Origin: Candidatus Heimdallarchaeota archaeon
GTDB taxonomy: Archaea > Asgardarchaeota > Heimdallarchaeia > Hodarchaeales > Hodarchaeaceae
Direction: 5' to 3'
Length of the DNA: 32,000 bases
NCBI GenBank assembly: GCA_019057635.1
Contig: DXJL01000113.1
Span: forward strand, 83,713-115,712
Position 1 is the first letter of the stretch, and every line of letters begins with the position of its first letter. Position numbers and translations under genes: made by a program. Below the pieces are notes generated by a model. It ran no database searches. It had not been told where the DNA came from and saw only the letters and a list, made by a program, of their open reading frames with translations. Shown one piece after another: positions 1 through 32,000 of the stretch.

Positions 1-1177
1 TCAATATTTCGAGATATGTAACCATTTCCGTTGGAGTAGTTTTTAAATCCAGGAAAGAATCAGTAGAAACATCTGATGTCTGGAAATCCCCACTAACTTC
101 TTCTGTCTCAAAGTAAAGAACTGAAGTAATGAAAATCATTGAAACTAATGAGAACACTGATCCGTACATAAACATTACATCCCATGAGTAGCCCAAGAAA
201 GTATAGTCTAGATTTGACAAATTGAGTAATTCTTGTACTTGGGAAGAAGATGATAAGACAAGAATAAATGACATTAATACCATAAAAAATCCGATAAGTA
301 ATGTTAGGAACCAAATCAGTTTTAATTTATCTAAAACACCACTAAATTTTCTCGAACTGGAAAGAAAAGCCGCTGTTGAGAGTAAAAGTAAGCTTCCAAA
401 CGAATAAATAACATACCATTCAGTGTCAGCGGGAATGGGATCAAGAATTTCTATACCAATTAAAAGTGAAAGAATAACTACTACAAATCCAAACACAAAT
501 CCAATTAGCCAGAGTAACCTTGTATTGTCGAGAAAATTTCGGAAACCATGACTTGCGGATATTAACAAGGGAAAAACGCCTAAAATTAGGAATATACCAC
601 CACTCAAAAATAGGACGTCCCATGAAGTACCTCCAATTAGTGGTATCGTTGTGAGTAAATCATCGATGTAATGGCCATATGCCAACATAGACGCTATTTC
701 TAGAATCAATCCTATCACTATTAGGAATAAATATAGAAATTTGAGATTCCATAAGCGTTCACGATCACGAACACCAAATAATAGTGGCAATAAACTCACA
801 CAGAAGACAACACCAGAAAGAATAAAGTAATCGAACCAAATGGTAATTTCTGTGTCAATCGCAGTTACAAAACCACCATAAACTAACAATGAATAAATAA
901 TGCCTAAAATGCTGATACTGAATAAGAGTATTAAATGAGGATATATCTTCTTTACACTCATTTTCCCTCTGGCATCCATCACTGACAATGAAGGTAAAGC
1001 CGTTATGATTGTCAAGTAAAAGCCGAAAGCAAATAAGATTTTATAATCTAAACCTATTAGCAATCTATCTGCTGAAGCTACGCCAGAATAGTAGAGAAAA
1101 CCTAGTACAATGCTGAATATACCAATTACTGTAAGTGTGAGAAGTCCTCTTGACGTTTTTACAAATGTTTCTCTCAA
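1..1177 (-). CDS. polytopic membrane protein of unknown function; 3' end runs off the left edge
   Basis: Manual minus-strand translation from TTG at 1177 is open to base 1 (about 392 codons). In-frame stop at 1204-1202. GGAG lies about 8 nt upstream of the TTG. The product (LRETFVKTSRGLLTLTVIGIFSIVLGFLYY...GGTSWDVLFLSGGIFLILGVFPLL...) is a string of hydrophobic helices. Absent from the ORF track, probably because it has no stop in the window. The three track ORFs here are in other frames or on the other strand. Confidence 0.6.
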   Translation of the reverse strand, partial: MRETFVKTSRGLLTLTVIGIFSIVLGFLYYSGVASADRLLIGLDYKILFAFGFYLTIITALPSLSVMDARGKMSVKKIYPHLILLFSISILGIIYSLLVYGGFVTAIDTEITIWFDYFILSGVVFCVSLLPLLFGVRDRERLWNLKFLYLFLIVIGLILEIASMLAYGHYIDDLLTTIPLIGGTSWDVLFLSGGIFLILGVFPLLISASHGFRNFLDNTRLLWLIGFVFGFVVVILSLLIGIEILDPIPADTEWYVIYSFGSLLLLSTAAFLSSSRKFSGVLDKLKLIWFLTLLIGFFMVLMSFILVLSSSSQVQELLNLSNLDYTFLGYSWDVMFMYGSVFSLVSMIFITSVLYFETEEVSGDFQTSDVSTDSFLDLKTTPTEMVTYLEIL

Positions 1178-1696
1178 AAAATAAATCTCCTTATCACAAG
1201 TTCAGATAAATCTGTTTAGGAATAAGTCTAATACCTACTAATATAAGTCTAGTCTTATTTCAAATATTGTTGCTTTGCCGACAAAAAGTCAGTATTTAGA
1301 ATAATTTCAAGAATTTCGACTCCTTCTTGAGTAAATGAAGCATTTTTCTATTTATACCAACAAAGAATTATCCTCGCAAAAACTACTATCAAGATAACTA
1401 ATAAGATTACACTTTTATACATAAGGAAATAGTTTATTGACCAAATTATGAAATAGATCCAATATTAAGGCTTTTAATCAGTTAGAGTTTTTATATTATC
1501 AGAGTTTTTTTTTAGGAAATATATCAAACTTCAAGAAAAGATCAAAAGACAATATTAGAATTCCAGAAAAATGATGGAAAACTTCATCCTAGAGTTTAGT
1601 AACTCCAGAAAAGCATATTAAGAGTAGGTAGATATCAAAAGATATAATGAGAACAAAAAAAATCTTATAAGGACTAATTAACACCCAAATTAAATA

Positions 1697-1813
1697 GCCG
1701 GGGTATTCTAGTCCGGCAGGAAGCATGCCTGGAAATATCATGATAAGGATTCATCCTTTCAACTAAAAAGCATGTGCTCTTTGAGCTCGAGAGTTCAAAT
1801 CTCTCCCCCGGCG
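1697..1813 (+). tRNA. tRNA-Ser(GGA), class II, with an anticodon-loop intron
   Basis: Acceptor GCCGGGG/CCCCGGC plus discriminator G. T arm GAGAG-TTCAAAT-CTCTC. Anticodon stem CATGC(1724-1728)/GCATG(1770-1774), loop CTGGAA..A. Long variable arm T-GCTC-TTT-GAGC-TC. 3-bp D stem TTC/GAA with a large loop, as in type II tRNAs. Confidence 0.8.
1735..1768 (+). other. tRNA-Ser intron (about 34 nt, after position 37; exact borders ambiguous because of A runs)
   Basis: The sequence between the anticodon GGA-A and the 3' anticodon-stem strand is far too long for a 7-nt loop. It contains an internal hairpin AAGGAT-TC-ATCCTT. I could not draw a clean canonical BHB. Confidence 0.65.
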
Positions 1814-2114
1814 CTTAATTCTGAACATTTCAGCCATTTAGATGTAATAATTATAAATTATAGATATTTACAGCAACTATTAGGAAATTTTCTATTCGAA
1901 AATCTCATTTCAGAAGTGGGAGGAAACCTTTGAGTTCACCCGTATCAAATCTCACAAAAAGCCACAATCGAATGAAATCGCGATGTGTTCGTAACCATAA
2001 TATAGGGCATTCAAACTCCTTTTCAACCAGAGGAGAATAGCAAAACGGATAACCCCTTATAGTGTTTGATGTTCAAACTATTCATTATTGAACAAATATT
2101 AGTAGGAATGAATT

Positions 2115-2573
2115 TTGGAGTATAATCACCAATTAAGGATTGCAGGAGCCGATTGTCCAGGAAATTGGCTTGTAGCTCATGCTATTACCAAGATACGTGG
2201 AGTAGGCTACCGTCTTGCTACTCAGATTTGCCATAAAGCTGAAATCGACCCTGAAATGCGATGTGGGTTCTTAACTGAAGACGAAGTTCAGTTAATAGAG
2301 GATGTTATTACAAATTGCTCCGCCTTTGATATCCCCGCTTGGATGTTAAATCGTCAGAAGGATATTGAATCAGGTGAAGATTTGCATATAATTAGTAATG
2401 ATTTAATTGATATAATTAGGCTTGATATTGAACGAGAGAAAAAGACCCGATCTTATAGAGGAATTCGACACTACTTGGGTCTCCCTGTCCGTGGGCAGAG
2501 AACAAAAACCTCTGGCCGTGGTGGAACCACGATAGGAGTGTCAAAAAAGAAAGTAAAGCAATCAGGTGAATAA
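2115..2573 (+). CDS. rps13: 30S ribosomal protein uS13 (S13p/S18e)
   Basis: LRIAGADCPG...KIRGVGYRLA...YRGIRHYLGLPVRGQRTKTSGR is the uS13 signature. TTG start. First gene of the S13-S4-S11 trio. Confidence 0.93.
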   Translation: MEYNHQLRIAGADCPGNWLVAHAITKIRGVGYRLATQICHKAEIDPEMRCGFLTEDEVQLIEDVITNCSAFDIPAWMLNRQKDIESGEDLHIISNDLIDIIRLDIEREKKTRSYRGIRHYLGLPVRGQRTKTSGRGGTTIGVSKKKVKQSGE

Positions 2574-2574
2574 A

Positions 2575-3132
2575 ATGGGAGATCCTAGAAAATTAAGAAA
2601 AAAGCTTGAAGGTCCTCGCCATCCATTCAATAAAACACGTATTGAAGAAGAAATGCAGTATATGGGGCGGTTTGGGCTCAGAAATAAAAAAGAAATTTGG
2701 AAGGCTCAAACAATTCTTCGCAAATATAGATCAAGAGCTCGTGCCTCTCTTGCTTTACCAGAGTCCCAAAGAGAAACAGAAAGAAATAATCTAGTTAAGA
2801 AATTATTTCGTATGGGAATTATGACAAACGAAGAGGGATTGACTGATGATGTTCTTTCTCTGAATGTAGAGCAATTTTTAAAACGAAGATTACAATCTAT
2901 TGTTCACGAACTCGGTTTAGCAAATACTCCTTGGCAAGCTCGACAAATGATTTGCCATGGACACATTGCACTCGAAGGCCGAAAAGTTACTGCTCCTAGT
3001 TATCATGTGAAACGTGGTGAGGAAGAATCAATAACTTTTTCTCCAAGTTCTCCATATAATGATTCTGCACATCCAGCTTTGAGTGTACCCGCTTCAAGAG
3101 CTGTTAGACCTCCTCCCTCGGAGGAACATTAA
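2575..3132 (+). CDS. rps4: 30S ribosomal protein uS4 (S4p/S9e)
   Basis: I chose the ATG at 2575, which gives MGDPRKLRKK, the typical archaeal uS4 N-terminus, over the track's GTG at 2566, which overlaps the rps13 stop. S4 RNA-binding domain RLQSIVHELGLANTPWQARQMICHGHI. Confidence 0.93.
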   Translation: MGDPRKLRKKLEGPRHPFNKTRIEEEMQYMGRFGLRNKKEIWKAQTILRKYRSRARASLALPESQRETERNNLVKKLFRMGIMTNEEGLTDDVLSLNVEQFLKRRLQSIVHELGLANTPWQARQMICHGHIALEGRKVTAPSYHVKRGEEESITFSPSSPYNDSAHPALSVPASRAVRPPPSEEH

Positions 3133-3159
3133 TTTTTTCGAACAAGTTGGTTATTAAAT

Positions 3160-3561
3160 ATGTCTAAAGCAAATAAAAATCCTTCTACTGGAATCGCTCA
3201 TATCTTAAGCTCTTATAATAATACAATAATAACTTTGACTGATATGACTGGCGCTGAAACCATTGCCAAATCTTCAGGCGGACAAGTTGTTCGTGCAGAT
3301 CGCAACCAGTCATCTCCTTATGCTGCAATGAAAGTTGGACATGAAATAGCTAGAGCTGCAAAAGAAAAAGGGATAAGGAAAATCGTGGTCAAAGTTAGAG
3401 CCCCTGGAGGTTCTGGTGCTCGAAACCCTGGCCCTGGCGCTCAAGCAGCTATACGAGCAATTGCACGTTCAGGATTGCAAATCACACGAATTGAAGAAGT
3501 AACACCCATTCCTCACGATAGTACAAGACAACGTGGTGGAAGACGTGGACGTCGTGTGTAA
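3160..3561 (+). CDS. rps11: 30S ribosomal protein uS11 (S11p/S14e)
   Basis: [21 protein letters not shown]...SSPYAAM...VKVRAPGG...[33 protein letters not shown] is the uS11 signature. Confidence 0.95.
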
Positions 3562-3652
3562 GGTAAGAAGAAGCTGTTAAGTGGTTTTACTCCAAGTCTG
3601 TTTGGAAATTGAGCTGAAAATTTGTTCCACAGGTGTTCTATCTATTCAGAAC

Positions 3653-4627
3653 TCAAACTTTCTTCCAAGATGAGGGATAAGTTTCTTTTTTCATAAAAAC
3701 AGCAATGGGTTTCGCGCATATCCCATTTTTTAAATCCGCTATTTTCTTACTTGTCAATATACTTCTTCCAAAAGCTACTAGTTCTCCTTTCATTGTAAGG
3801 ATCGCCAGTAAAGAATTTTTATCAATATTTCTTGTAAACTGAATTATACCAGGAAGAGTTAGCTGGGCACCATGACAAATTGCATCAACGGCTGAGTCCC
3901 GTATGAATATTTTAGGTAAATGAACACAAATCGCTTCTATGGGCTGAATTATTTCACGAATTAAGGTTTCATCGCCATTTTCATTATAATAATGCCACGC
4001 ATCAGTCAAATCTTGCAAAGTTCTACTCATATTCTCATTAAACGGTCCTGTATGAGTGCGTCTTAATTCATGCATATGTGCCCCTGTGCCTAGAATTAAC
4101 CCAATATCATGACAAAGTTTACGAATATAAGTCCCTGCCTCACATTTAATTCTCAGTAATGAATATTGAGATTCTTGGTGTTCAATAAGCTCTAGTGAAT
4201 AGATCTTTCTTACACGTAATTGCCTTTTAACATTACTTCTAATTGGAGGAGTTTGATAAATTTTTCCTCGAAATATTCCAAGTATTTCTTCTACTTCCTG
4301 CTGTGTTCTAGGTTCATGAAGCTTCATAATGCAGATGTACTCCTTACCTGCAGGTAGTAACACTTGAAGTGAACGTGTTGCACGACCTAGAGCGATAGGT
4401 AAACATCCCGTGACAGCAGGATCAAGTGTACCGCCATGACCTGCCTTTTTAATCCCGAGGATATGTTTTACCCACGCTGTAACTTCATGAGAGGTGGGAT
4501 TCGCAGGTTTATCAAGATTTATGATCCCTAGATTTAGAAGTCCTGGAACACTACGTTTTTCTGGAGATAGACCATAATCAGGACTTGTATGGTAATTTGC
4601 AACCTTTACAAAAAAAGGGGAAGTCAT
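3653..4627 (-). CDS. cbf5: H/ACA RNP pseudouridine synthase Cbf5 (TruB family with C-terminal PUA)
   Basis: INLDKPANPTSHEV...KKAGHGGTLDPAVTGCLPIALG contains the TruB catalytic Asp motif. PUA-like C-terminus. Sits 30 nt downstream of rpl14e, a conserved archaeal adjacency. Confidence 0.93.
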   Translation of the reverse strand: MTSPFFVKVANYHTSPDYGLSPEKRSVPGLLNLGIINLDKPANPTSHEVTAWVKHILGIKKAGHGGTLDPAVTGCLPIALGRATRSLQVLLPAGKEYICIMKLHEPRTQQEVEEILGIFRGKIYQTPPIRSNVKRQLRVRKIYSLELIEHQESQYSLLRIKCEAGTYIRKLCHDIGLILGTGAHMHELRRTHTGPFNENMSRTLQDLTDAWHYYNENGDETLIREIIQPIEAICVHLPKIFIRDSAVDAICHGAQLTLPGIIQFTRNIDKNSLLAILTMKGELVAFGRSILTSKKIADLKNGICAKPIAVFMKKETYPSSWKKV

Positions 4628-4657
4628 AAAAAGATCCCAAAAATGGAAAAAGAAGAT

Positions 4658-4936
4658 TCAGACAGTAATCTGTATAGGTTCTTTAATCGCTTCAAGGAGA
4701 TCCGCTTTTTCAAGCGCTTTTTGTATTGCATCATCTTTTGCTCCCCGTTTAATACTAATAATTGTATCTAAGGGGCGAATGTGCTTTATATTACAGCGAC
4801 GTCGTTTAACAGCGGATACACCACCACCGGAAATCAAAACAAAGTTTTGATCAACTAAATCAACGATCACTGCTTTCATTAGCGCCTCGCGTCCGGCGGT
4901 CTTTACAATAACTCTACCAACTTCAATCGCAGCCAT
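4658..4936 (-). CDS. rpl14e: 50S ribosomal protein eL14 (L14e)
   Basis: MAAIEVGRVIVKTAGREA...AVIVDLVDQNFVLISG...VKRRRCNIKHIRP is a KOW-type L14e pattern. Located immediately upstream of cbf5. Confidence 0.85.
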   Translation of the reverse strand: MAAIEVGRVIVKTAGREALMKAVIVDLVDQNFVLISGGGVSAVKRRRCNIKHIRPLDTIISIKRGAKDDAIQKALEKADLLEAIKEPIQITV

Positions 4937-5475
4937 CTATATTCATTCCTCTAGTTAGAATACGCATCTTTTGAGATAAAAGCAGAAAATGTACACAAAT
5001 CTTTGCATGAACGGACGGGTGCCTTAAATTCTGCCTAAATTCAAGTATGGCCTTTTTTAAGTATAATTCATATAACTTTCTAACTGACAAAATAGCTAAA
5101 TCAAACTAGAAGTGTCGAAATGACCCCCTGAGAATGATAATTAGATCTTATAATGAAAGAGTATTAATTCCCTTATTATTTCATTGGATCAGTTAAAAAT
5201 CCCTTAATTTTCCTATTTTACAAAAAAAAATATTCAATGAAGCCCAAAAATAGCTATCCGTAAATTATTCTTGGAATAGGAGGAAGTTATTCAAAAATCC
5301 TTTGAGATTTCCTTATCTCGTGGATATCTATTCTCTTTTAATGTTTTAAGATCGTCTCCAGATGATTCAGTCTATCTCTATTTTCCCTTTTCAAGAATGA
5401 TTATTTATTAAGAATGGATGAAACAGTCATAACTGAAAATTAGAATCAATCCTTTGTTATGGTTCGGGTTCAAAA

Positions 5476-5580
5476 GCTGCTGTGGCTTAGTTGGTAGAGC
5501 GACAGACTCGTAAGATTTATAGAAGATCATAATAACTCCGAGATATCTGTTGGCCGTGGGTTCAAGTCCCACCAGCAGCT
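5476..5580 (+). tRNA. tRNA-Thr(CGT) with a canonical 37/38 intron
   Basis: Acceptor GCTGCTG/CAGCAGC plus T. D arm GCTT-AGTTGGT-AGAGC. Anticodon stem ACAGA/TCTGT, loop CTCGTA|A. T arm GTGGG-TTCAAGT-CCCAC. Confidence 0.9.
5513..5544 (+). other. tRNA-Thr intron (32 nt) within a textbook bulge-helix-bulge motif
   Basis: CTCG (positions 32-35) pairs with CGAG near the intron's 3' end, forming the 4-bp central helix. It is flanked by 3-nt bulges TAA and ATA. Cutting after the 2nd bulge nucleotide on each strand yields the mature loop CTCGTAA. Confidence 0.8.
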
Positions 5581-5616
5581 CTAATCCACTATACCTCTTT
5601 AAGAATTCCGATCTAA

Positions 5617-6456
5617 CTATTTCATCTTAAAGAAGTCAGTAAAAGTGTAGATGGGAAAATCCGTGTAATGATCGATAATCTCAGTGATCTGTACTAGGGT
5701 ATTCTTTTGAAAATTTCTTACTATCTCTTTCTGGTTCTCCGTTTTGACTAATGACTCTAACTTCTGAAAATAATCATTGGTTCGTGTCTTCCATTCTCCC
5801 CTAGATCGTCTATCGATCCGATAGATGATCGGTGTTTCGATTTCCTCAATACTAACACCGTTCTGATGAACATAATGCCAAAATACTAATGGAAATGAAT
5901 AACCAGCGTGATCCATTTTTGAAGGCAGACTTCGTACTCTATATCCTTTTAACCCACAAAAAGCATCAGTTATTTGAATATCAAATATTTCGTTAATTGT
6001 TCTAGTGAGAAACATATTTGTAACATATCTATCAACAGGAACTTTGGTATTATCTTTCCAGAACCTATACGTCAAATACCTACTTGTTGAGATTAGGTCA
6101 AGCTCTGAATTTGTTGCCAATTTATCAATTATCTCTTTAATGGTGAAAGGAGCATGTTGCAAATCAGCATCAAATGTAATTAATACGTCATACCCTTTCT
6201 TTGCTTCCTTAAACAAAGTGAGGATTGTGTTTCCATATCCTAGGGGCCCTCGCTCATGGCGAACGATTTTTAGATGATAGCTTAATGAAAGCTCTTCGTA
6301 TATTTCACGGGATTGGTCTGTGCTTCCATCATCAGCGATAAGAACGTCAATCTCGTAATTTTGACACTCTGAGTGTAAAAACTCATAGAGAGAGACTAAA
6401 CACTCATGGAGATATGCCTGTTCATTGTGCAGTGGAATACCGATTAGAATTTTAAT
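5617..6456 (-). CDS. family 2 glycosyltransferase (dolichyl-phosphate sugar synthase-like); start codon non-canonical or unresolved
   Basis: The track ORF (5617-6216) holds only the C-terminal two thirds. The same frame stays open upstream and encodes KILIGIPLHNEQAYL...DVLIADDGSTDQSREIY...RHERGPLGYGNTIL, the GT-A N-terminus with DxD region. There is no ATG/GTG/TTG in that stretch. An ATT at 6456-6454 lies 7 nt after GGAGG (6468-6464). Confidence 0.7.
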   Translation of the reverse strand: MKILIGIPLHNEQAYLHECLVSLYEFLHSECQNYEIDVLIADDGSTDQSREIYEELSLSYHLKIVRHERGPLGYGNTILTLFKEAKKGYDVLITFDADLQHAPFTIKEIIDKLATNSELDLISTSRYLTYRFWKDNTKVPVDRYVTNMFLTRTINEIFDIQITDAFCGLKGYRVRSLPSKMDHAGYSFPLVFWHYVHQNGVSIEEIETPIIYRIDRRSRGEWKTRTNDYFQKLESLVKTENQKEIVRNFQKNTLVQITEIIDHYTDFPIYTFTDFFKMK

Positions 6457-6838
6457 ATGGAATCCTCCTACATAAGGAGAGGTTATAAGGGGAGATATAG
6501 TGTCAATATAGAAAGACTAGGAGTTAACTTATCAATCATTTTGATAAGAATGAAAATTCACGTTTGTACATTCCTTCCATTGAGGTGGAAAAAATTCTTG
6601 TAAAGGAATCTTTTTCTTTGTGGAAGGCGGTTACAGGACTAAACTTGTCAAACTATTACAATTGGTTTATAGTAGGTTAACAAAGTCAAAATACATAATA
6701 TAATGTCGTTAATTTATAATAAAAGTAAAGAAGCTTAGAAATAGGTTTTACTTGGGATGATCCTTACGAAGTTAAGTTCATTTCAAACTGAAGTTTTCTG
6801 AAATCCTTTTAAAACTTCTTTTTCTCGGGTAGAATAGA

Positions 6839-6853
6839 GTGTTCTAAGAACAC
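6839..6853. promoter_or_regulatory. perfect 15-nt palindrome GTGTTC-TAA-GAACAC upstream of the thioredoxin gene
   Basis: Read directly. Its 3' end lies 30 nt upstream of the trx ATG at 6883. Confidence 0.35.
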
Positions 6854-6882
6854 GGTGACAAATACGTCAATCAGATAGGAGA

Positions 6883-7323
6883 ATGGTAGATATATTGACT
6901 GAGTTTGATCCTGAACTTCAAGAGATTTTGAAAAAGAAGGCTTCATCGTTAAAAAAAGACGCATCTTTCTTCAATGAAGTGAATCAAAATGGAGTCACTC
7001 ACGTTGACAATTCAAATATCGATAAGATTATTCAATCCTCTCCTCTACCTGTCTTAGTAGATTTTTCTGCTGATGCATGGTGCAGACCTTGTCAAGTAAT
7101 GGCTCCAGTGTACGAAGAATTAAGTCACGAATATGCCAAAAAGGTTGTATTTCTTAAAATTAACACTGATCACAACCAACAAGCATCTGGTAGATATCGA
7201 ATTTTTTCTGTACCAACCTTTATCATGTTTAAATCAGGTGAGCGAGTAGCGCAACGAGCTGGCGCAGCTCCAAAAGCTAAATTTAAAACATGGATTGAGG
7301 AGATTTTATCAAGCAGTGCCTAA
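6883..7323 (+). CDS. thioredoxin with an N-terminal extension of about 45 aa; active site WCRPC
   Basis: VLVDFSADAWCRPCQVMAPVYEEL...FLKINTD...YRIFSVPTFIMFKSGE is a thioredoxin fold signature. GGAG lies 2 nt upstream of the ATG. Confidence 0.85.
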   Translation: MVDILTEFDPELQEILKKKASSLKKDASFFNEVNQNGVTHVDNSNIDKIIQSSPLPVLVDFSADAWCRPCQVMAPVYEELSHEYAKKVVFLKINTDHNQQASGRYRIFSVPTFIMFKSGERVAQRAGAAPKAKFKTWIEEILSSSA

Positions 7324-7539
7324 TAATTTGAAATAGCAAATAATGAATTACCAAGTAGTGTGAAGTATTTTGAGAGAAAAATGGAAGAAAAAACGGCTGA
7401 GAAAAAGAAAACGTAAAGAACGAAGAAGGAAAGGATAATTTCTCGTCTATTTTTCTGCAAGATATATGTCCCTAGTGATGATAAGACCTAAATCTTGCCA
7501 CGATTACTTCTTTTGAACCATAAGGTGTGTTCACAAAAA

Positions 7540-8616
7540 ATGATCATTGGTGTGATAGGATCAAGGGGAACAGTACCGACTGCAAATAATGCCACAACGT
7601 CATTTTTGGTTGACAATAAATTTTTATTTGAATGTCCTTCAGAAATCGTTCAGTCTTTCCATAGGTTCCAGAAGAATTGGCTTAAAGTTATTGAAACTAC
7701 AAAAAGCAGTGAACTTAAGGCTCTAGGTAGGCCAACTTTCGGTAAGATCTCATATATTATCCTTTCTCATCTTCATTTTGATCATTGGGGGGGACTCCCT
7801 CACATTTTACATCGTATTATGCTACTAGAAAGAGAAAAACGAGAAACTGAGCCATTAAATCTTGTAATACCTAAAGGTTCCACAATTCCTTTACAGCAAC
7901 GCATGAAACAGGCATTCTCGCTTGATGACTCAAGTTTTCCACTCCTGGATGATGAATTTCTATATAGGTTCCTTGCTATAGAAGTAGGATCTATTATAAC
8001 TAAAGTTTTGAAGATTAAAGTGATTGAGGTTGGAGAAATAATTACTCCAGAATCAGGATACACTCTTAGCTGTGAACATAATTTTCATCTTCCACAAGGA
8101 TCTGTTGCTTATAAAATTTCTTTTAACAAAGTGAAACTTGATGTGAAAAAAGCTCAACAATTAGGAATTCCCTTCAATTCAACTCTCAGACAAATTGAGG
8201 AAAGTAACTACCCTATACAAATTGAAGGAAATTCCATCAAACGATCAGATATTTTTCGGGATATAAAGGTTGTTCTTGGATATTCCGGAGATACTGCCCT
8301 TAATTCTAAAATTCTTGAATTTTTTTCCGATTGTAACGTGATCATTCATGAAACGACTTATTTAGATTATGATGATAGTTATCATCTTGACCTACACACT
8401 GACCTTCAATCATTAGTTGAGGCATTAGTAGACTTCAAAGATTTATTTCTCCTTTTACCCATTCATTTTTCAATCCGTCATAATTCTAAGGAAATTAAAC
8501 AAGCAATAGATCGAATTGAGAAGAAAGAATTCATGATTAGCAATACGATGACCACATTTATTATTCACGTGAATGAAGAATCGATTGTTGCCTTATATGA
8601 AAAATCGAGTTCATGA
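7540..8616 (+). CDS. rnz: RNase Z-like metallo-beta-lactamase fold nuclease (tRNA 3' endonuclease family)
   Basis: MIIGVIGSRGTVP...TSFLV...FLFECPSE, HLHFDHWGGLPHIL (HxHxDH), IIHETTY and IHFSIRH match the RNase Z motif order. A long insertion is consistent with a flexible arm. I prefer the ATG at 7540 over the track's TTG at 7495. Confidence 0.62.
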   Translation: MIIGVIGSRGTVPTANNATTSFLVDNKFLFECPSEIVQSFHRFQKNWLKVIETTKSSELKALGRPTFGKISYIILSHLHFDHWGGLPHILHRIMLLEREKRETEPLNLVIPKGSTIPLQQRMKQAFSLDDSSFPLLDDEFLYRFLAIEVGSIITKVLKIKVIEVGEIITPESGYTLSCEHNFHLPQGSVAYKISFNKVKLDVKKAQQLGIPFNSTLRQIEESNYPIQIEGNSIKRSDIFRDIKVVLGYSGDTALNSKILEFFSDCNVIIHETTYLDYDDSYHLDLHTDLQSLVEALVDFKDLFLLLPIHFSIRHNSKEIKQAIDRIEKKEFMISNTMTTFIIHVNEESIVALYEKSSS

Positions 8617-9486
8617 AATATTTTCAAACCAAAGAGGTAAATTTGAATAACCAGCTTCTTTGGCGATTTTCCTGAAGAGTTTTACAGTTCCTGACCCATA
8701 TTGAAGTGCTTTTTTAGGCTGATTGAAAATTTTTGGCGATAGTCCAAGATTTTCAGCCAACTTCCTAAGAAGAGCTTTTCGTATTGGTTGATCTTTATTT
8801 TCTATAATATGTTTCCTTATTGGTATAGATTGCGCAAATTTAATCACAGTGGGGGAAAGAAAAGGATATACTAGGGTTATTCCAACAAGTCTTGCAATCT
8901 GTTTCTCCATTATCGTCTGATCAGTGACAAGTGAAAGTAAATCATTATGCATCATTTTACTTACCTCTGCTTCCTTAGACTCTCTGTACAGCTCAGCGTA
9001 CTTCTTGTATCCTCCAAAAAGTTCATCTGCTCCCTGTCCTAGAAAAACAACTCTGACATCCTTCTGAGATAAAAACTTCAAACCCACAAATAAGGGAATC
9101 GCAATAGCTAGCTTCCCTACGTCAGAAACCACATTCATCTCAAAAATTCTTTCAATTGCCGAATTAACTACAGAAGAGTCTAACAAACAGACATTAAGTT
9201 CAAATCCTAATTCTCGAGCCCCATTCAAGGCATTTTGGACATCATGGCTTTCTTTAGCTCCAACTGTGACAGGTTTTATTCTTTTTATACCTATTTCTTC
9301 AATTAGAATCTTTATTATAATTGAGGAGTCGATTCCCCCGCTGTAAAGGATACCTACCTCTTCAATACTAAGATTTTGATTAATAAAATCACTTAAATAG
9401 TCTTTTAATTGATTCAAGATAATTCTCCACCAGGACTCCTGACAACAAATTGTGTTTTGATGGTTTCCAATATAAAAAATGAACAA
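8611..9486 (-). CDS. asparagine synthase C-terminal-domain-like PP-loop ATP pyrophosphatase, lacking the glutaminase domain
   Basis: PP-loop LYSGGIDSS and the AsnB-type GQGADELFGGY motif. Start uncertain: TTG at 9486 by the track, but a TTG at 9417 preceded by GGTGGAG is equally plausible. Overlaps the convergent rnz-like stop by 6 nt. Confidence 0.68.
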   Translation of the reverse strand: MFIFYIGNHQNTICCQESWWRIILNQLKDYLSDFINQNLSIEEVGILYSGGIDSSIIIKILIEEIGIKRIKPVTVGAKESHDVQNALNGARELGFELNVCLLDSSVVNSAIERIFEMNVVSDVGKLAIAIPLFVGLKFLSQKDVRVVFLGQGADELFGGYKKYAELYRESKEAEVSKMMHNDLLSLVTDQTIMEKQIARLVGITLVYPFLSPTVIKFAQSIPIRKHIIENKDQPIRKALLRKLAENLGLSPKIFNQPKKALQYGSGTVKLFRKIAKEAGYSNLPLWFENIS

Positions 9487-9560
9487 CGCTCATTATATAT
9501 TTCTGACGCAAAAAATTTATCACTTATTAAAAATTCTAAGAGATTCGATTATTAGGTACC

Positions 9561-10256
9561 GTGGATAAGTGTGAATACAACGTGTCGAATTCCATCCCCA
9601 AAAAAGGTTTACGAAAGAAATATGAGGCTTTTTTTGCCCCATTTGGTAAGTTCTTAGCGAACACTTGGATAACTCCAAACATGATTTCCATCTTGAGTGT
9701 TGGAGTTAGTATTTGTAGTTGTATTGCGTATTCTTTGGGATCTTTGATAGGAGCAAGCTTAGGATTGTTAGTTGGTACTTTTTTGCTTGGAGTTTCTTCA
9801 TTATTAGATATGATGGATGGAAGTCTAGCAAGAGCTAAGGGGATTGCCGGTCACTTTGGGGCATTATTAGATCGGACTTTAGATAGACTTTCAGAATTTT
9901 TCTTTTTGTTCGGTATTATGATTGGAGGATATGTTACCCCTGAATTGGTATTTTTTTGCTTTGAAGGAATGATCCTTGCAAGCTATGTGCGTTCGACTGC
10001 AGAACTTCGTGGTGGCTTAAATATGGATTCTACCAAAGGTATCTTTGAAAGAAAAGAGAAATTAACACTTTTAGCCATTGGCTGCCTTTTAGAGATTCTA
10101 ATCATCGAAAATATCTTCTCGGATCTCTGGTCTTTCACCAATTTTGGCATTCTTTCAGTTATTGTCTTGATAATTGGTATTGCCTCGAATATATCGGCAT
10201 TTCAGCGTCTCCTCTATGCCCGAGATTATCATGCCACTCACGATATAAGTAAGTGA
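9561..10256 (+). CDS. CDP-alcohol phosphatidyltransferase family membrane protein (archaeal polar-lipid head-group synthase type)
   Basis: DMMDGSLARAKGIAGHFGALLDRTLDR matches D-G-x2-A-R-x8-G-x3-D-x3-D. Multiple TM segments. GTG start. Confidence 0.85.
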   Translation: MDKCEYNVSNSIPKKGLRKKYEAFFAPFGKFLANTWITPNMISILSVGVSICSCIAYSLGSLIGASLGLLVGTFLLGVSSLLDMMDGSLARAKGIAGHFGALLDRTLDRLSEFFFLFGIMIGGYVTPELVFFCFEGMILASYVRSTAELRGGLNMDSTKGIFERKEKLTLLAIGCLLEILIIENIFSDLWSFTNFGILSVIVLIIGIASNISAFQRLLYARDYHATHDISK

Positions 10257-10271
10257 AATCTCTAGACTAGG

Positions 10272-11573
10272 CTAGAATTTTCGTTTGGGGTTCTTAATCT
10301 TGATTTTCTTTTTGCAAATTGGACAAAACCCACGAATTTTCAGCCATTCTGCGAGATGTGAATAATGTGCGGGTGATCCACACTCAGGACACCTTACTAA
10401 TCTAGTTATGTCGGTAACTTTCGTTCGACATACTGAACAGTTCTCCTCAACTCTTTGATCGGTAGGAAAAACAGATTCAGCTGATAGGAAAGTCGAACCG
10501 CCAGATGAAACAGCTTCGATATTCTTCGCACGAACTTGGAATGATTTTGCAGCTTGCTTTGATCTCACTAGTTCTGCAGCTTGTCGATAAAGAGAAGCTG
10601 AGTAGGTAGGATTATGTTCCTCATTAGCTAAAGCAGCCTCTGCGTATACAAATCCAGGTACTTCATCACCAAAGCTTTCGACAAGTTCTTCATAGAGAGC
10701 TACAGATTGATTGAGATTTTTCTTTCTTAGGAGATCTCTAGCTGAATCCAAAACCTTCAATCGTCTATCAAATTCTTGTATTTTCTCTCTTATTTTTTGA
10801 TTTTCGTTTTCAGTTTCTCCCTCGTTTTCCTCGGTTAAATTACTTAACAGTCCATTTGTGATACTTAAGGAACGTCTAACTTGTTCAATGTCTCCGCTTG
10901 TGAAGCTTTTTTGAATATCACGAATATATCGATTTAATGCTTTTTTTGGATGACTCGTCGTAGAAAGATATTCTTTGGCTAATGAGTCAAAACCCTGCTT
11001 TTTTAATTCTGAAGCGGCTGCAATCAGTACAGTATTTGCTTCCTCTTCAGCTCCCATTGCTCTAAGAAGCTCTGAAGCCTCAAGGAACTTTTGATTGGAA
11101 TAAGCATGCCGAGCTAAATTCCTTATTGCTTGGTCACGATTATGGATAAACTGTGAGTTTTGATCAATGACTTGGATTGCTGCTGGAATAAAATCAGTTC
11201 CTCCAATGTCAATATAGGCTTTTGCTGCTGCAAAAGGTTTTCTGGCAAAAATAAATGCTTTAGAGGATTTGTGAGGATCGTTCTTTGCTCCATAAATCCG
11301 AGCCAGATTAAGAAAGGCTCTTTCGATGTTTCGAGGAGGAAATTTTCTCTCCATACTTCTGAGCGCTAAAATTTGAGAAGCTTCTGGTGTTCGCATTACC
11401 ATATCTGCTGCTTGACTTATCGAAATTTTTGAGTATATCTCCAAAGCGTCTAGATATCTTCCTTGCTGTTCTAAATTGATTGCATTTTGTACTCGTTTAC
11501 CTTTAGAGCCCCAAATTTTACGTATAAATATTATTACGACCCCAATTATAATTAGATATATTATGGTATCCAT
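10272..11573 (-). CDS. N-terminally membrane-anchored helical-repeat (TPR-like) protein with a C-terminal RING-like C4H2C2 zinc finger
   Basis: N-terminal TM segment MDTIIYLIIIGVVIIFI. Long Ala/Leu-rich helical-repeat body. C-terminus CSVCRTKVTDITRLVRCPECGSPAHYSHLAEWLKIRGFCPIC followed by a basic tail. Confidence 0.7.
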   Translation of the reverse strand: MDTIIYLIIIGVVIIFIRKIWGSKGKRVQNAINLEQQGRYLDALEIYSKISISQAADMVMRTPEASQILALRSMERKFPPRNIERAFLNLARIYGAKNDPHKSSKAFIFARKPFAAAKAYIDIGGTDFIPAAIQVIDQNSQFIHNRDQAIRNLARHAYSNQKFLEASELLRAMGAEEEANTVLIAAASELKKQGFDSLAKEYLSTTSHPKKALNRYIRDIQKSFTSGDIEQVRRSLSITNGLLSNLTEENEGETENENQKIREKIQEFDRRLKVLDSARDLLRKKNLNQSVALYEELVESFGDEVPGFVYAEAALANEEHNPTYSASLYRQAAELVRSKQAAKSFQVRAKNIEAVSSGGSTFLSAESVFPTDQRVEENCSVCRTKVTDITRLVRCPECGSPAHYSHLAEWLKIRGFCPICKKKIKIKNPKRKF

Positions 11574-11974
11574 TTACGAAAATTACCACCGAAAAGATTA
11601 GTTAATTTATCCAAACACCTGATTTCAAAGGTCTTGGCAAATTTCTACAACGTATTGTTCACTGAAAGACTCGACAACCTAAATGTGGTGCTTTGTATAA
11701 TTATTTACTTTCAAATTTTTAAGATTTTTCTGTTTCGGAATATGTGATTCCAGTTCCTATGTTTGTGGACGAAATCCTAGCATGAATGTATTTCTAAATG
11801 TGAATAAAAAAGTTAACCGAACTATTTTGATAGAAATAGCGAGTTCTCTCTTCTATTCAACATTTTCTTCGGAATCTGTACAATAAGGCATTCAGTCATG
11901 ATATCTGGAAGACATGCTTCTATTAATTCTAAAATTGGAGATCTCTATTTGTTAAAGAATAGAAGGAAAATACT

Positions 11975-12280
11975 ATGTCTTCTTGGCAATCATTCTTCAA
12001 TCAGCTTACAAAACCCTCAAAACAGGACAATCAAGCATCTTATGATATTATATGTCAATGTGAGAAAGGGAAATTGATAGTCATAAATGGTTCTAACTTC
12101 GAAACCTCTACCAACTGTTCTATGGATTTATTTTGCAGTATCATTCAGATAGACAAACATCGAGCTAAAACCTTTAATAATAAAATAACCATTATTCCAT
12201 GGAAGTCAGGAATGGATGAAGAAGATCCCCATGATAAGATAATCTCACTTGATCATTTGCTGGAGAAAAAGGAAATTTAA
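11975..12280 (+). CDS. hypothetical small protein
   Basis: Only an isolated 101-codon ORF in an otherwise ORF-free interval. No recognisable motif. Confidence 0.3.
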   Translation: MSSWQSFFNQLTKPSKQDNQASYDIICQCEKGKLIVINGSNFETSTNCSMDLFCSIIQIDKHRAKTFNNKITIIPWKSGMDEEDPHDKIISLDHLLEKKEI

Positions 12281-12660
12281 TATGATCAAATTTGTCTGAC
12301 AAAAATATATTCTCAGTTTCACCTCACTCTCTCTCTGAATATCTTAAAAAGTCTCCTCCCCTCAAATCCTTAAGAATCAGAGATAATGAATAAAGAGAGC
12401 TCAGTGTTTCTGGAATACCTCCCTCGTAACTACGTTAGACGATTTACCTGTCAAAGGCAAGGGAGGTAAGACCAGTGGTTTCAGAAATTCGAGGAATTAA
12501 AAGAGAATGCCAACCCCAAAGTAACAATTAGTCCCACGAAAACGAATTCTTTATTGAATTGGTTTTTTCGGATAGTGGATGTGTGATTCATCCTGTCCAG
12601 AATCCGGTTTCACTGCATTGTCTGACAAATTTAGTCATGCCAATTAAATTATGAGCCCCT

Positions 12661-14901
12661 TCAAATGGCTCCTGAAATCTTCTTTATGGCTTTGATCAAT
12701 AGACCGTTGGCTTCTTTCCACGTTAATCCTGTTTTTCCCAAAGTTTGGCCCCAAGTTCTTCCTTGAAGAATTCTAGAAATCAGTAGCATTTCTTGAGATG
12801 AACTTAATTTGATATCTAAAGGTGTTACAAAATACGCAATTGCTAACTCTTGCAGTACGTCCACAGCTAATAAAAAATTTAGATATCCTGCATTATATTT
12901 TTTCAAACGGTAATTTCCGCTCTGGGTAATTCTAACCTGGTAGTTTGGAATTGAAACACACGACTGCATAATTAGAAGTACCAATTCAGGCTTTAGCTCA
13001 AATAAAGACTGTTTCAATAAATGAATAAACTGAAAGAAGAAATCACGAGAAGTTTGTTCAATAAATACTTGTGCTTGATCCGAAAGTGGTTTAACAAGAA
13101 CAATATTCCATTCCGAAGTCTCAGGAGTCTTTATTGGTCGAATATGGATAATTTTGAATCCAAACTTCTTCCAGAATTTTAGAAGTTTGACTGTTGCTCC
13201 AAAACTCACCCCGATCCAATCAAGTGTATTATATTGTTTGAGAATTCTCTCGATTGCCATTCTCCCTAAACCTTTATTTTTTAATTCAGGATGTGTGGCG
13301 ATTCTAACAATTCTTAAACCCTTAAGTTTCGCAAAATCAGGAGAAAAATATCGAATTCCAATTGCAGGAATAAGATCTCCTTCAATAAAATGGCCTTCAT
13401 CAATTTTTAATGCAATATTATCAGGTAAAGCTCCCTCTTTGGCTAGTTGACATGCTAGAAGAATAGAATTATGTCTATCCTGGATTGAACCAGTAAGATA
13501 CGCAAGAGAATGTCGATATGAATCCGCAATCAATAACAGATCATTAGGTTGATTTCTATAATGAGAATAAATTAACAATCCCATTACTTCTCTTAGTAAT
13601 TCAAAATTTCTTTCAGAAAACAATTCTGAAGGCTCATTGAGGGTTAATAATTTAGCGTTGTTATTTAGATTATTGAATTCATCTATTTCAATCGATGGTT
13701 TCTCCACTTGTAAGAGGAATGTGTTTTTCAAGAGTTCTTCAATTGAATCACCTTCAGCATAACGAATTGGGTTATTAAGTGTATATACTTGATGCTCAAA
13801 ACGGGGTCGTTTCTTTATCATATTCAAGATTTTGTGTTGGAAACTCCTTCCAGTACCCTCATAACCGTGAATGGTTGATATTAGAATCTTTTTATTCTTA
13901 CTAAAAAGAAATTCAGTTAGTTTCTCTTGTGGAAAAGCGGCAGCTTCATCAACAATTAAGATGTCTGTTTTTATATCCTTTGAAATTTCTTCTGGATTAC
14001 GATATTCTATCTTGCTCCCCTTAGTAAGATATATCCCTACTATTTGATCATCTGATTTCTGGATACGAAATTCTAGGTTATTCTTTTCTAAGCCTAAAGA
14101 CAGAAATAAGAAAACGCTTTGGGTTTGAGAAATAGTCTGAGCAGTAATTGTGACCCGACACTTTTGTGATTTAAAGTTAATCAATGTGTAAGCTATGGCT
14201 AGACCTGTAGCAGCGGATTTTCCTCTTCCACGATCAGCAACAATTACACTTATCTTACTTGAATTACTTTTCTCTCCAAGTTCTTTAGCAAGAGAGAGGA
14301 TTAAATTGTACTGACTAACTGAAACTGGGATTTTTAGGAGTTCTTCTGAAAGAATTTTCGTCATTGAAATTGGATTATAATAAGGATAAAGATCTTTTTC
14401 CTCATTAACAGCCGTAATACAGTTAGTACTGGCCTTAATCTCCTGAAGAAATCTATCTAGTAAATTTGACCTTTTTGAATGAATGAATCGATGTTTATTC
14501 ACAGATTTAATCCACAGATCATATTTTTCTCCAATTAGTATGATCAATCCTCCCCCAAGTACTGTTTCGCTCAATAAAATCAATTTATTTGGATCAAATT
14601 TCTGTCTGAGGTCAATAACTATGAAATCATGTGTTAATCCAAGTAAAGAGCTGACTTCTCTAAGATAATACTTCTTAACCTTAGGGAAATATTTTACTTT
14701 TTTGACTATTCGACCAAAAAACTTGTCTTGAAATAATGATTCTTCTCCAATGATTACACCCCTGATGGATATTTGATTTGAATTAACAAGAGAATCAAAA
14801 AAATTTAGTAAAGAAGCAACAGCTTTCTCAAGAGAATCGAAGAGAACAAGAGTTCTAGAATTAATCTCGGATTGAACACGATTTTGAGAGAAATGTTGCA
14901 T
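12661..14901 (-). CDS. tmcA: tRNA(Met) cytidine acetyltransferase TmcA (NAT10/Kre33 homologue; ac4C writer)
   Basis: Helicase-type P-loop ADRGRGKSAATGLA, Walker B LIVDEAAA, then a GNAT module (RIATHPELKNKGLGRMA) and a tRNA-binding tail. Size and domain order fit TmcA. Confidence 0.9.
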   Translation of the reverse strand: MQHFSQNRVQSEINSRTLVLFDSLEKAVASLLNFFDSLVNSNQISIRGVIIGEESLFQDKFFGRIVKKVKYFPKVKKYYLREVSSLLGLTHDFIVIDLRQKFDPNKLILLSETVLGGGLIILIGEKYDLWIKSVNKHRFIHSKRSNLLDRFLQEIKASTNCITAVNEEKDLYPYYNPISMTKILSEELLKIPVSVSQYNLILSLAKELGEKSNSSKISVIVADRGRGKSAATGLAIAYTLINFKSQKCRVTITAQTISQTQSVFLFLSLGLEKNNLEFRIQKSDDQIVGIYLTKGSKIEYRNPEEISKDIKTDILIVDEAAAFPQEKLTEFLFSKNKKILISTIHGYEGTGRSFQHKILNMIKKRPRFEHQVYTLNNPIRYAEGDSIEELLKNTFLLQVEKPSIEIDEFNNLNNNAKLLTLNEPSELFSERNFELLREVMGLLIYSHYRNQPNDLLLIADSYRHSLAYLTGSIQDRHNSILLACQLAKEGALPDNIALKIDEGHFIEGDLIPAIGIRYFSPDFAKLKGLRIVRIATHPELKNKGLGRMAIERILKQYNTLDWIGVSFGATVKLLKFWKKFGFKIIHIRPIKTPETSEWNIVLVKPLSDQAQVFIEQTSRDFFFQFIHLLKQSLFELKPELVLLIMQSCVSIPNYQVRITQSGNYRLKKYNAGYLNFLLAVDVLQELAIAYFVTPLDIKLSSSQEMLLISRILQGRTWGQTLGKTGLTWKEANGLLIKAIKKISGAI

Positions 14902-14914
14902 ATTAACACTTCTC

Positions 14915-15478
14915 TCATTCTACTTTAATTTTTGTAACTCGTTTCTTCATCGTAGCAAGGATTTCGTTACAAACTTCAAGTGCAATTTCATGTTCTGTTT
15001 TTATCGTTTCAACTTCAGAAACGATTTTTCTTTGTTCTGAATGTGAAATTCGCTTATCAAGTAGTTGTTTAATAGTGTTTAAGCGTGGAAAGCTACTACA
15101 GATATGAGATTGATTACCTCTTATTTCATTAGTTTCTGATTTCTGAATAAACTTTGCCACTCCAGGAAAAAGTGTGTAATATAGCCGAGGTCTTCCTGGA
15201 CCTTCTCCAGGTCGTTCTTTTCCAACGACAAGATTTTGCTTCTTTAGAACATCAAGATGTCTAATGATGGATTGGGGATGATCGTTTAATCGTTTAACAA
15301 GATCATTAACGAATCCTTCCTTATGAGCCAATTCTACTAGCATTCGTCTCCTCGTACGATTTGAGAGTAAATGCAAAATTTTATCAATTCCTTGATAGTT
15401 TAAGGATTTGTTACTTTCTATCTGATATGAGAGGATCTTTAGAATTAATTCTATCTCATCATTTGGATTATTACTCAT
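14915..15478 (-). CDS. ArsR/Phr-like winged-helix transcription regulator with a C-terminal helical tail
   Basis: LSNRTRRRMLVELAHKEGFVNDLVKRLNDHPQSIIRHLDVLKKQNLV...GRPRLYYTL is a wHTH pattern. From memory it resembles the Pyrococcus heat-shock regulator Phr, including the long helical C-terminus. Confidence 0.75.
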   Translation of the reverse strand: MSNNPNDEIELILKILSYQIESNKSLNYQGIDKILHLLSNRTRRRMLVELAHKEGFVNDLVKRLNDHPQSIIRHLDVLKKQNLVVGKERPGEGPGRPRLYYTLFPGVAKFIQKSETNEIRGNQSHICSSFPRLNTIKQLLDKRISHSEQRKIVSEVETIKTEHEIALEVCNEILATMKKRVTKIKVE

Positions 15479-15490
15479 TTACTTCACCTT

Positions 15491-16285
15491 TTAGACAAAA
15501 AATTGTGAATCGGTTGAAAAAATACTCTTATCATCAGGAATTCTTTCTTTGGAAGCCTGAAATGTGTCTTTAAAGATAGATACTTCCTTTAAAAGATTTG
15601 AAAAATCATGTTCAATCTTAAAATCGTGTGTAAATACTTTTAACAATTCTAATGCTGAAACAGGATCATATTCAGCGAAAGAATCAACAGTAAGCAATTC
15701 AATTGGTATATTTTCAACATTCGAAAAATAAGTCAGAAAAGAGCTGGCAGCCTGTCCCATCATTGTAAAATCGGAATCAATACTTTCTTTAAACTCAACT
15801 CCTGATTTTGAGGAATTCACCCAATGAACTTGTGGGACTGATGATGGATCTCGGCGAAAATTATGCACTCCATCAATTATGATAATTTTTGAAGGATTTA
15901 ATCTCAAGTAAAAAGACCATAATTCCTCAGCAAGCTGATAACTGATTACATCAGGAATTGCAAAACTGCTAGTTGTGAGAATAAAACGGTTTGATCCGAT
16001 TTTGACCTGAACCAACGAGATTGGGAGGAGGATATCTTCATCAATTAGTTGGATCATTTCATTGAAGTAACTAGAAAAGACACCTGCCAGTTTTATGCTC
16101 TTTTGACTAAGTATTTGTAATTCTTTTGTGACGGTTTGTGCAACTGCTCCATAATATCCTAATAACTCTAAAATTATAATCCCGTCAACGTTATCCGGGA
16201 TAGATCTTCCTAGAAACCTTAATGTTTCTTCCTCGGCCTTTTCTAACCATTCCTCAATTTCTTCGGTTAATTTCTCAAGATGCAT
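15491..16285 (-). CDS. PAC2-family (proteasome assembly chaperone-like) protein
   Basis: Size and the C-terminal pattern MMGQAASSFL...ELLTVDSFAEYDPVSALELLKVF resemble the archaeal PAC2/COG1938 family. Adjacent to cdc48. Assignment is from remembered family patterns only. Confidence 0.55.
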   Translation of the reverse strand: MHLEKLTEEIEEWLEKAEEETLRFLGRSIPDNVDGIIILELLGYYGAVAQTVTKELQILSQKSIKLAGVFSSYFNEMIQLIDEDILLPISLVQVKIGSNRFILTTSSFAIPDVISYQLAEELWSFYLRLNPSKIIIIDGVHNFRRDPSSVPQVHWVNSSKSGVEFKESIDSDFTMMGQAASSFLTYFSNVENIPIELLTVDSFAEYDPVSALELLKVFTHDFKIEHDFSNLLKEVSIFKDTFQASKERIPDDKSIFSTDSQFFV

Positions 16286-16307
16286 AAAATCACGTCGATA
16301 AATAGCT

Positions 16308-18506
16308 TCATAAAATATCCCTGTAACGATGTTTCGAAGACGTACGAATAGTGCTTACTGCTTTCTCAAAATCATCCATTCTTATTTTCGGTTTTTTTGT
16401 TTCAGTCAAATTTTGAATTTCTATATCAGTAGGTATTTGATTTTTCTCCTTGATTTGAGATAAAAATCGTGATGTAGCATAAGAAGAAGCTAAATTCACA
16501 ACGCTTTTCAAATCAGCTCCACTGAAACCATCTGTAATTTTTGCTAGAGAATCTATTGATATTTTAGGGTCTAATGGTTTGTTCTTGATATGAATCTGTA
16601 GTATTTTTCCTCTCGCAACAGAATCGGGTAATGGCAGAGTAATGATATGATCGAACCTACCTGGTCGTAAAACTGCAGGATCTATCATATCAGGCCGGTT
16701 GGTTGCGCCAATAACAATTATATCTGCAATTTCTTCCAATCCATCCATTTCAGTAAGTAGAGTGGTAACTAATCTTTCAGAGCTGGGATTAGATTCATTT
16801 CGGACAGGGAAAATCGTATCCATTTCGTCAAAAAATACTATGCATGGAGTAGTCAATCTCGCTTTCCGAAATATTTCTTGAATTGTTCGTTCGCTCTCTC
16901 CAATCCATTTTGAATGGATTTCAGCACCCTTAATAGAAATAAAATTTCTTGATGATTGATTAGCAACTGCTTTTACTATCAAAGTTTTTCCTGTACCTGG
17001 TGAGCCTGTTAGTAATATTCCTCGGGGTGGTTCACTTCCCATGTACCTATATAATGAGGGAAAAATTGTTGGCCACTCAATTGCCTCGCGTAATTGTTGC
17101 TTTACCTCATCTAATCCTCCTATATCATCCCAACCTACAGTGGGAATATCTATAAGAACTTCTCGCAGTGCACTCGGTTTAATCCCCCTTAGGGCATTTT
17201 CAAAATCTTCAGCAGTTACAGAAATTTGATTCAATAATTCTACGGATATCGATTCTCCCCATACAATTTTTGGGAACAGACGTCTTATCGCTTTCATTCC
17301 AGCTTCTTTCGTCAAAGAAGAAAGATCGGCGCCAACAAATCCTTTAGTGTGTTCAACAATCTTACTCATATCGACGTCTTCAGCCAATGGCATATATCTT
17401 GTTTGTATTTCGAGAATAACTTTTCTAGCCTCGGATGTTGGAACTGGAATCTCGATCTCCCTATCAAATCGTCCAGGGCGCCGTAATGCAGGATCAATTG
17501 AATTTGGTCTATTAGTTGCTCCGATAACTATCGTTTCACCTCTCCCGCTTAAACCATCCATTAAAGATAACATCTGTGAAACAACACGACGTTCTACTTC
17601 TCCTGAACCTTGATCATCCCTCTTAGGTGCAATACTATCAATTTCATCAATAAATATGATACTTGGTTCATTCTTTGCTGCTTCATCAAATATTTCTCTG
17701 ATTTTCTGTTCACTCTCTCCGTAGAATTTTGACATGATTTCTGGCCCAGAAACATGCATAAAATGAGAAGCTGATTCACTAGCAACTGCTTTTGCTAGTA
17801 ATGTTTTTCCAGTGCCAGGTGGTCCGTGTAATAGAACACCTTTCGGAGGATTTACTCCCAAGCGTTGAAAAAGCTCGGGATAACGCATGGGTAGTTCAAC
17901 CATTTCTCTTAGATTTTTGATTGTTTCATCTAATCCTCCAATATCTTCATAGGAGACCCGTGGAATAGCTTCGTTTTCTGTTTGTTCCTTAAGGGAAGTT
18001 GATTCTTTCGATTCGATTATAATTTCAGTTTGTTTGTCTACTACAACTGATTCACTGTCTGGTTGGACCTCTATAACTTTATACTCAAAGATATTGTCCA
18101 TAGAACCAAACCGCATTTGATCACCAATTGAAAGCGCTCTTCCCTGCAATTTCTGATGGAAAAATACCTGGGCATTTCCAATTATATTTGCTGATGTAGA
18201 AAGTAGAGTAACTGCCGTCGCTGTAAGGGTTACAGCTTTCCGAATGATTACATTATCATCTAAATGAACACCTGCATTCTGTCTAGTAATTCGATCAATT
18301 AGAATGATATCCAGTGATTCACCACTAGTATAGGCTGGCCATACAATTGCTGAAGTTTTTAATGAATTCTTTCCCTCTACTTCAATTACATCTCCAGATT
18401 GTAAACTAAGTTGACTCATAATTCTTTTAGCAATACGGGCAATTCCTTTTCCTACATCACGGTATTGTGCTTCAGCAACTTTAAGCTGGTACTCATCAGA
18501 TTTCAC
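16308..18506 (-). CDS. cdc48: Cdc48/VCP/p97-type AAA+ ATPase (N domain plus D1 and D2)
   Basis: N domain LKVAEA...DVGKGIARI. Two Walker A motifs ([13 protein letters not shown] and [13 protein letters not shown]). Two Walker B motifs (IIFIDEIDS and IVFFDEMDT). Second-region-of-homology arginines PGRFDREI and [11 protein letters not shown] start. Confidence 0.95.
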
Positions 18507-18542
18507 TTTTCTTTATCTCCAGTCAAAGCTGCATAGATTGCA

Positions 18543-19169
18543 CTAAGAGACATTAATTTTGGTGCCAGATTGTTCTAAACACTCTTCTTTGGTCAGTTCA
18601 ACCTCAAGAACTCCATTTTTAAATTTAGCAGCTGCAGATTCAGGAACAATTGTACAAGGAAGATCTATTTCCTTATAATACTTCCGACGGTGATCATCTG
18701 ACTCGGCTTGTATTAATAGACTTTTTTCTGTGGCAGATAGATCTACATTCTCCTTTCTTACACCTGGAATTTCAGCAATAACCCGTAGAACTTCTGTATC
18801 CTCAATAACATCAACAAGTGGTTCACGTTCAGGAGAAGATCTATATTGACTTTTTCCAGATTCTACTTTCTGTGGAGTATTACCGAATCTTTCGATACGG
18901 GGACGCCCATCTGGACCATTCGTCATCCGAAATCCCCAAACAAATCCTGGAGTATCTCCAAGGCCACCTTTTGGGGAAATGAAGTTAAATCGCCGTAATA
19001 GATCTTCGATAAACATGTCCATTGTATCGAAGACATTTTCAAAATCAAACCCTGCACCAAACTGATTCATGAAATGGTTGATAAAGTCATCAAAGGGGTT
19101 TTCATTTCGTCGTCTCCGCCTTGGAAAGCGGTCATCATCATCATTATTATCTCCTGTAGAGTTAGGCAT
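18543..19169 (-). CDS. hsp20: small heat-shock protein, Hsp20/alpha-crystallin family, with an extended charged N-terminus
   Basis: Alpha-crystallin domain VDVIEDTEVLRVIAEIPGVRKENVDLSATEKSLLIQAE...YYKEIDLP...AKFKNGVLEVELTK. Confidence 0.9.
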   Translation of the reverse strand: MPNSTGDNNDDDDRFPRRRRRNENPFDDFINHFMNQFGAGFDFENVFDTMDMFIEDLLRRFNFISPKGGLGDTPGFVWGFRMTNGPDGRPRIERFGNTPQKVESGKSQYRSSPEREPLVDVIEDTEVLRVIAEIPGVRKENVDLSATEKSLLIQAESDDHRRKYYKEIDLPCTIVPESAAAKFKNGVLEVELTKEECLEQSGTKINVS

Positions 19170-19224
19170 ATCACATCTCTTCCTTTACTTCTGGATTTAT
19201 TTGATTAACAATAATAGGAAGTGA

Positions 19225-19233
19225 TTTATAAAT
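19225..19233 (-). promoter_or_regulatory. candidate TATA box of the hsp20-led array
   Basis: The minus strand reads ATTTATAAA about 60 nt upstream of the hsp20 ATG. Immediately downstream of two TTGTGAATAAA direct repeats. Confidence 0.3.
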
Positions 19234-19389
19234 TTATTCACAAGGGATAATTTTATTCACAACTAGTGATGAAATTAAAGATGTCTTACAGTGGCGAATG
19301 GTATAAGTATTCTTTCTTAATATTGCTAAAACTCTAAAAATTTTACCTTAATAAGAGAATGTAGGCATTAAAAATCTCTAATTGCAGAA

Positions 19390-20250
19390 ATGAAATTTGC
19401 CCTTTTTCGAATATTTTTTATACCTCTCACCCGCTTCTTCCAATATACAAGAACAGTAATTGCTGAAATAGATTCCGAGGAAACTACAATGGAAAGTCCG
19501 AGATCTGCAGAAGAAATTCGAAAAATTGAACTAAATCTGGAAGAATTAGTTACAAAATTCCAAAGCAGAGTTCAATTAATACGAGACGATTTAAAATCTC
19601 TAATAAATGAGCTCGAGTTATTAAGGACACATATTGGAGACTTAAGAAGGACGTCGAATGAACATACTAGAGAAATTTCCGATTTAACAAACGATCAGCA
19701 GGCTTTATTAAACGAAGTGGCAGAGATCGAAAAAGAGATTTCTGTTCATGAATCGAACCTGAATTCACATAATCAAAAGCTCTCTCAGTATCAATCCCGA
19801 TTAACGACTGATAAAAATCTCCTTACAGGATTGGAATCCGAAAAATCATCATTATCAACAATATTGAAAACTGATAAACAAGAACTTCTTACTTTAAAGG
19901 ATAACTATGATGAATTACAGCCAAAATTTGAATCTAAAATCCAAATAGTTCAAGAAAAGTGTGAGCGTCTAAAAAACGACAAGGATATGCTTACATACAA
20001 ATTTAAGGCAATACGAATATTGAGTCAGTCTTATTTACAAACTCCAGAGGTAAATTTGATAAGATTCTTAGCAAACAAACCAAATCCCCAATCAACAGTA
20101 GTTGAAATTCGATCTGCTCTTGGAATTGACCCTGAATCTTTGAAAACTATCTTGAAAAAACTCGCTGAAAGAAATGTTCTTGAATTTGATTCAGCTGTGG
20201 ACACCATTGAAGTGAGCGCAAAGATAGATTTATTCGAGAAGGAGATATAA
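19390..20250 (+). CDS. coiled-coil protein with a C-terminal winged-helix-like domain, unknown function
   Basis: About 190 aa of heptad-like charged/Leu-rich sequence, then LIRFLANKPNPQSTVVEIRSALGIDPESLKTILKKLAERNVLEF. The real start may be the ATG at 19489 (MESPRSAEE), since the first 33 codons look like non-coding read-through. Confidence 0.6.
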   Translation: MKFALFRIFFIPLTRFFQYTRTVIAEIDSEETTMESPRSAEEIRKIELNLEELVTKFQSRVQLIRDDLKSLINELELLRTHIGDLRRTSNEHTREISDLTNDQQALLNEVAEIEKEISVHESNLNSHNQKLSQYQSRLTTDKNLLTGLESEKSSLSTILKTDKQELLTLKDNYDELQPKFESKIQIVQEKCERLKNDKDMLTYKFKAIRILSQSYLQTPEVNLIRFLANKPNPQSTVVEIRSALGIDPESLKTILKKLAERNVLEFDSAVDTIEVSAKIDLFEKEI

Positions 20251-20253
20251 TTA

Positions 20254-20988
20254 ATGGAAACAGATACAATCCGTGAGAAATATATCCGCAGCGAAGAGGC
20301 TCTAAATCGATTGAGAGATGATATTTCCCAGCTTATTTTCACCCGTCTGCAAGATATAAAAAGCACACAGGAATACCTTGAAACTTTGATAAAGGAAAAA
20401 GAAGCTGTTGATGCTGACATAACTGAACAAGAAGCTAAAATGGCCTCACTCAAAGATGATATTGAGAGTAAGAAGAGTTTAGTTAAGAAATTGAAGCAAA
20501 AACAGGCGCAGGTCATTGAAGAAGAACAAAACAAAGAAATACGAACTCGTGAAATAGATAGAGAATTACAGACTGTTCAGGTGAATTCGGAAACAATCAA
20601 GAAAGAGATTGAGAAGGCAAAATTGGATGTAGATAATACTAAAATTACCATTTCTGATTATGGATTAAAAATGCAAAATCTAGAATCAAAATTAACACAA
20701 GAAATTGAACAAAAGAAACAGGAAAATACCCTCCTAACTCAGGAAATAAAACAAATTCAAAATGAGAACGGAATTCTCTCATTTCTTTTAGAAGAATCAG
20801 CGGAAGATATTCCCGAGGTAGAAATACTAGCCGAATTAATGAGGAAAGGTAGAATTACAATGGATCAACTCAAAAAATCATTAGAGGGACGAACTTCTCC
20901 AGTTATTATAACTAGAACTATAGGACGTATGATGGAAAAGGGATTAATTACTTTCCATGAAGCAAATGATACTTATAGCGCTGGATAA
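20254..20988 (+). CDS. coiled-coil protein with a C-terminal winged-helix-like domain; same architecture as the upstream gene
   Basis: Same architecture: coiled coil followed by ILAELMRKGRITMDQLKKSLEGRTSPVIITRTIGRMMEKGLITF. Starts 3 nt after the upstream stop. Confidence 0.65.
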   Translation: METDTIREKYIRSEEALNRLRDDISQLIFTRLQDIKSTQEYLETLIKEKEAVDADITEQEAKMASLKDDIESKKSLVKKLKQKQAQVIEEEQNKEIRTREIDRELQTVQVNSETIKKEIEKAKLDVDNTKITISDYGLKMQNLESKLTQEIEQKKQENTLLTQEIKQIQNENGILSFLLEESAEDIPEVEILAELMRKGRITMDQLKKSLEGRTSPVIITRTIGRMMEKGLITFHEANDTYSAG

Positions 20989-21068
20989 ATGGAAAAAAAA
21001 ACTAATGTCAAGAAATCTGGCAAGTATATCCTTTAAAATTTTGCAGATCTAGTAACTTTGGTCTTAAG

Positions 21069-22112
21069 ATGAAAAGGAGTATTGATCAAGAATTGTGGGA
21101 TTTTCAGAGGGAATTAAGATCAGGAAAACTTCAGTGTACAGCATGTCCACGTCTATGCCAGCTCATAGATAATGAAGTGGGTTGGTGTGGAGCTCGAGTG
21201 CGCAAAGGGATAAAAGTTGAACCCCGAACTTATGGACTAATACATGGAAGATTAGCTGAAGATCCTATAGAAAAAAAACCACTCTATCATTTTTATCCAG
21301 GGAAAAAAATCCTTTCATTCGGGTCCTACGGATGTAATCTTGGCTGTCTACATTGTCAAAATTGGCACATTTCAATGCAAAAAGAGAAGAGTGATATATC
21401 TAAACTTATTAAAATTTCTCCAGAAGAAATAGTCAATGAATGTTTAGCCAGAAAAATGACATTAATTGCTTCAACCTATAACGAACCAATGATTGCTTTT
21501 GAATACGTGCGAGATATTGCCAATCTAGCCCATGATCACAACATAAAAATGGTAGTTGTTGATAATGGATACATAACGAGAAAATTGGCTGAAGCTCTTG
21601 CATCACATATTGATGCTGCCAACATCGATATTAAGGGATTTTCTTCAGAATTTTACAAAGAAATATGTGGCTCACCTTCCTGGAAACCTGTTTTGAGGAC
21701 ATGTGAAATATTCTACAAGCATGGAGTCCATCTAGAACTTACTAATCTTGTAATACCTACAAAAAATGACTTCGATTCCATGATACGTGAGATGTGTGAA
21801 TGGATTTCTGAAAACCTTAGTCCATTGATCCCTCTCCATTTCTCCGCTTTTCGACCTGACTATAAATTAAATTCCTTGCCACATACACCGATAAAAACTT
21901 TAGAGAAGGCTATTCGAATTGCTAACGATGTTGGTTTGAAATATGTTTACATCGGGAATGTTTCAGGACATAAAGGGAATCATACATACTGTCATAATTG
22001 CGAAAAACTAATTATTAAACGGGAGAGGTATAATACAAGTGTTATCAATCTGAGGGGAGCTAGTTGTTCCTCTTGTGGAACCAAACTCCCTATAATTGTT
22101 GCCAACGAGTAA
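21069..22112 (+). CDS. AmmeMemoRadiSam-system radical SAM enzyme (PflA-like activase family)
   Basis: N-terminal Cys cluster CTACPRLCQL...WCGAR. Radical SAM motif CNLGCLHCQNW (Cx3Cx2C). C-terminal CHNCEKL...CSSCGTKLP. This layout matches the AMMECR1/MEMO1-associated family. Confidence 0.8.
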   Translation: MKRSIDQELWDFQRELRSGKLQCTACPRLCQLIDNEVGWCGARVRKGIKVEPRTYGLIHGRLAEDPIEKKPLYHFYPGKKILSFGSYGCNLGCLHCQNWHISMQKEKSDISKLIKISPEEIVNECLARKMTLIASTYNEPMIAFEYVRDIANLAHDHNIKMVVVDNGYITRKLAEALASHIDAANIDIKGFSSEFYKEICGSPSWKPVLRTCEIFYKHGVHLELTNLVIPTKNDFDSMIREMCEWISENLSPLIPLHFSAFRPDYKLNSLPHTPIKTLEKAIRIANDVGLKYVYIGNVSGHKGNHTYCHNCEKLIIKRERYNTSVINLRGASCSSCGTKLPIIVANE

Positions 22113-22116
22113 AATA

Positions 22117-22578
22117 TCATCCGACAGGCTTAATTTTATAGGGTATTTGTTCAATTTGATCTTCTAGAAGTGTAAACGCAATTAGTTTATTTGGATAGGC
22201 TCCAATAAACCATATATAGGGGAAAGGCCATAATTTCATAAAAGATTTATCTTTCTTTGAAGGGAAAAGATGAGCCTTAGCTGGATGAGAGTGAAAAAAT
22301 CCAAGGAGAATTTTCTCTTGCTTCTGGAATATATCGATATATTTTACTAAAATTCCGTAATCAATGGAAAAACTATTTGGAGAGGAATCTAAGTTTTCCA
22401 TTTCAAAAAAATGATCAACTCTTATCTTTTTTCTTGTTATTATTCCAAATAAAGCTCCCACCTGCTCAATTAAACTCTCTACTTTAAGAAGATTAGTAAT
22501 TGCGCTATTTACCTCGTTCATGATTTCTAATTCAGGTACTAGCATCGTTAATTCATTTTTACTCTTCAAGAATATCAT
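22117..22578 (-). CDS. JAB1/MPN/Mov34 (JAMM) metalloprotease-domain protein
   Basis: EQVGALFG (conserved Glu) followed by GFFHSHPAKAHLFPSKKD, a JAMM HxH...S-x2-D with a one-residue longer spacer. Its ATG overlaps the upstream beta-CASP gene end by 20 nt. Confidence 0.72.
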   Translation of the reverse strand: MIFLKSKNELTMLVPELEIMNEVNSAITNLLKVESLIEQVGALFGIITRKKIRVDHFFEMENLDSSPNSFSIDYGILVKYIDIFQKQEKILLGFFHSHPAKAHLFPSKKDKSFMKLWPFPYIWFIGAYPNKLIAFTLLEDQIEQIPYKIKPVG

Positions 22579-23932
22579 GTGCTGTTAATATCTTAGCTTT
22601 AAATCCAATCCTTCTCAATTCCTCTGCATATCGTTTTTGTGCATTAGGTTCTCCATGAATTGCATAGATTTTTTGTGGTGTAGAATATTGAACCATTTGG
22701 ACTAGCCCTTCTAATGATGAATGCCCTGAAAATTGAAATTGTTTAATTTCAAGGTCTAACGAAACATCAAACACCTGGCCAAAACCGTTATCTAGTTTAA
22801 CGTTTTTCTCACCGTTTGCAATATCTGATCCCATAGTTCCCTCAACTTGATATCCTACGATATACAATCCATTACGTGGGTTGCCTCCACCCATTCGTAG
22901 ATAATCATAGACTGGTCCGCCTTCCATCATACCTGATGTTGTTAAAATTATACTTTGCTGGTCTCTGGTAATCAGGAGCTCCCGCTTCTTTGATCGTTTT
23001 TTTTTCATAGCTACATCATCTAATACTCGAATTCCCTCATGATCAAAAGGAGTTCTATATCCTTTATCCTTGAGCTCAATCAGAATGCGAGGAGAGACCC
23101 ATTTATCATTCATATACCGCTCATAGATGGCATTCATATCAAGTATCATACCATCAATATAAAGGGGAAATTTGTGAAGGAATGAATCGAAATCGCTTGC
23201 CAAATACGCTTGAATCTCTTGTGATCGACCGAGAGCAAAAGAGGGAATTATCGCTTTTCCGCCTCTTGAATAACAATTTAGTAAAGATTTCGTTAGATTT
23301 GATGTAACCGTTTTTCGTCCTTCGATTCGTCTATTTGCATTTGTGGTTTCTGTTATTAATATGTCAATAGGGTCATCAGGATCTGGAAATTGGATTGGAT
23401 CATGGTAGGGAGTTTTCGCATCATTAAAATCTCCCGTATATAATATTCGGGTTCCTTCCCAATCAAGGAGAATATATGCACTCCCTAGTATATGGCTAGC
23501 ATCCAGAAATTCAGCAGTTATCCCACTCGCAATCTTGAATTTTTTACGATAATTATGAGTTTCAATTTTCATCATTGCAGTCTGTAGATGAGAGATACCA
23601 TAATGATGGGGTCCTTCAATTTTCAAATGATCTTTCCAAAGGATCTGAACAATATCCTTTGTTGGCGTTGTCATATGAATAGACCCACGAAATCCAGCTC
23701 GATAAAGTGCTGGTGTATATCCAGAATGGTCAATATGAGCATGAGAAATAAGAATTGCATTCGTTTCATCAGCAAATCTGTCAACATCAGGAGCTGTGGA
23801 AACACGGCCTGTTCTTCGGGGGTGTAGTTGAATCCCTGCGTCAAACACCACTCTTCGATGATCGCTATCTGAGATCATCACACAAGATTTTCCCACGGAG
23901 TCAGAAGCGCCGAGTACACTAATTTCTAACAT
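22559..23932 (-). CDS. beta-CASP metallo-beta-lactamase ribonuclease, aCPSF2-like (no KH domains)
   Basis: VVFDAGI, ILISHAHIDHSGYTPAL (HxHxDH), TGDFN, beta-CASP region, SGHSS and AIHGEP terminal motifs. Confidence 0.85.
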   Translation of the reverse strand: MLEISVLGASDSVGKSCVMISDSDHRRVVFDAGIQLHPRRTGRVSTAPDVDRFADETNAILISHAHIDHSGYTPALYRAGFRGSIHMTTPTKDIVQILWKDHLKIEGPHHYGISHLQTAMMKIETHNYRKKFKIASGITAEFLDASHILGSAYILLDWEGTRILYTGDFNDAKTPYHDPIQFPDPDDPIDILITETTNANRRIEGRKTVTSNLTKSLLNCYSRGGKAIIPSFALGRSQEIQAYLASDFDSFLHKFPLYIDGMILDMNAIYERYMNDKWVSPRILIELKDKGYRTPFDHEGIRVLDDVAMKKKRSKKRELLITRDQQSIILTTSGMMEGGPVYDYLRMGGGNPRNGLYIVGYQVEGTMGSDIANGEKNVKLDNGFGQVFDVSLDLEIKQFQFSGHSSLEGLVQMVQYSTPQKIYAIHGEPNAQKRYAEELRRIGFKAKILTAHDILEE

Positions 23933-24110
23933 CTTACATCAAGTTATTTAATATTTGTTTTCTGATTTTTAGTTATTTTCTGTCCTACTGACAGTTGAGC
24001 ACATTGTATTGCGAAAACTACTCATTATAGCAATGATTGAGCAGTACTAAAAGAACTATTCCGTGACGTAAAACACTTTAAGATAGAGAATATACTTCAT
24101 TATTTGAATT

Positions 24111-24827
24111 ATGATGATATCAGACCTTCAGGAGATTTCAATTTCTGCAATTCTATTAGGAGTAATTATACTCTTTTTAGGTTCCTTCCTTGATATTCCA
24201 GATCTTTACAACATAGGATTCATCATTTTGGCGTTAGGATTTATTTTAATCATCATTCAATGGATCGCGAGTGGGGGTGTAGTTGAAATTTTAAATTGGC
24301 TTCCTATTATTCTCATATTTACCATTGTTACTTCTTTAAGTAGTGATTTTGTTTCTCAATCAAGTACAACACAAATTTTAACTTGGCCATCCGTTGTAAT
24401 CGTTTTATTTGTTATAGTTTTCTTTGTCCTCTTCCAAGGTGGAGATCTATCTTTTTTAATGCAATTTTTACCTGTTATTATTGGCTTTAGCCTTCTTGGC
24501 CTTGTTTTCGGTCAATTATTGTGGGAAGATGCTTTTAGAGGTTTGGCATACAGTGTCGGATTCTTAGGAATTGCTATCTTGCTATTATGGCTTAACGTGA
24601 GAAAATCGCTACAAAAACCCCCAGTAACAGGTGAATTATCAACAATTGTTGGAGAAAACGGTGTAGCTATAACTAACATCTCTCAGCAACATGGAGGAAA
24701 AGTAAAAGTTGGAACAGCCATCTGGAGGGCAACAAGTGACTCTTACATTCAGGAAGGAGAAATCATTCGTGTAATAGGGACTGGAGTAAAAAATCTAGTT
24801 CTAGAGGTTCAAGCCAAAAAACCTTAG
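24111..24827 (+). CDS. NfeD-family membrane protein (TM bundle plus C-terminal OB-fold)
   Basis: Several TM helices, then GENGVAITNISQQHGGKVKVGTAIWRATSDSYIQEGEIIRVIGTGVKNLVLEV, the typical NfeD C-terminal OB pattern. Confidence 0.68.
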   Translation: MMISDLQEISISAILLGVIILFLGSFLDIPDLYNIGFIILALGFILIIIQWIASGGVVEILNWLPIILIFTIVTSLSSDFVSQSSTTQILTWPSVVIVLFVIVFFVLFQGGDLSFLMQFLPVIIGFSLLGLVFGQLLWEDAFRGLAYSVGFLGIAILLLWLNVRKSLQKPPVTGELSTIVGENGVAITNISQQHGGKVKVGTAIWRATSDSYIQEGEIIRVIGTGVKNLVLEVQAKKP

Positions 24828-24927
24828 GATTCTTCATTATTCACTACAATCATTAGAAAATTTTTTTGAAATAAAGGGAGTGACCTTTTTATGACTCGTA
24901 ATTTTCCATATACTTTTAGGGTAGGCA

Positions 24928-24937
24928 TTTTTATATT
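24928..24937 (+). promoter_or_regulatory. candidate TATA box for tRNA-Val
   Basis: TTTTTATATT is centred about 35 nt upstream of the first tRNA nucleotide. Confidence 0.35.
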
Positions 24938-24966
24938 CCTAAAATGTTGTCATGGTAAAAAAACAT

Positions 24967-25043
24967 TGGGCCGGTGGTCTAGCCCGGTATGACGCTAGTC
25001 TCACACACTAGAAGTCGGTAGTTCAAATCTGCCTCGGCCCACC
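24967..25043 (+). tRNA. tRNA-Val(CAC), intron-less, genomically encoded CCA
   Basis: Acceptor GGGCCGG/TCGGCCC (G-U at 7:66), discriminator A, then CCA. Anticodon stem CTAGT/ACTAG, loop CTCACAC. T arm GGTAG-TTCAAAT-CTGCC. Confidence 0.9.
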
Positions 25044-25181
25044 AATTTTATCATTACAATCCTCATAAGAAACATAGGGAATTGAGCGAACTACTCAATT
25101 TCGTAACTAATTACCTTACATCCCAAAGTATTTTCGTATTAGGTACCTAAATTCTTTTTATTTAATTCAGCAAGTCTATGA

Positions 25182-26300
25182 ATGATGAATATTCACAGTA
25201 AATCCAGACTTCCGATTTCGGATTGGGGCCTTATTATCATTTTCGTTATGATTTATCCGTTAGCTGTCGGTGTAACTTTAGTTTATTTCTTCTATAGCTA
25301 TAATGATAGGACTATCCAATTACTCTTTTTGAACATCATAATGCTCATATTTCTGGCCGTTTTTCTCTATTTGTATCGATCAGCATTCCATAGACTTGAC
25401 ATATATGCTAAAAAAGTCGATTTCTATCATTTTACTCCCTCTCTGGCCGATTTTTTTATTCATTTGATTAAACAAGTTTATTATGTGCTTTTTCTTGGAT
25501 TTTTGTTTAATTTTATCATTGAATTCTTGATTTCTGATTCTAATATTGATTTAACAGTGTATTTGGGATTCTCTATTGGCACTTCTCTTATTTTAGAGGG
25601 ATTTTTCCTAGTTATTCGAATGCGAAGTAAAATCTCTCTAATAAATACAGCTCAAGAATCTGTAAAAGATGATATCATAAAAGACATAAACCTAAATCAT
25701 CCAGAAAGTGAGAAAATTAGTGAATATCGATTTGCTGATATTCAAGTACCATCCTTATTCCTTTCTGCGGGAGTAACAACCTTTGGCATAAACAATTACA
25801 TTTGTTTAGTTTCTAGATATTTTAATTGGAAATTAAATGACAAAGAATTAATCGCAGTCTTATTACATGAAGTTGGCCACGTCAAGAACAATCACATAAG
25901 GAAATCATATATGATCCTTGGAACAGAAGTAATCTTACGCTCGATTAGGATCTTTATTGTAATAATCGCGCTTCTAGTTTTTTCTCAACAACACGAAAAT
26001 TTTGACATAGATCTCTATTCATTACTTTATCTAAGCTTGATTCTTAGTGTATTCCTTACATCCGCGTTTTTAACATTTTTTCTGAAATATCGTTTCTTTT
26101 TGGGAGAAATCTGGGCTGATGAATATTCTGCAAATAAGGTAGGTGCACTGGAACTAGCAAGTATCTTACGGAAACTTCCAAAACTTATTCCTTCCCCTTT
26201 AGCCTATGATCAATCTTCATTTCTAGGATTCAGAGTAAATTTATTGAGGAATTCGGTAAAAGATCTTCAAGATGTGAATAATCAAAAAATCAATCAATGA
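25182..26300 (+). CDS. membrane-embedded M48-like zinc metalloprotease
   Basis: Multiple TM helices. HExxH in LLHEVGHVKNNH, with a downstream GEIWADEYS acidic motif typical of M48/HtpX-like peptidases. Confidence 0.68.
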   Translation: MMNIHSKSRLPISDWGLIIIFVMIYPLAVGVTLVYFFYSYNDRTIQLLFLNIIMLIFLAVFLYLYRSAFHRLDIYAKKVDFYHFTPSLADFFIHLIKQVYYVLFLGFLFNFIIEFLISDSNIDLTVYLGFSIGTSLILEGFFLVIRMRSKISLINTAQESVKDDIIKDINLNHPESEKISEYRFADIQVPSLFLSAGVTTFGINNYICLVSRYFNWKLNDKELIAVLLHEVGHVKNNHIRKSYMILGTEVILRSIRIFIVIIALLVFSQQHENFDIDLYSLLYLSLILSVFLTSAFLTFFLKYRFFLGEIWADEYSANKVGALELASILRKLPKLIPSPLAYDQSSFLGFRVNLLRNSVKDLQDVNNQKINQ

Positions 26301-27039
26301 TATTGATTTCTACCTCATCTATTCCCATGGATGATAAAAGTGAAGATAAAAATTCTTCAAAGAAACATCCGCCTTTTTCAATCTTGCAGAAATAGCAGTC
26401 GTAGCAATATAGAAAGTACTTGAGATCTTCACGCTTCACATGTTCACCATCTAATTGCATGATTAGTTGATCTATTCGAGCTAAAACGAAATTTCGGCCT
26501 TTTGATAATGCTTGTTTAAAGGATTCGTGATGTTTCTCGAGCAAACGATTCCCAATTTTTCGTCCTAATGTATCCAAGCCTTCCTGTAAGTATTCTTCTT
26601 CTGTGAGCAATCCATCTTCGATTAAAAAAAGGAGAAGAGCGATTTTCTTGCCAAGAGGGAGGAGTATCTCATCTGCGTCTTCAGAAAAACTATCAAAGAT
26701 AGCGAGGTCTACAACCTCACGCTGCCACATTACCTCGGGAAATTTGGTGAAAAACCGTTCTAGAAGATGATCAATTTCTTTTTCACACCATTGGGGATTT
26801 ATTGTTGATTCAATAAAAATCACAAAGAGTAAAGGTTGTTCCCGTTTTTTAAAGAAAAGAGAAACTTTGGACATTTGTAATATATCTATAGCGTCATTCT
26901 CCACTGCAGTAGCGTAATTATATAATGCGCTAATAAGTCCAGATCGAAGGACAATGTCTGTTGAATTTCCAGTCTGATATTTCCTATGAAACAAAACCGT
27001 TCCTGATTCGTGAATACAGAGAAATTCCCTAATTATCAT
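26290..27039 (-). CDS. uncharacterised protein: N-terminal longin/roadblock-like pattern, C-terminal Cys cluster
   Basis: MIIREFLCIHESGTVLFHRKY...LRSGLISALYNYATAV...VSLFFKKREQPLLFVIFIES...EIDHLLERFFTKF follows a beta-beta-alpha-beta-beta-beta-alpha pattern. C-terminus CYDCYFCKIEKGGC. 48 nt downstream of the MutS-like gene, same strand. Confidence 0.5.
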   Translation of the reverse strand: MIIREFLCIHESGTVLFHRKYQTGNSTDIVLRSGLISALYNYATAVENDAIDILQMSKVSLFFKKREQPLLFVIFIESTINPQWCEKEIDHLLERFFTKFPEVMWQREVVDLAIFDSFSEDADEILLPLGKKIALLLFLIEDGLLTEEEYLQEGLDTLGRKIGNRLLEKHHESFKQALSKGRNFVLARIDQLIMQLDGEHVKREDLKYFLYCYDCYFCKIEKGGCFFEEFLSSLLSSMGIDEVEINIID

Positions 27040-27087
27040 TTTTTATCCTCATTTAGCAGAGAATTACTCTTATGTCAAATTAAAACT

Positions 27088-29283
27088 TTAAGAATCAAAC
27101 ACTTCTAAAATATAAGAATAAATTTCCTTTTCAGTGCCTTTCGAAATTTTTTGTAACCGTTGTACAATTAATTCTGGAGTCGATCTTGCATATGTGTAGT
27201 ATTTGGGTGTTCTATCAACAATTAGTTCCAAGTTCTCTGAAAGGCCCTTTGCCTCAATTCCATCAATTCGTAACCCTTCTTTACAATATTTACTGATTTC
27301 TTGAGCTAAATGAGTAACAAAAATACCAACAGAATCGGGAGATCGTCCTAACAAATCTAAAAATGCTGCAATAACCCGTGCAGATGCTCCAGGTTCAGAA
27401 ATACTTTCCATTTCATCAGCTAAGACTAGTCTAGAGTTTGGGCTCATGATCATTTGTGAAAGAGTTCGAAGGGTTGATTCAAAAGCGCCTGCATTTATAT
27501 GTCCAGTTGATTTTCGGTAGTAATGTAATTCTTTGAATCCTCCAATTTTTGCCTCGTAACATGGAACTGGAAGACCCATTTGGCTAAGTATGATAATGAT
27601 TGCAAGGGCTACTAGTAAAGTTGTCTTTCCACCACTGTTTGCTCCTGATAATAGGACAATACGTTCTCCATTAACTCCATTGGCAATTTTTCCAAGTTCT
27701 CCCAAGGCATAGGAGACTGATTCCACTTTCAACTGTCCTTTCAGTTCTTGTTGCGCTAAGAATAGATTTCTACCTTCTTTAACGTATAAACCTGTTCCTT
27801 TCCCTTCAAGAAATTCTGGTAAAGCTAAATTATAGGAACCAGCAAATTTACCAATCATTAAGAGATAATCTAATTCCAGCATACAATGGAGTCCTTCCAT
27901 TGCTACTTCTTCATACCTCTGCAGTTTCTGAGCTAAATCAACTTTTAACTCAAATGCTTTACTTGAGCACTTTTTACGTAAATATTCTGTGAATCGATTT
28001 TTAATCTCATCTTGAGGGTCGATAGGGAATTTTAACTCACGAGGAAAAATACCATTCAAATAATCAGTTTCTTCGTCCAATAAGAAGAGTTTAGAGGATA
28101 GTTCATTCTCAGCCTTATTTATTATTTCTTCTACAGCCAAGTATAATTCATCATCCAAATATTCACGTAAATCCTCACGACTGGAGTTTGCTGAATATCC
28201 TTGCCCTTCAGCAGAGAATCCTTTTAGCAAAGCGAGTACTTTTTCACCTTCCAAATGAATAGTTGTATCTTGTAACATCTTTTCTAATTCATCATTCAAT
28301 GTCAAAAGCACTTCTTCTAAGACCATTTCAAATGATGTCTCTGCTTTTAAAAGGCGTGAAAATTCCTTGTTGAGGCTAGAACTTGGTTCACCTGTTTCTT
28401 CTAAATTTTTTAACTCCTCACCCATGTCAACCAGCATATTGAGATTCATTTCTCCAATATAATTAGCTAACTTATCTGAGGGGAGCTTTTGAAGGAGCGA
28501 TGCAAGTTTAGCAATTGTTACCAGAGTATTTTTGTTCTGGGCAAAAAAAGTCAATGTTTTTTCTGGAAGTATTCTATTAATTTCATGGCGTTGAGATTCA
28601 GAGACAGAAATTATGTTTGGGAGCTCATCATCTAATGTATAATCATTACCAATCCAAATTACTTCATCCGATCCAGCCAGAGTGTCATTAATCTTTTCAT
28701 AATCTTCTATGAATAATATTTCACAATAATTTCCTATTATATTTGAGAGAAGCTCTTTGTAGATGCTTTTATCAGTAGTAGCAACAGCACGCGATGCAGT
28801 ATCAATAGAATCGGAGTGTTCCTTTAATGGAGTTAAATGTCTTAACAGTGCATCATATTCAGTAAGCGAATTTGCGGATTTTTCAATTATTGTGTATAGT
28901 TCTAACCCAAGTCGAGTGATTAGTTGTCGATCAATGATTTTTGCTAATGCTGTAATGGGGAGGGGAAAATATAAGTAAAGTTTTGATCGAGAATAGAAGG
29001 TATTACCAAATTTTGAAATTAAATCTATTATACGATTATATATCAAAATAGTATCTTCAGTTTTTAGAAAATCCTGAATCTGTTCCCCAGTTTCCTGGTA
29101 ATGTAGATTTCGACAAAGGCTGAGGGCAAATCGTTCACCAATTCCATCAATAGAGGAGATCTCGGCAATTCGTGACCCTCTTAGCGCGTTAAGAACAAGA
29201 CTTTCGCTTCCAAAATACGAAACGAGTTTCTTTTCACTGGAAGGGCCAATTCCCCTAATATCACGAAGTTTTATCGCGTTCAA
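27088..29283 (-). CDS. archaeal MutS-like ATPase (MutS domain V only) with an N-terminal helix-hairpin-helix
   Basis: N-terminus IKLRDIRGIGPSSEKKLVSYFGS (HhH). C-terminus LSGANSGGKTTLLVALA (MutS-type Walker A), LVLADEMES (Walker B), FVTHL. No mismatch-binding domain I was recognisable. TTG start. Confidence 0.82.
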   Translation of the reverse strand: MNAIKLRDIRGIGPSSEKKLVSYFGSESLVLNALRGSRIAEISSIDGIGERFALSLCRNLHYQETGEQIQDFLKTEDTILIYNRIIDLISKFGNTFYSRSKLYLYFPLPITALAKIIDRQLITRLGLELYTIIEKSANSLTEYDALLRHLTPLKEHSDSIDTASRAVATTDKSIYKELLSNIIGNYCEILFIEDYEKINDTLAGSDEVIWIGNDYTLDDELPNIISVSESQRHEINRILPEKTLTFFAQNKNTLVTIAKLASLLQKLPSDKLANYIGEMNLNMLVDMGEELKNLEETGEPSSSLNKEFSRLLKAETSFEMVLEEVLLTLNDELEKMLQDTTIHLEGEKVLALLKGFSAEGQGYSANSSREDLREYLDDELYLAVEEIINKAENELSSKLFLLDEETDYLNGIFPRELKFPIDPQDEIKNRFTEYLRKKCSSKAFELKVDLAQKLQRYEEVAMEGLHCMLELDYLLMIGKFAGSYNLALPEFLEGKGTGLYVKEGRNLFLAQQELKGQLKVESVSYALGELGKIANGVNGERIVLLSGANSGGKTTLLVALAIIIILSQMGLPVPCYEAKIGGFKELHYYRKSTGHINAGAFESTLRTLSQMIMSPNSRLVLADEMESISEPGASARVIAAFLDLLGRSPDSVGIFVTHLAQEISKYCKEGLRIDGIEAKGLSENLELIVDRTPKYYTYARSTPELIVQRLQKISKGTEKEIYSYILEVFDS

Positions 29284-29355
29284 AACTATTACCTCTCTTT
29301 TTGCGTCATAAAGGTTGAGGAAGTATCAAGTTTATATTTTTAGTACGGTTTTTTC

Positions 29356-30267
29356 TTAAATTTTTGTGATTTCCTGCGCATTTGCTAGTTCAATAAACTG
29401 GTTTACCTCATTAAAGGAACAATGATCTGAGTAGGGAAAATAATGGACGTCTAATCGCTTTGAAACTAATTCAACAGCCCAGCCTGTTGGTGAGATCCTC
29501 AAGGAATTAATCAAGCGGGCTTCTGTTCGCTGATCTAATCCAGTGAGATTTTCTACCCTCCTTCTACTCTCAACACAAATTCCAGAGTCTGGATTATCAG
29601 TAAAAATGTCCCAACCTCCACCTATTTCTTTATAAATCTGAACTTTTTTTTCAGGAGCGAAAATTTTCACCTTCAAGGCATCACTTATTGTTTTCAATAG
29701 TTTTTCCTTCCCTATTTGGTACGCAGCAATCCAGATCTCCTTGTGAGGATAATTACCATCCGCTAACATAAGGGATAATATTTCGGAGATTAAATCCTTA
29801 CGAGAGGGAAAATTATACCTTGGCATGTCACCATAGGTATAATCTACCCATAAATGATCCGCACCTTGTATAAGCTCTAATTCATCTAAAATTGGTTTAC
29901 CAAGGCGAAAATCACCAGTATAGACTTCTTTCCTATTTTCCGATGATTCGATCACAAACATCAAACTACCTAAACAATGGTTTGCATCTACCGCATGTAT
30001 CACGAAATCATCAAAATCTAGTGATTGGTTTGTATCTATAAGTAAGCATTTCTCTTTTGGAATTCGGTGAAGAACTTTAAGGACTGCTGCAGTTTCTTTC
30101 GAGCAAACTATCATCGCGTCTTGGGAAGAAAGCACAGATTTTATTCCTGTAGTGTGGTCACTGTGAGCGTGGGATAGAAAAAAATAATCTGATGATGTTG
30201 CTAGTTTCTTTCTTTGACGAAATGGAAATTCATCAAAATAACTATTGGCTAATTTAGAAAAAACCAT
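29356..30267 (-). CDS. SNM1/PSO2/Artemis-type (DRMBL) beta-CASP DNA nuclease
   Basis: FLSHAHSDHTTG (HxHxDH), VDANHCLGSLMFVIE...YTGDFRLGK and C-terminal FPYSDHCSFNEVNQFI match the SNM1-family hallmark motifs DANHCPG, TGDFR and YSEHSS. Confidence 0.78.
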   Translation of the reverse strand: MVFSKLANSYFDEFPFRQRKKLATSSDYFFLSHAHSDHTTGIKSVLSSQDAMIVCSKETAAVLKVLHRIPKEKCLLIDTNQSLDFDDFVIHAVDANHCLGSLMFVIESSENRKEVYTGDFRLGKPILDELELIQGADHLWVDYTYGDMPRYNFPSRKDLISEILSLMLADGNYPHKEIWIAAYQIGKEKLLKTISDALKVKIFAPEKKVQIYKEIGGGWDIFTDNPDSGICVESRRRVENLTGLDQRTEARLINSLRISPTGWAVELVSKRLDVHYFPYSDHCSFNEVNQFIELANAQEITKI

Positions 30268-30461
30268 TGAACTACCCCGAGAAAACTGTAATCCTAAAAT
30301 CTTCTCTTCTTATTCAACAAATTACAAAATACAGAGGAATTAATTAATATTGGGATAAAGGTTTGGAGGTTTCTTTAATGAGGTACCTGTTAAATATTCT
30401 GGAAAATCATTAGGATTATGTTCAAACCGTAAAACGCATCAACAAATTCGTGGGAATAGAG

Positions 30462-30479
30462 CAAAAATAAATAGAAAAG
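30462..30479 (-). terminator. candidate oligo-T terminator for the 5S transcript
   Basis: The minus strand reads CTTTTCTATTTATTTTTG about 35 nt downstream of the 3' flanking helix strand. It is preceded by the small hairpin GCG-AAAAA-CGC. Confidence 0.3.
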
Positions 30480-30511
30480 TGTTTGTATCTCAATGCGCTT
30501 TTTCGCTAGGG

Positions 30512-30518
30512 GATATTG
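30512..30518 (-). repeat. 3' flanking arm (CAATATC on the minus strand) of the inverted repeat bracketing the permuted 5S
   Basis: Perfect 7-nt complement of the 5' arm at 30646-30652. Directly follows CCGG-AAA. Confidence 0.7.
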
Positions 30519-30642
30519 TTTCCGGGTTCGGAATGAGACCGGGTGTGACTCAGGCCCTTTGGCCGAAGAACCTTCAGCTTTCCGATTTTCCCGTAGGCGC
30601 GAGCACAACAGTACAGATCAGAACGGAGCCTGACTTAACTTT
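30519..30642 (-). rRNA. 5S rRNA, circularly permuted gene order (3' half - GTT loop - 5' half)
   Basis: Minus strand: AAA-GTTAAG-TCAGGCTCC-GTT-CTGAT-CTGTACTG-TTGTGC-TCGC-GCCTAC-GGGAAA-ATCGG-AAA-GCTGAAG-GTT-CTTCGGC-CAAA-GGGCCTGA-GTCACACCCGGTCTCATTCCGAACCCGG-AAA. All 5S helices (I-V) and loops can be drawn. Helix III/loop C matches the archaeal consensus block as I remember it. GC-rich island in AT-rich DNA. No credible ORF. Confidence 0.78.
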
Positions 30643-30645
30643 CGG

Positions 30646-30652
30646 CAATATC
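30646..30652 (-). repeat. 5' flanking arm (GATATTG on the minus strand) of the inverted repeat bracketing the permuted 5S
   Basis: Pairs with 30512-30518. Followed by CCG-AAA-GTTAAG. Stacked on an 8-bp leader hairpin (TCTCACAA/TTGTGAGA, 30651-30690). Confidence 0.7.
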
Positions 30653-30721
30653 TCACAAGTTATTTCAGCGCAAGATGTCTGTTTGTGAGATTACAAACCA
30701 GTTGGGGCAATTTCAAGAGGC

Positions 30722-30733
30722 TTTATATATTTA
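30722..30733 (-). promoter_or_regulatory. candidate TATA box for the 5S precursor
   Basis: The minus strand reads TAAATATATAAA about 75 nt upstream of the 5' flanking helix, leaving room for a structured leader of about 45 nt. Confidence 0.3.
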
Positions 30734-30878
30734 GTGGAAACTCTTTACAATAACTAGTACTCGTTGGATACAAAAAGACCTTTTGTAAATGTGGTTTAAG
30801 TACTGGTAAAATTTACTAATTTAAATATAGAATAGGTACACTGGATCTTAAAATCTTATAATCGATGGGTATTATCAA

Positions 30879-31721
30879 ATGCAATTGGATAATTGGAACC
30901 TTGAATACTTAAAAATTGTTTCAGAGTTAGGACTGAACATTGAGGAAGATATTCACTCTGCAAAGGAATTAGAATCGATTTTATTGACGAATCGCCCATT
31001 CAGATCACAAAATTTCTTAGACAGATTAAATCAGTTATTAAAACAACCAAATTTAATTGTTGGATCAGGTCCCTCTCTCGAAACAGATTTAAACAGTTTT
31101 AAGCAACATTTTAATTTAGTAAATTTAGTAACTATTGCTGTCGACGGAAGTTGTTCTTTATTCCGCCAATTACAGATAATTCCAAACATTCTAGTAACGG
31201 ATTTAGATGGTGAATGGTCAGCAATTCGTTGGGCAATTTCACACGGAGCTATTACTCTTATACATGCACATGGAGACAACGAATATCTCATTAAACGATT
31301 CTTTGAAGATAATGAAAATTTATCAGAAAAAACTAATGTTTGGGGAACTACCCAAAATATGTTAACCACCAAGTTATTTAATTTCGGTGGATTCACAGAT
31401 GGAGATAGAGCAATTTTTCTATCCTTTCACTTTCAATCACCTCTCATTGGATTGATGGGGTTTGATTTTGGGGAAATCATTGGCAAATATAGTACATTGA
31501 ATCCCACGATAACGAAGGATCCTATTAAAAAACGAAAGAAGTTCAAGATAGCTCTATCACTTCTTGCTGCGTATTATCATGATCACAAAGGGGTTCGGTT
31601 CAATTTAACTTCTTCGGGTGAGGAAATACCTGGATTCCCAAGATTATCTCTCCAGGAATTTAAAACCGAGTTAATTGAATGGAATAAGACGCAAAGTAAA
31701 GAGGAGTCTCCCAAACATTAA
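30879..31721 (+). CDS. mptE: MptE-like 6-hydroxymethyl-7,8-dihydropterin pyrophosphokinase (DUF115 family)
   Basis: LIVGSGPSLETDL...TIAVDGSCSLFRQLQIIPNILVTDLDGEW...LIHAHGDN matches the MptE/DUF115 motif order. Confidence 0.75.
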   Translation: MQLDNWNLEYLKIVSELGLNIEEDIHSAKELESILLTNRPFRSQNFLDRLNQLLKQPNLIVGSGPSLETDLNSFKQHFNLVNLVTIAVDGSCSLFRQLQIIPNILVTDLDGEWSAIRWAISHGAITLIHAHGDNEYLIKRFFEDNENLSEKTNVWGTTQNMLTTKLFNFGGFTDGDRAIFLSFHFQSPLIGLMGFDFGEIIGKYSTLNPTITKDPIKKRKKFKIALSLLAAYYHDHKGVRFNLTSSGEEIPGFPRLSLQEFKTELIEWNKTQSKEESPKH

Positions 31722-32000
31722 CTTTAACCTCCTCAATATTACATTCATTATTTAATGACTGAAGAAATTCTTTCATACTAATGGCAACAGTCTTAGCTAA
31801 AAATTCAGCTGTTACATTTTTGCATTTGAGTAACTTTACTTCGTCTTGTGGAAGGGAATAAAAACGGCTCCCGAACTGAATCTCATAGTTGTTTCCGTTT
31901 TCTTTAATTTTAAGGTCTTTATTCATGCTAGGAAGTAGTGTATAATGATCCCATGTAGAAATAATATTACTAAGAGATTCATCTAATGAAAGAAAATTAA
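31660..32000 (-). CDS. 6-pyruvoyl-tetrahydropterin synthase/QueD-family protein; 5' end beyond the window
   Basis: The frame stays open upstream of the track's ATG (31926) to base 32000 (..LDESLSNIISTWDHYTLLPS-MNKD..). C-terminus NVTAEFLAKTVAISMKEFL...IEEVKVNVWETP resembles the PTPS nPTaEnlA...V.V.Et pattern. Overlaps the convergent mptE-like end by 62 nt. Confidence 0.6.
   Translation of the reverse strand, partial: NFLSLDESLSNIISTWDHYTLLPSMNKDLKIKENGNNYEIQFGSRFYSLPQDEVKLLKCKNVTAEFLAKTVAISMKEFLQSLNNECNIEEVKVNVWETPLYFASYSIQLTRF

What the first reader, a model, noticed from the sequence alone, without database searches (positions are those of the whole stretch)
30512..30652. BHB-like splice motif formed by 5S leader and trailer, predicting excision and circularisation
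The permuted body is bracketed by a perfect 7-bp inverted repeat: GATATTG in the leader and CAATATC in the trailer. Moving inward, the leader reads GATATTG-CCG-AAA-GTT and the trailer reads AAC-C-CGG-AAA-CAATATC. That gives an outer helix, an AAA bulge on the trailer strand, a short central helix (CCG:CGG), an AAA bulge on the leader strand, and an inner helix (GTT:AAC). This is the strand topology of a bulge-helix-bulge substrate of the archaeal tRNA-splicing endonuclease. The central helix is 3 bp plus one unpaired C rather than the canonical 4 bp. The tRNA-Thr intron in this window has a canonical BHB that is cut after the 2nd bulge nucleotide. Applying the same rule here gives the junction CCGGAA|AGTTAAG. 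The RNA could stay circular, or it could be reopened at the GTT loop to regenerate canonical helix I ends. Alternatively, the 7-bp helix may simply act as a new terminal stem of a linear permuted 5S.
Basis: partly seen in the sequence, partly recalled or inferred. Interest (0 to 1): 0.85.

Follow-up and report, generated by a model that had tools for sequence, protein, structure and literature searches.

The report
Permuted 5S rRNA with splice-like ends
This archaeon, a close relative of the eukaryote ancestor, encodes its 5S ribosomal RNA in scrambled order, and the conserved flanks look built to be cut and rejoined by the tRNA-splicing enzymes into a normal, probably circular, 5S RNA.

Summary
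On the minus strand, GATATTG (30652-30646) and CAATATC (30518-30512) bracket a circularly permuted 5S rRNA gene. Helix I is closed by a GUU loop and the gene ends lie between helices III and II.

I collected 25 distinct homologues from Hodarchaeales/Heimdall-group Asgard archaea. All have the same architecture.
- The leader-trailer helix covaries strongly: 6 of 9 pairs change on both sides.
- A 3-nt bulge (AAA, once AAU) follows it on the trailer strand.
- The central helix is 4 positions, CYGR:YCGG, not 3 bp plus an unpaired C. It carries an A·C mismatch in this genome and is Watson-Crick or G·U in 14 of 25.

The tRNA-Thr intron in this window is cut 2 nt 3' of its central helix. That rule here gives CCCGGAA|GUUAAG, a 120-nt product with the universal 5S sequence.

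Rfam misses all these genes, and a published report could not find 5S in complete Heimdallarchaeum genomes.

Cleavage and ligation are inferred from conservation and precedent (Thermoproteus SRP RNA, permuted tRNAs). There is no RNA evidence. Whether the product stays circular is open.

The parts
30721..30732 (-). TATA-like promoter box AAATATATAAAG, about 25-30 nt upstream of the leader hairpin
   Evidence: Read directly. An A/T-rich TATA-like box sits at the same distance in all relatives with upstream sequence. The transcription start itself is inferred.
30679..30699 (-). Leader hairpin GGUUUGU-AAUCUC-ACAAACAG
   Evidence: A local hairpin at this place recurs with different sequences in relatives: GUUUGU/ACAAAC, UUGGUG/CACCAA, UGUAG/CUACA, UUAGU/ACUAA.
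30667..30672 (-). Leader strand (UGCGCU) of a distal leader-trailer helix; pairs with 30499-30494
   Evidence: Formed in the fold of leader plus trailer. The equivalent helix has other sequences in relatives: ACGCC/GGCGU, UGCGCCAAU/AUUAGGCGCA, GUUACGC/GCGUAAC.
30646..30654 (-). 5' arm GAGAUAUUG of the leader-trailer helix (7 perfect bp 30652-30646, then A·C, then G-C)
   Evidence: Covariation: 6 of 9 pairs change on both sides.
30642..30645 (-). Leader strand CCGA of the 4-position central helix; pairs with CCGG at 30525-30522, the fourth position being A·C here
   Evidence: CYGR is conserved in 25 of 25 although it lies outside the mature 5S. Pair counts are CG 25; CG 22 and UG 3; GC 25; GC 11, GU 2, AU 1 and A·C 11.
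30640..30641 (-). AA of the relaxed 5' bulge; predicted 5' cut between 30640 and 30639 (CCGAAA|GUUAAG)
   Evidence: Rule taken from the tRNA-Thr intron of this window. The cut position is inferred.
30520..30639 (-). Permuted 5S rRNA body, 120 nt. Order: GUUAAG, helix II 3' strand, helices V/IV, helix I 3' strand, GUU loop, helix I 5' strand, loop A, helix II 5' strand, helix III/loop C, ending ...CCCGGAA
   Evidence: Rfam partial hits in reversed order. Rotation analysis. All 5S helices are 96-100% paired, with compensatory changes.
30562..30578 (-). Helix I closed as a hairpin: GCUGAAG-GUU-CUUCGGC (loop 30571-30569), joining what are the 3' and 5' ends of an ordinary 5S
   Evidence: Helix I covaries (GCUGAG/CUCGGC, GCUGGG/CCCGGC, AACGGGU/GCCCGUU). 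The loop varies in sequence and is 3-6 nt long.
30522..30525 (-). Trailer strand CCGG of the central helix; also the 3' strand of helix III in the mature fold
   Evidence: Where the two helix III strands differ (L009, L037, L042) the leader 4-mer fits this strand better, with 4 pairs against 3 or 2 (sequences).
30519..30521 (-). 3' bulge AAA; predicted 3' cut between 30520 and 30519 (CCCGGAA|A)
   Evidence: The bulge is 3 nt in 25 of 25. The third, discarded nucleotide is U in L037, which was found with a pattern that did not specify the junction.
30510..30518 (-). 3' arm CAAUAUCCC of the leader-trailer helix
30494..30499 (-). Trailer strand (AGCGCA) of the distal leader-trailer helix
30463..30479 (-). 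T-rich tract CUUUUCUAUUUAUUUUU, the likely archaeal terminator
   Evidence: Read directly. A T-run follows the trailer in all relatives.

Best explanation
The locus is a stand-alone transcription unit for a circularly permuted 5S rRNA. It has a TATA box, a leader of about 55-60 nt, a 120-nt permuted body, a trailer of about 40 nt and a T-run.

Proposed steps:
1. In the primary transcript the leader and trailer pair into a long interrupted processing stem.
2. The innermost part of that stem is a relaxed bulge-helix-bulge. It has a 7-9 bp outer helix, a 3-nt bulge (AAA) on the trailer strand, a 4-position central helix (leader CCGA with trailer CCGG), and AA(G) on the leader strand before a short inner helix GUU:AAC.
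3. The archaeal RNA-splicing endonuclease (EndA) cuts each strand 2 nt 3' of the central helix, as it must in the tRNA-Thr intron of the same genome.
4. The RtcB ligase then joins ...CCCGGAA to GUUAAG....
5. This restores the universal 5S sequence across loop B and gives a 120-nt covalently closed 5S rRNA whose helix I is capped by a 3-nt loop.
6. It most likely stays circular in the ribosome.

Shown: the permutation, the conserved and covarying helix, the conserved bulge and central 4-mer, and the in-silico junction. Inferred: cleavage, ligation and the final topology.
For: 1. The permutation is real: Rfam pieces lie in reversed order and the best rotation is at the helix I loop.

2. There are 25 distinct homologues, all with the same ends.
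- They come from a genome-wide pattern scan (17 Asgard loci, one hit in each of three complete chromosomes).
- They also come from a metagenome scan that left the junction unspecified.
- They also come from gene-neighbourhood look-ups.

3. The outer helix has 6 of 9 pairs with compensatory changes and one column pair shows 5 pair types. 92% of cells are paired, no shuffle of 500 reaches this, and slid controls collapse.

4. The leader 4-mer CYGR lies outside the mature RNA yet is conserved 25 of 25. All its changes are transitions that keep pairing with YCGG, including an A-U in L042. In L009, L037 and L042 it fits the trailer strand better than the other CCGG-like strand.

5. The third bulge nucleotide, predicted to be discarded, is the one that varies (AAU in L037).

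6. The cut rule read from the window's own tRNA-Thr intron gives exactly CGGAA|GUUAAG, the Rfam consensus, and 120 nt.

7. A BHB-forced fold is as stable as, or more stable than, a fold keeping helix III in most sequences.

8. Asgard archaea, including a Heimdall genome, are reported to carry the (alpha-beta)2 EndA with the L1 loop. That enzyme type cleaves relaxed motifs (HBh', hBH, BHL) (PMC5829648).

9. Precedent: the permuted SRP RNA gene of Thermoproteus is processed by the splicing endonuclease and circularised (PMC4731332).

10. No canonical-order copy of this 5S sequence type exists in 241 million metagenome records.

11. Helix I loops are tiny and variable, with no conserved feature for re-opening.
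Against: - No RNA data were available: no junction reads, no end mapping.
- The central helix has no clean double compensatory change across lineages. In this genome its fourth position is an A·C mismatch.
- The 5' half is not a canonical 3-nt bulge. The inner helix GUU:AAC is built from invariant 5S nucleotides, so it cannot be tested, and it has a mismatch in L042.
- Forming the motif requires unfolding helix III, which does show one compensatory change. The unconstrained minimum-energy fold pairs the leader CCG with the other CCGG strand.
- The leader CCGGAA is also a direct repeat of the trailer CCGGAA. It could therefore be a relic of a duplication rather than a selected pairing partner.
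- My first scan imposed AAG and AAA, so only the loci found by neighbourhood or by the second pattern test bulge conservation independently.
- One metagenome contig (L007) lacks the 5' arm.
- Permuted mitochondrial 5S rRNAs work as linear molecules (PMC4267664).
- Published work states that circularisation is known for archaeal 16S and 23S but not 5S (PMC12918454).
Confidence: 0.6

Rival explanations
1. Linear permuted 5S. The leader-trailer helices are an ordinary processing stem, or a permanent extra stem at loop B. Other nucleases trim the ends and the mature RNA remains a linear, permuted molecule held together by base pairing, with no ligation.
For: - Covariation proves the helix but not what happens to it.
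- Helix I is stably closed, so a nick in loop B would be tolerated structurally.
- Brown-algal mitochondrial 5S rRNAs are permuted in the final product (PMC4267664).
- The 5' half of the motif is non-canonical.
- The minimum-energy fold does not form the central helix with the trailer.
Against: - It does not explain why a 4-nt leader element outside the mature RNA is conserved as a pairing partner of YCGG.
- It does not explain why the trailer bulge is always exactly 3 nt with only the third nucleotide free to vary.
- It does not explain why the splicing cut rule restores the universal sequence and a length of 120 nt.
- A 9-bp or longer stem left at loop B would protrude where ribosomal proteins bind helices II-III (general knowledge of 5S-uL18 contacts, not tested here).
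Confidence: 0.2
2. Circular intermediate, linear product. The splicing machinery excises and circularises the RNA as above. A second endonuclease then opens the helix I loop, regenerating an ordinary linear 5S with ends at helix I, as in permuted tRNA genes.
For: - Permuted tRNA genes of Cyanidioschyzon are expressed through a circular intermediate that is re-opened (cited in PMC4267664).
- Archaeal 16S and 23S circular intermediates are generally re-linearised (PMC12918454).
Against: - The loops closing helix I are only 3-6 nt and share no sequence (GUU, UUU, AUU, ACUU, AAUUA, UUUCGG).
- They therefore offer no conserved recognition feature.
- No 5S-specific opening activity is known.
- Thermoproteus SRP RNA stays circular (PMC4731332).
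Confidence: 0.12
3. Decaying pseudogene or chance inverted repeat with no function.
For: - Rfam does not call the gene at its gathering score.
- Some assemblies show indels at the locus (L001, L002, L005, L007).
Against: - The body is 92-95% conserved where flanking protein-coding DNA is 75-80% identical.
- All helices covary.
- The gene has its own TATA box and T-run in every lineage.
- It occurs in one copy per complete chromosome.
- No canonical-order counterpart was found.
Confidence: 0.02

Closest known systems
Permuted SRP RNA gene of Thermoproteus tenax (Plagens et al. 2015, eLife, PMC4731332)
   Same: - A universal structured RNA is encoded in circularly permuted order in an archaeal genome and missed by standard gene finders.
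- The new termini are brought together by flanking pairing.
[quoted passage not shown]
- The mechanism proposed here is the same.
   Different: - The RNA here is 5S rRNA, not SRP RNA.
- The lineage is Asgard (Hodarchaeales/Heimdall group), not Thermoproteales.
- The motif here is relaxed on its 5' half.
- Circularisation is experimentally shown there and only inferred here.
Circular pre-16S and pre-23S rRNA intermediates made at bulge-helix-bulge motifs in processing stems; circularly permuted 23S of Pyrococcus furiosus (PMC7758197, PMC12918454)
   Same: The leader and trailer form a long processing stem with a bulge-helix-bulge near its base, and EndA plus a ligase give a circular rRNA.
   Different: - Those genes are collinear, so circularisation is not needed to restore the RNA's order.
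- The literature read here says this route is known for 16S and 23S but not 5S.
- Here the gene itself is permuted and ligation would rebuild an internal loop of the mature RNA.
Circularly permuted tRNA genes (Cyanidioschyzon merolae, Soma et al. 2007, as cited in PMC4267664; archaeal examples are recalled from my own knowledge)
   Same: The 3' half is encoded before the 5' half, the natural ends are joined by a short linker, and a bulge-helix-bulge at the new ends is processed via a circular RNA.
   Different: - tRNA circles are re-opened by RNase P and tRNase Z at the acceptor stem.
- No equivalent activity or recognition feature is evident for the helix I loop here.
Permuted mitochondrial 5S rRNA of brown algae (Rfam mtPerm-5S; Valach et al. 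2014, PMC4267664)
   Same: A 5S rRNA whose ends are not at helix I and which ordinary 5S models miss.
   Different: - It is organellar.
- Helix I is replaced by a 5' hairpin and the ends lie at the alpha/gamma junction.
- The final RNA is linear and permuted, with no flanking helix or splice-like motif.
- Here the break is in loop B, between helices III and II, and all five helices are retained.

Membership tests
5S rRNA (Rfam RF00001) | Scores at or above the family's gathering threshold (38 bits) | tested here: not met
   As encoded, only two sub-threshold pieces are found, 20.8 and 18.3 bits. None of 18 homologous loci is called. The cause is the permutation. The rotated sequence could not be given to the covariance-model tool.
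5S rRNA (Rfam RF00001) | Three-domain fold with helices I-V supported by covariation | tested here: met
   Helices I, II, III, IV and V are 96-100% paired across 16 to 25 sequences, with compensatory changes in each.
5S rRNA (Rfam RF00001) | Conserved loop C/helix III, GUUAAG and loop E sequence signatures | tested here: met
   ACCCGGUCUCAUUCCGAACCCGGAA matches model positions 27-51 almost exactly. The rotated body has 77 of 120 identities to the consensus, about 7 sd above shuffles.
5S rRNA (Rfam RF00001) | 5' and 3' ends paired in helix I (collinear gene order) | tested here: not met
   Helix I is a closed hairpin with a GUU loop at 30578-30562, and the gene ends lie in loop B.
Bulge-helix-bulge substrates of the archaeal splicing endonuclease | Central helix of 4 bp | tested here: inconclusive
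   There are four stacked positions, CYGR:YCGG. Three are always paired. The fourth is G-C 11, G·U 2, A-U 1 and A·C 11 of 25, and A·C in this window. There is no clean double compensatory change.
Bulge-helix-bulge substrates of the archaeal splicing endonuclease | 3-nt bulge on the 3' strand flanked by an outer helix | tested here: met
   AAA in 24 and AAU in 1 of 25. It lies next to a covarying 7-9 bp helix whose two closing pairs, U-A and G-C, are invariant.
Bulge-helix-bulge substrates of the archaeal splicing endonuclease | 3-nt bulge on the 5' strand flanked by an inner helix | tested here: inconclusive
   The leader has AA followed by G. If G pairs with C the bulge is 2 nt; if not, it is 3 nt facing one C. 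The inner helix GUU:AAC is invariant, so covariation is uninformative, and it has a mismatch in L042. It fits the relaxed classes hBH or BHL.
Bulge-helix-bulge substrates of the archaeal splicing endonuclease | An endonuclease able to cut relaxed motifs is present in the lineage | not tested
   Not searched in these genomes. The literature reports the (alpha-beta)2 EndA with the L1 loop in Asgard archaea, including Heimdall AB_125 (PMC5829648).
Bulge-helix-bulge substrates of the archaeal splicing endonuclease | Actual cleavage at the two bulges | not testable with these tools
   Needs an in vitro EndA assay or RNA end mapping.
Permuted RNA genes repaired by splicing-type circularisation (permuted tRNAs, Thermoproteus SRP RNA) | Gene-level circular permutation with the natural ends joined by a short linker | tested here: met
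   The linker is 3-6 nt in all relatives.
Permuted RNA genes repaired by splicing-type circularisation (permuted tRNAs, Thermoproteus SRP RNA) | Predicted ligation restores the canonical sequence and length | tested here: met
   The cut rule from the tRNA-Thr intron gives CCCGGAA|GUUAAG and 120 nt, identical to the consensus CggAAguUAAG.
Permuted RNA genes repaired by splicing-type circularisation (permuted tRNAs, Thermoproteus SRP RNA) | Circular RNA or junction reads observed | not testable with these tools
   No read-level RNA data were available. A search of assembled metagenome contigs for the junction found nothing, which is uninformative for RNA.
mtPerm-5S (brown-algal mitochondrial permuted 5S) | Helix I replaced by a 5' hairpin, ends at the alpha/gamma junction, organellar genome | tested here: not met
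   Here helix I is retained, the ends are in loop B of the beta domain, and the genome is archaeal.

The most novel reading that the evidence does not exclude
Ribosomes of Hodarchaeales and related Heimdall-group Asgard archaea, the closest known archaeal relatives of eukaryotes, may contain a covalently closed circular 5S rRNA. It would be made from a permuted gene by the tRNA-splicing endonuclease and RtcB. This would be the first 5S rRNA whose biogenesis depends on splicing-type circularisation, and it would explain why 5S genes are reported missing from these genomes. In one sub-lineage (L043, L044) the same gene also carries a 30-nt insertion with its own splice-like motif. That would be an intron in a 5S rRNA gene.
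Probability: 0.45. Interest if true: 0.9.

Novelty: new variant of a known kind. Interest (0 to 1): 0.85.

Why it matters
- 5S rRNA is universal, and its gene is normally among the easiest to find. Yet the authors of complete Heimdallarchaeum genomes wrote that 5S genes 'could not be predicted' (PMC8813620). A permuted gene invisible to the Rfam model explains such gaps, at least for the Hodarchaeales-type genomes examined here. It also gives a concrete search pattern and alignment for annotating them.
- It would extend splicing-type circularisation from 16S/23S intermediates, tRNAs and one SRP RNA to 5S rRNA. Ligation would be obligatory for rebuilding the molecule.
- It would do so in the archaeal order currently placed closest to eukaryotes.
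- The prediction is directly testable: a single 25-nt junction sequence to look for in existing metatranscriptomes.
- It affects genome-completeness scoring that counts 5S rRNA. It also removes spurious 'hypothetical protein' calls laid over the gene (69-93 aa ORFs in the window and in public contigs).

Tried and rejected
- **Rfam at gathering threshold:** no 5S in the window or in 18 related loci. Only the permissive scan showed the two reversed pieces.
- **ARAGORN:** missed the intron-containing tRNA-Thr. Rfam found it.
- **Sigma-70/terminator scan:** not applicable to archaea, so ignored.
It gave no canonical-order twin and no assembled circular junction. It cannot speak to RNA.
- **Thermodynamics:**
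  - The motif-forming fold lies 3-8 kcal/mol above the minimum-energy fold.
  - It is about equal to, or better than, the fold that keeps helix III.
  - This is not decisive either way.
- **Are contig breaks inside the 5S in several MAGs evidence of multiple copies?**
  - For YT1_021 the two contigs are the two sides of one locus: a tRNA lies 5.47 kb downstream, as in the window.
  - Multi-copy is therefore not supported, though not excluded.
- **Literature:** ten searches found no report of a permuted or circular archaeal 5S rRNA.
Full report
**What is in the sequence**

The finding lies on the minus strand. Read 5'->3' from 30654 to 30510, it is GAGAUAUUG-CCGA-AA-GUUAAG ... CGAAC-CCGG-AAA-CAAUAUCCC.
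- At this spacing they are expected 0.03 times per shuffled window.

The 120 nt between the bulges are a 5S rRNA in circularly permuted order.
- The permissive Rfam scan places model positions 27-51 (helix III/loop C, ACCCGGUCUCAUUCCGAACCCGGAA) downstream of positions ~52-120. Both pieces fall below the gathering score.
- Helix I is a closed hairpin, GCUGAAG-GUU-CUUCGGC, at 30578-30562.
- Rotating the body at that loop gives 77 of 120 identities to the Rfam consensus. The score is about 7 sd above shuffles, and this is the best of all 120 rotations.
- The unit has a TATA-like box (30732-30721) and a T-run (30479-30463).

**Whose genome it is**
- The neighbouring MptE-like protein has its best matches, 71% identity, in Hodarchaeales MAGs.
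- The window is 96% identical over 7.6 kb to a contig of 'Heimdallarchaeota archaeon B3_Heim'.

**Relatives**

Three independent routes gave homologues.
1. Contigs encoding relatives of the neighbouring protein. Here the order Lactamase_B_2, then 5S, then MptE-like is conserved down to 45-51% protein identity.
2. One scan of 185,579 species genomes for GUUAAG lying about 100 nt upstream of CGAACYCGGAAA.
   - It returned 17 Asgard loci plus 9 bacterial chance hits.
   - There was exactly one hit in each of three complete Heimdall-group chromosomes.
3. A metagenome scan anchored only on the closed helix I, loop A and helix II, leaving the junction unspecified. It returned 7 contigs, all permuted in the same way.

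After removing duplicates, 25 distinct sequences were aligned (A2). None of 18 such loci is recognised by Rfam at its gathering score.

**Comparative test of the motif**
- **Leader-trailer helix.**
  - It is 9 positions long and 92% of cells are paired.
  - Six of the nine pairs change on both sides, and one column pair shows U-A, C-G, G-C, U·G and A-U.
  - No shuffle of 500 reaches the observed values, and sliding the partner by one column halves the pairing.
  - The two pairs next to the bulge, U-A and G-C, never vary.
- **Trailer bulge.** It is always 3 nt. It is AAA, except AAU in L037, a locus found without specifying the junction.
- **Leader 4-mer.**
  - The 4-mer after the arm is CCGA, CCGG or CUGG. 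It lies outside the mature RNA yet is conserved in 25 of 25.
  - It can always pair with the trailer's CCGG or UCGG.
  - The fourth position is G-C 11 times, G·U twice, A-U once (L042) and A·C 11 times, including this window.
  - The central helix is therefore 4 positions, not 3 bp plus an unpaired C.
- **Which CCGG strand it pairs with.**
  - CCGG is a palindrome, so the leader could in principle pair with either strand of helix III.
  - In the three lineages where those strands differ (L009, L037, L042) it fits the trailer strand better, with 4 pairs against 3 or 2.
- **Weak points.**
  - No pair of the central helix shows a clean double change between lineages.
  - The inner helix GUU:AAC consists of invariant 5S nucleotides.
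  - The 5' bulge is 2 nt if G pairs with C.

The motif is best described as a relaxed bulge-helix-bulge with a canonical 3' half.

**Where it would be cut**
- The tRNA-Thr(CGU) gene at 5476-5580 carries a 32-nt intron in a canonical motif. The stem is ACAGA:UCUGU, the central helix is CUCG:CGAG, and the bulges are UAA and AUA.
- The correct anticodon loop CUCGUAA requires cuts after the second bulge nucleotide, which is 2 nt 3' of each central-helix strand.
- Applied here, the rule gives CCGAAA|GUUAAG in the leader and CCCGGAA|A in the trailer.
- Ligation yields ...CGAACCCGGAA-GUUAAGUC.... This is identical to the 5S consensus CggAAguUAAG and gives a 120-nt product.
- The only bulge nucleotide seen to vary is the one predicted to be discarded.

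**Rest of the precursor**
- With the body replaced by a hairpin, leader and trailer fold into an extended interrupted duplex in every lineage. The sequences differ between lineages (window UGCGCU/AGCGCA; others ACGCC/GGCGU, UGCGCCAAU/AUUAGGCGCA, GUUACGC/GCGUAAC).
- A local leader hairpin also recurs with covarying sequences.
- In the L009/L037 lineage the leader and trailer are reduced to little more than the arm, so the arm plus motif is the common core.
- This resembles the processing stems of archaeal 16S and 23S rRNA.

**Energetics**
- Forming the motif competes with helix III.
- Forced folds put the motif-forming conformer within 3-8 kcal/mol of the minimum. It is usually as stable as, or more stable than, the conformer that keeps helix III plus the arms.
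- This neither supports nor refutes the model.

**Mechanism proposed**
1. The leader and trailer pair.
2. The splicing endonuclease cuts both strands.
3. RtcB joins the 2',3'-cyclic phosphate end at A30520 to the 5'-OH of G30639.
4. The result is a 120-nt circle with an intact loop B and a capped helix I.

Support from the literature:
- Asgard archaea are reported to have the (alpha-beta)2 endonuclease with the L1 loop. That class cuts relaxed HBh', hBH and BHL motifs (PMC5829648).
- The permuted SRP RNA of Thermoproteus is processed in exactly this way and stays circular (PMC4731332).

I put 0.6 on excision plus ligation with a circular product, 0.12 on later re-opening at helix I, 0.2 on a linear permuted product and 0.02 on a non-functional locus. 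The helix I loops are 3-6 nt and unrelated in sequence, which argues mildly against a dedicated re-opening step.

**Is it the organism's 5S?**
- The body is 92-95% conserved where flanking coding DNA is 75-80% identical.
- All helices covary.
- There is one copy per complete chromosome by the scan pattern.
- No canonical-order version of this sequence type exists in 241 million metagenome records, which include the samples these contigs came from.
- I could not scan whole genomes for a divergent canonical 5S.

**Novelty**
- Ten full-text searches found no report of a permuted or circular archaeal 5S rRNA.
- A 2026 paper states that circularisation applies to archaeal 16S and 23S 'but not 5S'.
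- The authors of complete Heimdallarchaeum genomes could not predict 5S genes.
- The kind of system is known: a permuted RNA gene repaired by the splicing machinery. The RNA, the lineage and the relaxed motif are new.

**Origin (inference)**
- In 11 of 25 sequences the leader ends with CCGGAA, a direct repeat of the trailer's CCGGAA. This is also the native 5S sequence that precedes GUUAAG.
- A tandem duplication cut at these points would yield such a terminal redundancy.
- Because CCGG is a palindrome, the two copies can pair and would present AA on each strand as bulges, giving a ready-made splice motif.

Noticed in passing
L043:2660-2811 and L044:2659-2810 (+ strand of the loci): In this sub-lineage the permuted 5S carries a 30-nt insertion between CAUUCCGAA and CCCGG. 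It has its own splice-like motif: UCCG-AA|A, then a hairpin, then CGGG-AA|C. The 5' half is canonical and is formed in the minimum-energy fold of L044. Removing the insertion by the same cut rule restores CAUUCCGAACCCGG exactly. It is absent from the related L046. This may be an intron in a 5S rRNA gene.
   Followed up: partly
L043, L044, L046 versus window and L001-L008, L042, L045: The 5S unit is inverted relative to the conserved neighbours (Lactamase_B_2 and MptE-like) in L043, L044 and L046. It still sits in the same intergenic space.
   Followed up: no
L001:5640-5676 region; L002; L005; L007 (all minus strand of the loci): Metagenome assemblies of the same populations differ by indels at this locus. 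L001 has a 37-nt tandem duplication of the 3' end of the 5S plus arm. L002 has a 7-nt trailer deletion. L005 has a 6-nt duplication (CTGTTG) in helix IV. L007 has a 16-nt deletion that removes the 5' arm. These could be assembly artefacts or real alleles; this is unresolved.
   Followed up: partly
L003/L031, L006, L008, L010, L013, L020 (contig ends): Contigs of several MAGs end inside or next to the 5S unit. For YT1_021 the two contigs are the two sides of one locus. L008 and L020, from one MAG, differ by a single base in the 5S (GGGAAAAUC against GGGAACAUC), which suggests strain variation or a second copy.
   Followed up: partly
window 5476-5580 (+): tRNA-Thr(CGU) has a 32-nt intron at position 37/38 in a canonical bulge-helix-bulge. 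Rfam finds it at 61.7 bits but ARAGORN misses it.
   Followed up: yes
window 30390-30608 (-), 30479-30688 (+); L001:5662-5904; L003:2-184; L006:3-191; L008:3-284: ORFs of 60-93 aa overlap the 5S unit. In the public contigs they were called as protein genes with no Pfam hit. They are most likely spurious calls over an unannotated RNA gene.
   Followed up: partly
window 30698-30720 (-): The stretch between the TATA box and the leader hairpin (CCUCUUGAAAUUGCCCCAACUGG; core CUCUUGAA) is unusually conserved across distant relatives, including L004, L012, L014 and L033. It may be a promoter or initiator element, or part of the transcript. The transcription start is not mapped.
   Followed up: no
L009:3294-3379 (+): In the most divergent lineage a weak tRNA match (34 bits, 86 nt, possibly intron-containing) lies about 100 nt upstream of the permuted 5S.
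   Followed up: no
window 26290-29283 and 29356-30267 (-), 30879-31926: The gene neighbourhood around the 5S is conserved across the order. It comprises a 731-aa MutS domain V protein, a 249-aa protein with no Pfam match, a DRMBL-type metallo-beta-lactamase, an MptE-like kinase and a PTPS fragment.
   Followed up: partly

What the first reader, a model, noticed from the sequence alone, without database searches (positions are those of the whole stretch)
30519..30642. Complete 5S rRNA encoded in circularly permuted order
On the minus strand every 5S element is present but rotated. The gene begins with the 3' side of loop B (AAGTTAAG). It continues with the helix II 3' strand (TCAGGCTCC), GTT, and helix V (CTGAT/ATCGG). 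Helix V encloses the loop E-type CTGTACTG...GGGAAA and a helix IV hairpin (GTTGTGC-TCGC-GCCTAC). Next come the two helix I strands, joined by a 3-nt loop (GCTGAAG-GTT-CTTCGGC) instead of forming the free ends. The gene finishes with loop A (CAAA), the helix II 5' strand (GGGCCTGA) and helix III/loop C (GTCACACCCGGTCTCATTCCGAACCCGG). GGGCCTGA pairs with TCAGGC(T)CC and leaves one bulged nucleotide two base pairs from loop A, the same architecture as textbook archaeal 5S. Joining the encoded 3' end to the 5' end recreates ...GAACCCGGAAAGTTAAG..., which is the canonical continuous 5S sequence. A tandem-repeat junction does not explain this, because the sequence upstream of AAGTTAAG is not a 5S 5' half and the 3'-to-5' linker is only GTT. 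Known precedents include permuted SRP RNA in Thermoproteus, permuted tRNA genes, permuted 23S in Pyrococcus and permuted organellar 5S. I am not aware of a permuted 5S gene described in Archaea.
Basis: partly seen in the sequence, partly recalled or inferred. Interest (0 to 1): 0.93.

Follow-up and report, generated by a model that had tools for sequence, protein, structure and literature searches.

The report
Circularly permuted 5S rRNA gene
This Asgard archaeon (Hodarchaeales, the group held to be closest to eukaryotes) encodes its 5S ribosomal RNA with the two halves swapped. The flanks form the signal that archaeal cells use to cut and re-join RNA, so the working molecule is probably a closed circle, which would explain why 5S genes have gone undetected in related genomes.

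Summary
Window 30639..30520 (minus strand, 120 nt) is a complete 5S rRNA in rotated order: loop B 3' side, helix II 3' strand, helix V/loop E/helix IV, helix I closed by a GUU cap, loop A, helix II 5' strand, helix III/loop C.

- **Rfam:** RF00001 gives only two sub-threshold, order-inverted partial hits.
- **Rotation test:** a covariance model built only from Rfam-verified haloarchaeal 5S genes, rotated in silico, hits exactly 30639..30520 full length (93.5 bits, E 2.5e-18). The reciprocal test also works.
- **Conservation:** the arrangement recurs in 26 distinct sequences from Hodarchaeales, a GC-rich lineage and metagenomes. 96% of cells are paired and 31 of 45 pairs show compensatory changes.

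Leader and trailer form a covarying processing stem that ends in a bulge-helix-bulge motif. I calibrated the cut rule on a tRNA intron in the same window. Cutting by that rule and ligating gives CCCGGAA-GUUAAG, the canonical 5S junction.

The gene has its own conserved TATA box and oligo-T stop. I found no prior description. Still unproven: transcripts, whether the mature RNA is circular, and the absence of a colinear copy elsewhere in the genome. I rate it a new variant of a known kind, with high interest.

The parts
30721..30732 (-). TATA-box-like promoter element AAATATATAAAG, about 20-25 nt upstream of the first leader helix
   Evidence: It sits at the same distance in all relatives (e.g. 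AATATTTAAAG, GTATATAAAG, CTTTTATAAAG in the GC-rich group). Its role as an archaeal promoter is inferred.
30640..30700 (-). 5' leader, discarded. It contains the far helix strand 30699..30686, the mid helix UGCGC 30672..30668, the outer helix strand GAGAUAUUG 30654..30646, the central BHB strand CCGA 30645..30642, and the first two bulge nucleotides AA 30641..30640.
   Evidence: Cofolding leader and trailer gives a long interrupted stem. The outer helix is 91% paired with 5-7 compensatory pairs. The BHB table covers 23 distinct loci.
30520..30639 (-). The permuted 5S rRNA itself: 120 nt from G of GUUAAG to ...CCCGGAA, the predicted excised and ligated unit
   Evidence: R3 (rotated true 5S genes) hits exactly these coordinates at 93.5 bits. 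R1 gives 173 bits. Rfam gives partial hits.
30625..30633 (-). Helix II 3' strand UCAGGC(U)CC with one bulged U; it pairs with GGGCCUGA at 30557..30550
   Evidence: 99% of cells are paired and 3-7 pairs show double changes. The GC-rich L022 keeps the bulge (G) while three pairs change.
30580..30623 (-). Helix V (UUCUGAU 30623..30617 / AUCGGAA 30586..30580) enclosing the loop E motif CUGUACUG...GGGAAA and the helix IV hairpin GUUGUGC-UCGC-GCCUAC
   Evidence: Six of 7 helix V pairs and 4-5 of 8 helix IV pairs are compensatory. The region aligns to Rfam model positions about 67-112.
30562..30578 (-). Helix I as a capped hairpin: GCUGAAG (30578..30572), GUU cap (30571..30569), CUUCGGC (30568..30562)
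   Evidence: 100% of cells are paired and 3-4 pairs are compensatory. The cap is 3-4 nt and variable in sequence in all lineages.
30550..30561 (-). Loop A (CAAA 30561..30558) and helix II 5' strand GGGCCUGA (30557..30550)
30522..30542 (-). Helix III / loop C: CCGGUCUCAUUCCGAACCCGG. Its 3' strand CCGG (30525..30522) is also the trailer strand of the central BHB helix.
   Evidence: Rfam model positions 27-51 match at 20.8 bits with every aligned position at the highest posterior probability. In L013, L023 and L032 the C-G to U-A change in helix III is matched by CCGG to CUGG in the leader.
30480..30519 (-). 3' trailer, discarded. It contains the third bulge nucleotide A 30519, the outer helix strand CAAUAUCCC 30518..30510, the mid helix GCGCA 30498..30494, and the far helix UGAGAUACAAAC 30492..30481.
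30461..30479 (-). Oligo-T tract CTTTTCTATTTATTTTTGC, the likely archaeal transcription terminator
   Evidence: A T-rich tract follows the stem in all relatives. Its function is inferred.

Best explanation
Window 30639..30520 (minus strand) is the functional 5S rRNA gene of a Hodarchaeales (Asgard) archaeon, encoded in circularly permuted order. The 3' two thirds (from GUUAAG of loop B to the 3' strand of helix I) come first. A 3-nt cap replaces the natural termini. The 5' third (helix I 5' strand, loop A, helix II 5' strand, helix III/loop C) follows.

The gene is a unit of about 230 nt with its own TATA box and oligo-T terminator. [quoted passage not shown] That motif consists of an outer helix GAGAUAUUG/CAAUAUCCC, a 4-position central helix (leader CCGA, CCGG in most relatives, with trailer CCGG), and two 3-nt bulges (AAG and AAA), each 3' of the central helix.

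The tRNA-splicing endonuclease would cut after the second bulge nucleotide on each strand. RtcB would join the ends, recreating the continuous ...CCGAACCCGGAA-GUUAAG... sequence and giving a 120-nt covalently closed 5S rRNA. After ligation the trailer CCGG switches partner to form helix III.

- **Shown here:** the permuted order, the 5S identity, conservation and covariation of the fold and of the processing stem, and the exact junction arithmetic.
- **Inferred:** transcription, cleavage, ligation, and that the circle rather than a re-opened form is what sits in the ribosome.

The likely origin is a tandem duplication followed by loss of the outer halves. That would leave a direct repeat of CCGGAA. 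CCGG is a palindrome, so the two copies pair with each other and the repeat forms the symmetric BHB core.
For: **Identity and rotation**
- Rfam gives order-inverted partial hits.
- blastn of the rotated sequence aligns colinearly across the junction (positions 4-102) to the Halomicrobium 5S gene.
- The haloarchaeal targets are verified 5S genes at 90-106 bits.
- R2 (family rotated to colinear order) hits them full length at 90-103 bits but splits on the native window.
- R3 (true 5S genes rotated) hits 30639..30520 full length at 93.5 bits, and gives only split hits of 37-57 bits on true colinear genes.

**Function**
- The arrangement is syntenic or conserved in 26 distinct sequences.
- 96-98% of cells are paired, 17/36 (MAFFT alignment) and 31/45 (model alignment) pairs show double-sided changes, and 0/500 shuffles reach the observed values. 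Slid controls collapse to 24-55%.

**Processing**
- The outer helix covaries: GAUAUUG/CAAUAUC, GAUUCUG/CAGAAUC, GACUCUG/CAGAGUC, GGGUG/CACCC, GGCG/CGCC.
- The central helix shows the compensatory CUGG/CCAG in L013, L023 and L032.
- The tRNA-Thr intron in this window fixes the geometry and the cut rule.
- That rule gives the canonical GGAA|GUUAAG in 22 of the 23 distinct loci; in the divergent L038 it does so only in a register shifted by 1 nt.
- Leader-trailer cofolding gives a long stem.
- The TATA box and T tract are conserved.

**Context**
- Rfam at gathering threshold finds no 5S at any of these loci.
- Wu et al. 2022 report that 5S genes 'could not be predicted' in closed Heimdallarchaeum genomes (PMC8813620).
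Against: - There is no RNA evidence of any kind: no transcripts, ends or junction reads.
- In this window the central helix has only 3 of 4 pairs (an A.C at the inner end).
- An inner helix beyond the bulges is weak (GUU/AAC at best).
- Forming the BHB requires helix III to be open, so it competes with the mature fold.
- The rest of the genome could not be scanned, so a colinear 5S elsewhere is not excluded.
- No known enzyme requirement distinguishes a circular end product from one re-opened at the cap.
Confidence: 0.8

Rival explanations
1. The gene and the BHB excision and ligation are as above, but the circle is only an intermediate. An unknown nuclease opens the 3-nt cap of helix I, and the ribosome carries a conventional linear 5S rRNA with normal termini. 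This would parallel permuted tRNA genes and circular pre-16S/23S rRNAs.
For: All known archaeal circular pre-16S rRNAs and most circular pre-23S rRNAs are re-linearised (background text in PMC12918454). Permuted tRNAs are opened at their natural ends (general knowledge). Two U residues of the cap are nearly invariant within Hodarchaeales.
Against: The cap is only 3-4 nt, varies between lineages (GUU, UUU, AUU, ACUU, CUCG, UGCG) and carries no recognisable processing motif. Permuted SRP RNA in Thermoproteus stays circular (general knowledge: Plagens et al. 2015, not read here). The 5S helix I end is solvent-exposed, so a cap should be tolerated.
Confidence: 0.15
2. The RNA functions as a linear, permuted 5S. 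The flanks are trimmed or cut but the ends are never ligated, leaving a permanent break between helix III and loop B, as in permuted organellar 5S rRNAs.
For: Linear permuted 5S rRNAs exist in organelles (PMC4267664). Helix II would hold the two parts together without a covalent link.
Against: The conserved, covarying BHB places both cuts so that ligation restores the canonical sequence to the nucleotide. In archaea, BHB cleavage products are ligated by RtcB in every characterised case (general knowledge). A simple trimming model does not predict covariation between the leader CUGG and the trailer CCAG.
Confidence: 0.07
3. This is a rearranged relic (pseudogene) or an assembly artefact, and the real 5S is a colinear gene elsewhere in the genome.
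For: Only 32 kb of this genome was available. I could not scan the closed Hodarchaeales chromosomes CP070665, CP070760 and CP070695.
Against: The same arrangement occurs in more than 25 independent assemblies with compensatory substitutions in all five helices and in the processing stem, and with a conserved promoter and terminator. No colinear 5S appears in 287 kb of related loci. No 5S was predictable in closed Heimdallarchaeum genomes.
Confidence: 0.02

Closest known systems
Circularly permuted SRP RNA gene of Thermoproteus (Plagens et al. 2015; recalled from memory, not read here)
   Same: It is an essential, universally conserved structured RNA encoded with its 3' part upstream of its 5' part. 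Leader and trailer form a BHB. EndA and ligase produce a circle in which the natural ends are joined by a short cap.
   Different: It is a different RNA (SRP versus 5S) in a different phylum (Thermoproteota versus Asgard). Here the central BHB helix is built from a duplicated palindromic piece of the RNA itself (the CCGG of helix III).
Permuted tRNA genes (Cyanidioschyzon merolae; Thermofilum pendens)
   Same: The halves are in swapped order, there is a BHB at the junction of the flanks, and a circular intermediate forms.
   Different: tRNA circles are re-opened at the acceptor ends by RNase P and tRNase Z, and the linker is longer. For this 5S no re-opening signal is visible.
Permuted organellar 5S rRNAs (Valach et al. 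2014, PMC4267664)
   Same: The 5S rRNA has its natural ends closed and new ends elsewhere.
   Different: They occur in organelle genomes, no BHB or ligation is implied, and the molecules are linear and highly derived. Here the sequence is a near-canonical archaeal 5S of a free-living cell.
Circular or permuted 23S rRNA (Pyrococcus furiosus, PMC7758197; circular 23S in several archaeal phyla, PMC12918454)
   Same: BHB-dependent circularisation of a ribosomal RNA that then stays circular or permuted in the ribosome.
   Different: Those genes are colinear and the permutation arises at RNA level. Here the gene itself is permuted and circularisation is needed to restore continuity.
Low-level circular 5S rRNA in Sulfolobus and Halobacterium (Danan et al. 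2012, PMC3326292)
   Same: Circular 5S molecules have been seen in archaea.
   Different: They arise from ordinary colinear genes, are rare, were not validated by RT-PCR, and may be degradation intermediates.

Membership tests
5S rRNA (Rfam RF00001) | Scores at or above the gathering threshold (38 bits) as one colinear match | tested here: not met
   The native sequence gives only 20.8 and 18.3 bits, in two order-inverted pieces. No hit at gathering threshold in the window or in 10 related loci. This is the expected result for a permuted gene.
5S rRNA (Rfam RF00001) | Full set of helices I-V, the loop A three-way junction, loop C and loop E motifs, once order is corrected | tested here: met
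   R3, built from Rfam-verified 5S genes rotated in silico, matches 30639..30520 over model positions 1-122 at 93.5 bits. R2, the family rotated to colinear order, matches true 5S genes over 1-117 at 90-103 bits. The conserved motifs CCGAAC, GGAAGUUAAG, GUACUG and GGGAA are all present.
5S rRNA (Rfam RF00001) | Secondary structure maintained by compensatory substitutions | tested here: met
   97.7% of cells are paired and 17 of 36 pairs are compensatory on a MAFFT alignment. The figures are 96.1% and 31 of 45 on 26 sequences.
5S rRNA (Rfam RF00001) | Incorporated in the large ribosomal subunit | not testable with these tools
   This needs ribosome-associated RNA or cryo-EM.
Archaeal bulge-helix-bulge (BHB) splicing-endonuclease substrates | Two 3-nt bulges on opposite strands separated by a 4-bp helix, each bulge 3' of the central helix | tested here: met
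   The leader reads CCGA-AAG and the trailer CCGG-AAA. The central helix has 3 of 4 pairs here and 4 of 4 in 13 of 23 distinct relatives. The geometry is identical to the tRNA-Thr intron BHB in this window.
Archaeal bulge-helix-bulge (BHB) splicing-endonuclease substrates | Flanking helices on both sides of the core (hBHBh') | tested here: inconclusive
   The outer helix is strong and covaries. The inner helix is at most GUU/AAC (3 bp) and made of invariant 5S residues, so covariation cannot test it. It may be a relaxed motif.
Archaeal bulge-helix-bulge (BHB) splicing-endonuclease substrates | Cleavage by EndA and ligation by RtcB | not testable with these tools
   This needs an in vitro assay or junction reads. 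The predicted product restores the canonical 5S sequence exactly.
Circularly permuted archaeal non-coding RNA genes (tRNA, SRP RNA) | 3' part encoded upstream of 5' part, natural termini joined by a short linker, BHB formed by leader and trailer | tested here: met
Circularly permuted archaeal non-coding RNA genes (tRNA, SRP RNA) | No colinear copy of the same RNA in the genome | not tested
There is indirect support only.

The most novel reading that the evidence does not exclude
In Hodarchaeales and at least two other lineages, the only 5S rRNA gene is circularly permuted. The mature 5S rRNA in the ribosome would then be a covalently closed 120-nt circle made by the tRNA-splicing machinery. 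That would be the first cellular organisms known without a linear 5S rRNA. The permutation would also serve as a rare genomic change marking a clade within or near Heimdallarchaeia, and it would explain the 'missing' 5S genes of these genomes.
Probability: 0.5. Interest if true: 0.9.

Novelty: new variant of a known kind. Interest (0 to 1): 0.85.

Why it matters
5S rRNA is universal, and its gene is considered trivially detectable in archaeal, bacterial and nuclear genomes (abstract of PMC4267664).

- **First of its kind, if the literature search holds.** A gene-level circular permutation in a free-living cell has, as far as the held literature shows, not been described.
- **Annotation.** It gives a concrete candidate explanation for the report that 5S genes could not be predicted in closed Heimdallarchaeum genomes (PMC8813620), although I could not test those genomes. 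Because standard Rfam-based annotation misses it, it also suggests that genomes assembled from metagenomes (MAGs) of these groups fail the 5S criterion for 'high-quality' status.
- **RNA processing.** It extends the set of RNAs that depend on the splicing endonuclease and RtcB pathway for basic function to a ribosomal RNA, in the archaeal order currently placed closest to eukaryotes.
- **Origin of BHB motifs.** It shows one simple way a BHB can arise, through a direct repeat of a palindromic tetramer.
- **Phylogeny.** It offers a discrete character for Heimdallarchaeia phylogeny.
- **Testability.** Cultured Hodarchaeales strains exist (bioRxiv 10.1101/2025.02.26.640444), so the prediction can be tested directly.

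Tried and rejected
- **Exact-protein look-up** of the neighbouring gene found nothing.
- **Viral contig scan** for a colinear archaeal 5S pattern, to obtain reference genes, found nothing. I took reference 5S genes from haloarchaeal plasmids instead.
- **Priestia 5S** aligned poorly in the rotated alignment, so I left it out of R3.
- **Extending to Heimdallarchaeaceae and the nearest relatives of the GC-rich group** through ribosomal protein L15e synteny failed. No 5S of either kind lies within ±10 kb in L045-L049.
- **Naming the GC-rich lineage** failed. Its L15e is at most about 67% identical to the nearest relatives outside the group, and the closest named ones are Asgard (Hermod-, Baldr-, Hel-archaeota, about 65%). 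Cluster look-up gave no names.
- **Sigma-70 promoter and intrinsic terminator scan** is uninformative for an archaeon.
- **Neighbouring MBL-fold gene as a dedicated 5S processing nuclease:** I considered this and rejected it as the default reading. The protein is an SNM1/Apollo/Artemis-type DNA repair nuclease homologue paired with a MutS-like ATPase. In the GC-rich group two genes separate it from the 5S, which lies on the opposite strand.
- **Sub-threshold snoRNA hits** on the plus strand at 30667-30800 are treated as chance.

Full report
**What is there**

On the minus strand, 30642..30519 reads AAAGUUAAG-UCAGGCUCC-GUUCUGAU-CUGUACUG-UUGUGCUCGCGCCUAC-GGGAAA-AUCGGAA-A-GCUGAAG-GUU-CUUCGGC-CAAA-GGGCCUGA-GUCACA-CCCGGUCUCAUUCCGAACCCGGAAA. 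The window has 35% G+C and this stretch about 52-55%.

RNAfold of the native sequence gives helix II closing a junction from which the helix V/IV arm and a capped helix I hairpin emerge, followed by a separate helix III hairpin. At gathering threshold Rfam finds only two tRNAs in the window. In E-value mode RF00001 gives two partial hits in inverted order. Model positions 27-51 match 30544..30520 at 20.8 bits. The 3' two thirds match inside 30675..30570 at 18.3 bits.

**Organism**

The 303-aa protein directly downstream (29356-30267, minus strand) has homologues named Hodarchaeales, Hodarchaeota or Heimdallarchaeota. The closest genome locus is Ca. Heimdallarchaeota B3_Heim (NJBF01000001, 96% identity). 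A tRNA with a 32-34-nt intron at 5476-5580 fits an archaeon.

**Conservation**

In 16 of the 23 genome loci recovered through that protein, the same permuted arrangement lies about 250 nt upstream of the gene on the same strand. In three more it lies on the opposite strand. A further locus, L005, holds a fragment cut off at the contig end.

A covariance model of the native order (R1) finds the arrangement full length in several groups:
- all Hodarchaeales loci, at 150-175 bits
- a GC-rich (68%) lineage whose neighbouring protein is only 38-39% identical (L022, L024/26, L027/28), at 126-130 bits
- ten metagenome contigs recovered with an order-specific DNA pattern, including a divergent form, L038, at 81 bits

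None of these loci reaches the Rfam 5S gathering score.

**Covariation**

On a MAFFT alignment of 16 sequences, the five 5S helices are 97.7% paired. Seventeen of 36 pairs change on both sides. None of 500 shuffles reaches this, and sliding the partners by one to three columns drops pairing to 24-55%. On 26 distinct sequences aligned to the model, pairing is 96.1% and 31 of 45 pairs are compensatory (this alignment leans towards the structure).

GC-rich L022 changes three pairs and keeps a bulged nucleotide at the same place.

**Rotation tests**

- **BLAST.** The window sequence re-ordered to start at CUUCGGC aligns colinearly, across the proposed junction (positions 4-102), to plasmid-borne haloarchaeal 5S genes (Halomicrobium urmianum, 72.7% identity, E 4e-6). 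Rfam confirms these genes and one Priestia gene as full-length 5S at 86-106 bits.
- **Model R2.** I built R2 from the Asgard family rotated to colinear order. It hits the true 5S genes over 1-117 at 90-103 bits and Priestia at 51 bits. On the native window it splits into 50.5 and 35.3 bits. R1 gives only 20-31 bits on true 5S genes.
- **Model R3.** I built R3 from the four verified haloarchaeal 5S genes alone, rotated at GGAA|GUUAAG, so it contains no information from the candidate. It hits window 30639..30520(-) over 1-122 at 93.5 bits (E 2.5e-18) and the GC-rich loci at 108-113 bits. On the true colinear genes it gives only split hits of 37-57 bits.

The rotated sequence is therefore a 5S rRNA, and the native order is a true circular permutation.

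The leader GAGAUAUUG (30654..30646) pairs with the trailer CAAUAUCCC (30518..30510). Further out, UGCGC pairs with GCGCA, and GUUUGUAAUCUCA pairs with UGAGAUACAAAC. Cofolding leader and trailer gives one long interrupted stem.

The outer helix is 91% paired with five to seven compensatory pairs. Examples are GAUUCUG/CAGAAUC, GACUCUG/CAGAGUC, GGGUG/CACCC and GGCG/CGCC.

Between this helix and the 5S body, the leader reads CCGA-AAG (CCGG-AAG in most relatives) and the trailer reads CCGG-AAA. In L013, L023 and L032 the trailer is CCAG and the leader CUGG, which is a compensatory change. This is a 4-position helix flanked by two 3-nt bulges, each 3' of the helix. That is the bulge-helix-bulge geometry.

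I calibrated the geometry and the cut rule on the tRNA-Thr(CGU) intron in this same window. There the arrangement is ACAGA-CUCG-UA|A ... CGAG-AU|A-UCUGU, and the known 37/38 exon boundaries place the cut after the second bulge nucleotide on each strand. Applied to the 5S precursor, this rule cuts at 30640|30639 and 30520|30519. It joins ...CCGAACCCGGAA to GUUAAG..., which is the canonical continuous 5S sequence with the canonical spacing, and gives a 120-nt unit. These are the coordinates that R3 found independently.

The same arithmetic holds in 22 of the 23 distinct loci tabulated, with unit lengths of 119-121 nt (149 nt in L017, which carries an intron). L038, which has an extra hairpin in its leader, reaches the canonical junction only in a register shifted by 1 nt.

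**Transcription unit**

A TATA-like element (AAATATATAAAG, 30732..30721) lies at a fixed distance upstream in all lineages, and a T-rich tract follows the stem (30479..30461). Their function is inferred.

**Mechanism and open points**

The best-supported reading is transcription of a pre-5S of about 230 nt, BHB cleavage by the splicing endonuclease, and RtcB ligation to a circle. The trailer CCGG would then switch from the leader to the 5' strand of helix III.

- The cap on helix I is 3-4 nt, varies between lineages and shows no processing signal, so I favour a circular mature RNA. Re-opening at the cap cannot be excluded.
- An unligated permuted RNA is less likely. It would not explain why the cuts restore the sequence exactly, or why leader and trailer covary.
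- A relic or artefact is excluded by conservation and covariation.
- Weak points: there are no RNA data. This window's central helix has an A.C mismatch. The inner helix is weak. The BHB competes with helix III. The rest of the genome could not be searched.

The direct repeat CCGGAA at both ends suggests an origin by tandem duplication and loss of the outer halves. CCGG is palindromic, so the two copies of the repeat pair with each other and form the two-fold symmetric BHB core. This is inference.

**Literature**

Full-text searches found permuted organellar 5S (PMC4267664), RNA-level permuted or circular 23S (PMC7758197, PMC12918454) and rare circular 5S from normal genes (PMC3326292). They found no permuted 5S gene in Archaea. 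The library holds open-access papers only.

Wu et al. [quoted passage not shown] By contrast, a 5S was reported for Kariarchaeum. I could not reach Heimdallarchaeaceae 5S loci through synteny. Cultured Hodarchaeales strains exist.

**Verdict**

This is a new variant of a known kind: BHB-processed permuted RNA genes, now including a ribosomal RNA. Interest is high.

Noticed in passing
L017:3559-3737 (minus strand; JBHLRO010000030.1, isolate TM1M.79): This permuted 5S carries a 30-nt insertion in loop C with its own BHB (central UCCG/CGGG, bulges AAA and AAC). Cutting after the second bulge nucleotide restores CUCAUUCCGAA|CCCGGAA exactly, so it looks like an intron inside a 5S rRNA gene. It was seen in one genome only, because the sister contig L018 ends before it.
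   Followed up: partly
window 5476-5580 (+): A tRNA-Thr(CGU) with a 32-34-nt intron at the canonical 37/38 position and a textbook BHB. Rfam finds it (61.7 bits) but ARAGORN misses it.
   Followed up: partly
window 29356-30267 (-) and 27088-29283 (-): The gene directly downstream of the 5S encodes a 303-aa SNM1/Apollo/Artemis-type metallo-beta-lactamase nuclease (human Apollo, PDB 7b2x, E 4.6e-24). It is followed by a MutS domain V ATPase. The pair is conserved next to, or within about 2.5 kb of, the permuted 5S in the full-length Hodarchaeales loci that I inspected (window, L024, L027, L028) and in the GC-rich group. It is probably a DNA repair module and the linkage is probably plain synteny.
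   Followed up: partly
L038:1299-1438 (+) (JABAHP010011363.1): A divergent permuted 5S (81 bits with R1, 88 bits with R3) from an unidentified lineage. It has an 11-bp outer helix GCCUAGUAAGG/CCUUACUAGGC and an extra hairpin inserted in the leader between the outer and central helices. The canonical junction is obtained only in a register shifted by 1 nt.
   Followed up: partly
L022:523-668, L024:3347-3491, L027:3403-3553 (all minus strand): A GC-rich (68%) lineage, probably thermophilic and probably Asgard, shares the same permutation and break point. Its ribosomal protein L15e is at most about 67% identical to the nearest relatives outside the group (closest named ones are Asgard, about 65%), so its taxonomy stays unresolved.
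   Followed up: partly
window 10272-11573 (-), 12661-14901 (-), 16308-18506 (-): Eukaryote-like genes elsewhere in the window: a RING-finger protein, a NAT10/TmcA-type RNA cytidine acetyltransferase and a Cdc48 AAA ATPase. These rest on Pfam hits only.
   Followed up: no
window 30667-30800 (+): Sub-threshold C/D-box snoRNA-like Rfam hits (snoR43 at 19.8 bits, snoZ165 at 16.3 bits) lie antisense to the 5S leader and promoter region. They are probably chance matches.
   Followed up: no
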